A stretch of 64,000 bases of DNA from Trichosphaerium sp. ATCC 40318 (Eukaryota; Protista; Tubulinea): contig JALMLS010000598.1 of assembly GCA_038496445.1 (NCBI GenBank), positions 1-64,000 on the forward strand. The letters are read 5' to 3'. The notes below the pieces were generated by a model. It did not search any database. It worked only from the letters and a program-made list of their open reading frames with translations, and was not told the DNA's origin. This document shows, piece by piece, positions 1 to 64,000 of this stretch. Within the stretch, counting starts at the first letter, position 1. Every line of letters begins with the position of its first letter. A program made the position numbers and the translations under genes.

Positions 1-15
1 AGTGACTTTTTTAAG

Positions 16-189
16 GGTTACATGGTTGGATTTGTTTTTGACGAGACAAAGAACAACTCAGAGCTTGTGATATATGACGCATCAGATTTATCTCTTACTT
101 GCCGTATTGCTTTGCCCCAACGTGTTCCATATGGATTCCATGGAATGTGGGTATCTAAAGAACAAATGAACGAACAGCGTTCTCCATAA
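16..189 (+). CDS. Last exon of a carotenoid cleavage dioxygenase / RPE65-family protein (gene starts left of the window)
   Basis: After the acceptor TTTAAG it reads GYMVGFVFDETKNNSELVIYDASDLSLTCRIALPQRVPYGFHGMWVSKEQMNEQRSP*. LPxRVPYGFHG carries the fourth Fe-binding His of this family. Confidence 0.9.
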   Translation, partial: GYMVGFVFDETKNNSELVIYDASDLSLTCRIALPQRVPYGFHGMWVSKEQMNEQRSP

Positions 190-289
190 ACAAATTGCTC
201 CTTTTTTTTGTATATTCAATACAAATTTGAATCTAGATTTGGTTTTTTCCCAGTGATTTCTTTTGTACAGTGAGCAGTTCTTTTCTTAT

Positions 290-368
290 GGAGTTTGTTT
301 AAACAATGCGGACATTGATTATCCTAAGGTTGAAGCAAAACTGTTACCTGGAGCTGATGTAAACCAAG
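290..368 (+). pseudogene. Possible ankyrin-repeat relic
   Basis: Reads NNADIDYP...LLPGADVNQ, then a GTACG donor-like site. No intact gene context. Confidence 0.3.
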
Positions 369-577
369 TACGTTTTCGCTGTTGGTCTTTGTTTATCACG
401 TGCTCTACAAAAGAGAATTTTTTGTATTGTTCATTGTTACGACAATTTCGTGGACAAATTTGGTTGCCACATTAAGTGTGGATTGTGAATTTTCCTCACC
501 AATTTAAAACTACGCTGTTGTATGAAACAAAATAGCAATTCTGCTTTTGGCGTACTAAAAAGTGGATATAGAGATTG

Positions 578-2463
578 ATGTATTTTTTTGAGGCTCTTTT
601 TATTTGTATAGCGCTCAATGGTGTCAGTGCTTCAGTATTTAACTGCACGTGGGATAATAAAGCGTATTATATCCATAATACGAACTCGAGTTTTATTGAC
701 ACCACATGCCCACCTGGTACGCGTTTTAAACACGTTTACAACGACCAAAACAACAACTTATTCTCGCGAACTTTTGGTTCGGGTTAATTTAATTTACCAT
801 CTGGTACCATAACCCCTTTTAGGATCATACCCGTTAAAGCTAGAGACAATAATGGAGACATCTATATTTACACAGTTTTCTGTACGTTCTATTTTTCATT
901 TGAACTTAGTTTTGTATTACATCATTTCAACGTTTGTTTTAGAACATACAAATGTCCGTGTATCGTAATAACCCCTCTGACCATACTCTGTATTGGCATG
1001 ACGGATCAAAAGTGTCTCCTACATTATTTCCAAGGTTTTACTTGGTAAACAATCAAGCAACTATTCGCAACTGCTCTAGGCTTTCAAGAGGTACGATTCC
1101 TAATCAAGAATTTTGTTTTTACTATTTATCAGGTGCTTCAACCTGGATGTGAGGGTACAGATTACTTTGTTTGTGAAGCTACAAAACCAGCAAGCGAACT
1201 GAATATTAGTAAACCATGCATCGAACAGGAATATCCAAAAACGTGTGATCACGTGCTAGCAGGTAAATAACCAGAATGCAATAACTTTTGTTTACAAAAA
1301 ACAAAAGCCAATGTTAACAGTCATTATTTTACAGGTCACTGCTACAAGCTAATAACTAAATCGGAAACTTGGGCAGAAGCACAACGTACGTAATACAATT
1401 TTAGTAGCAACAGCTGAAGATTAATTACTTGTTTTTCTCAGACACATGCACGAAACAAGGTGGCTATCTTGCAACTATTTTATCACCTGAAGAAAATGCG
1501 CTAGTGTACAGCATTGTCAAAGAATATCTTGCGACCACGAATAGATTGATATGGTTTGGTTTCAGCAGTGGGTATACAGGATCACACTTTGCTTTCGAAT
1601 GGGTAACTTTCATGTTTGTTTTTCTTCAGTCTGATAGATCTATGGAATGTCTGATCGTTCTGTACAGGTAACAACAAACGAAAGCGTCGACTATGGAAAA
1701 AAAAATAAGTACCCGCCCTTGGGCAGATGGGAAACCATCTAACCTTGGTTGGACCGGAGGCACTAGACCCAACTGTGCAGTCATGTAAGAGGGATTTTTT
1801 TATTATTTTTTTACATACGTTGTACAGCAATAACTAAAACAGGGATATGAATGGGAACTGGGTAGATAAACGCTGTGATGGTACTGCGAATGGAATGGTT
1901 TGTGAGTTCAATAACGATCCAAGACCAACAAGTACTCACTTTTGTTGTTTTTTTTTTACTTTTTATCGAAGTGAATTTGATTCTTGATCCTGTCGTTGTT
2001 GTGAAATCAAACATCTACGTACCTGGTAAGCCTGTTACTATCTGTTTCACAAATACTTACAAACCTTTGTTAAAGGAAACGTGACTGTTTCAAGTGGAAG
2101 TGTTATTGTACAAAATACATCTACTGTTATATTTGATGTAAGAGAATGTTGGTCACCAGATATACAATTTGATGTTACAAATTTTGACGTACATATTCCC
2201 CATTATAAACAGCTATTCTAACATAGTACCTATTAAAGGGAGCAACTTCAATTATAGCGCAGAGAAGCAGTTGTGAAGAGTTCACACCAAGTATTAAAAA
2301 GAAAAGAACACAATGTATTGATAGGACCAAAACAACACTGAGAACTTCATCTATCTTACGTACAACGTTCACAAAGTGTGATGTCTTACCAAATAATTTT
2401 AAAACTATTCAAGTATCATGGATGCTCCTGGCGTCTATATTGCTATTTTTGTACGTCGAATAA
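578..2463 (+). CDS. Multi-exon secreted or surface C-type lectin domain protein with two CTLD-like regions and a hydrophobic C-terminus
   Basis: Signal peptide MYFFEALFICIALNGVSA. Spliced motifs: LYWHDGSKV..CEGTDYFVCE, HCYKLITKSETWAEAQHTCTKQGGYLATILSPEEN, IWFGF, WADGKPSN, WELGRCDG...FVCE. Tail is WMLLASILLFLYVE*. Apparent frameshifts near 1130-1150 and in the A-run at ~1697-1705. Confidence 0.8.
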
Positions 2464-2735
2464 ATCCTGAGATAGCCATTCTTCATTTTGGTTTTTCGTT
2501 TGTGACATTCTCATATTTTTCGGCGATTGTGCTCCCTTATTGAGTGAGTGTGCCTTAAAACGTACCATGCCCTTGTCATCTCTTTGCTTCGATCTTAGGT
2601 CATTAGTATTGGCTAACAGAAGTATGCCACGTAATCATGAGTATTGCTACGGCAACATTTCTATGAATATTTGGTCATTCTTGAAAAGTAGTTGAAATCT
2701 GCAAAAATGCAATTTAGATTCTTGTAAAGGAGCTG

Positions 2736-5440
2736 ATGAGTGAATCAAAAGGTAACGCCATTGATGCTGCCACAAAATTGGCTGCTACAGTATCTTCTGC
2801 AAAGACCCCAACGTCGTTCAGCGGTATATACGAGAATTACCCTCAGGCGTCAATGAAAGACTTTTTCTCGTATTCAGAAAGCAGTGAGGAAGAGCGTAAT
2901 CAGTGTTTACACATTTTTAACGATCATTTGAACAAAATTAGTACGTTAGTTGTAGTACCTCGTTATTTCGCGGTATTTAGGCGTTCTTTTGGCTATGAAA
3001 GCGTAAACGCTTATGCACTAACACCGTTGTAGCATCTCCAAGTTTCTTCTGTATTTCAGCGCTTTGTATGGCTGGAGGCGCTACAGTAGAAGCTAAAGCA
3101 GGTAATATCTAAATATCAAAATGTCACTTTTAACAACGTCAAGATCCCTCCATCATGGTTACAAACGTTCTCAAATATGTTGAAATGGTAGCAAAGGGTG
3201 CTCTTAAAGTTCAACGAGAGCTAAAACGTAAGGGAATCAACTCAGCGACGCAGAAGGATGTGCGGAAATAATAGCATTTTTTTTTTTTTTCGAAAGAAAG
3301 CACTTATCAACAAGTAGGTCGATACTGAGGTGATACAAGATTTACAGAGTAAAGGACTTGTTTCATATTCAGACATAGATGCTTGGGTATCTTTATCATA
3401 TTTTATGATTCCAGCAATGGCATTCACATCGAGAATGCAAAGCGAGAGGTAACTTTACCTTTTAGTTTACTTTTTTTTCTTTCTTACTTTTTTCTTGTTT
3501 AGAGCAAAACTGAGAACAAGTCATCCTGACTTTGTTTATACTATTAATCAGCTAGCAAAAGTACAAGGAAAAAACGCATCTATTGATACATCTGTTTATT
3601 ATCTATATAACATGCTCAACTCTGTTGTTGATGGTGCAGAAGTGTTAGTTCTTCATCCTAAGAAAAAACTCGGATGTGTTGTTAACGTATTTGGTGTTCA
3701 AAACAATCTACAGTTCATGACCTTATTTCAAGATCAAATACGTCAATCCTGCGCTGATAAATGGGGTGTATCTTTAGAAATATCAGAAGCCTCTAAGAGA
3801 GTTCTTAAAATAGCAAAAGTTGAAGTACATGTGGGCAAAACAGACGGACAAATATATGATCACGTACATACAATAACAAGAGTTGTTTAAGTTCTGTTAG
3901 TTAACTTCTAAAATTTTAGGCATGTTGGTCGTATACTGATTCTAGCGGTTGCGTGGATAAACCAGAGCTCCACAAATGTAGTTTGCACGGACTTGAGACA
4001 GTTGAAGATTTACCAACAGTCCCTTTTAAAGATGAAGGCGGTTTGGAACATAACTATCATGTTATCATATTACATGATCTTGAAAAAGATCAAAAACCTG
4101 TGAAGTGGGTTCCCACATTGTTTTGTCCTTTACACGATGCTTTAAAGGTACGTCAACTAGTTATGAATTAACCAAGTTTTGTTAAGTTTTTGAAATAGGC
4201 TTCAACACGAATTATCAAGACACTTGATGAAGAACAAGTATTATCAATGGTTGCAAGTTTGAAGAAAAACACTGATGAAGAGTCTTACATCAAATACTCA
4301 CATATTGCATGTAACTATATGAAGGTTCGTTATATGACAACAAAAAGGTTTTCCCCCTTAAGTAATAATTTGTAAAAAAAGTCTTACGCGATAATAGAGG
4401 CAACTCCCTGTGTATTCATCAAATACAAGTGTTACATCTATAGATACTGATGTAGGAACGATTATACCAAAAGTATTAGAGATGCAACGTATACAAGATG
4501 AGAAAATGTACTCTCTTTTGAGTTTTACTGTTATTGGTCCAAACGTGCAAAAAACAACAAGTGGAGATGAAGAAGGAATTGAAGTCAAACTAATGGGTAT
4601 TGGTAGTTCAATGAAAATAGCTACACAAAATGGTAAGATAACTATAAACCAAAGAACTACTTTAATTTCAAATAGCTGTTGATGAGTATATCAATGGACC
4701 TCTTATTTCGTTAAAAAAAACATTTGTGACAGGAGTTGGACCTGAAATGCAAATGGCTGTGACACGTGTCGGTTCATGTGATGACAATGGAGAGTAAGTT
4801 ATCCAAAGCTTATGCATAAGTCAAATCTGATTTTGTTGCCTTAGACATCTTGTGAGGATGTTCGGAGCTTATTGTAGTCCAATACAGTTCATCGAGTATA
4901 CAAAAAACAAAGGTAAGCGTTCCTGAAATATAGCTCTAAAAACTTGGAAATAACACACGTCATTTGACTTTCAATACAAGGAATGGCTTGTTGTGCATAG
5001 CGCTTATGACATCCAATTTTTCATAGTTTTTTTGCCGCTCTGTTATTGATAAAAATCACGTGTTTTCTTATGCATAAAATGATTTCACTGACCGTCTTTT
5101 TCTATTTATTTTGCTCATTATATTATCTAGGGGCATGGAGGAAGCAAAGAAATTATTAAAAGACAAGCTTGCGGGCAACAGTCATCCTTTTATAATATTA
5201 ATGCAACCATTGATAGATTGGATAGCAGAGCAATCAGATGATATTGCTACATTTTGTGTTAAACTTTTCTTTATGAAAAACTTAGCTACAGGTGATATTG
5301 AAGGTGAAGTTGTTATAGATAATATACCAAACCTGCATGGAAAACGAACCTTTATTTCTAACTTCAAATGGCCAGAGTATTCAAAGGATATTATTCTTGG
5401 CTTCCGTCTATTTTTTGTATTACATAACAGATCTAAATAA
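2736..5440 (+). CDS. Multi-exon uncharacterised protein; central part resembles a bacterial hypothetical family
   Basis: GT-AG introns join the ORFs at 2736, 3495, 3953, 4410 and 5111. Core motif is VVDGAEVLVLHPKKKLGCVVNVFGVQNNLQFMTLFQD. The last junction (4912/5131) needs one extra A in an A6 run. Confidence 0.7.
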
Positions 5441-5459
5441 AACATGATTTTTACATATT

Positions 5460-6345
5460 TCTCGTTATGTAGTTGCCGTTATGTATTGACTGTTCCCTAA
5501 TCCTCTTTGGTATTGGATGGTGCTGGCTATAAAGTTTTGTATTACCTTATAAACGGCCTGTATTGGTATGCGCCTTAGAGGTTACTTTTTTTTGATGTAT
5601 GTTTGCTACTTAAATGGATCATGTAGGCTTTCAACACCTTCTGCACTGCCCAAATATGAATACTCGAGCCCTGTATGTATTTCCATTAGGATGCATGTAA
5701 AAGAGTGAGTAAGAGAATCCAACGACAAATAAATAGAAATAAGTTGTTTTGTTTGATCTACAATTCTGAAAACTATTTTAGGTGTCTGTTACAACATTTC
5801 ATGTTTCGTATATCTGTTGTAAATTGGCTAGCAGTAGTAATGGCATCATACAAATTAGAATATGTGGAACCAGGGACAGCTGTCACAAGCATACGTTACA
5901 AATCGATTGTATTCTTTTGTTCCGTACGGTTTGATGCTAATTTGCTTTCAAGTTACCATCTTCATGCCATACTTTACGCTCTCTAACTTCTTTACCATCA
6001 GCACCTATGTTCCTTCAATTGGCAGTTTTAGCCACACCTTGAATTCTCAATCAAACTTACCATTTACAAAGTAGCATTCTCTTAGTAGTTCGCCACTCTC
6101 ATACCAACTCTTATATACCCCTACTGAATCACCATTAACACAATTATCAAGATGTTTTAACTGTCCATTAGGACACCAAGTCTTGTATTCTCCTTCTTTC
6201 GCCATTCACATACTGATCAAATATGTTTTAAGTTACCATTGTGAAACCAACTGTCTTCTCCGTTGAGCTCATCTTGTACATAATAACATTTCTTAATCGC
6301 CATTTGATTGTAATTACCATTGAGCTACTACTAGTACCATCCAAT
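5460..6345 (-). pseudogene. Decayed MORN-variant (YwqK-like) repeat gene
   Basis: Reverse strand, switching frames: KCYYVQDELNGEDSWFHNGNLK / EGEYKTWCPNGQLKHLDNCVNGDSVGVYKSWYESGELLRECYFVNGKFD* / DGKEVRERKVWHEDGNLKAN*. Multiple stops and frameshifts; clearest at 5940-6345. Confidence 0.8.
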
Positions 6346-6511
6346 ACAACTACATGGTAAGTACCTATTGTGTCACATTGGATCTCTGATGCCTGCGTCG
6401 AAGAGTGAATATAGGAAAGTTATTGGAAAGTAATTAAATGAATCCCGACGTGTCAAAGTATACCTGACTTAACCTACCAAACAGTTTACAGTGAAACCGT
6501 AGTTGCCCACA

Positions 6512-7506
6512 ATGGCTGAAACGGAAGCAAAACAGCACGAATTTGATGTCTTTATGTTAGAAGACGGCGGACACATTGCTTATTGCAAGTACGTTTAAAA
6601 ACATTCGCTTTCGCAGGACTGTAGTGTAATTTAGTCATTTCACGCGTTTTTACGTATTTGGTGTAACATTTCTCCACTGAACGCTTCTTATTCAATAAAT
6701 TAATTATCTTTCGCCAAAAAACAGTTGTGAATGTAACGTGGCGCGTTTTGAACAACTACTAAGTTCTACACTAGAGATTTTTTAACAAAAGAACGCGCTG
6801 ACGCTGTTTTCAAGCACTTAATGGAAGATTGCTCTTGGGAGCACCCTAAAATGACAAAAGGCAAAGACTCATGGTTCATTCCAAGACTACAATGTACGCA
6901 AACAACGCCAAACGCGATGTCACCTGTCCTGGTGTTCAAAATCCTCCGTCCTGGTTTAAATGAATGGTGTTTTTAATACGAGCTTAGCGTGGATGGCAGA
7001 TGAAGGCATTTCAAACAAACTAGCTTCTTTATACCAGAAACAACCTTCAATGCGTTGGTCAGAACCAATACAAGAGATCAGAAATGAAATAGAAAAACAG
7101 TTTGATTGTAAGTTTGATTATTGCTTATTGAATCAATACAGAGATGGAAAAGATAGGATAGGGTTTCATTGTGATGATGAAGCAATAAAAGAGGGTTTAC
7201 AGACAGTAGCATCACTATCAATTGGTAAGAAAATTCTACGTCTTCGAACTTTGATTGTATTTTTTTTTGGTTTTTGTGGCGGTTCTTTTGGCTAACTGTT
7301 GGGTTTTAGGAGCTACCAGGAGGTTTGTTCTTCGTCATGCAACACGTAAAGATATAAAAGAGCTTGTTTTCGAGTTAGAACATGGATCTATGCTTCTAAT
7401 GCTTGGTGATACTCAAAAAAATTGGAAGCATGGATTACCTAGAGATAAAAAGGTTAAGAATGCTAGAATAAATGTCACATTTCGTATAGCTATTGCAAAA
7501 ACGTGA
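6512..7506 (+). CDS. AlkB-family 2OG-Fe(II) dioxygenase, ALKBH2/3-like (4 exons)
   Basis: PRLQSWMAD, LLNQYRDGKDRIGFHCDDE (HxD), ASLSIGATRRF, LEHGSMLLMLGDTQKNWKHGLP, RINVTFR. Confidence 0.93.
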
Positions 7507-7616
7507 TTTGTGTGACGACCCTAACTAGTTATCTTAAAAGATTGTAAAAGAAGTTCTTAATTGTAATAAACCAAGTGTTTTGTTAAAAAGTACTATCTGT
7601 TTTATATGATAGCAAA

Positions 7617-7925
7617 CGCATAACAGATGAAGTTGTAAAGGTATTGGGTACATGTGAAATTGATTTCCAGCATGGAATGTACATAAATATCAGTGCCATT
7701 TAGAACACCATTATTGACACTCTGCCTTTCTCTTCACTTTCTATTCATTTAACAACACGTACTCTACATAAGACGCAGCAAATATTTAAAAGGTGTACAT
7801 ACTATTAACTTCACAAAGTGTATAAACATTATAACACGTTTCAAATCACTTGCTGGAGTTAAACAATAAACTTCTTCAATTGTACACAAGCAATAGATGA
7901 AGGCCTTAAAGCGCTTAAAGGCCAT
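7617..7925 (+). pseudogene. Decayed leucine-rich-repeat gene fragment
   Basis: ITDEVVKVLG; KYLKGVHTINFTKCINI; FKSLAGV(fs)TINFFNCTQAIDEGLKALKG. Broken frames. Confidence 0.7.
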
Positions 7926-7986
7926 TAATTTGGTACTTCACTACATTTTAATTAGCCAGACATCATAGCAGTTTATCATTGAAACG

Positions 7987-9386
7987 TCAAGGACACCTTT
8001 TATGTATGACTGTTGGACCCCATTCATCGTACTCTTCCTTTGATATCCTATGCAAAAAAAAAATGAGCCAGAATCTGTGTATTTAGGTAGTGTGATATTA
8101 ATCTAGAAGATAGGTACCATTTTTTCTCAAATTCCGGTTTACACAACATCAATGAAGCGCCTTTCCATGCAGGATAATGTCTATCCTCAAAGCATGGCAT
8201 TGAAATATTGACTCCACCTTTGCTGTTTAAAGCAGTAAGCTCTAACTCCAGTCTATCAGCAAACCCAGGGAACAGCGTTGAACCCCCACATACCAAAATA
8301 TCGCTGTTTGAAGATGACTGATTGTTAACAAACTTGTGTTGATAAACTCAATGAATAATATTGTACCTTTTTAGAGTTTTGTTTGTGCGCTTTTTGCACT
8401 AGATGGTGTACACCGCTGCAATTCTTATTTAGCAAACATGGGTTGAAAAGAGCTTCTGGACAGGAAAATCTCTCAAAACCAATCTAACATTTTGTTACAA
8501 CATCAAAAAAAAGTAAACTTCTTACCTTGTCAAGTCCAAGAGTCGGTTGTGATATATCCTTTTCGTAATTATAGTTGCTACTAACATAACATATATTTTC
8601 TTTAATATAATCAACTTCTTTTCTAACCAATTGCGAGCTCTCACCAAGTGATGCACCAGTCTCTGCAAGCATGTTTTTAAGAAAAAACTTAGATCTCTTC
8701 CGCCTATCTCTGACTTTTGACATGATTTTCGGATTGTGATACCGTTTTGTACAAGAACAGCATATGTAATAGTATCTCCAGAATACAGTACGACCCCATC
8801 AGAAATTCCAGCAGCGTCCATACAAAAAGAAGATCGTGGGGCAATATACAGGCACGGAATAGCAAACATCTCAAAGAACATTTGCGTTATTTTCTCTCTA
8901 AATAAACAATCACGTGGCTCACATTGCAAAAAATAAAATAAACAACACAAGCACTTGCCTACTTCTTTTTGGGTTCCAAGGTACCTCTGTAAGTACCACT
9001 GGAGTCTCTTCAGGAGCAATACGAAGAATATCATAGTAAGTCTTATAAAACATTTTCTCTGCAGCATCCCAATCTGAGATAACACCTCGGTCTACTGGAT
9101 ACACCAGAGAAGAACCTTCATGGATTCTTGAACCTCCAGGCAGAGAGGTTTTACCTACTACACCAACTAGAAAATGAATAAGCACGCAAAACAGCCAAAA
9201 ACGGTTCGTACAGTTTCCGTCAGATTTTCGCTCTATAACCGTTGGAAATACTGTGTGTGGTGTATTCTCTCCTATAAAACCGACTGTACTCGTTCTGGAG
9301 CCAATATCGATTATTACAAGAGGAACTAACCAGTTTAGAACGAATTAAGCAAGTAGTTTGCTGATATAAAGCAACATACGTTCCAT
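7987..9386 (-). CDS. Divergent actin-related protein (orphan Arp)
   Basis: Spliced: [123 protein letters not shown]. One GC-AG intron (8898-8958) and a one-base frameshift in the A6 run at 8682-8687. Confidence 0.9.
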
Positions 9387-9900
9387 AGTGCCAGAAGTTG
9401 CTTCCGTTAATGACGTTGACTGTTATTGACAAATTAAATCAAATTTTTTGACGAGTTCGCTCATAGGAACCCAAGCGGAAACATAGAGCACGTTTAACTG
9501 AAAAAGATAAAAGGTAAGAATTATTTCTTACTTGACAATGACTTATTAGTTGCTGGTAGAGTTAGCATCCATTTTCTTGTATCATTGCTGATAGCAAAAT
9601 AAAGGTATCATTAACTATGGCAATAAAGGTTGCCAGTTTTAGTTACGGACACATACCATTGATTGCATCTTTTCGATAAACTCCAGCTGACATTCTACCA
9701 AATTCCGACTGTATTTAAAAATGCTTGGAGACGACAGCAAGATCTAATATCTCAGGCACAATTCTATGGTTACGGCATGTGCAGAAAAAAAAAGACGCTC
9801 AGTTTGTATGTATGTACATGGTTTATTCTTTTGTTACAATTACACGTGCTCCTCTTCAGAAACGAGAGATTAAAAATAGATTTGAAAAAACTTTCAATCT

Positions 9901-12900
9901 TTACATACCAGTATTAGTCTGTGCCTTTATACGATTCAATCTCTCCCTCAAATTAGAGAGAGATGATGTAGAAGGTTGTACAGTACCAGCAGCTTCAGGA
10001 GCAGCACCTACAACATTCATAACAGGCGCTGGAAGTGGCGCACTGTGCATCCTTTGATCAGGAATACGTGAAGACGAAGAAGAGTTCTTTGCTTGCAAAG
10101 CTTGAAGGCGATTTCTAAGTGATCCATACGCAGAAGATGCTCCAGGTGCAGGCTGCATAGGTGCGGGCTGCATAGGTGCGGGCTGCATAGGTGCGGATGC
10201 GCCAAGCTGATTCACTGTGTTATCTGCAGGCGTAGTAGTAGGGTTTGTCATGCGCGCGAGGCGGGATTTTAAATCAGTGATTGATTGAGCTGTGGTTGGC
10301 GGTTTGTTTGTAATATCCTTCAATCGTGTTTTTAGGTCTTGTATCGAAGCAGGTGGTACAGAAGGTTTAGGTGCTGGTGCTTCGTATGATCTAGAAGGTT
10401 TTGTAACTGCATTGATACGTGCACGCATAGCCTATAATAAGATTGTGAGTACTTAAAAACAAACGAAAAAAAAAGAAAAAAACAAGAACGAAATAGTGGG
10501 CAAAAAAAACGAACCTCAAGAGACACTGGTCGTGACATTGGTGCTACTGAAGAAGAAAGATTACGCATACTCGAATTGATAGTAGAACTATCAATGCCAA
10601 CTTGTTGCTTATACGAGAGTAATCTTGATCTGTATCCATCAACAGTCAAAGTGGATTGAAGAGTCCCTAATTTGACGCTAGGATCTCTGTTTGAATACGC
10701 TGGAGCGTCCTCGTTTCTTAGTTGGTTCAAACCTCGTTGCACATATAGTTGGAACTTTGAGCTTGTCTGACGGAGGTATGGGTCAAGAGAAAGGGAAGGA
10801 TGCTTCTTGGTAAATGCATAGAGTTCTTGGAGTCCTTTTTTCGTAGTTGTTGGTTGAACAACCATTCTGAAGATATTGCGAAGTCTTGTCTTCTCATCGC
10901 TTTGAGATGGTGTAGCCATAACCATAGACTTTGCAGGAGAGTTCATACGGCGAGTACTAGGACTAGGCATATGTGTCATCGCAGCTTCAAGCTCATATTT
11001 AACCTAGGAAGAGGATAAATCATACAAAGTTTTTTTAAAAACAGAACAAAAACCAAAAGCTCGGTTTCTAATTATACTTACGTGTGGGTGGTGTTTCTCA
11101 AGCATAAGCTTAATAAACGAAAGAACAGTAGGTGGAGGATATAGTTTAGGGATCAAATCTAATTCATCAAGAATATCACCACCTTGAAGAAAGTAAGAAA
11201 ACGATAAAATGCACAAAAAAAAAAAAGTAAAACTTGCACTTACCTTTCAAAACAACTAACTGATTTAACAGAGTACGAACAACATTATTAGGTGTTGCAT
11301 CACGTCCTTGAACTCTCCAGTATGATTGAGGGAATGCAGCAAAGAAATTATGAATCTCACCTAAAGAAGAAAAATAAGAACCGCGAACACCAAGAACCAA
11401 AAAAAAAAAAACTAACGAAAACAAACTGAAAGACGTACTGAGCAGGGAGGAGATAGATAATTTTTGAATAGTATGATTAAGACTCTTAGCACCCTTCAAT
11501 ACACACTTGCAAGCAAGATTAACAATACCACTTGCAGCTTGGTTTGTTTTTTGCGCTTCAAGCAAGTACTGAGATATTGTCTTCAAAAAGATTGTGAAGA
11601 AAGCGGTGGTGTCAGTGTTATCAATGATGCTCATCAACAAGAAATTAAGGCCCTACAGAACAATTAGTTTACATACAAGCTACAGGTTATACATGACTAT
11701 CACATACCTTGATAATATTTGGTCCGTCCTTGAGAGGAGCAATAGCGTTCTGTGCATTGACATTAGCAAGAACAAGAATAACAACATTTTGAAGTGTTTT
11801 TTCTTGAACTGCTTTGGCTATTGTCTTGTTTGCAAATATTTGCATCAAAGTATTCAACAAGTACTTGCAAAGACGTTGTCTTGTATCCTTCAAGTTGCTG
11901 AAACAAGTGTTCAATTTAGCACAAATAGCAGAGATCAAAGCATCAACATGTAGGATAAGTCCTGCTTCGTCTTCCTTTACTTTAGCGCATACAACCTTTA
12001 GTGTAGCTACTATTTGATTATCATCTCTTCTGTTAATCTCTACAATCCAGTTTGCAACTTGTTGTCCAGTGCTAGGCCTAAAAAGGAAACTTAATAAAAC
12101 TTCTTTTATTATCTTCTTCAAAAACTCTATTAAACGTACTTTACGGTCGGAGCTTGCATTGCAGAGGCAGAATCACTCTTCAAGTGCTGTGGAATACGAG
12201 ATCTTTGTCTTGGTAACTGTGGTGTAGGACCAACCATATCAGTTAGACGAGTATCAGCCAATTCAGGAGTAGGCAAAGCTTTACTTTCAATGCGCTGAAA
12301 AAAAATTAGTTTCAAGAAGGTAAGTGTTGATCAGATACATACCTTACTGCTAACCGCTTGAACTTTATCGAGTTCCAACTGTAGGTTGCTCAAAGACATA
12401 CCACGATTGATTGATGGCTTAGGCTTAGGAAGAGTAGATGCACGAGAGAGCAATTTTGCAACATTAGCAGAAGGTGCTTTCTGTTGTGTAATATTAATTC
12501 TTGGGTTCGTTTTTGGTGCAGGAGCAGCAGGTGCTATAGAACAGAGATGTGAGTACATAAACAACGAAAAGAACAAAGAAGGCAAGAACGTACAGTCATT
12601 TGCTGCTGGATCACTAAAACTCTGACGAAGAAGAGTAGCAGTTTCTTCTGTGATGGTTGGAAGGTAATCCCATATTTGCTCCTTAATCTCATCGTATACT
12701 TGATTAAAAACCTTCAATACAGCGCCCTGAATAACAACAGGAGTTTCCAGAGAATCTGCTAGAAGTGGTAGAGCCAATGAAGGATCACAAACACGAACAC
12801 CCTAATAATTTATTACGGTCAGAGCAGGAACTCAAAGAGTGAAAACAAACATACCTGTGCTTTGAACAAATAGCGCAAATGAGCAGCGCACTCAACAACA

Positions 12901-15900
12901 CTGTTTGGATCATTTGATGATAGTCCCTCCAAAACAAAGTTGAAGAGTTTGCTAGATGGATATACACGTGCAACTAGCTTCAATAATGGACGAAGCATTT
13001 CACCATTTCTTCCAATTATTTTAAGGAAAACATTCAATAGACAACCAGCTTCATAGTCGTTAAGACGATACTTCTCAGCTTCGAGCATAGAGAATAGTGA
13101 CTTCAAGAAGTCTGTAGTATGACGGAAGATGGCATCAGAGGTATCACAAAGACGTAGGATAGACCACTTTAGGATCAAATCAAGGTTATCCAAAACAGCT
13201 TTTTTGTACTTGTGAAGTGCTTGTTTGAGAAGTTTTAAAGCTTCCATACGGCCTACAAACGCAAGTGAGCTTTGATGATAATGACACTCCAAACCAAAAG
13301 TAAGAGTACGCACCTTGTGCTGTTGTAGTAAATAATTTGCTGTGGAATTGTGGTGATGATACTGTAGCCATCTGAGTCCGTAGGAAAGTAACATGTTCAG
13401 CTGTTGGCGTAGAAAACTCCCATTTAAAAGTCAACTCTTGGTCAGCACTATCGAAAAAAAATCAGCAAAAGTGTCACGTGACAATTTGAAGTGGACAAAA
13501 ATAAAAAAATTCAAAAAACCGTGTAATCTTTTAAATCACGTGATTTTTATTATCGTACCGTGCTTCTTTTCCATCATTTTGGATTAATGGGTCATCAGAT
13601 TTTTTAGGCTTAGTAGAAGCGCCAGACATGCTAGAACGTGTCGATTTGGCTGATTTAGCCGATTTGACTGAAGCTGCCGATTTATTTGATTTATTAGAGC
13701 GTATGCTGCTAGCGGAGGAGTTACTAGCGTCAGAAGCGTCTACCAGAGTTAGATCGGGTGATTTAAAGGCGAAAAACTTACTACTCAAGCGGCGTGGGCG
13801 TTTAAGGCCGCGTTTGGCAGGTGCGCGAATACCTCGCTTTGAATTGCTTGGTTTAGGAGACGTGCGTTGTCTAGCGGCGCCAGAACGCCCAGCGGCAGAT
13901 TTCTTGGGCGATGACTTTTGTGGACTCGCTGCTAGTTTTTGAGCCAGAAGAGTTCTAGAAGAAAAAAAGTTAAGATACAGATTAAAAAAAAAGTGAGCGT
14001 ACTTTATGGTCTTGGCATACGCTGGTTTTAGACTAGCCGCTTCGGCTTCAATACGTTTAGCTCCAAGACGATTGATGAGAATGCCAAAGAGAGGTTCAGC
14101 AGCTTTTCGTACTTCACCACTGCGATCTGTCAAACAAGCCAGATCGCCTTTTACAAGACAACTCACGTCTGTGCTCTTCTTTAGAGAAGACAAGTGTTTG
14201 TTTAACCAGAGCAGTAAGAATTTACGCCCGCTTGAAGCAAGGGCGTTAGGTAGATACTGGATGATGCGATCAACACCGACAACCTATAGGTCCAGTAAGT
14301 AACTTGTAGGTTGCAAAAGCTAAGAACAATAAAAAAACGTACCTCAGCCCACTTATCGCAACACTCTTTGGTAGCCTTTTTGACATTTGGTTTACCATCA
14401 GAAAAGTATCCAGTAATAGCAGGTATCATGACGTTCATCTTACGATCAATAGAGGGTCCGACAGCAACAGCAACTGCACCAACAACACGAAGAGCTTGTG
14501 CAGCAATAGATTTATTGCTATCACCAAATCTCTTCTTCAATGAAGGCAGAAGGTTGTCTGTCTTAGGAGAGATACTTGGATGATTAAACAGAAACATCTC
14601 AAGTTTATCCAACGCCTGTTTACGTTTCTTCCAATCTGAAGATTCAAGCATCTTCATAAGAGCAGGAGTAGCCTTCGAGAAAATCAACAAAACAAACTCT
14701 CAAGATGGAGGTTAAAAAAAATACGCACAACTTCTGTAATATCAGCTTTCGCTGAGGTAGGCGCAGCACTTTTGCAAGTACGTGTAGGTGAAGGGATATC
14801 AGCATCACCAACTTTATCAAAGGAGGCATTAATCTTCTTGTTTAGAGCAGGTTTGATATCGCTCAAAAAATGCTTGATAATATCTCCAAGGTATTTGTAC
14901 AACTGTAGAAAAAAGTAAGCAAAAACACAACATCTAGGCGGTATTCAACACGTACCTCAACAACTAGGCCAATAGATGCTTCTCGCACGCCAGCGTTTGT
15001 AGCTGAAAGGCTCTTTTTAGCAAAATTAACGAGTGCCTTTTTGTTTACAGCAGAGATGCCAAATTCTTTCAATGAAGAAATCAAGTATAAGATAGAGTTT
15101 TGTGTTACTTTTGGCATTGAGTGGTTATCAGCGTATGAGATGATTCCACCGTGAATAACTTGTACCCCAAGTGTTTCAGAGAGGGTACTGAGACACTCAG
15201 AAGCGCTTGGCCTTACTTTAGAGTCCATCAATTTGGTGCATAAACCTAAAGGATAATCAGAGTCTTGCTTCAATTCATCTTACAAATTAAAAAAAAGCAT
15301 CATTAACGCACCTTCAATAACAGACAAGCCATCGCGTTTCGTAATTGTGTTGGAACGCTTAGCAATCACAGTCACTGTTTGGAATACTTTTGAGCATATT
15401 TGAAAGTTGCTGTCCTTGAAACCAGGCTTCACAGCCAAAAGTGACAATAGAGTAGATGTGTTTTGGTCAAGCGTATCTTGGTCCATTTTTTTGACATCAC
15501 CAAGAAGCTTGTCAATAGCAGCAAGGCGTTCTTTACGATCAGAAGATGTGAGATGACCAATGAGAACACTAGATACAACTTTTGATGCCCGTTCAACAGC
15601 TTCTTTAGCATCATACACAGGTCCTATCGCAAAGTTAATAAAGTACATAAAAATGTCTTGAAAAAAAACACAAAGAACAGTACCTTTTGGTTCAGGTGCT
15701 CTCTTACTACCACGTCTAACTGGTGTTTTAGGACCGCGACCACGTGGTTTTTTACCTCCAACAGTGCGTCTCATAGCCTTCTTTGGTGCACTTCTAGCTC
15801 TAGATTTGGCAGGTCTATGTAAAACGATGTAAGTACTCATATGGTACCAAAAAAAAGCACTTACGCTTTCTTTGCTGGTGCCTTCTTCCTTGGCGATTTT

Positions 15901-18209
15901 TTCCTTGGCGATCCTCTCTTTGGTGATCCTCTCTTTACTTTTGGTCCCAAGTCAATCGACTTTGGTGGTGCTGCTTTAATAACCATCTTTGGTAGATCAG
16001 GGATGTGTTCTTTAACTTTCTTTAGCTTGTGTTTATCGAGTTTATTCATATATCCTTGTACGGAACGTTCACCGACCTAAAAGGATTCATCAGAAAGCTA
16101 GGGCTTTCAAACAAACAAAAAATAAGCGTACCATGCCAATAAGTTGCCCAAAGGCAATTGCTGCATTATCACGGACGCCAGGCGTTCCATCGTCAAGCAA
16201 CTAATCATCAACAGTTAGTACCAAAAAAAAGCTCGAAAACAAAAAAAAGGTTGCCTCTTTGCACGTACTGTAAGAAACAATGTTGCGAGAGGTTTAACTA
16301 ATTTTGGCGTTGCAGAGCGCTTAGTCTTCTTGAGTAGAGAAAGAATAATCTTTACAGTCTCAGTACGGACTTGAGGTACTTTATTGCTGCAAGCTGTCTT
16401 GAGATCTAGGTAAAATGATTTAGAATAAACCCAGACAAGAAATGACTTTGCAGACTCGCAAGTACCTTCTAATATATCTGGTAACGTGAAACACTGTGGA
16501 AAGCATTTATCAAAAGCTTCGTGTATAGGTGTGAGCACTAAAGCCTTCTTTTCTTTAAGTTTCTCAAGTAGGACAGGAACAAGGATTTTCGCGTTTGACG
16601 AGAAATCTTTACGAAGACCATTACCAAAACAACCAATTATTTTGGCTGCTAATGCTACACAGAAAACATTTGCATCACTCTTGATAACCTAGATAAGATA
16701 TTAACACCAAGAGATCTTCAGAAAGGAAAAAAAACGTGAAGACTTGACAATCCTTTTACCTTTCGCAAAGTTCTTGTAATATCTCCAAAGTCTCCTTTAT
16801 TTTTTATCTTTGGTGTATCAGCTAGAGTGTGCAACTCTGTTAGCACTTCTTTTCTCTCCTTCCACTTTTTGGAGCCAATCTGTTCTGTAAACTTCGCCAT
16901 GTCGAGTTTTCCTAATACATCGACAGCTTCAGCTAAGTCATACTCATCCATTGCTTCTAAAATAGGCAATTTAGTGATTAATATTTTTACGGAAAAAAAG
17001 AAATTGAGAGGATCGTCTTTGTAACGCACGTTCTTCTTCAGGCTCTTCTTCTGCGCCACCCATTTGATCAAGCATTGATCGAAGGTATTTTGTAGGTTGT
17101 GGTAGAGGATCTCTAGATGTAGCTGCAAATTTCTTTTCAAGGTCTTTAACCTACAACAAAAAAACATAAGAAGAGGGTTGTACAAGTTTAGAAAGTCGGC
17201 TGTACGCACTTGAGCAGGACGTAAAGATTCGATTCTACCTTTCATAGCATCGCCAAGCCATCTGTAAAGCTCACAAGCGAGTTCTGTAGCCTTCTCACGG
17301 ACGTTCTTATTTGTATTTTCGAAAAAAGGGAGAAACTTCTTTAGTACGAGTTTCACAGGGAAGATCTTGATACCGAACGTTCTAAAACAAAAATCAGAAT
17401 TTCATCAAACTCTGGAGACAAAGAACAAAAACAGAAGGAAAATAGAGTTTGCACTCCCACAAAGACAACGTGAAGCGTTATGGAGCGTTGCGCGACACTA
17501 AAGTTTTCCAGTAGACCGAATTTTCACTTTTGTTGTACCTCAAGGCCAGAGTGATCGTTTCGATACTCGCGGCAGCGTTCTTCCATACTTTGTGTTTACC
17601 ACCTTCAAGTAAGGCATTCTATAAAAAAAAATAAGATTTTTCGAAGTGACGGTTGAAATGGGATGACACGTTGGTATAATACGTAAAACGAGGCCGCTGA
17701 AGGTGTTTTCGAGGCGATTACGGCATAAAAATTTGTAACTACGTACAATTACAGGGTCCATGACGTCAATCTCGATCATGAGCTGTAGAATATCCATTGC
17801 TTTCTTTTTAGTGCCTGTTCTACCACCCAAGCATTTCTCAATTAACGGTGTGTAAAGTGGCGCCAAGTATCTAGTATCATTAGAAGGCGATGCGGAGGGT
17901 TAGTGTACTTTTTGGCGTTGTCGTAACGATCGAGCCAAGCCAATACGACATCTAGGCCTCTTTCTTGGGCTACTACATTTTTATCAAGTATAATTGACTT
18001 CATTTTAGACGCTACAAGCGATTTAGAGACGATCTGTTTGCTACAACCAAAAACCCACCGTATCGATGAAAAATCTTCGCGTTATTGTCCTCTGCTTCGC
18101 GTAATAGCTTAGAGATGCCATCATAACCAGAGCGTCTAACTTTCCAGTTTTTATGTTCTACTTTCTCATGTACACCCAATGTTTCGATGAGATCATCAAT
18201 CTCGGACAT
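9901..18209 (-). CDS. XMAP215: XMAP215/Dis1/ch-TOG family microtubule polymerase with multiple TOG domains and many short introns
   Basis: TOG signatures HKNWKVRRSGY, SKKWKERKEVL, SSDRKERLAAI, SSDWKKRKQALD, KWSILRLCDT. C-terminal domain has TTKKGLQELYAFTKKHP and ends LRERLNRIK. Confidence 0.96.
10143..10196 (-). repeat. 15-bp coding tandem repeat (APMQP x3) in the XMAP215 tail
   Basis: ggctgcataggtgcg repeated three times. Confidence 0.9.
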
Positions 18210-20421
18210 AGTTCCCAACAGCGGAGGTGCTTGACAGTTGGGTTTTTATATTTGATCGTTAAACGGGTCTGAATTTTTAAAGCGGGAAAAAAAGCGCGCT
18301 TTTAAACACAGCTAAAACTCTCAGTTGTACCCAGAAGTATCGTTAAAGCAGTAGGTGATATGTACGCATAAGGGAGCTAGACATAGTAAACGCGGCAACA
18401 TTAGTAAAGTTCTTAGTTACGTTGGTTTAAGCACTAACAAGTAAAGAGTTGATAGAAAGCGGTGTGTTGGGGAGTGTAAACCAAGTGTAAAACAAAAGAT
18501 GTTGCAAACTGTTGGTGCTAAGCTTGCTTCGATGTCGTAACGATATCTACGCACTACCTAGCGATGGTGCGTACTTTTAGCGCTTTTAACTGAGTGCAAC
18601 GAAAAATAGTGGCAGCGAAAACTATGTAGCAACAGGTAGTTGTGTAGGTGTTCATCACAAAGAAACGACTGACGTATAAGTTACTTTGTGAACTGACAAT
18701 ATGTCAAAATACTGAAAAGATTTGTTACTGACATTGTCCACTCTTAGTACAATTAACGCATTTCGCCATTTTGGTGTTCGTGGCTACGCGCATGTCAAAT
18801 ACGTCTTCATTTGTTCTTTTCTGTATTCTTTATCTGCGAATGTCTGTAGGAGTACTTCTACGCGTGTAGACAATCACACTAGCACTTAGAGTGCGGTATG
18901 AAACATTTAACGTTATTGTTGTTCAACGACAACGGCGTGCTGTTTGTTTGCGCTGGGACTATCTAATCATTGTCGAGATAAATTAAAGGTAGTTCACCGC
19001 ATAATGCTGGAATCTAGGCATTTTTTACTGAGACTGGCTACAATGCTACGTGGAGTCATGGCGCGATTTTATAATGTACACGCTTGTGCTAATGGTCCTT
19101 TGAAGGCAAAACCACAATAATTATGTTGATGTTTGAAACAAAAAAATTTGAAGCACCCGAATTATTACGTACCTGACTCGTAGTCTCTGTGATCAAGCAG
19201 GCAGAGGCTATACATTGGCACAGCCCGCATTGCACATTGTGCGTTGGTGGCCTTTGTAAGAGAATCCAATACGGGTTCCTCTGGAGTTCAATTTTTGCTA
19301 GTTGGCACTGCGCCAGTCGCAGTGTCAGACCCAACAATAAAGAAAAAGTCTTCGATGATATCTGATGCAAAGTGATAAGATACGAAAATTACTCAGCATC
19401 CGTCCTCTCAGCGTAGAATGTTTCGCCCACAAGTTGTCTGCTTCCGGTAAAAGCCTGTGCTAGTACCACTTATGTTTTTTTGAGAAACAGTTAAGTTGTC
19501 GTGTACTCCAGGTTCATTCGAAATTGGTTCTGTTACTTGTGGGTCCAAGTGTAGGTGCAGATGGAGAGACACAGTCGTTCATAGGTAGAGCCAGCTCAAA
19601 AGAGCTTTAAAGTATCGCTAATCTAAGGGATACGCGATATGACTCTGCTAATACAAAACAGAAAGGCAAACGCTATTTTGAACTAAAAGAGCCAAAAAGG
19701 TTACAGTGGCACCACAGTTATGCTGCTATCTCTTATATTACATACAAGGTCGTTTGAGAGCAAAAGTCAACAGAAAATAAGTAACGGTACGATCACGTTT
19801 TTTGAAACCGAAAAGGCAAGTTACAGGTTCAAACCGTCAGCAACGCTATGATACATTTACGTTATAACGTCGAGGCAAGTTTTGAGCGACAAGCGCTTGA
19901 TGGAAGCTACAACAGAAAGATCACCTTTTTTTGAGTCAAAACAACGCGGAAACGCCGTACTTTATATTAATAACATATCACCAGTAAATAAAGGTTGATT
20001 ACGCCAATTCTCGGTTCTTCGTATTCTTATTATTTTGCATGGACTTAATATCCCTTGTAAATATAGATGAGTCTCAAAATACGCGTGGAAGATACCATAC
20101 ATGAACGCAGAAACCGGCATAAGTTGCATTTAAGTCTTTTTTGAATTTCACTTTTTCACATTTGTTTCTCAACATTGCAATCCCGATTTACTTCATAACT
20201 CCACATCTTAAACCCCAACATCGAAATCCGTGTATCTACTTTCGATTGACCATTATATGCTTCAATTAACACGTACAACGTATTGGACCGGTTTTTACAA
20301 AAACTGTAGAAAACCACAACTTTTTTGCAACAAGAAATTACTTGGTTAAAAGGAAAATTGATTTTTTATCTAGTGGAAGCATACGAATACTACAACTATA
20401 ATATCTATACTTCTGCTTGAC

Positions 20422-20691
20422 ATGTCAAGACTACTCCGAGCAGTGCGAAAGTACGCTCGTAAAAAATACGATTCTCTACTGGGCAGACCATTAGTGATTA
20501 AAGTCACGGTCACAGTCCCTAAAAGCATCCTGGTTCACACCAGACCAAACTACACCTACGCTCTGACTTGGGACCCACAGGTAGAAGACCTCTACTACCC
20601 ACCTACAGGCGTATCAAATATCATAATGATATCCAGCTATGACATAGATCTAGCAAAAATGGCATTCGAAGGCGGAAGCCCAAGAATGTAA
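20422..20691 (+). CDS. Intronless 89-aa orphan ORF with atypical C/A-ending codons
   Basis: ATG..TAA open frame. Codons such as TAC, GAC, ACC, ATC and CTA dominate, unlike neighbouring genes. Followed directly by an A-rich tail. Confidence 0.5.
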   Translation: MSRLLRAVRKYARKKYDSLLGRPLVIKVTVTVPKSILVHTRPNYTYALTWDPQVEDLYYPPTGVSNIIMISSYDIDLAKMAFEGGSPRM

Positions 20692-20744
20692 AACAAAAAA
20701 AAAAACAAAAAAAAAACAAAAAAAAAACAAAAAAAACCAAAAAA
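20690..20744 (+). repeat. Interrupted poly(A) tract: A-runs of up to ~11 separated by C
   Basis: AAAACAAAAAAAAAAACAAAAAAAAAACAAAAAAAAAACAAAAAAAACCAAAAAA directly after the stop codon. Confidence 0.9.
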
Positions 20745-21079
20745 TTTTTTTGCTTGAAATCTTTTACAACAAAGAGGTTGTTACACCCCTTTTGTATAAA
20801 ACGTTTGAAATATGAGTTTGAATTGAGGGTGACACCAACTGTGGACACCATTTTGTTTCAGTCAACTAGTGTAACTTGTAACCTCGGATGTCAGTAAAAC
20901 CCGTACAAAAGGAACTCGACATACATCAGCGTACAATTGTTATGCCTTCTCGCGCCACCTCTTGTATGCTCCTTCTTGTGAACCATTGATATCACTTAGC
21001 CATATAAGATGACGTGGTAGGTTGTCATTTCTTTGCCTACGAACTGATAAATCCCCATTGTCTCAAACAAAATAAATTA

Positions 21080-21230
21080 GCTTGTATGAGCAAATTCTAG
21101 CATTCTCGAATGTGTCACAGGAGAAAGCAAATTATAAACAAGCAAGGTCGGAACAGAGAGGTTTTTTATGAGGTGTTAAGTGGGTGGAATTGACCCGGAT
21201 TATCGACAAAAAGATTCTCGAAGAACATCA
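21080..21230 (+). pseudogene. Possible BACK (BTB-kelch associated) domain relic
   Basis: Joining frames gives approximately SEQ.VFYEV.KWVE.DPDYRQK, matching the BACK pattern SE..VF.AV..WV..D...R. Frameshifts are required. Confidence 0.35.
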
Positions 21231-21407
21231 CGATGTTTGGTTAATTACTCGTTAAGCCGCATCCATAGAAGAACTCCATACCAACTTCCTGTGCTCTCAT
21301 AGATTGAGATTTGAGCCTTTGGGCAATAGCAAAGTATCGTCAAGTTAATGTGTACGGTTTTGTAATAAAATACAAACTTTTCGCAATACACGTGAATCAC
21401 TTCGACC

Positions 21408-22849
21408 ATGATTTTTATTGGTAGTGCGTTCTTTATTTGGGGCGTAATATGCGTGGTTTACGCTGCTTATTATGGCAGGAAGTTCACAAAGAAAGCCAAA
21501 AAACAAACAGGAGGCGTTGCAGTGATAACTGGCGCTAGCAGCGGTATTGGTAGAGCTTTAGCGATTCAAATGGCCAAACGTGGTACTAGGTTAGTTTAAC
21601 ACATAAATATAACTGCAATAATACCGCGTAGCGTTGTTGTTGGTGCTAGGCGCAAAGAAGAGCTCGATGAACTTGTAAAAGAAATACACGCGCTTGGAGG
21701 AAAAGCCCTTGCTGTAGAAACTGATGTAACGGACGCTGAACAGTGTAGGTACGAAAGCACGCTATCTCAACGGCAAAACTAGTTTGTTAGCTAACCAATG
21801 ATTTAGAGATCTCGTTAATTGCGCTGTGAGAGAATTTCAGGGCCTGGACTTTCTTTTCTTAAACGCTGGGTAAGAGTTTTTACACTTCTTTTTCAAAACG
21901 GTTGTGACTGACTCTCTCTGGAGCTTTTCTATGCATAGTCTATTCGAGGATGTAACCACACTTGATATCTATCATAAACTAATGGATGTGAACTACTATG
22001 GCTGTGTTAACGTGCGTTCTTTTGCAATCTCTTTTTCTCAAATTGTACCTTTGTTGAAAGTGGTCAAAATATCATTAAACCAACTCAAAAACGAACCAAT
22101 ACGCGTCAGCATATTAAATAGATGTGAACTACGCCACTAGCGTTAGGTTTTTTGGATGGACTTATCAAATGGCTAAAATGTCAAAGGTTGTTTTCGCTGC
22201 ATTGCCTCATTTGAAGAAATCTAAGATGCCTCATATTGTTGTAACATCTTCTATTGCTGGATTAGTAGGATTACCATATCGTACAGGATACAGTGCAGCA
22301 AAATTTGCACTTCACGGCATGTTTTTAATCAATAGACCCTTTGGCTAAAATTTTCTTTTAGGATTTTTTGGTTCTCTTCGTGCAGAACTTATTGCTAGTG
22401 GTCCAAATGGAACTCCAATGCCTGTGACAATGGTCTGCCCAGGTAAATAGAATAATAATAATAAGTACGTAATGATGTAACAAACATTAGGCCAGGTAAA
22501 AACTCAGATAAACAGACTTCGTCTAGGTACCAATAAATACATGTAGAAGCATTTTATTAACATTTAGCAAAAAGGTTCAAATGGTAAACAATCTACGCAC
22601 AAGCTCGACATTGACAATGCTATGTCTGCAGAGGTATTTATACAGCATATTATTCTTTTTATGAGATTCATACTTACAAGTGTATTTTAGAAATGTGCTG
22701 AGCTGACATTGAAGGCGATGGACCAAAAGCGTTCAACATTTTTGACACATACAAAATTTTGGATTTTGTGGAATGTAGCATGGTTTCTTCCTGATGTTAT
22801 AACTGCGAAATTGAAAGGATTGGTAGAGAAATCTCATAAAGAAGACTAA
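21408..22849 (+). CDS. Short-chain dehydrogenase/reductase with N-terminal membrane anchor (DHRS7/11betaHSD-like)
   Basis: VITGASSGIG, LDFLFLNAG, MDVNYYG, TSSIAGLVGLPYRTGYSAAKFALHGFFGSLRAEL (YxxxK), VCPGQV. Confidence 0.93.
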
Positions 22850-23213
22850 AATAAATCGGTTTGGTAACTCATAAACGCTCTAATAATCGACATTAAAAAA
22901 GGAAAGTACTAACTGCATTTTATATTTTTAATGTCTTTTTTTGGAATCGTCAAAAGCGATGTACCACTGCCCTTGTTTTGGTTGTTTCGAAAGCTACGAA
23001 GGTTCATGGTTAGGCACATTATCTGTTCGTAAACATAAGTATTGTTGAGAAATAAGTAGAATTTACATTCGCGAATATGCGTTGACTTACGGCGTCCTTA
23101 AGTGGCTGTTCAGGCCGTTATTTCTGTTGTCTTACAAATAGAAGGCTTTCTGAGGTATGAGTTCGTCTGGTAGGCCTAATGCAGGCCGTAAAACTGGCGG
23201 AACATCTTGTTGT

Positions 23214-26051
23214 ATGAGATTCTTATGGTAGGCGCGTATTTCCATCACGAGACCTTACAGTGATAGGATTACTGTCATTATACTCGGTATTTTTTGCGTT
23301 GGCGTGTGGTTTTTATTGAAAGAAGCTGCTACACCTTGTGGTGGAAACGAGAGAAACTGGGCACGCTATAGAACATCTTACCCATCATTTGGTGCGCTAT
23401 ATAGACTTCTCACCTGTCACCTTTCTTACGGTACAATAGCAAAATCAGACCTCTCTAGCGACTTTATAACTATGAGGGATGGCGTACGGATAGCTGTTGA
23501 TCGTTATTTGCCGAAAGAGCGGGAGGAAAATGAAAAGTTTCCAACAATGCTACACATGACTAGGTACGCGTAGAGTTGCCTCAAAACGGTACTAAAACAT
23601 ACTTTTAGGTATAATCGTAACTGGCTTGTTAATTGGCCATTTACGTATCTATTCGGACGTTCTGTCAACATAAGAACGTTTAAATGGGTATTCCCGTTCA
23701 TTGCGAACAGGCAAGAAAAAGCAAAAAAAACAAGCACTTTTTATAGTTGCCTTACAGTTACTTTAGATATGCTTGGGTTTCTGTTGATCTACGTGGAACA
23801 GGTGCATCATTTGGCTCCAGAAAAATTGATTGGTCAAAAGAGGAAGAAGAGGATGTTAAAGAAATCCTAGATTGGGTACGATGGCTGGACATAAAAAAAG
23901 ATACTCTTGATTTGCCTTTTTTTTGTTGAAATACTAATAGTTTTAAGGTATTGAAACAACCTTGGTGTGATGGTAATATCGGTTCTACCGGTATAAGTTA
24001 TGATGCTATGGCTGCTATGGTACTTGCTTCAACAGGAAATCCTGCTGTAAAGGCTATTGCGCCTATATCTGCTCCGATTGATATTGCTGAAGATTTATTG
24101 TACCCAGGTTCGGACAGATGAAAATGATTTGACTAGATTGTAACATCGTATTATCCTTAGGTGGTATACGTTGCTCTGGTTTCACAGATACTTATGTAGG
24201 ATTTACTACTGGATTGCAGCATAGTAAGCTTTATTACTATTTTCATACTTCAATTTTCAGGACTGATTTGTTAATAGATGATCCTTCGATTATTCCGTGG
24301 TTGGATTTGCCTTTTTACATTTTTACAAATATTATTGTCAGTGGTATGTTCGAGATACATTCGTTTGTATACTTGCTTTATGTTAATTAATGTAAAATTT
24401 AGGCGTATTGCCAGTTATTGAAACTGAACTTGGACGTGCAGTTAAAGAGCATAAGAAGTTTGAAGGATCACTGGAAAAAAGCATTACCAAAAAAGTAACA
24501 ACACTTGTAGTATTTACATAACTGACTGCCTTAGATGACTTTTTACGATGAAGCAATAGATGTAATTGATGGAAAAGATGTCAACGCACATACAATAAGT
24601 TTTAGGCGCTTACTGAAGCCAATTCGGTATGTTTTGTCACGCCCTTTTCCAATCTTGTACTAACACAAAAAACATTCAGTGAAAGTGATACAAAAGTATA
24701 CTTCCTTACGGGTACCTATGATGGATTTAATGTCCACTCAGGTTTGGTTGTATGGAAGTCATTGAAGCCAAAACAAACCAAACTCACTATTGGGTACATG
24801 AGCTTTGTTTCTCGATTGATTGTTTGGTTAACTTATTTATGTTAGACCATGGACACATGGTGCACGTCGCCAACAATCTCCTTTCTCTGATAACCGCAAA
24901 CCTTGCTTCAGCATCGAAGAAGAACTGTTACGTTATTTCGATCATCATTTGAAAGGTTTAGAAACTGGTATTGAAGATGAACAAAGTATTCATTACTTCC
25001 AAGTACGTTACATAGAAACAAGACTGAACCTTTCATTTTCAAAAGCCATCTGAGCGCGCTAGGAGTATCTACTCTGCGCTTAATTTCAGACACTTACGGC
25101 ATAGAAATACGGACGCTCTGTTCTTGTTGTATAGTATGTTATTAATTTTTTTTGTAGACTGGTTCAGAAACCTGGAGATCAACCGATGTATGGCCACCAG
25201 AAAACCTTAAGAAAGAGACGTTCTCTATACATAACCACAATGACTTAAAAATGGGTAAACCAAGATACTTTGAAGCACATACAAATGTTGAAATGGACAA
25301 ATCCGCTCGCTCTGGTACAAATCCACAAAAAAGAAAGTTTCTATTTTTAACTTGTTTTGCAGGTAAGGTATCACGTTGGAACCTTGCCATGCATGCTATT
25401 AAGTATCCAGTATCGTATATATCAGACCATAAAAATATATGTTGGGATAGTGAGAAATTTACGGAAGAAACAAGCATTGTTGGTTTCCCTCACTTAATTC
25501 TTCATCTCGTATTTGATGAGAATATAACTGATGAAACTCTATTTGTTTACTTGGAAGATGTTGATTCTGATGAAATCGCAAGTGGTATATCAGAAAGTGC
25601 TTTACGTCTGATACATCGTAAGACATACGATAAATCACCAGAAGGGTAAATTAAGCTGCTTTTAGAAGTCTACGACTTAAACATCTTCTTACTTTTTTTT
25701 TGTAGAAGACCAGATGTTCTTCCATTTTTTCGATCATACAACAAATCAGATGCAATGAAAATCGAACCAGAGAAGCCGACAAGAGTAGATATGGCACTTT
25801 CATTCACTTCATGGACATTCAAGCCACGTCATCGTATGAGGCTTTGCTTGACTGTAACTGATCTTGATAACTTTGATAATTTATTCCCAAATAAGCCATC
25901 AAGGCTTGCTGTATTAAGAGGAAAGGAAGAAGGAAGCTGGTCACACTTGGAAGTACAAATAGATGAAACAAGTACACAACAGGAAAAATATGTGTCTGAA
26001 GAGGAAGAAGAAGAACCTACAGAAGAACAACAACTTAACAAAGAGTTGTAA
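23214..26051 (+). CDS. CocE/NonD (peptidase S15-like) alpha/beta hydrolase with N-terminal TM or signal sequence
   Basis: ITMRDGVRIAVDRYLP, TRYNR, VDLRGTGASFG, QPWCDGNIGSTGISYDA (GxSYx nucleophile), GPWTHG, and a PepX_C-like C-terminal domain. Confidence 0.92.
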
Positions 26052-26245
26052 ATTACGCTTATTGTAATAGCCAATTTTATAATTATTGATAAATCTCCTG
26101 ACGTTCTCACCCACTTTTTGTATTCTCCTGATAGCTAATATGCTACCTAGTGAAGTTCCATGCGAGACTAAACTATTTGGAGGCTGGTCAAAAAAGAAGA
26201 ATTTATTGTGAATGTGTATCACGTGATACTTTTTGTGTAATTGCT

Positions 26246-27166
26246 TTACTTTATTTCAAGCTTTTCAAGCTCTGCAACGATATCAGTAAACTTGTTCTCA
26301 GTAGCTAATTCCAAGAGAGTCTTATCTTCAATCTTAGTAGAAGCATCTGCGCCATTCTTTATCAACTCTTTCACAACATCCAAGTTATTCCTTAACACAG
26401 CAACAAAAAGAGGTGTAGCACCACGTGAACTTGCCTTATTCACATCAGCACCATTAGCAATCAGAACTTTGACTGTCTCCAAGGAGCCAATGTAAGAAGC
26501 CATGAAAACAGCTGTTCCTCCATTTTGATTTTCTGCGTGATTGACTTCAGCACCATTCTTCAACAACAACTCAATAATCTTTGCACGGCCTCCTTGAGCA
26601 GCTACATAAAGAGCATGAGCTCCAGTATTGTTTTTAGCGTTGACATCTGCGCCATTTTTAATGAGCAGCTCTACAACGTCGTAAAAACCTCTCATGCAGG
26701 CGACTGAGAGCGGAGTGCTCCCTTTAATGCTTTTTTGGTTAACGTTTGCTTTTTTCTCCAAAAGAAACTTGATAACATCCAAATGACCGCCTTGCGCTGC
26801 TATAAATAACGCAGTGCATCCCAGAGAAGACGCTTTATCAACTTCTGCTCCACGGTTCACGAGCTCTTCGACAAGCTTCAAATGGCCGTACTGTGACGCG
26901 AAAAATAGTGGAGCGCAGCCTTCTTTGGTTGTTTTGTCAACTTCTGCGCCATGTTCAAGTAATGCAATCGCAACGTCATAAAAACCGTGTGAACAAGATA
27001 CTATCAATGGAGTAAAGCCCACAGGATTCCTTGGATCGAATAAAGTCTGATTGGCATTGCTATCGATTGGACTATCGCTTTTCAAGCACTTGAGGACCTT
27101 TTCAAGGTTATTGTCCTCACAGGCATAGTATAAGGTATTTGCCATATTGAAACTAACAAAACTCAT
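26246..27166 (-). CDS. Intronless ankyrin-repeat protein (~8 repeats; start 27166 or 27145)
   Basis: Repeated GxTPL/AL..A...GH..VV..LL..GA.VN units. Confidence 0.93.
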   Translation of the reverse strand: MSFVSFNMANTLYYACEDNNLEKVLKCLKSDSPIDSNANQTLFDPRNPVGFTPLIVSCSHGFYDVAIALLEHGAEVDKTTKEGCAPLFFASQYGHLKLVEELVNRGAEVDKASSLGCTALFIAAQGGHLDVIKFLLEKKANVNQKSIKGSTPLSVACMRGFYDVVELLIKNGADVNAKNNTGAHALYVAAQGGRAKIIELLLKNGAEVNHAENQNGGTAVFMASYIGSLETVKVLIANGADVNKASSRGATPLFVAVLRNNLDVVKELIKNGADASTKIEDKTLLELATENKFTDIVAELEKLEIK

Positions 27167-27574
27167 TGTGGCGTGTAGTTGTCTTGGTACAAATTGCTTG
27201 AATAGTAAAGTTCGGAACTTAAGTCAGTTGTTCACTGAAATCTAAAACCGGATCAACACAGTGAGGTTTTAGTGGTTGTGCTTTCCGTATTGAGTGCTCA
27301 CTTTGAGTATTAGTAAGCTGGGTACCAAGTTGATTTAACACAGCTTCTTGTTGAAGCACACACCGGTGACCTTTGAGTGACACTATTTTGCTTTGCACAT
27401 TGCCTTGTTTTTTTCTTGCCACTTTACCAACAACTCAAAGGTTGCGAGAACCTTCATATTGTTCCTCACAACAGCGAACGTCACTTCAGAAATTTGATTA
27501 AAACAAAAAACTAGCCATATCAATTAGCTAACAATGGAGAAGTTGTAAACCAATGATATTTTTATTCTGACTCA

Positions 27575-27760
27575 ACAAAATCACGTTGTTAGCAGCTTTA
27601 GCATGTTTTGTTACTTAAGTGTCATCAACGTCTATTGTGCTTGCACCTAGAAGATGTTTTATACCTTCATCTGTAACTGTCGTTCCTGAGATGGCAATTG
27701 ATCGACTCCTGCCAGATGTTTGATGTCTTCATCTGCTATTTGACAATTAGCCAGTGTTTT
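27575..27760 (-). pseudogene. Decayed LRR gene fragment
   Basis: LANCQIADEDIKHLAG(fs)RSIAISGTTVTDEGIKHLLGASTIDVDDT*VTK, with a frameshift and a stop. Confidence 0.75.
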
Positions 27761-27977
27761 CTTGTGAAAGGAAGAGTTTCAGCATGTTTAGCAAAGTGTT
27801 TTACCTGAGATAAGAGAGTCGAATTGATATTTGATGATAATAATGACTTAAAATCTTCAAGCAGGACCTCTCTTGTCAGTGGCAAAAATTGTACTGTTTA
27901 TGGGAAGCTGATTTCTGACACATGTGGAAAGTGGCTGACTTAATGAATTTAGCTCTTTCCTTTTTAACCTATTTCAG

Positions 27978-28535
27978 ATGACTTTCTCAAGAACAACGCC
28001 ACTGCTTGCTACGGTATTCGTATTGTTCACTGTTGCACATTGCTATGTTCAATGCAACCGATACGACGATTTAGGGCTTGTATTGAAAGCAAACGATACA
28101 GGGTATCCTAACCTCAATTACGCTATCAATTCTTGCACTGTAAGCAATTTCGAAGTCAGTTACTACAACGCAAAAGGAGAACAGTATTTAACCTTTAATA
28201 TTGGCGTTATTTCTACCAACTGCGAAGAGAGACAAGGTTTTTATGTCATTAACCAAAAAGCAAACAGGACAGACTACTTGGTTATTACCCCTACCAGCGC
28301 TTGGATCAAAAACTGTACTGGTATTTGCAAGAGTAGGCCTTGTTGGAACTTTGACATTGAAAGCGATGCCCCACCAACAGAAGCTCCAGTAGGACCACAC
28401 GAACCAACAACACATGAACCAACAGTTGAACCTGTAGGACCATACGAACCGATAACACAGGAGCCAACAATAGAACCAGCAGTACCATACGAACCAACAA
28501 CACAGGAACTAACAGTAGAGCAAGTAGGACCATGA
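27978..28535 (+). CDS. Intronless secreted Cys-containing protein with Pro/Thr/Glu repeat tail
   Basis: Signal peptide MTFSRTTPLLATVFVLFTVAHC, a 6-Cys globular part, then 15-aa PVGP(H/Y)EPTT(H/Q)EPT(V/I)E repeats. Confidence 0.8.
   Translation: MTFSRTTPLLATVFVLFTVAHCYVQCNRYDDLGLVLKANDTGYPNLNYAINSCTVSNFEVSYYNAKGEQYLTFNIGVISTNCEERQGFYVINQKANRTDYLVITPTSAWIKNCTGICKSRPCWNFDIESDAPPTEAPVGPHEPTTHEPTVEPVGPYEPITQEPTIEPAVPYEPTTQELTVEQVGP
28380..28532 (+). repeat. 45-bp imperfect coding tandem repeat (~3.3 copies)
   Basis: ccagtaggaccacacgaaccaacaacacatgaaccaacagttgaa and variants. Confidence 0.85.
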
Positions 28536-28628
28536 ATATAAGAATGAGCTTTGTAGTACAACACCAACTAAAAATAAAAAGTCCATTTAATTATTATGTA
28601 CAGCTGTTTATTCATATTTATGTAACAG

Positions 28629-30780
28629 CTATGATTCAACAGGTGGTATTGATGATTCTTCTGTAGGTGTAGTCGATATTGACATACTTGATGATTCGCT
28701 TGCAATGTCTTCATTGTTAACTAACAGTGTGTCAACAAAGTTCGAGAAGTGTGTTTTGATGTTTGTTTGTTTTGTTATCCGTACTCGTTATTTCTTGGTG
28801 TGGTTTACCAAAATCATCTTCTACATCCGTTATAGTTAATTGTGCTTCTGTAGCAGTTGTTCCCGACTTTGAAACTCTACAATGGCTGTGAGTAAACAAG
28901 GTTCAATGAGTTTGATATATCGTACCTTCTAGCGCTTCCTTCCAACCTCCAGAATAGTTTGAAGAAGGGATAGGAAAGATACACTAACATCGAACATGCA
29001 ATGACCTCTAGAACAAGAGCAATACCTGCTATAATCAAGTTTATAATAGCTACCATCAAATGTCTGACACGAATATCAGCGTGCTTCTTACTGCAAAAAA
29101 AGTGAGTGAGCTTACAAAGGAATAAAAGTTTGAATTCTATTGGTCTTTTTTTTTACTTACAATAGCCTTTCTCTCAATGGTTCGCCGTTTTCTATTAGTA
29201 ATGTCATGTTATTAAACCAATCTTTAGGGTCAATTTCAAAACGATGACTGTGGTTGTGCTTACCAATCTCCTTTAGAAATTAGGCCCTCTCAACAAAGAA
29301 AAAAAAAGAAGTAAAGACGCACTTCGAGTACAATCTTTAGCCAATTATCAGTCAACAATTTAGCCTCTTGAATCTCTGGCTTTTTCTAAAAAGTTGGTTA
29401 CATATGGGATAGGTACGAGAACAAATCAGTACCGAAAGGCTTATTGCATAGTCCAAATCTTCTAAATCAAGCAACACATCTCGCTCTTCTAAACTATCTC
29501 TTGACTGATCTACTACACGTACAACGTCTAAAAACTCGTGCTGAGTCTCAAAGTACCCTTAAGAAAAACTCATCAGCAAGCTGTTGCTTATGTTTCAATG
29601 GAAATGAGAACATCGACAACAACGTTTACAAAAATTTGCATTCAATCAACAAAGTGTAATTGAACTACAAATTACGTCGACCTGTAGGTCATGTATTGTT
29701 CTCATTTTGTATACATACCTCTTTCAAGTTTTAGAGCAACTGTCTCACGTTCTATACTCAAGTATTCACTATACTAACTCAAGAGGTTAGAAGGATGAAA
29801 TAAGCAATTTTTTTCAGAACTTTTGTTTTTGTTTTTGTCTTTGAATACGTACAAGCGAATCACGGAGAATACCATAAAGTCCTCTGGTTACATCCTCGTG
29901 CTTTGAAAAACTTGCAGATATTTCAAAACTCTTGAACTTGGAATTGACTATTGTAAAGTACTCCAAAGTGACATTGCTTGTAAGTGTTTTTTCATCAACC
30001 TAAACTTGATTTAACCAACACTCGGTTTCAAAAAACCAATAAGAGACAGTGTCAAACTAGCAAAACCAAATTTCTTTAACTCGAAGCACGTTTTTTTTGG
30101 TTTTTTCACGCGAATTTCGATCTTTTTTTAGCGTTTTTTTAGTTTTGACGTAATTGAAGTTTATTCGATTTTGAAAATAACGAGCGTACTTGTTTGCGTA
30201 TATTGGGAAGCTCCTCAAGCATTAGAAATGCTTCATCAAGTATTTCGTGATGCCGCACTTTCCGGTCATCTAATCTATGAACAGTTTCTATGGCTTCGTC
30301 TAGCTTCCTCCGAGCTTCAGCTGAGCGAATAAAAACGTTAATAAAATATGCGAAAACAGGTACTGAAAAGAGTTTAAACTTTATGCTCACCTAGCCTTTC
30401 TTCAATCTGGGGTGTATTATTGAACCCGTCAATGTGTAAAACAGATAGCCCGCGCTCTTCTCCAGCAATTATCGTTAAACCAATGCATTCCTCGAGAAGT
30501 AAATCACGATGTGCTAACAGATTCGACTGATATATTTCTTGTACTACAAGTATAAAGAAGTAGAAAAAGAATATTGCGCTCAACACACCTACAAACAAAG
30601 TTGAAAAGTGACAAACATACGCACGTGGTATAATTAGCCAAGTTAAAAGTATTACATACCTACGCAAGCCCGAAATATGCCAATACGAAGCCTGTGCCTT
30701 ACGTTCTTTTGACTCTTTGTCTTTGCTCTGTTACATCCACAAAGCAATCTACATTGATACAATACCATTTGCAGTACTTA
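28629..30780 (-). CDS. Two-TM membrane protein with an extracytoplasmic NIT (nitrate/nitrite-sensing) domain and short Ser/Thr/acidic tail; 5' end unresolved
   Basis: Spliced: TM1 YVILLTWLIIPRVLSAIFFFYFFILVV; EERGLSVLHI..RLAEARRKLDEAI..LEELPNIRKQVD..LEYFTIVN..SYSEYLSIERETVAL..IDPKDWFNNMTLLIE; TM2 LMVAIINLIIAGIALVLEVIACSMLVYLSY. Tail ends STTPTEESSIPPVES*. Confidence 0.75.
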
Positions 30781-31394
30781 TATTTAATGCGTATATCGTT
30801 GTCACAATTATATTATGCCGTTAATGTTAGTGAACAAAATACAACTCCGGAAAACTGCGTAAGCAAAACGAAGGAAGCACAACATGCTTAAGGGTTCTTA
30901 AACACCTTGCTTCGGGTGGGTGTATTGTGGATAAGTTTAGAGAAAGGCACGTGTTGTTGTAACTGCGTATACTGAACCTACATGCATCAGTAGAGCAAAG
31001 AATGCAGTGAATAGGTCAAAATCTTGAATATAAAAAAAATACCACGTGTTCAGAAAATATGAAGTACCTTTAGCCAAAACCCGCTTTAATGAAAAGGTAT
31101 CCTGCACGTGCTACAAATAAAAAAACTCCGAACCTAAAAAGGTAACACGTTTTCAAAAATTTATACGAAGGCTCCGAGTTTAATAATGGTCGTCACCTAC
31201 TACTAGTACTACTATCCAACTCAAACAGTTTCTAGGGTTATCTTAATACCTAACGAAGGAATCAAATCGCCTTTCCTATACTTGCAGTTATTGGATGAAG
31301 TGTAGTGCTACATACCAGAGGACATTGTACAGCATGTTATGTTGAAAGATAATATTTGTACAAGTTTCGAAAAGAGCAACAATCTGTTGCCTGT

Positions 31395-34300
31395 TTATTG
31401 TTTCGAACATGTGATACTAAGGCTTTTGCCCAATAACCCTGTGTTGCTGGCACTTCCAGGTAGTTTAAAATCAAACACTGAGCCAGTTTCTTCTGTACCA
31501 CTGCATCCTTCAAAAAAGAATTAGTGCCTTTTGCTGTTTTGTACGCTTACCTGTTCCATCCAACACTTGATTTATTGTAACATGTACCTCATTATTAACA
31601 AGTTCCTTAGATAAGTTTGACACTGCAGTAATGTGTTAGCTATTTTGGGACGTTTTTTTTCTTGGCATATTTGTTTCATACATGTTATGGATACGTTGTT
31701 AGTTTCATTGGATAAAATCAATCCACATGGCTTGTCTACCATTATACTAATACCGTTGTATTCTATTTTACCCGGTACCCAAAATACAGCCATTAACTTG
31801 TTCAAGTCTAAGGTGAATGAATATTAACATAACATAAGCTATATTTTGTACTGTGATGATAGACAGCTTGAATGTCAGCATTATTCGCTACTATAATAAC
31901 CTTTGATGTTATGTCATCGACTTGGTACTGTTTAAAGTTCGTATACGTGGTGCTAGGTACAATAATATACTAGTTAAAGTCAGTATCATGAAACAGCCAC
32001 TTGACATTTAATACAAACTCTAAAGCGCTTTGAAGTTCTACTAACCTCATATCCGTTGTACATTTCATCATGAGTAATGTAAAGTCCAAACACCTCTCTT
32101 CAATAAGGTTTAGAGAGAGCAAAATTTGAGGTTGAACAAATATCACGTGCTTTTCAATTGTGCCAGTCTGAATGCCAATGTCGAACCATTTGCCTTCTTT
32201 GATTTCATTGTATAACGTTGTATTAACTTGTTTTCCACTCTTAACACGTGGGAAGATATAACCTGTTTCTCGTTAATGAACTCGTAGTTCTCTTTGTGCT
32301 CATACCAACACCACCATGAAATGTCCATGACATATCGTTATAAACATGTACACCTTGTTTCAAAGCACTTTGACTTGTAGAAGAGTACACATCGCCAGTA
32401 AGTAACCTTTGCGCAACAGATGTAGTGACCTTAAAAAAAGTTTTAACAACTTCGTCTATCCTTGACTGTTGGAAAAAAAGTTGTATACCTGGCTGCAGTC
32501 TTCACATTTAATATCACTACCCAAAGCAACATACTCAACATCAAAAAAGAACCACACCTTCTTTACAGAAAGTTTTTGCCTTGATGAAGTGAAATCCATA
32601 GCAGCTATTCCATACATACCATCTGAAACGCCACCAACATTTGTGCTTTCCCCAAAAGCATGATTACTTGTAGTACAATCTATGATCTATTTTAGCTTGT
32701 TTTGGGGGTTTGAAGTCTTTAAAGTGCTGTCACGTGCCTAGTGGTATCCCATTTGTTTTAGCTGTTACACCTGGTATTTTATCCCAGTCCCATGTAGGGA
32801 AGATATCAACATAATCATTACCACTTATATACAGATAATTTGCACCGTCAGAAAAATGAGCTGATTTCTTGCCTTCAGTGTTTACGCATTCAGCGCCTTT
32901 TAGCCCTTTAGCGTTCATTTTTACGCTATAAAAAAGTGTTAAAGTAAGATTGAAAGATTGTAGTTTGTTATTATTGAGTACCTTGTACGGTACGTTGGTC
33001 TTGAGTGAACCATAAAATCAGCAAACCAATACATTTTGTTTCCTTTTAAAGGTGATCCACCTTCGTTCAAACGCTCCGAATACTCCATCCATTCATCAGT
33101 TCTAACCCCATAGTCGGCCACTGAAGATACTAATTGAGGGTCGAAACACTATATTGTTCACGTTAGCATCATACACACAAAATACATCACAAACCTTCAT
33201 ATCAGATCTTGGGAAATTGTACTTGCTAGCAAATTTACAAGCAGCACCTTGGCGCCTTGTATTCATTCTTCCTCTAACGGCAATATCCCATGTTAAAGAC
33301 GGATAGTTAATAGCCCTATTTACAGTCTCAGTCGTAACGACTAGTAGCTCACTTCGAACGCACCATTGTTGACCATCTAAAATATATGAAGAAAAAACAT
33401 CCAAGTGCTCTTTGGATACAGCATACGTAGTGTTGAACGTGTAGTATAGGAAAAACAATACCTTGATATTTTTAGTTGTATGTTTTAGAAAAAACTTACT
33501 TGTTGCGTGTAGTATGCTCCATAGGCACCAGTGTATAATTGGAAACCATGTTGAAAAAACGAGTTGTCAACCTAGAGTTTGTTGTCAGAAAACAGACCCT
33601 TGCTCTTTTTGGTAGCCCTTCGAACGTACCATTATCCCTCCAGTAGCCGAACCCGACAAGGGAGCTTGGGATATACCCTTTGTAATATTATCTACAGCAG
33701 AGGCGATGATATCATTATTTTTCTACTTTGTTGTAAATGCAACTTAAAAAAAATCTATTTTTTGTACTTGTAGAATCCCATTACTTAGACTAAGCATTGA
33801 TAACCATTCATAGTTTGCGCCAGTTTCTCCTTTTGCTCTGCGTCTTGACAACACAGCTAAAAGTATGTGTTACGCTCACGCAAGACTAACTAGCACGTGC
33901 CTGAAGATTTAGAAATTTGTTCCGGAGTTAGTTCTTCAGGGAGGAGGTTGACGACAATTGCAAGATCCACAGGCATTTGAATATCATTCCACCACCAGTT
34001 GGGGTTTTGTAAATCGGAATCGAGCCAAAAATCAAGTGCTAGCAATATCTAGAGAGTTGGAATAAAAAAACTAACAATGCAAAAAAAATGAACTCTGAAA
34101 CATACTGACTTCAACAAAGTTGTGTTTCCATGTAGTGACGAAGAAGGCGCATAGTATGATAAAGACATATCTCTAAGCCTTGGGTTCAAATGCTCAGCCG
34201 CAAGCCATACCTCCAAATTCTTGTCCGTGTAGGCTTTCATAAAAATCAAAGAGCGACTGGAAAAAAAAAAAAAGTTGTCACGTTTTACATCACGTGACAC

Positions 34301-34618
34301 AAGAACCACGTGGCACTCATAATCGTTTTGTTAGTAAAAAGTACCTATATCAGACCATGACCCATTTGGTAGCAAGGATTTCATCCATTTGAGTGCGTTA
34401 GCGTTTGTTGTTGTAATATCAGCTGGTACAAGAAGATTTCGTAGCCTTGAAGCAATAATTGTACCACTATAATCCAAAGAGCTTGCATAGCAACTCACAA
34501 ACGCAAATAATATTAAAATCAGTCCCTTGGATTTGAATTAAGTATTTGGGTCACGTGGAAAAAACTCAAAAAAAAAGTTGGTTTAAATTCTTGCCGTTTT
34601 ATTGCCTATCCGAAACAT
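31395..34618 (-). CDS. Secreted polysaccharide lyase family 8 (chondroitin AC / hyaluronate / xanthan lyase-like)
   Basis: NGSWSDI, QNPNWWWNDIQMP, TGAN, DNSFFQHGFQLYTGAYG (catalytic His/Tyr), AVRGR, IFPTWDWDKIPGVT, VGGVSDG, KKVWFFFD. The start at 34618 needs a GC-AG first intron. Confidence 0.9.
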
Positions 34619-34708
34619 TATTACTTATTTGGTTGTTGGGTTTAGTCACTGTTCGTCAAGATAAAACTCACATAGCAGACACACGCTGCATCTCCTTGTA
34701 GTTCACAA

Positions 34709-34920
34709 TTAACAAAGCAACCAAACCTTAAATCCGTCACAGTATGGCACTTCTTGTACTCGCTCGTTCATGTAATGACAATGCTCTTTCACTTTACCAA
34801 TAGCATGCCATTTTGTGGATTCTCCTTTCAGTTTACCATTGACATAATTACGACGACTGCTCAATTGGCCATTGCTATGCCACTCTTTGTACAAAGTCAC
34901 TGTGTCTCTAATATGGAACA
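34709..34920 (-). pseudogene. Truncated MORN-variant (YwqK-like) fragment
   Basis: YKEWHSNGQLSSRRNYVNGKLKGESTKWHAIGKVKEHCHYMN: about two repeats, lying in the 3' flank of the protease gene. Confidence 0.65.
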
Positions 34921-34992
34921 ATCTACCACTAATGGAGATATAGTGGTGTACGTTCATTGATTTACTTCTTTTGAGGAACTTTTTTCTTGTGT

Positions 34993-37160
34993 TTATTGAC
35001 AACTACTTAAGTTGGCAAAGCCAACCCTTCCGTTAATGCGATCGTGTTCAATGTAAAAGTTTTGCATGAATGTATCCCCAAGTACAGCACCAACACCTAT
35101 CGCTGATCCTACACCAAAGCAATATTCTCCTTGTACAGCTATCCAGTAGCTAAATATTAAAAGGTTAGACTCTAAAGCTACAAAAAAAGAATGCAATGCT
35201 TTTTCTTTTCACGTGCACAAGAAAAGAACAAAAGTTCAAACAACCTTTCGGTTAGCTCAAAAAGCAGAACAAACTTGGCGCGTCTTGGAACAAAAGAATA
35301 AATTGGAGGTAAAATTTCTTGAAGGTGTTCAAGGCACGTGAAGAAAGTATTGTAACAGGGAAAGACTTCCACAAAAATTACTTTTTTTGTACGTACCTTG
35401 TAGGTGGAACTGTAAGTTTGAATGTTCCAGCTCCGTTCTATTTATTAGACATTAGACAACTGTTAAAACGGTGTTGTATTATCTCCGTACCTCATGAGGA
35501 AATTCAAATTCCAAGTCAGGGAACAACTTTAAAGAGTTTCCCATTGTTGAGCTTGAAATACATGTTCCCTGGGATCCAAAAATAGAGTTTGGTCCTGACA
35601 TTCCTGGAAGAGAAGCATAATCGTGCTGGAACGCAGAAACAAGTTGTGACCATGCTATTGTTTTGAATGTCAGTTAGAAACCGTTTAGATGAATAGAAGA
35701 TAACTAAAGTACCGTAAGGATTGAGAAGAATTACAGAAGTTCCAGAGTCAATAAATGCGCCAATGACATCATTTGTTGTCCAGTATAAGTACGAAGGTAC
35801 TAAAAGAATTGTGATTAATAAACAACCACGTTTACTAGTTAAATAAAATAGTCTAGTATCCGAAGCGAGTGCGCGTACCACCAATTGATTTACTGTTGAG
35901 TTGGACATCAAGCAAATGCATATTGTACCTAAACATTCTGTGATTAAAAAAACCTTGAAATATATTTAAAGGTGTCATGACACGCCTACCATCTCTTCAT
36001 AGTAACTTTGGTGTAAAGCATTTCTCCAGTGTATCGAGAAGTATTTGAGTATCCCAAATCAAGTCTACCACCATTTGAAGGCGTCAAGCAGACACCAAAC
36101 CTATTCAAACAAGCAGTTAACTTACGTTTTTAGACTTAAAAAAAACCACTTACAAATCTGGTAAACCCTTTGATTTTGATATGTCATCGTAAATAGGAGT
36201 AGTACACGTTGGATTACATGCGTTAAACTCATGAGCAAATCCCTAAAGTTGATAAATACTCAAGATTCTATGAAAAAGAAAAACCCTTGTATCGTACAAT
36301 AATACCATCTTGTGGCTCATCAAAAAAGCCACCAGCAGGTACTGAATCATCAACAAGCATGAAAGAATGATTAGCAACACATATTCCTTCGATACAGACA
36401 GTATCGCTTCCCAAAGAACCAGAAATAGCTGAACTGCCACCACCTTTAAAAAAAAGTCAAAACAATCTCACCACGCTAAATGAACGCACCGTATGTAATG
36501 TAGTAACCACAAGAAGCATCAAGTGTACGTTCAGGTTCACCAAATACACATTTCCTAGTGCTCTAAGCACATAAACGTTAGACAATACAAAAAACAACAA
36601 AGGTACCTCAAAGAATCCCACTGGAGAACATTTTTGGCATGTTGAGCTTCCATAAGCTTTATGACATTAGATTATAAAAACAACAAGAAAAACCCAACAA
36701 CGCTGAAGTAAAGTCATACCAACAGTCTTGAATGTCGATGAAGTCTCTGAAAATGGTTTTCCTTGACCGCACGTGGTACACCTTCTAAATGTCAAAACTG
36801 TTTCGTCAAGCACGTGGAACGTACCTAGATGAAGGGATACCTAAGTTTGCTGATCCTGTATCGAACTATAGTGAGGTTTTAGTGATAAATAAACATGAAA
36901 CGCTAGTTGAGTGCTCTTACCAAGACGTTAAAGTGTTGTGCAGGTGTTCCAATAGTAACGTCCATGTAATAAGAACCAAGAGTCACAACGCCACCAGAAA
37001 GCGGTATGGAGTTACCGACTTGATTTTTACCATCGTGATACTTGTTCAAGAAGCCAGAAGGCGCTTGATTATGATGTTTATGATCTTTACGACCCAAGTG
37101 AACAGAAAAGGCTAAAGAAGCCGTAAGAACCAATATTAGAGCGACCACGCGTGTCATCAT
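34993..37160 (-). CDS. Secreted pepsin-family (A1) aspartic protease
   Basis: Signal peptide, YYMDVTIGTPAQHFNVLFDTGSANL, AFIDSGTS, AVLGDTFMQNFYIEHDRINGRVGFA. Confidence 0.95.
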
Positions 37161-37426
37161 TTGGTTATAATTGTTCCAAAGAATCTTCAAGAAGAAATAA
37201 AAGCACTTTCCTAAAAAAAAACGAATTCGTTCAAAAATTTGAAGACCAAACCGTTAATTGCGAAACGAGCACTCACAAAACAACCCTCTCGTCAATATAC
37301 AACGCTATATCAGTACGAACAGCTGTTCGCTGCAGGCGTTGGCGCACCGCCCAAAAAACAAAATTATTTGAAAATGCTTGACTTTGAATGCTTCTGTTTG
37401 CACTGTTAAGCTCTTCTGGAGAAGTA

Positions 37427-40400
37427 ATGGCGTGCACTAGCTCCGCGAAGTATATACTATGGCTCTTTCTGATACTCTTGAGCGTTTACAGCTGCTATTA
37501 CACTTATTCAAACTTTAAAGAAGCATTTCCGTTTTTAAGCGTCGATATAAGCGTAGACAGTTCCGAATGCCTTAAAAAAGCACTCTCAGTACATATCACA
37601 GCGTATCCATCCAAAAAGCTATCTAAAACACGTGTAGATTGCTCAAGAACACAATTTTTTAGTAAAGTATGATAATGATGCGTTTACAGCTTCAGCTGCA
37701 TTCCAACAAGTACGAGATTGCTCTGACTACAAGAACACAATAAATACAACAGTAAATATCCGTTAACGGTTACTCAGGAGAGCGAAGCGCTGCTGTACAT
37801 TGAGCGAGAGACAGGAAGAGAAAACTTAAAAAAAGTTATTTCAGAAAAAGTCTTTTTTCCGTACTACTGGGAAGTCCGGTAGGCATTTCTATTGCCTGAA
37901 TGTAACTAAAGTATGTTCTTTAAGGCATTTCGCGGAACAAAATGTCAATGAGTCACGCCTGTACTTTGCTCCAAGTGGAAAACCCTTAGGCTTTTTGGTA
38001 CCAATGAGTATTAATTTTGAATGTAACACTTTGCTATGTTACTAGCTTCAACTCCCAGAATCTTTGGCCTGGAAAAGCGATATAGATATAAACGGAGACA
38101 GTGAGAAACTGAAGCAACAGTCACTGGCGGTTGGTAAGATAGCGTAGTGAACATGAATAACACAAATAATATTGTGGTAGTTTTCAACTTTGCCTTACAT
38201 TCATTAAGGTATGGATCAAGCCTCACAGTATCCTTGGTCAGTAGATTTTGACGAATGGAAGCTAGTAGAAACATCACATGAGATTCTACCTAAATCCCAG
38301 CGTTTGGATGTTACGATGAAGTTCGAACATAAAAACTTCACAATTGGTTCAGATGGCAAACTTCGATTGAGTGTTCGTGTATCTCAAGGAAACAAATTAA
38401 CAGGTTAGCTTACATAAATGATATAAAGACTTGCTTATGAAAGATGTTTAAGGTCTTGTGTATACATTAAAAATACCAGAAGCGTACACGAGACAATACA
38501 AACAAATGAGAGAAAACAATAATGTTCTTGCGTATGTACTTTAAGCTCCCTCTTGTTTCTCGCTTATTCAGTGTTCTCAAGCTTTGTTGCAACAATTTGT
38601 ATGCTGATAGGATACCCTATCATTGGTACCGGTATAGGTAAGTGCTATAGTTTGACTTGAAACCAAAACTCACTGCGAACATAGGAACATTTATGCTTGT
38701 GAGAAAAAAAGAAGCTCGCTGGAGAGGTGCTCTTGTTTATGGCTTCGGTAAGTTTTAAACACTCTGTATTTCCTTATTGTGATTAGCTATATCCATTGCT
38801 TTATTATTGGTGCATGTAAACCAACTACCATTACAGTGGATGAAGTATGACACAGCGCTTCAGAAAAATGTTTATTTAGCAGAATGGGCTACTCAAATTT
38901 TATTCCAAGTTGTACAACAAGGCGCTCTTTGTGTATGTTTGGAGTAACCTTAATCATAAGTAATACTGTATTTCTGTATTTAATATAATGCAGGTACTCA
39001 GTATTCTAGCTGCTGACGGGCTGTCAAGACTAGCATTTCCAAGTCATGTTTCAGTACGTTAAGTTCAAAGCAAAATATTGATGTTGACAGTTTGTTAGCT
39101 TTGGAGGATTGGGCAAACTGATGCGTACAAACTACTTCCTATAGTGGTATTACCGATACTAGGCTTGCCTATTTTCTTTGCTTATGAGATAAAACTTGCT
39201 TTTGTGGTACAGAAATTAGGCTGGTAAGGGATTTTTTTTTTGTGAGTGCTCAAAATAGAACATAGGTTCTTTCCAAGCTCAATGTTAGTCAATCCTAACC
39301 TTGTTGCTCTTCCAATACCATGGCTTCAGGCTATTGTTATGGCGTTTCTAGCTGGGTCATGGGAAGAAATATTATTCAGAGCTGTACCTATTTCAGGGCT
39401 CTTACTCTTGTGGAGAAGATTTGTTGGAAAAAGACTTGAGTTTATTCCTTTTACAATTGCAATGATTATTCAGTCTCTTATATTTAGTGCAGCTCATGCA
39501 AATTACCCTCAAGAACCAGCATATGCTCGACTTGTAGAACTTATATTACCATCGATAGCATTTGGACTATTTTATATCGGATACGGTACCTTGTCTATGG
39601 AACTCTCCTGAAAACCAAACAAATGTCACATTTTTTTCTTGTTTTTTTCTGATGATGTTAAGGCCTCCTTCCTGGTATTCTCTTGCATTTTATTTACGAT
39701 CTTGTATGGATGGGTCTTCCTATACTTATAAGTCCTGGATATGGGTAATGACAGAGTATAGCAACCAACTCAAGTGAACTAATTCGTCCTTCTTCTAGGC
39801 GATATGTTGTTGTATTGTTTTTGTTCTCACCTTTGTTGGTTTTTCCCTTATACCTACAAAACAGTACGTAAAAAAACATGCCATGGGTATGATACTTAAT
39901 TTTTATTCTTCATTTGTAGAAACTCCTGAGAAGTCAAAGAAAGTAGAAAAACAAAAAGGAGAAAAGCAAATGTCACGAGGATTTTCATTTTGCAACCTAA
40001 AGCCAATACATGTTGTTATCCTTATTCTCATTGGTTTGTGCCTATGGCTTTATCCGCTATACATTCAAAACGCACAATATCCCAATATAGTACCAGAACA
40101 TAAAGAAAAAGCTATTGAGGTACTAGGAGACACATAAGCCAGCAGTGATTTAATACTTTTGTAGCTAGCAACAGCTTTTGTGCAAAAATACGACTCAGAT
40201 AATTACACAAAAATTGCTTCAATTGACACTGAAAACTTTTCTACAAGCAAGCACGTATATCTATGGGATTCATCTTCCTCAAGTGATAAGATCAAGCAAT
40301 ATTTATCACGTGTGAAGGAGATATCTCCGCCTCATTGGACTATAAGATTTGCAAAGTTTGATGTTAATGAGCCAAACGTTGTTAAGCGTGCCAAGGTGAA

Positions 40401-41940
40401 CAAGTACTTAAAGTTTAGTTTACTTACATAATCACAGAGTTGGAAATTACACGTGGGTGATGGCAAAGTATTGGGGTTTGTACACAAAATACCAGAGTCA
40501 CAAGAAGATATTTCTCTGAGCGAAAAAGAAGCTGGAATGGTAGCTGTTAAGGAAATTGAACATTTTCTTCCAACAATAGGCAGTATTAAGCAAGTTTCTG
40601 TAAAGCAAAGTAAAAAACCTAATAGAATAGACTGGTCATTTGTATTTAATACAACCAGAGTGTTCAACGATAGTAAAGTTCAACTAAAAGTGGAGGTAAT
40701 ACAAGAAAGTTGTTTGGTGTTTTTTACTAACAAATACTTTCATAAGGTGACTGGTCAGAATGTTACACAGATTGCAAAGTCGTTATATATTCCCCAAGTA
40801 TGGAAGCGCAACCACAAAAATACAAGGTAAGTTGTAGTGCCTGAGATAGTTTAGTAAATCGACAACTAAAGATGTGCTGTAGAGGACAAATATCAGCTTT
40901 TGATAATTTCAAAGTTATTCTGCTTGTGATTGTTAGACTCTTCGCTTTGGTATATGCATTATACCATTGGGCAGATAAACGAGTGTTTAATATTAATGCA
41001 GCAAAATTAGTAGTTATAGTGTCGTTAGTTCACTTGATGCTTGGGTAATCAACAAAGTTCGCTAGAATTTTGCTTTAACATTTTTTCTTAGAACATTCTT
41101 AACTTGGGAGACACTGACCAAAGAATTCAAAACAGAAGAGAGTATGGCAAGTCAAATATATAGACTACTCGGAAAAATAGCTATAAACGGCTTAAGAAGT
41201 ACTATAGAGGTGAATAATCACAAAACTAAATCGCCTCGATTAATATCTCAGTAGGTCGGATTAATTGTACCATTTATCGCTTCCCATTGGAATGCATGTA
41301 TTACCAAACATAGAGCTCTGTTTTCAAAGACATATACCATTATAATAGGAATGAGTATCGCCTTATTCCGTATGGGCATACTAAGCATTGCATACGAAGC
41401 TATTGCAGTAAGTAGTTTTTTTTCCCTATTTTAAAAGAAACTTCATTTTCTGACTCTTCTTAGGGTAATAATTCTCTTCAAAAATCTAAGGCACAATGGC
41501 CTAAAGTATTATACGCTTCTTTATCAAGTTCTGCGCCTACAGTAACATTTATAATGGCGTATACTCAAGCGTTCACATCAAGTTTTTTTTCAAAAGGGCT
41601 TTTCTTTACATTGACACATCTCGCTGGATGTAATTATGGCATTCTTGCAGAGACTTCTATAATAATTATTCACGGTACCCTTGTTTTATTGATTTTATAA
41701 CTACTAACTTCTCATTCCCTAAAAACAGCTTTTGTGTCAACCTTTGGACCTTCAATTCTCACCAACATGCAAATCTGCTTCGTTTTATTTATCTTGAACT
41801 TCATGGAATACAAGCTCTTTTTCTCGATTCCAAATAACTTTACTGGACTCTCTTCATATGTATCAATGACGACAATACTCCTTGTACGTATAACAGTAGA
41901 CAACACTTCAAAATCTAACACTGCATTCACAGGCAATTGA
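37427..41940 (+). CDS. Large polytopic membrane protein with a CPBP (CAAX/Abi) glutamic intramembrane protease domain between two duplicated extracytoplasmic modules; intron-rich
   Basis: Motifs AGSWEEILFRAVP, IFSAAHANYPQEPAYARLVELI and GLLPGILLHFIYDLVW. Module 1 (PYYWEVR..GKPLGF..PES..RLD..KIPE) is repeated as module 2 (PPHWTIRF..GKVLGFVHKIPES..RID..YIPQ). Confidence 0.85.
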
Positions 41941-42363
41941 AGAACTATGGAAGACAGAGCTTCAACAAAACTCAATTATACGATTAGCCTTCTTATGTGT
42001 ACCACTGATTATTATGGCTTATTTATACAATATAATATTCAAAATCAAAAGTCCCAAGCGAAAGGAAAAAGAACATTAAAGACGTTTGTAAATAAAAAGA
42101 AGAAATGGATAATCAAGAGAATCAAAGCTTCGATAATTAAGATGTTGTACACTTAAGTTAACTATGCCTTTGTCTTCCTGAGTAAGTGATGCAACACCAG
42201 TATGAATACAGTTGTTCATTCTTTTGACGTTTTAATACGTGTTCAATCATGGAACAGTTGTAAACCATCGAAATTGTAAACACGTGATTTTCTAGTGGAA
42301 AAAAAAAACACGTTTTAGGCTTATCATTTTTTATTGGGGTTTTCAATGTTGAAAAGTATATAA

Positions 42364-45300
42364 TTACAAAGCAAGGTAATGTGTGTTCCTCCTATTACGT
42401 TTTCTAATATATGGAAGTCCTACAATTGCTACAAGTAACAAAACAAGACCAACAATTGCACATGAAACAACAAGAGCAATAATGATCTCTGACTTTGATT
42501 CATGCGGATCCATATCGTCATTGCTTCCACCTCCACCTCCACCATTCGTTTTTGAGTTAGTTCTTGTTGCAACCCTAAGTTTATAAGAACATAAAGAATA
42601 AAGACTGATTTAAGCTCTTGAAATAACGATCGTTATTCGGAAAAATATGAGAAAAAAAAGTTGTGTTTGGTAGCCTTCCTTGAGTTAAGTGGAAATAGAT
42701 TATTGGTAAACTTAAAAATATAGTGAATAGTAATTCAAAGCGAGAATTTAGTACTTTCAAAAGGTAAATATGATTTGAGGATGTGCTTTGTTTGTTTTTT
42801 TTCTGAAAACAATTCTATTATAATTTTCTTTGTTGTTGGTACCAGTAGTATGTATTGGTTCTAGAGTTTCCGCCATCCCACGAAGTAAGTTGTTGTACTT
42901 CATTCCAAGCCTTAATATTGTTAAAAGAATTAACACGTAGGCACGTTTAACGTACTTGAGGTTTATTTATGATTGCTAAAAATGATAGAATAAACGCTTT
43001 CCATTCTTGGTTTGGGTTCTAGATATTATTACATTAACGCACGTGTTAAAGAAAAAAAAGTTTGTACCGTGGTCTTGAGATACTCATAAGATTCACTGAC
43101 CCAGTCAGTGTCATCAAGAAATAGTTCAGTGGCAGGCGTAAAAGGAAGCATCTATTTTGAAGAAAAAGTTAATGAAAAAAAAAAGTACCAAAGGCGACTG
43201 TTAGTACTTGTATTCCATAAATGTATTCAAGATTTGCTCCGAACCAAGTAACATAATCTACTTTACTTGACCATAGAATACCAATAACAGATTTCCCAGT
43301 GTTGAAACCAGGTGGATAAATATCAGACTTGCTACCAATGTGCCAATACTTTTTAGTGCCACTAATTGTATAAAGTGAGTAACAGCGCTACTGAAAGCCA
43401 ACCAAAGACTGTCTGTACTTACCGAATTTCTGTGGCCATCAACATTCTTCCAAGATTCTTCATTTCGTCATTACCCAACACTTCACCAAGTAACGCCAAT
43501 CCATACCTTTAGTACATTAGCAACCTTGAATAAAACTGCGAGTGAAGGAAGTACCATCCGTTTATGGCTTCTGAAGTACTTTCTTGGTTCTTCGCATCAC
43601 CAAACACTATTATACCGCTGTTCTCGTATTAGAGATATAGAACGTGTAATGTTGTCAAGGTACCTTGCCCACGAATGACCATTATACCAGTCCATATGAC
43701 GAAGCTTTGTAAAGTAGGTATCTTGAGTTGAAGGATTGGCTAGGTAGAAAACAAAAGTGAGATTCAAAGTATCTTGCTGAGTGTCATTATGAGTACCTAT
43801 ATCTCTCGCCAAGTCCAATACAGCATCTTTGTGTTGGTTTATAAACGATATGTCATATTTACCAATCACTGCAAGAGCATAGAGGAAATATCCATAGTGG
43901 AAATCTATCAAGCACAATAAGTGGGTGTAATGCTATTTTATCTGCCTTACGATGATCGTTGTAGTAGCCCTGTCCAAAATCTTGCCCTTGATTTTCTAAT
44001 CCATTAGTACTAACTACACCACCCCATGTAGAATCATACAACAGCGGGTTAGTGTTATCACCTAACGCAGCGTAAGTATTTCTCGCCGAGCAACTGTTTT
44101 GTTCAGTGAAAGTCTCGACAAACCTTCAAGCCATGGAGTTATAATAGTCTTTAAATGATCCAAAAGTGATCCACTTATCTCGCTTTCGCCTAATTGATCA
44201 GCTATAAGTACTAGCCGTGCTTGACGGGAGACTTTCTTTCCAAATCCGTAAGGGTCCTAAAAATAGAAAAAAAATGTTATTACAATCCGTTAGTTTTGGT
44301 TGAATGGAACTGGTTTGCTTTCTTTCGGAGATACGTACGGTTGGAGATATAATTGGGGTTGTGTTGTCTTCAATGAGGGCAGAACGAAGTGTCTCTAGCT
44401 TGTCAGAGTCGATAGGGTTTGTCGACTCCCATCTGAGTTCAGGAAGGCTTTCGACAAGAACCCAGTTTGTTCCAACTCTTCCTGTCATTGTACCCTATTC
44501 ATGTTGATTAGAGGGCGATAGACAATTTAATTTAACACAAAATGATGTATAGGAATGTGCTCAGTTACCTTTAAGGTCCTAATATTTGCGCTTGAAGCAA
44601 AACTTCGAAAGTCAGTTTTCGAAAATAAATCTTGATGATGTGGTAAAGCCATCATCAACAACTGTCCTTGACCTTCAGTTTGCCATGTAATTTCAAGATT
44701 GGCATTATTGCCTTGACCAAATACGATACTACAAAGAAAAACGTAAGTACGAGAAAGTATGAAGATACACGAAATGCGTACTCTGCTGTTCCTCCAACAA
44801 CCAAAGCGTCTCTGTACTTATCAAGTTCTGACTCGCCAATCGCACTGTTTGCCAGGCGTATAACTCCTGTGAATGAGCTATCGAAGTTTATCGATGAAGA
44901 TCCCCACGTTATGGATACGCTCGAAGATGTGTAGAGTATACCAGTTGGACCATCTTCGAGGACAATCACAAATTTATCTCCTTGAAAACAAGTTAGGTTA
45001 GGATTGTTTGAGATGTGTACCTGAGATTTGTCCTGCTGATTGACCGTTGATAGATATTATAACGTGTTCTGATGTTATGGTTGGTTTCATGTTATCTACT
45101 TTGAAAGAAAAGTATGGGCTGCCTAAACAAAAAGCCATGAGGAACAGCTCAGAAAAAAGAAAGTTTGCTTTACTTTTCTACCTGGAACAATTGGAACCTC
45201 AAGCTGATTTGTATTCCATGTCATAGTCACAGACATATCGTCATACTTTGATACACGTCTTAATAACATTAATTACACCCAACAAGCTTAAATAATTTAC

Positions 45301-45942
45301 AGGCTTACCTCACAGGAGATCCCGAAAGTTCTTGAAAAAATACTTCAAAGTCTTCTTCAAAAGGCATCGCAGCATAATTGCTCGCCGAGAAAAGAGACGG
45401 CATACACAATACTACGCCATTGTTCCTCATCCTAAACAATAATTTAACGACAAACAGAAATTTCGTCCCACGTGATTAACCCCTTTAAAATTCTAAAAGG
45501 CAAAAGAACACGTGATATTGAAAAGTTTTTCTGAAGGGGTTGTTGGCACAAGCAAGTTTTCTTTTTTTTTCATGACCATATTGAAATTTGCACTTACTTT
45601 GCCATGTAAGGTAAGGCTGGTATCATTTCTTCACCAATAACACCAGCTCCATTAGCTAGCGCTACGTTTGTCCAAAAGGTATTTGTCGGGTATGGCGTAT
45701 TAAAGTCGCTCAGAATGTCTGTTGGTTGAAGTGGATGCGTAACCTATTTTTTGAGGATAAATTTATTGTTATTTGGCAAAACCTCATCGCCTTGCGCCGG
45801 AAATATCTGGGCGATATTCAAAATGTAAGTAATTAATACGTACAGATGTAAATACTGGTTTCTTTGTTGAAAATGGCTCAAGAGCCATTATTGTTGTTAC
45901 AAGGAAGAAAAGAAAAATCTTCCCTTCAAGCTTCTTGTACAT
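42364..45942 (-). CDS. GH81 endo-beta-1,3-glucanase, copy A: type I membrane protein ending HYLAL*
   Basis: [89 protein letters not shown]. Then a TM segment and a short basic tail. Confidence 0.95.
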
Positions 45943-46418
45943 TTATCTTTGTTGTTAATCAAAAAATGTTGAAAATGTGTAAGACTTAAACGAAAGCGCA
46001 ATTTTGGAGCATCGCAGGTTACAATGTGGTATAAGGTTCCACCGCGCTCCGACAGTGAGTGCGTTAATACGCTTTTGGCGTAGTGGCTAATAATATGCGA
46101 CAACAAAACTAAAGCAAGCGTTTAGAACGCCCCTTGGATAGCATATCTTCCTCACAATTGCTACTTGATTCTCGTTGCTTAAACGACAATCAACAGGTAG
46201 CGGATTACCAACGGAGCGTCTGCTGACGCTTGTTGGCAGTTTACGAGTATATCTCTAAGACGCATAGATATTTGATATCTTAGCATTGGTGAAACACAAT
46301 TCTTCTTTTTTATTTCGGATAAAATTCACGGATCTTCCTTACTTTAAGGGAAGTATGTACATCTTTAAGTACTCACATCTCCTCGGACCGGTTGTTGTAC
46401 ACCGCAGTTCATAATACA

Positions 46419-47528
46419 ATGAATATAATACAACTGCCCATCGAACTTCACTACTATTTGATGGATATGGGTCAAGAAATCTACGAAAAATGGCCTTTAC
46501 TATCCAGAGCTACTGCATCAACAACTAGATTTGATGAGAACCTTAAAAAGCATGGCAAGTGGGTAAAACGTAAAAAGGGTCGGTTAATAGGCGTCCAAAG
46601 GTTCAATCATGGTAGTAGAGAAGGAGAATACATCGAATGGAACAGAAGAGGACAGATAAGAAAACAATGTTTTTACAAAAACAACAAAAAAGAAGGGAGA
46701 TACAAACAATGGAATAAAAAAGGTCAGCGCCATAGTTTTTGCATTTATAAAGATGGTAAGAAGGAGGGCGACTATAAACAATGGAGAAATGGCGTACTAC
46801 TGTTTGTTAAAACATACAATTATGATAAGATTCAAAGAATAACATTTTATTACAAAAACGGTCAGATTTGGCATCAAACACACTTCAAGAATGGTTTACG
46901 TCATGGTACTTATAGCATGTGGCACAGTAATGGTTGCTCGATTGCAGAATGTAACTACCATGAAGGTAAGATAGAAGGAAAATACAAGAGAATGTACAAC
47001 AATGGAAAAAGGTATGTTGCAGTTTATAAACATGGATTAAAACATGGAAAGTATAAGGCCTGGTATAGACATGGAAAAAAGAAGTATGAATACAACTATA
47101 AACACGGCATGAAAGATGGAGAGTGTAAAAAGTGGAGAGCAAATGGATATATATACATGTGGGCTGTGTTTCGGAAAGGCAAACTACATGGAGAATTTAA
47201 TCTTTATCATGGACATAGTTATGCTACACATGTACAGTGCTACTACAAAGATGGTAACCGCGATGGCCCTTACAAAAGGCGTGATATAAAAGGTCGATTG
47301 CTATGTGAAGGTATAATGAAGGAAGGAAAGCGTGAAGGAAGATGGAAGACTTGGTATCATGAAGACAAAATTCGTAAGACTGATTGCTTCTATGTTTCAG
47401 GACAGTTACATGGTACTTGCTTGAAATATGTGAGTGGTAAATTAATAGAAGAGCTTGTCTACAGCCGTGGGGAAATTATCAAAAGAATAGATGTCAAAAA
47501 TCCGCCTTCACCGTTTGATACCTTTTAA
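46419..47528 (+). CDS. Intronless protein with an N-terminal F-box-like motif and ~12 MORN-variant (YwqK-like) repeats
   Basis: MNIIQLPIELHYYLMD, then repeats of YKNGKKEGxYKxW..NG. Confidence 0.85.
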   Translation: MNIIQLPIELHYYLMDMGQEIYEKWPLLSRATASTTRFDENLKKHGKWVKRKKGRLIGVQRFNHGSREGEYIEWNRRGQIRKQCFYKNNKKEGRYKQWNKKGQRHSFCIYKDGKKEGDYKQWRNGVLLFVKTYNYDKIQRITFYYKNGQIWHQTHFKNGLRHGTYSMWHSNGCSIAECNYHEGKIEGKYKRMYNNGKRYVAVYKHGLKHGKYKAWYRHGKKKYEYNYKHGMKDGECKKWRANGYIYMWAVFRKGKLHGEFNLYHGHSYATHVQCYYKDGNRDGPYKRRDIKGRLLCEGIMKEGKREGRWKTWYHEDKIRKTDCFYVSGQLHGTCLKYVSGKLIEELVYSRGEIIKRIDVKNPPSPFDTF

Positions 47529-47989
47529 CAACTTTGCAATAAATAAAAAAATTAGTTAATGAACCAACAATGCTTCGTCCATTACTACTGACAACTGTCA
47601 CAACCAACAAACGTCACACTGACCATATGTCTAAAAAAAAAAGGTTAAATATTTTGAGTTAAAAGTGCTACAAGTTAACAGTCACGTTCTGTTGTGTAAT
47701 TTTCTTATTCTTATTCTTTTTTTTCTTTCTGCGTTTTTGGTTGCAAGCGACAGATTACAAAGTGTGGGTTTGTTGTAACAAATTTACGTAAATTTTCAAT
47801 GCCTAAATCAATCAATGTTCCTTTGGACGATCCAACTAGTAATGCTTTACCATCACAAGGCAACATGGCATCTTTACAATTCTATCCTCAACTTTCAATC
47901 AATTCAATCATTATCCATCTTACTTGACTGATTGAGCTTCTTATAGTCAATCACAAGAGAGCACAGTGCAATTGACAGATGCAGCAAAA

Positions 47990-48345
47990 TAATCACGATT
48001 GTAAAAGGTGAAACGAGAGTGGTATCCAAACTTGCGTGCCTTCCAAGTGGTCTATTGAAACTGACATTGAAAATTGTGTTATCGCAAAAGTAAGTCATAC
48101 TATGAAGAACATTGTACTCTTAGGGTTCTGGAATTCCAGACCTTTTATTCTGGTCAACGTTACTGAATTCTGGTAGAAGCTTGGGCGAGTAATACTCCAG
48201 CTGCTCAATAGTTTGGATTTCGACTAATGCAATAGAAACAGTTTTCGCTTTGCTGGCGTTAAAATCAACTCTGGTGCCACTGAGGCGCTAAGACATAACG
48301 AAGACGAGCAGCTGCAGCTCTATTGGAGCTTTTCAGTATAACTAC
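47990..48345 (-). pseudogene. Possible decayed F-box + FNIP-like gene
   Basis: KAPIELQLLVFVMS* (F-box start) and IFNVSFNRPLG (FNIP-like) in different frames, with stops. Confidence 0.35.
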
Positions 48346-48783
48346 AACGAACGACGCGAAAATAGGCTAGCGGACCCTTTTCTTTGATGAAACGTGAGTT
48401 TGTCATCTTTCTCTTTGTTTAATGCAATAAAATAGGATAGTCTTCGTACTGGCAAAGCCAGTTTTCTAAAAGAGAGTCAGGTTTTGTTTTAACACAAAGT
48501 AAAGCCACTGGATCTTTTTGTTAGGTTATTTTTACATCACGTGGCACCAAGCGATTTTTACATGATGGTTAAATGCTTAGTGAAATTTATGTTATGTACT
48601 TTGTATTTGGCGAACTGCACAAGTCAAATAATCAGTTGTCCACTTGTTGAAATAGTAACCTAACTTAATCACTCGAAAAAGTGTAACAAACCCAACTTAC
48701 TTGTGATCGCTACGATGAAGCAATAAAAAAAAACAAGGCAATTTGTGATATGAGTTTAAATACATTTGTACATATTTGTTATT

Positions 48784-50461
48784 TTACATTCTTACATTAT
48801 ATAACATTGTTTGGTGATGCATGGCATCATTCCTATAGAATGGAGCTGTATTATACATAATCTCGTCAACTGATCTTGCATCAGTCGCACAAGAAGCAAC
48901 ACCATATGAAGGTGATGTTTGACCATTTGAAGAAGGATAAAAAGCTTGTGCTGTTGCGCTCAGGCTCTTTGACGGACTTTTAGAAAAGTTGTTACCGCCG
49001 CTTGGCCTTTTTCCTTCTCCTCCATAAAAATTGTTTGTTTGGCTTTTAGGAGGCGTCCAAACGCCGTAGGTGGAGTAAGGCTTATGTACAATTGTCTTAG
49101 CTTTTGTTTTCATAGGAGCAGACTTCTTAGACGCGCTTGTAGCGAAAGGCTTCTGGTATAGCGTGTGTATGTGGTGTTTGTGCTCTCCACTGGTGTATTT
49201 AACGCTTACACATCCAGGGTCAATCCATAGTACAAAATTGTCTTCGCCCTGTTGATATAAACGTAAGTACATGTCTTTGGTTGAAGAAAGAAGAAAAAAA
49301 CTTTACTAAGCGGTTTTTTTTGTAAAACTATTTTTTCTGTTGTTGTGACAAAAGGAATTTAATAGTAAACGCTTTGTAACTATAATAAATATAGTATTCT
49401 ACGCGTTATAACTACTGATAACAAATTATTTTTGTCACAAAGCCAGAAAAACTTCCAAACAAAAACAAAAAAAAAAAAACCGTTTCGCGATTTATACGCA
49501 TACGGGCACTTTCAAAAAGTTATAAAATAGTGTAACGTATGTTTTAGCGTTAACTAAAGAAAAGTATCTTTTTTTGGGATACAATCGCAGTAAAATAATT
49601 TTTGGCTTTCTGATATTCTGGTTGTGTAGTAATACGTGTTATTTTTGTGCGTAAAACGTGTAGAGTTTTTTTTTAACTGGTGCAGTTTATAAGGAGAAAA
49701 ATAATGATGATAGCGTAATACCTTTTTTTTTAATTTTAGAAGCTATCCGAAAAAAACAGTTCAAAAGGAGTTTTAAGGGTTTTAATAGCTTTTTTTGATA
49801 TAAGCGTTAGTGGACGTACCAGTTTATGAGTGAGGCCGTTAGGTATACGTGCTTGTTCAGCTGCATCGCGCAAAACTTTATCAATCTTGTCGCCGTTGTA
49901 CATGATTGATCTAGATAGATTATTAATGATCGTTTATTTGATAGAAAACGATTTTTAAACAGTTTTTTTGTGTTGATTGAAAAAAACAAAAAGAGTGAAC
50001 TGACGGAGTAAAAAAGTTGCTTGTTTTGAGTTTAGTTAGTGAAATAGCTGTATTAAAAAGGTTTCGGGGTAATCCAACTCAATGCTTTTAAAAAGCTAAA
50101 AGTTTGAAAATTCCTTTTCTGCGAGAGTAAATACGGCTGTGGATTTAGGGTCGTTTATGTTTTAATAGTAAATTTAAGCGAAATAGGTGAATAGTTCAAC
50201 ACAAAAAAGTGATCATTATGTAAACAGAATTCATGGTACGAACCTGTAACCGTTGCCTTTAGAAGGGTTCATAGGGTACCAGTGGCCCTCAAATCTGTTG
50301 GTAAGTATCTTTAGTAAGAATGCCCGTAATTCTTTCTGCTCTCGCTCAGATACATCCTCTCTTAGCCGTTTACTCAAGTAATTGAGCGCTGCGTCGAGTT
50401 CATGATACATAGGAGATGTACTGGTCAAAGGAGAAGTGCTGTTCGTTGTTTGGGGTGGCAT
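48784..50461 (-). CDS. BTG/Tob antiproliferative family protein (3 exons, long introns)
   Basis: MYHELDAALNYL..RFEGHWYPMNPSKGNGYRSI..KIDKVL (Box A), FVLWIDPGCVSVK (Box B), and a PAM2-like SLSATAQAFYP. Confidence 0.93.
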
Positions 50462-51240
50462 TTTTAGTTTATTTAGATGAAAGCGGTGTTGTATTGCTTC
50501 AGTGAGTTTTGAATTTTTGATAAAAATTTCACTAAAAATTCACGCGAACAGAAACTCGCTTACCAACGAAAATAAGATAGCATTCTCTGAAGGGCACGTA
50601 GAATATTACAGGCTTTAATAAACTCCTAACAACTGCGCATTGAAGCGTTGTCACTAATGTCGCCATCAGATTCACAATTGCGCGCTTTACTTCACGGTTC
50701 GTTTATGAAACGAACTCGCAGTTTTTTTGCGAGTAATCAAAAAAAAACTCCTCAAACGTCCTTACGTTGATTGGCGCGTAGTGGAGTGATTTAATGAAAA
50801 AAGTTTTTTTGTAATGTGACAAAAACTCCTCGAGTGTTCGAGTTTACCGCTGAGGAGTCTTGTAATGAGGACTTTGTGGACTCGTGCGGGCGAAATCGAA
50901 AGCTGATGGTGTCAGTAGGCAGCACATTCGCCATTTGATCTTCCACAGGCTTTCAGTACCAGAAATCGCACTTTGTTTTGAGCCATACAAATTGCTACAA
51001 CGTTAATACTTAGCCTGCTGCATGTTGCAACTCATGTCGCGTGAATTTGCTGCAGTTATTAGGTAAAATGACGATTGTGCGTCATTCAGCCGTAGTCTTC
51101 AATAGATCAGCAAAAAATGAACAAAATGAGTAACTATCAACCTGCTGCTTCAAGTAAAGAGGTTTTTTGAATTTGTTTTGCGGGAAAGTCTTTTTGGTTC
51201 TCGTGTTCGTTTTACAACTACAGCATAACCACATAACAGA

Positions 51241-52217
51241 ATGCGTATTGAATATTGCTGGTATTGTGGTAAACCTGTCTACCCTGGACATGGTATTGTA
51301 TTTGTGCGAAATGATTGCCAAGTACGTTGCCCTTTGTTTACTTGTAGTTGCGGTGTTAATACATTGCAATTTCTCAATTTTTTTGCTTCACTAGATTTTC
51401 TCACAAACGTTTTTGCGCTGTAGTTACCCCATTCGTCATATAAGCTTAATGTAACTCTTTTGTAGGTAATTCGCTTTTGTGCCTCACGTTGCCGTAAATT
51501 CTACCACCAAAAGTCTGACCCACTCAAAAAACGATGGACCAAGGCATACAGAGCAAAAATGGGAAAAGACATGATAAAAGTACGCTTGTTACATCTATAA
51601 AATCGTCTAAACGCGCCCAGGACGAGTCACAATTATTTGCCAAGCGCCGTAATAGGCCTATGAAATATAACAGAAATACAATGCGCAGAACGGTTAGGAT
51701 CATGAAGAAGGTACGCCAAATTATAAACAGCCCACCATGGAATTTACCACAATGCCTACAAACCCTTTACGAACGGCAATAAATGACATACGAATTTTTC
51801 AAAAGTTTTTAACCTTCGCGAGCGCCCTCTAACGTTACTTGTAGGTCAAAGAAATCGAACACGCAAGGAAAATTGAGCATATTAATAGAACGTACGCTTC
51901 AGAAGCTCCTAAAACTCTCCTAAAACATTACTCACGCATTAAAATAGCATTGTTGAGATTGGTAAGAAGAACGAAACAGAATACAAAGGCAAACAAAGAG
52001 AACTTGGCCAAGCACACTCCATTATTGGAAAAAATGCAATCAACAGAGAATCTCTTCCAAAGGTTGGTACCACACGCCAGAAAAGACCAGACGTACGTTT
52101 TATTAGTTACATACAATGTACTGTGTTCGTTTTATTAACGCTTTGCTCTAGAAAATGCTTATCGACACGGAAAAACCTACACGCAACAACAAGATGCGTA
52201 TTCTCAACTCAAAGTAG
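51241..52217 (+). CDS. RLP24: Ribosome biogenesis protein RLP24 (eL24-like), 5 exons
   Basis: [61 protein letters not shown]. Ends KMRILNSK*. Confidence 0.92.
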
Positions 52218-52453
52218 TAACTGTATGTACAATAAACAACACCACAATTTTACAAACTGTACTGAGTGGCCTAGAAAGGGAGAGCAGTACAGCTCTTTCT
52301 TTTTGGGGTGACTATATTCGTTGTACCTCTGAATGGCAGATAATAGCACGCGAGCTAGTTGCTGTGTTGTTGGCTGTGTTTTTAAATAACTGTGTTTGAT
52401 TTGGCTTGTTTTGAATATTTGTATTATTTTGGTCAAAACTGTTACCATTAACA

Positions 52454-53090
52454 ATGGCCGCTACTACACGGACACCAGATGGTACACTGGAGGTTCTGTG
52501 GGGTAAAGATCGCTTCACTGATGAGCAAATAAAAACCGCTTCAGTAATGCGCGGTGACGCAGTTAACGAACAAGACGTTGCTAGTGGTAAAAAGAAAACG
52601 AAAGATAGGCAAAAAAAGAAGAAAACTAAGTCTAAGATACCTCGGTTATATCCTTGGGTTACAGGGAAAGGCCACAGACAAACACACGATGCTGAAGACG
52701 AAAAACACTGGGCAACACTTCTAACTTACATTGAAAACTTCACAGAAGCCGCAGAGGTACACCAGCAATAAAAAATACATTATTGGTATTTATTACTTTT
52801 GGTGTAAAAAACCCACCAAAGAACGAATTTGAGGGATCAAGGGCATTAAACTAGAATTTTAGGAGCTAAAAGAATTACAATATGAACAAGCTGTAGCTGA
52901 TTCATTTGAAGCTTGGCATGAAGCAACGCCAGACGATGAATTTCAGTTTGGCGATGGTGCAGGCGAGCAGATGGACCCATTTCTACCAAAACTGGTACAG
53001 CAAAAACAAAATCAAAAAAAAAAAAACGTTACAGCCACTCAACAACAATTTGCGCCCAAAACAAGGTTTTTCCAAAGCATTAATTATTTA
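52454..53090 (+). CDS. Hypothetical protein (2+ exons); 3' end and any link to the downstream RasGEF unresolved
   Basis: ORF 52454-52756 splices to ELKELQYEQAVADSFEAW..MDPFLPKL. I found no in-frame path to the RasGEF exons. Confidence 0.5.
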
Positions 53091-53674
53091 ACCGGGTCAC
53101 GCGATTCAGAAAGATATTTTTTTTTGTCTTTGTTTTTCTTCCTTATTCGCTTACATTACACCTTTCTATTACGTTCATCATCCAAAACAATCATTAATTT
53201 TGTGCGTCACACAGTTTCAATGCTACCAGGGTCCTCTCGAACTACAACAGTTCACGTCTTTTCTATTTTTTTGTTGAAATTTTTTTCAGTTTTTTTTTTT
53301 CTTTTTTCATCGCAACATCAACAACGCACGTGATGAAGAAAAAGAAAAAGCAAAAGCCTCGTAAGAGATCAAAAACTCTACCTGATGAAACATCTCTAAA
53401 GCGAGATAAGAATCGTCATAAGCTACTTCATCAACATCTACAGTATTCATCGAGGTGTAATGCTATTATTTATAAACGTGCATGTGTTTTTTTCATTATA
53501 GAACCCTGAAAAAAGCTTTGTTCTGATTTTCACGTTTTGTTTTAAATTTCTCGATTGTAGTTTGTTTTTTTTATTTTATATTGTATACATTATGTTTTTC
53601 TTTGGTTTTCTGTGGCTGTAACGCGATTTAGATTAAAAATTATATTCCTAATTTTTATTGATTTTACTGTTTAG

Positions 53675-56173
53675 GATGGTTTGCCGAAGAATATGTCTTA
53701 CTCACAGCTTGAGAGTAAGGTTATTGTAAAGTACGTACTAGCGCTATTATTATTTTTTTTATGACGTTGTTACTGCCTCGCCAGCGATCGTGTTCAACGA
53801 GGTTCAACGTGTTTAGTATTTTTGAGATTAAAAGTTTTTGAATTACTCAAGCTCATAGCGAGTTTAATTTATTCTAGGATACTTGATAATTTGGACTTGG
53901 ATGCGTTGTTTATTGTATCTGTTGTTTGTCCAAAATGGAAAACTATAATCGAAGAATCAGGTTTATTTAACAAATGGTAATTAATTACTCAAATACGCTA
54001 TTTTTTGATTGTTGTTTAATGTTCTGTCTGCTTAGGTATGACTACCATTACGATCAATTATTTGGAGATAATGAAAAAGAGCTTATACCTTTATGGACGG
54101 ATATTGGAGATCCAACGAAGTACTCTTATGAGTTAGAAGATGGCTGGGCCGGAAAAATATCTTTAAATCTACTTGTTACTCAAATGACGCCTCACGTTAA
54201 GATACCAGGTATGTAATGACGGTTGAATATACGCATTAATACTAGCGTAGATGAGATGGATATAGACGCTTTTATTATGAGATACAAAGTATTCACTACA
54301 ACACAGAAGGTCTTTCTTAAATTGCTTGAAAGGTATTTGTTTTTTAGCTTGTTTTTTTTGAGTAGCTCACGTTTTACCTAGGTTTGATGTACCTATACCA
54401 GACACTATGTCTGGGGATGAGAAACACCAGTATATCGTCAAATATGTTACACCAATACAAGTGCGTGTTGCTGGTATTATGAGGAGGTTGTTGTGTGATG
54501 AAACGTACGATTAATTCCTGTTTTGTTTTTTGTGTTGAATATCTTTCTGCTTTGATACCATTCTACGCCTTCCATATTTAAGATACTTGCCTTGCGGTGA
54601 TGATCGGCGTTTATTTTTATTTTTATGTGGATAAAGAAAATTGTTCACGTGTTTTTTTTTCTTGTGCGTACTGATTTTTTTTTCCAGCGCTGTTAAGAAT
54701 TTCGAGAAGGAAGTATTTGGATTCTTAAAGGTTGGGTTTTACTTAAAACGCCATAAGGCTGTGAAAAGTGTTAGCAGTATTATTCATACTGTAATCGACA
54801 GGGCGGTATGTGAAAAACACAACTCAGAAGAATTTCTGTTTTTGAAAGTGTCTTCGGCTTACTTATCTCTCGTTTTTTAGGCGAAGCTATTTTTTGAAAC
54901 ACAATTGGGTGTTACAAATGTTGAAGAAGAAAAAGATGAGACAAACACAAACCTCAAGGTAAAAAAATGGCTTGAAAGTCTTTTCTTTTGGTTACTATAA
55001 TATCAAGTTCTTGCTCTTAATTCGGCGGTTATTGACTTGGTTTCTTTAAATATAGATTGCTAGTATTGCTGATAAGACTGCTACGCCATTGATTGTTGCT
55101 GAGCAACTAACTATCATCGAATTTGGATTATACAAACACCTACATAACACAGAGTTCTTTGGACAAAGTTGGACCAAAAAGAAGAACTATCATAAAGCAC
55201 CTAATATCAGGTACGAACCTACAAGTTTGAAAAGATATTATTTCGAACGTAAATAGTCATAAACTTCAACAAGGCTCGTTTACAGCGGCGTAGTTGGACT
55301 TTATGTATTGAAAGGCGGCGACTTTATGTTTTGTTTTTCTTGTTTCTTCCTTCTTTGTTCTTGATGTTGAAGAGTCATTTTCTTGTTTAGGAAGATGATC
55401 GATCGTTTTAATTTAGTAACAAAGTGGATTGTTTGGGAGATTGTAAGTGTAAAGAAGCTAAGAATGCGTGTTAAGATGGTCATAAAGTTTATAGAAATTG
55501 GATTTGTGCGTATTGGTTTTTGTTATATACCGTGCTTACTCATTGTTTCTAGGCTCTCATGAAGCTAAATAACTTTCACACACTGATGGCACTTACAGCC
55601 GCTCTTCAAGATACAGCGTTGGGTCGACTTAAATTCACATGGGCTGCAGTGTACAGTAACCCAGGCATCAAAGAGGTTAGATCTTTGTTTATTCTTTTTG
55701 TTTTCGTTTTTGACTTGCTTTAGAAACACGATAAATTAAAAGCGTTGATGGCTGCAGATGCAGCGTATACTGTATATAGGAATCACATAAAGAAAATATC
55801 ACCACCAGCTATCCCGTATATGTACGTCCAGAACTCCAGTCCGCATTTTTCCTTTTTTTCTCTGCTGTTCGTGCCTCTTACACTTCCTTCTAGTGGTATT
55901 TATCTCCGTGATTTGGTGCTTATCGAAGAAGCTGTTGAAGAAAGGGATAAACAATTTATTTACTACAACAAGCAGCGTCGAATCTTCTACACAATTCGTG
56001 ATGCTCTTAACTTTCAATTATCAGAATTTCCTATCCAAAAAGTCGAAAAGGTTTATAACTACCTCAAAAATCTACAAAGATTTGAAGATCCTGATATGGC
56101 GCGTACATTATACAATTTAAGTCTAGCACAGGAGCCAAGGAGTGTTAAGAATGTAAAGGAATTAGTTCAGTGA
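53675..56173 (+). CDS. F-box + REM + CDC25-homology RasGEF
   Basis: F-box QLESKVIVKILDNLDLDALFIVSVVCPKWKTII; REM AFIMRYKVFTTTQKVFLKLLERF; CDC25 VAEQLTIIEF, APNIRKMIDRFN, LNNFHTLMAL, RLKFTW, PPAIPYIGIYLRDL. Confidence 0.9.
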
Positions 56174-56499
56174 TAACTTCTTTATCGAAGGTAAAAAAGA
56201 AAGTCAGAACCAAAAAAAAATTATCCACAAAAAGTTTTGTCAAAATAAAAATTTAAAAGCCATGTTATCATGTTAAAAGTTTGGAAAACAGAGACAATAG
56301 ACAATAGCACTGTTTTGTTATTCATTTGTCAGAGAATTCTTTGCACGTGTAATTTGAAACTAAATTGTAGGTGTTTGTTCCCACATGTTTAGCTGATTGG
56401 AAACCTTGATGGTAACAGCCCAGGGAAGTTCGTAGTTATGTCATTCAAGTAATATTCGCGAAGACCCAACTCAAGGTAAGATACTGGTGGACTAAGTAC

Positions 56500-56838
56500 A
56501 ATCAGTACCAGATTACAGATGATTGTTTGAAACACATGAAATCACTGAAAGCTACTCATATTCAGTCCGGCACAAAGATAACAAAAGAAGCTGTAGAAGG
56601 ATTGGGTAAAGCTTGGATAACTTGGCCTGATAACTTTGAAATATCAACATTTTGTTTTAACTGCCATCGTTGACTTTGTACAGACAGATGACTACAGACG
56701 CTACCTCATGTTAGAACTCAGGAGAAAATTTTGCTTTTGTGTAGGGAAGTGGTCTTGACTGCCTTTTGGCGTAGCTGTAAGCAAAACTTCCTGATATCTG
56801 TACCACGTGACTTGACTAAAATGATACGAATCAACTGA
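56500..56838 (+). pseudogene. Decayed LRR fragment plus a C-terminal VPRDLTKMI helix motif
   Basis: QITDDCLKHMKSLKATHIQSGTKITKEAVEGL and, in a separate frame, LCREVVLTAFWRSCKQNFLISVPRDLTKMIRIN*. Confidence 0.55.
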
Positions 56839-57220
56839 ACAATATATTTTGTTAACTTGTGTGCCAGAAAACTTATCGCATAGCTGTGTATACTTCCAAA
56901 ATCACAGCTGGTCGGTCTTCTGTTGTTGCATACACGCTAGCTGCAGATATAATAGACGGACAGCTATTCACTAAAAAAGAACCACTTCGAAATTCAAAAT
57001 TTGGCAGTACGCAACTTTAAGAGTATAAGCAGGCGCCTGATGGGGTAATAGTTTGTTAGCTGCTTATTCATGAATAAAGTTTGAGTCTTAGCTTGTTTAG
57101 GAACCTTTAATACGTTTTTTTTCTTTCCGCAGCACAGTCTAATGTACAACATACTGAGTGATGGTAGAATTGGTGCGAGAAAAGAAACATTTGCCAATGG
57201 GGCTTAGTGCATTACAATGG

Positions 57221-58465
57221 CTACACACGATTAAAGTCATAGCCAAATTTTCCTTCTGTGTATCCCCATTCAAAGACAAATGTATCCAGATCTCCAAGAA
57301 TAAAAGGTACACAACCCTCACTACACATTTGAAGCCCATCAATAAACCAATCATCCTCACCAGCTCCAGAACGAGCCCATGCAGTGAAACCTCCTAACTT
57401 ATCACCAGAATAGCAAGGTAATATTTCTGTGCCACATGCATAATGTTGTTCTAATTTTTCGCTGTCATAATCTCGAATACGATACAAAAAAGCAATGGCT
57501 CGAAGTAGCTTATTGGCGATAAATTCTTGTAATTTTTCTTCACTTTCTAAAATATAAACCAAAAGTTCGACTTTCTTTTTTGATTGTTCTCTCCATTTTT
57601 CAAACATTTCGATGAATCCTACAGGAAATTCCAAATTAATATCCCAACCCTTTATAATCAAAGGGACAAATAAGTTCAAATCCTCATGCACCTATACCAT
57701 CGAGTTAAAAAACCAATCAAAAAAAAAACGTGTTCTCAATTTTTTCGTATTTTTTGAACATACCTCACGCTTATCAAGTGACTTGTTCAGATTTAAAATT
57801 GCTCCATCTACACAATCTTCCTCAGGTATTTCTCTAGCAAAGTTTCTATTACAAGTGTAGCATAGAAATAGCTGAACAAGGCCTTTAAAAAGTCCCTTGA
57901 ACCTTTTAGGAACGTCTTCTCTTTTCATTTGAACGAGCAGCATGAGAGGTGTCTTACAGTGCTCACAGTGAGGAAGCGGGTACTTTACAGTGGTGAAAGG
58001 GTTTCCACCGTACTTTGAGAGGTTTGTATTATCGATGTATGAGAAACGCATGATAGGAGTGTAATACGTATGTACAAAGTCTTTAAGTATCCACGATATT
58101 TGGAGATGAAGTATTGCGCATTTCCTAATAGTTTGGCAGTCTGTAATGGCGTCAGAATCTTGTTGATTGGATCCTAGAATTTTTTCTATTATGGGTGATG
58201 ACAAGTGATGGGATGATTTGTTTGACGGGTCTTTAAGAAGCCAGTATTCTCCTGGGAACTGGTTTTGTAGAAATAATCGCCAAATCCTTGTATTTGACTT
58301 AATATTGTTGTAAAACGCCGTACAAACAATGCTAGCGTTTGCCAAGTGCATGTAATCATCATATTTGAAGGTAACAAGCAGTTTCTCGAAAATAAGCGAC
58401 CAAACCTCAGGAGGAGCGTTGTTTTCGCGTACAGTATCTTCAGCGGTCCTACGTTGTTTTTTCAT
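57221..58465 (-). CDS. F-box + DUF1963/YwqG-like domain protein (one intron, 57692-57763)
   Basis: F-box APPEVWSLIFEKL..ASIVCTAFY..IWR; SKYGGNPF..PHCEHCKTPLMLLVQ..GLVQLFLC; second half GDKLGGFTAW. Confidence 0.8.
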
Positions 58466-58645
58466 GACTAGTTGGTAGGCCTTTTTAGGTTTTTTTTAAT
58501 CACGTGTTAAGTCGTATTTAAAGATGGAGCGCCAGTACCTTGCTAAATATGATAGAGTTCAATATATTTATTCTATGCAAACGGATGTCATAAAACTAAA
58601 GGAAGTAGTAACAGTATTGCCACACCATCGCTGAGGCGGGCAGCG

Positions 58646-59016
58646 ATTGTCGAGTCAGGTCAAGTTAACGGTCTGGTTTTCTTAATATAGTAATTTTTTT
58701 TACCACGTGGAAAGGCGTCATGCAAAACCGCTCTCAACAGAGCTGATACCTGGTAAACATGTACAACGTACTGTTTGTTACGAGCGCGACGTAAATGGGA
58801 CAAATAGCGTTCCTGCACCAGAGTTTGACATAAATCTGTAACTATTCCTTACTCAACAAAACAACTTTCAAAAAAAAACATGTGCAATGAGACCGTAGGG
58901 CGTTGTACTACAATTTTGAAAAAAAAAATGAAACAGATAAAGTCTGTTGCTGGGTTTCCTTTTTGAGAAAAGTAAAAAAAAAAAACTGAAGCGTTAACTT
59001 GACCTGACTCGACAAT
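58646..59016. mobile_element. Non-autonomous DNA transposon (MITE-like), 371 bp with perfect 25-bp terminal inverted repeats
   Basis: ATTGTCGAGTCAGGTCAAGTTAACG (58646-58670) is the exact reverse complement of CGTTAACTTGACCTGACTCGACAAT (58992-59016). No internal ORF. Confidence 0.8.
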
Positions 59017-59813
59017 TTTGAGGGATGAATAGTGAATGTTTACAAAGTAATTTTATGCTAATCAGACACAGAACAACGTCATGCATGAGAATCACTGTCA
59101 CTGCCGATGATGTACTTGCGCCTCTGATTTGACCACTTTGAAAGATAACCAAAAATTGTAAGTTAATTGAACCAGTCGTGAGCTCAACGCGGATCTGGAG
59201 GTCACCACGTGTGGGTTTTTAATCACGTGGGTTTGAGATGGGATTCGTGAGCTTTTTCCCCTTTTGATGCCTGCTCACATACAGCTTACCTCGGCAAGTT
59301 CTGTGTGTCAGACGTGTCAAACCCGCAGTTATATTGTTGTGCGCTATCGCGTGATATTGGTTAGACAATGAAAACGACTGATGTAAGGGTGTACAGTGTT
59401 ATAAATATAATAGCACCCAATCATGACTTGAGTGTTTTTAAATAAAATGTCACAAAGATTGCACCTTTGTGAAAAAATTGCACCTTGCGGTGTTTCACAA
59501 AAAGATTCTTTTTGTACGCATAAAAATAAACACTTCGTATTTACAAACCTTGATGTTAATAGCGACTGCTTTGTTCAAGGACAAATAGTTTGGCCGTGGG
59601 TTGTTGCCAAACGTTCACATGTGTTGTGTCTTTGCGCTGTACTTATACCCTAGTAGTAAGCATGTTGGTTGAGGAAGCGTTGGTATGAAAAAAAGGTCTC
59701 GCTTTCTACATCAAATTGCTAGTTCTTTCGCTAGCACATTACCTTAAGTTAGGTACTTTAAGTCTTTAGTATTGTTGTTGGTTAGCATATTTCTCGTACC
59801 CAACAAGTATAAA

Positions 59814-62800
59814 ATGGGTAGGAAGCTTGAAGTCATACTCGCTTTATTGTTTGTAGCCTCGGTGTTTTCCCTCGCACCATTTTCTACTAAGCGGCCTGTA
59901 TTCGCATCGGTACGCATCTTTACAAAGCTATACTCGTAGTGGTTGGCCGCCAAAGGGCGTAATATGATAGAGCCCTTTCCAAAATAAATATACTTAGCTC
60001 AAAAATAGGTTACGCACCCACTTCAACCAACAGACATTTTGGGCAACTTCAACACTCCATACCCAACGAATGCTTTTTGGACAAACGCAGTACTAGCCAA
60101 TGGAGCTGGTGTTGTTGGTCAAGGCATGGTACCAGCATTACCGTATCTAGTCAAGTACGTTTCAGTAACTTTTAAAAAACGAACTAGCGCCATTGCTAAC
60201 AAAACACCTTTTTTTGGCATCACGTGATACTACGCTTTTTTTGTAAATCGCGGAGTATTTAAATTTCCGTTGTTACTCACTAGTGTGCTTTAGTATGAGG
60301 AGTAATGGTGTGGCCATAACTATGCCCTCTCTGTTCGGAGCAAGCAATGTTGCTGGGATGGCATTTGGTGAAGATTTTAGAGTCTTTTTTCAACAACTTT
60401 CGGGATCTCCTGTGAGGTAAGCCTGTCAATTATTTAAGTTTGTTGGGTGTAATTAATGTTATGTAAGACGTGTATCAAAGTATGATGATATGTCTGTGAC
60501 TATGGCATGGAATACAAATCAGCTTGAGGTTCCAATTGTTCCAGGTAGAACAGTAAACCAAACTTTCTTTTTTGTGACCGTTGCTCATTGCTTACTCTTT
60601 GTACCAGGAAGTCCATACTTTTCCTTCAAAGTAGATAACTTGACACCATTTATAACATCCGAACACGTTATAAGGTCTATCAACGGTCAATCAGCAGGAA
60701 CAATCTCAGGTACACATTGCAAACAAGATCTTAAACTAACCCGTTTTCCAGGTAACAAATTTGTGATTGTACTTGATGGTGGTCCAACCGGTATACTCTA
60801 CACCTCTTCGAGCGTATCCATAACTTGGACTTCATCGATCATAAACTTCAACAGCAGGTTCACAGGAGTTATACGTCTTGCAAACAGTGCGATTGGCGAG
60901 TCAGAACTTGATAAGTACAGAGACGCTTTGGTTGTTGGAGGAACAGCAGAGTACGCATTTTGTGTATCTTCATACTTTCTCGTACTTACTTTTTTCTTTG
61001 TAGTATCGTATTTGGTCAAGGCAATAATGCCAATCTTGAAATTACATGGCAAACTGAAGGTCAAGGACAGTTGTTGATGATGGCTTTACCACATCATCAA
61101 GATATGTTTTCACAAGGATCTTCATCAAGTGCTAGTATAAGAACCTTAAAGGTAAGAGTAGTTACGCTTCCTATCGTCACCATTTAATCATGAATAGGGT
61201 ACAATGACAGGAAGAGTTGGTTCACAATGGGTTCTTCCTGAAATCCTCCCTGAACTCAGATGGAATTCTGCAAACCCTATCGACTCTGACAAGATAGGTG
61301 CACTTCGTGCTGCTCTGATAGCAGATGACGCTGCTCAAAACTTTTTCCCAGGGGTACGTCACATAGTTATTGTGAAATTGTGAGCGAAGCAATCGATCTC
61401 GTTTGTTTTATTGGTGCTAGGTACATGAACCTTACTTTTTTTCTCTTGTAGGATCCTTACTTTCATGGAAAGAAAGTAGCTCGTGTAGCAAGGTTGGTAC
61501 TCATAGCTGATCAATTGGGTGAGAGTCAAATAACTACATCGCGATTGAATCATTTAAAGGATATCATAACTCCATGGCTTGAAGGTTCGTTGACTTTCTA
61601 AGGATATCCTACATTATTTTTTTTCTATCGCTTCTTTGCTTACAACATGTGTTAGGTACAAATAGTAACAAGCTTGTATACGACTCTACATGGGGCGGTA
61701 TCGTGAGTACCAATGGAGCAAATAGCGCTGCAAGTGATTTTGGACAGGGCTACTACAACGATCATCGTAAGGAAGATAAAATAGTATTACACCCACTTAT
61801 TGTGCTTGATAGATTTCCACTATGGGTACTTCCTCTATGCTCTTGCAGTGATTGGTAAATATGATATATCGTTTATAAATCAACACAAAGATGCTGTATT
61901 GGACTTAGCGAGAGATATAGGTACTCACAATGACACTCAGCAATGATACTTTGAATCTCACTTTTTGTTTTCTACCTAGCCAATCCTTCAACTCAAGATA
62001 CCTACTTTACAAAGCTTCGTCAAATAGACTGGTATAATGGTCATTCATGGGCAAGGTAACTTTAACTGAGTACGTGCATTTACGAGATACTTATACCATT
62101 AGCGGTATATTCGAGTTCGGTGATGCCAAAAACCAAGAAAGTACTTCAGAAGCCATAAATGGATGGTACGTTCACTTCTCACTCGCGGTGTTTTTTAAAG
62201 GTTGCTAATGTACTAAAGGTATGGATTGGCGTTACTTGGTGAAGTGTTGGGTAATGACGAAATGAAGAATCTTGGAAGAATGTTGATGGCCACAGAAATT
62301 CGGTAAGTACAGACACTCTTTGTTTGGCTTTCAGTAGCGCTGTTACTCACTTTATACAATTAGTGGCACTAAAAAGTATTGGCATATTACTAGCCAGTCT
62401 GATATCTACCCAGATGCATTCAAGCAAAACAAAGCTATTGTTGGTATTCTATGGTCAAGTAAAGTAGATTATACAACTTGGTTTGGAGGAAATCTTGAAT
62501 TTGTCTATGGAATACAAGTACGAACAGCCGCATTCGCACTTGGCACTTTTTTTATTAACTTTTTCTTCAAAATAGATGCTTCCTTTTACGCCTGCCACTG
62601 AACTATTTCTTGATGACACTGACTGGGTCAGTGAAGCTTATGGATACCTTGAGAATCTGGTGAGGACTTTTTGAAACTCAAAGTCACGTGAACTAATTAA
62701 TATAAATAGAATGCAGGTCAGGAGTGGAATGGGTTTCTTCTTTCATTTTTGGCGATTGTTGACAAACCTCGAGTACGCACAAGATCTAATTGTTAATCAC

Positions 62801-63770
62801 GTGTTTGCTTAACTTGGTTTAGGCTTGGCAAGCAGTTCAGCAGCTGACCGCTTGGGATAATGGTAACTCGAGAACGAACACATATTACTGGTAAGACAAC
62901 AAAGGCATAAACCGCATTGTGTTATTTGAACTAGAATACAACGTTCTTGTAACTTTTCTTTTGTCAATGTCGTGCTGTCTTTGTTCTAATTCAACCGTTA
63001 GGGTAGCAACAAGGCCCGGAAGTTCTCCAGGAGGTTCTTCAGGACCTGGAAGAATACCTATTGAAAGCTTTATTGGAAGAGAAGATACTTCAGCACCTAA
63101 TTTTGGTATGTTTGCTTTTCCGGCTGTTTTTATTTTTGACTGTAATTTTGAATATTGTGCTTCTATTAATACCCCTTTGTCCAGGTGGTCAATCATGCGG
63201 AAACCCACAAAGTTCAAATGACGGAAACCTTGCTGACTTACAAATAGCAAGCGACTCAGGGTTTCCAGGTGGATGCAATGTTGGTTGGGTTGACGCTGGT
63301 GAGAGTTTGTCTTACAATATTGCGTTCAGTTCAAGAACAAGTTATACTTTAAGTGCTCGTGTTGCTACTCCTGTTAGTGGTACCAAACGCTTTTCTGTAT
63401 TCGTTGATAACGTCAGAGTTGGTTCAGGACAATTTCAATCAACTGGTGGTGAGTTCTTTATTCCGTTATTTTCATATTTTTTTACATTTTTTTTCTTTCC
63501 TTTCTTTGTTGTTATGAACCTGGCGTACTCACTAGAAGTTTTTTGTTAACAGCCTGGCAAAATTATCAATGGGCTCATGTTAGTATGGGGACTGTTTCAG
63601 CAGGTAGTCATCAAGTAAAGATTGTGTTCGATACAAGTAGCTTCAACATGCACTTTTTTGAAATTGAACCAACTACTTCAGCAAGGAACGCAAATTCAAA
63701 CGCCATGTCACTGGTACCAAGTACTATTTTATCATTATTGATAGTTGTATTGTCTGTACTATTTGTATAA
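59814..63770 (+). CDS. GH81 endo-beta-1,3-glucanase, copy B: C-terminal CBM6-like module and GPI-type hydrophobic tail
   Basis: Same GH81 motifs as copy A, then [43 protein letters not shown] and [25 protein letters not shown]. Confidence 0.95.
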
Positions 63771-63887
63771 CGTTCAAAGACATAAAGCTTAGAAAGTAGC
63801 TAGTAAATCACTTAGGCTAATTGTTCAGTTTATTATTAGTTTAGCTGAAGCTCTACTTTGACTCAAACGAGTGATCAGAGTACAATT

Positions 63888-63990
63888 TTCAGGTATTCAT
63901 ACAATAGATGTATCCGGGCTAAAGCGATTACAGATGAAGGATTCGTCATAATCTGTTTACCCTTAGTGACAACTTCAATCAAAACCTAAA
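63888..63990 (+). pseudogene. Decayed LRR/FNIP-like fragment
   Basis: SGIHTIDVSG(fs)AKAITDEGF and TLSDNFNQNLN in broken frames. Confidence 0.5.
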
Positions 63991-64000
63991 TGACTGTCGA

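Follow-up and report, generated by a model that had tools for sequence, protein, structure and literature searches.

The analysed stretch of DNA (hereafter the window) is 64,000 nt long and carries, on its minus strand, a gene for a protein with a NIT domain between two transmembrane segments. By reading and translation, the gene has 11 coding exons that run from an ATG at 30768 to a TAG at 28631-28629 (Table 1). The 1287-nt coding sequence specifies 428 amino acids plus the stop, all ten introns are bounded by GT and AG, and an in-frame stop lies three codons 5' of the ATG. Exons are short, introns measure 47-190 nt and the window has a G+C content of ~37%. The published draft genome of Trichosphaerium sp. 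has 37.7% G+C, a mean intron length of 75 bp and a mean exon length of 154 bp (PMC10521059). The G+C, exon and intron figures agree with those published. In composition and gene structure, the window is typical of a protist genome.

Table 1. Coordinates of the NIT gene and of its features in the window. P0001 is the related protein described in the text; X1-X4 are public sequencing runs.
Feature	Coordinates	Strand	Content or evidence
Whole transcript unit	28591..30800	-	Spliced cDNA contigs X1-X4; 5' ends ~30738-30800, 3' end ~28591-28593
Exon 1	30660..30768	-	ATG; basic cytosolic N-terminus; 29/36 residues as in the P0001 N-terminus
Cys cluster CRLLCGC, exon 1	30753..30733	-	
Start of TM1, exon 1	30684..30660	-	Arg at 30672..30670
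Exon 2	30391..30588	-	Remainder of TM1 and first NIT helix; 83% identical to P0001 residues 38-102
Remainder of TM1, exon 2	30586..30542	-	
EERGLS motif, first NIT helix, exon 2	30460..30443	-	
Sequon NNT, exon 2	30421..30413	-	
cDNA joints flanking exon 2	30586->30658 and 30320->30391	-	
Exon 3	30190..30320	-	NIT domain; cDNA joints; 36/42 residues as in P0001 105-146
Exon 4	29853..29999	-	NIT domain; contains the optional in-frame 51-nt intron 29961..29911
Sequon NVT, exon 4	29975..29967	-	
Exon 5	29719..29773	-	Motif of the second NIT half; 18/18 residues as in P0001 196-213; joint 29556->29718
SIERET motif, exon 5	29758..29741	-	
Exon 6	29433..29557	-	NIT domain; cDNA and comparison with P0001
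Exon 7	29323..29385	-	NIT domain; cDNA and comparison with P0001
Exon 8	29161..29270	-	Last NIT helix; cDNA and comparison with P0001
WFNNMT motif, last NIT helix, exon 8	29219..29202	-	
Sequons of exon 8	NHS 29255..29247; NMT 29210..29202	-	
Exon 9	28926..29090	-	TM2 and juxtamembrane segment; 39/53 residues as in P0001; Kyte-Doolittle peak
TM2, exon 9	29059..28973	-	Buried Glu at 29008..29006
Conserved juxtamembrane segment YLSYPFFKLFWRLEG, exon 9	28981..28937	-	
Exon 10	28785..28876	-	Start of the cytosolic tail, acidic Thr-rich stretch; joints 28876->28926 and 28720->28785
RRVS site	Spans the exon 9/10 junction	-	
Exon 11	28629..28720	-	End of the Ser/Thr/acidic tail; TAG 28631..28629
AATAAA polyadenylation signal	28612..28607	-	14-16 nt ahead of the cDNA 3' ends

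Several other genes surround this locus. Upstream, at ~31400-34000 on the minus strand, lies a multi-exon gene for a polysaccharide lyase of family 8, which is covered by spliced cDNA contigs and of which a single exon ORF (32730-32918) matches Pfam Lyase_8 on its own (E 1.9e-18). As a largely bacterial-type enzyme with introns in an amoeba, this lyase is a candidate for an old gene transfer. Farther upstream, at 34993-35196 on the minus strand, an exon-sized ORF resembles the C-terminal end of eukaryotic aspartyl proteases, with a match to Pfam Asp that is barely over the cut-off (E 1e-4). On the other side, an intronless ORF of 185 amino acids occupies 27978-28535 on the plus strand and converges on the NIT gene. 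A cDNA contig over it begins at 27976 with a SMART adapter, and its product, for which no Pfam match was found, has a signal-peptide-like start, several cysteines and a C-terminal run of Pro/Thr/Glu-rich repeats. Beyond it, at 26246-27166 on the minus strand, an ORF of 306 amino acids consists almost entirely of ankyrin repeats (Ank_2, E 5e-72).

The NIT locus is present as spliced contigs in four public runs (X1-X4) from two studies, the second being represented by X1. The SMART cDNA adapter sequence found at contig ends identifies runs X2-X4 as cDNA. The spliced cDNA contigs contain a joint for nine of the ten introns. Intron 4 (29852..29774), which contains a simple repeat and was skipped in joint calling, is supported indirectly, by the length of a 1252-nt contig from X2 and by an unbroken match to P0001 across the junction. 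These data correct one detail of an earlier reading of the locus from sequence alone (the sequence-only reading), which had put the last splice donor at an earlier GGTAAAC. The actual donor is 28785|28784 (junction 28785|28720), a shift that changes a few residues of the tail and leaves the stop unaffected. The contigs of X1, whose organism or sample is differently labelled, match the gene in the window except at three sites (29024-29025 and 30506), so that a near-identical strain expresses the gene in an independent data set.

Both ends of the transcript could be placed. At the 5' end, the 1252-nt contig of X2 extends to 30800 and a SMART 5' adapter lies at 30738 in X4, while at the 3' end cDNA contigs stop at 28591 and 28593, ~40 nt past the stop codon. 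The contig ends, the polyadenylation signal and the 5' adapter are thus in agreement with the stop at 28629 and with the 5' end given by the sequence-only reading. No cDNA depth was found at 30947-31328, which indicates that the NIT gene is distinct from the upstream polysaccharide lyase gene. In none of the cDNA contigs of the four runs did the transcript continue into a catalytic domain.

In addition to the main transcript, we found three splice variants, all in frame and all at low depth. A 51-nt intron inside exon 4 (29911-29961, minus strand; runs X2 and X3) removes 17 amino acids of the first helical bundle, and a 54-nt intron inside exon 2 (30491-30544, minus strand; X2) removes 18 amino acids of helix 1, or about five helical turns, just past TM1. 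In the third, an alternative acceptor at 30544 (event 30544-30659, minus strand; X4) joins exon 1 to 30543, so that most of TM1 is lost. The P0001 transcript retains all three of these segments. The variants could be genuine isoforms or splicing noise, which would escape decay since the reading frame is preserved.

The product of this intact and expressed gene of a Trichosphaerium-like marine amoeba is a hairpin (two-pass) membrane glycoprotein of 428 amino acids without an enzyme domain. Two hydrophobic segments bracket the NIT domain, the first of them (TM1) crossing the exon 1/2 junction. From the N-terminus, the protein consists of a short basic region, TM1, a NIT ectodomain of ~270 amino acids, TM2, a juxtamembrane segment and a tail of ~60 amino acids, and P0001 has the same layout. 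The arrangement proposed earlier from the sequence, a NIT domain between two transmembrane segments followed only by a short tail rich in Ser, Thr and acidic residues, is thus borne out by the cDNA, by the hydrophobic segments and by P0001. The motifs named at that time, EERGLS, SIERET and a terminal WFxxxT helix, are likewise present at their positions on translation, the last as WFNNMT.

Within this layout, the first 28 residues include eight Lys or Arg, three Cys and no acidic residue; the cysteines are possible candidates for palmitoylation. The loop between the two membrane segments carries four N-x-S/T sequons, the positions of which are all kept in P0001. Their conservation fits a loop that lies on the lumenal or extracellular side in the eukaryotic secretory pathway. 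The EERG (from 30460) and IERE (from 29755) motifs are present in both proteins, ~121 residues apart, and they compare with those of NasR by motif and spacing only. Past TM2 comes a juxtamembrane segment of 15 residues that differs from P0001 at one position (Arg for Lys), and then a tail with an RRxS site (RKxS in P0001) followed by acidic Ser/Thr clusters.

The comparisons with P0001 derive from a HMMER search of 1.84 billion representative proteins with exon 2, which returned one strong match (83% identity, E 6e-27). P0001, a complete ORF of 429 amino acids, comes from Trichosphaerium sp. ATCC 40318 (Amoebozoa; transcriptome MMETSP0405). All exons of the NIT gene align with it in order, with identity at 312 of 422 exon residues (74%), and, judged by its sequence, it is the orthologue from a Trichosphaerium species other than that of the window. 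Over the NIT exons and TM2, identity per exon ranges from 63 to 100% (median ~80%), and the exon that carries the second E-R motif is fully identical, whereas the tail is ~46-48% identical, with conserved islands. This uneven pattern, with conserved NIT exons and a less conserved tail, suggests purifying selection on the sensor and argues against a decaying remnant.

Membership in the NIT family was established on P0001, which here stands in for the joined protein of the window. P0001 scores 75 bits with the Pfam NIT profile (PF08376; cut-off 24.9, E 1.5e-20), with its residues 79-308 aligned to profile positions 7-230 of 239. Single exons of the window gave no Pfam NIT match because they are too short. 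No second Pfam domain was found in P0001, and a C-terminal class III cyclase domain (PF00211) past TM2 is absent according to the Pfam search of P0001, the transcript ends and the position of the convergent neighbour. The ten clusters structurally closest to the ESM Atlas model of P0001 (pTM 0.62, pLDDT 0.70) all consist of NIT receptors or of their kinase relatives, with TM scores by query of 0.64-0.72. These clusters comprise chemoreceptors, histidine kinases, GGDEF proteins, NIT-ANTAR proteins, NIT-guanylate cyclases of molluscs and a bacterial NIT-only cluster. On the evidence of these neighbours, the modelled fold is predicted to be the NIT fold, all-alpha with two four-helix bundles. The family assignment made in the sequence-only reading therefore stands in both respects, by profile through a protein 74% identical to that of the window and by structural match through its model. 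AlphaFold2 run without an alignment gave eight ectodomain helices, at a quality too low for use (pLDDT 49 for the whole protein and 41 for the ectodomain), and the structural evidence is therefore that of the Atlas model alone.

Beyond the orthologue, the sequence is isolated. Word-based searches of 5.8 billion proteins with the whole of P0001 and with its NIT region, at E values up to 10, returned P0001 itself only. Nothing matched in NCBIfam, a search of the PDB by sequence gave no relevant match, an Atlas search with exon 2 as the sole query returned nothing useful, and BLASTP between the two NIT halves detected no internal repeat. The window holds no paralogue of the gene within its length. 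Pattern scans, which catch close relatives only, found no relative in 185,579 prokaryotic species genomes or in metagenome contigs, and tblastn found none in plasmids. A recent bacterial donor is thus not visible in these collections. The genus Trichosphaerium has been reported to be rich in transferred genes (PMC10521059), and for the NIT gene an old transfer from bacteria is, at the level of sequence comparison, neither shown nor excluded.

How does this protein compare with NIT proteins of known architecture? Bacterial NIT receptors such as NasR (NIT-ANTAR) and the NIT chemoreceptors of Pectobacterium atrosepticum and Dickeya dadantii share with it the PF08376 domain, the fold of two four-helix bundles and, as far as motif and spacing can tell, the E-R residues of the putative pocket; in sequence, the similarity is at the profile level only. 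Isolated domains of the bacterial receptors have been shown to bind nitrate and nitrite, and their output domains are of the ANTAR, HAMP-MCPsignal, kinase or GGDEF type, none of which the amoeba protein has. Among eukaryotes, the best-described case is that of the animal NIT-guanylate cyclases, which have the same TM-NIT-TM sensor module and, where the bundles meet, conserved arginines (Moroz et al. 2020, PMC7400543). The mollusc NIT-cyclase cluster matches the Atlas model of P0001 with a TM score of 0.71. These animal proteins continue into a C-terminal Guanylate_cyc domain (in part with HNOBA), whereas the amoeba protein ends ~60 amino acids past TM2.

The amoeba protein is not the only eukaryotic NIT protein to lack a cyclase, and the earlier view that eukaryotic NIT domains are fused to cyclases proved incomplete. 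The alga Pelagomonas calceolata has a published 'external' NIT protein in which the domain lies between two TM helices with no other domain (Guerin et al. 2022, PMC9481584). Its proposed role is the external sensing of nitrate or nitrite, its expression rises in waters poor in nitrate, and homologues of this type have been reported only in pelagophytes, dictyochophytes and one cryptophyte (PMC9481584). The two proteins are alike in being eukaryotic and in having a TM-NIT-TM arrangement with nothing further, a likeness of described architecture. Their organisms differ widely, Pelagomonas being a photosynthetic, nitrate-assimilating stramenopile and Trichosphaerium a phagotrophic amoebozoan. The ESM Atlas also contains NIT-only clusters, known by automatic names only, in which proteins of similar length have NIT as their sole common domain. 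A bacterial cluster (~376 amino acids, 273 members, HAMP in 26%) gives the best two-way structural match to P0001 (TM 0.72/0.81), and a eukaryotic, mostly arthropod cluster (~386 amino acids, 64 members) gives the best match by language-model features (0.92). Kinship of P0001 with these clusters beyond the shared family is a lead. A 2023 paper by Monteagudo-Cascales et al. announces NIT domains in eukaryotes in its title. In the literature that we searched, we found no report of a NIT domain in Amoebozoa.

What might such a protein do? In NasR, residues E175/R176 of helix 5 form the proposed nitrate pocket (PMC7496416), animal NIT domains have two conserved arginines at the bundle interface (PMC7400543), and isolated NIT domains from two enterobacterial chemoreceptors bind nitrate and nitrite with KD values of 2-47 uM (PMC12358799). 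The window protein and P0001 have each retained the two E-R dyads and the W-F helix at the end of the domain. The explanation that we favour as probable is that of a hairpin NIT membrane glycoprotein that senses an oxyanion and whose output passes through the juxtamembrane segment and tail or through a partner. The ligand, a small oxyanion and most probably nitrite or nitrate, would bind between the two bundles at the EERG and IERE dyads, as in bacterial NIT receptors. Because the last NIT helix continues directly into TM2, displacement of this helix would shift the juxtamembrane segment. Such a shift may alter phosphorylation of the RRxS site and of the acidic tail, or the binding of a separate, signal-carrying partner, with the association of which the buried Glu in TM2 and the Arg in TM1 could help. 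As the protein has no enzyme of its own, its output would have to lie in a partner protein or in a modification of the juxtamembrane segment and tail. The conserved basophilic-kinase motif and the acidic Ser/Thr clusters are compatible with signalling by tail phosphorylation, as far as motifs that are short and common can indicate. Here we infer ligand, cellular location (surface or phagosome) and output.

Other explanations of the same protein have to be weighed against this one. The NIT fold may have been put to another use, for another ligand or in a membrane glycoprotein with a trafficking or structural role, for example in phagosomes. The isolation of the sequence is in keeping with such a change of use, since P0001 alone was recovered among the 5.8 billion proteins and no relative was detected in the prokaryotic genomes, metagenome contigs and plasmids, within the reach of those searches. 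Acidic Ser/Thr clusters, moreover, also serve as sorting signals. However, the dyads and the terminal W-F helix, which are the most conserved positions of NIT domains, have been kept in two species, and the exon with the second dyad has not diverged between them at all. We consider re-use of the fold unlikely. Slightly less probable in our judgement is a co-receptor or decoy, which would form an intramembrane pair with a NIT-cyclase, a NIT-kinase or an unrelated catalytic receptor and tune or block it. It would account for a NIT protein that, by its cDNA and by the Pfam search of P0001, has no output domain of its own, and the conserved buried Glu of TM2 and the Arg of TM1 are the kind of residue that drives intramembrane pairing. 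Bacterial four-helix-bundle sensors function as dimers, which also fits pairing, but the window offers no NIT paralogue as a candidate partner.

NIT domains precede an output domain in most bacteria and animals, which raises the question of whether the gene has lost the catalytic exons of a former NIT-enzyme receptor and is now decaying, or whether the gene model is truncated. The sequence-only reading had allowed for onward splicing of the transcripts to a catalytic domain. No such splicing occurs in these data, as the 3' ends at 28591-28593 lie past the AATAAA, the neighbour on the plus strand is convergent and P0001 is complete. The ORF of 428 or 429 amino acids has stayed intact in two species whose proteins are 74% identical, and constraint on the domain is far above that on the tail; the gene is expressed in two studies, and its ends are set by the 5' adapter, the polyadenylation signal and the contig ends. 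A remnant or a truncated model is thus already largely refuted, and we regard either as highly improbable. Oxyanion sensing by an enzyme-less hairpin protein remains our preferred reading.

Few bacterial sensor modules recur in eukaryotes, and NIT is one of them. The locus described here is a well-supported case from Amoebozoa, with a gene model verified by cDNA and conserved in two species. It adds a further lineage to the published enzyme-less TM-NIT-TM kind and does not constitute a new class. Taken together, the amoeba protein and that of Pelagomonas indicate that this enzyme-less form recurs in distant eukaryotes, so that a culturable amoeba could serve to ask how a receptor of this form signals. 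A bolder and rather doubtful extension is that a small family of enzyme-less NIT receptors may serve a phagotroph as chemosensors for nitrite or nitrate from bacterial prey or from nitrogen-rich microhabitats, signalling by a phosphorylated tail or an intramembrane partner. If true, this would be a mode of NIT signalling not yet described, one that operates without a fused enzyme.
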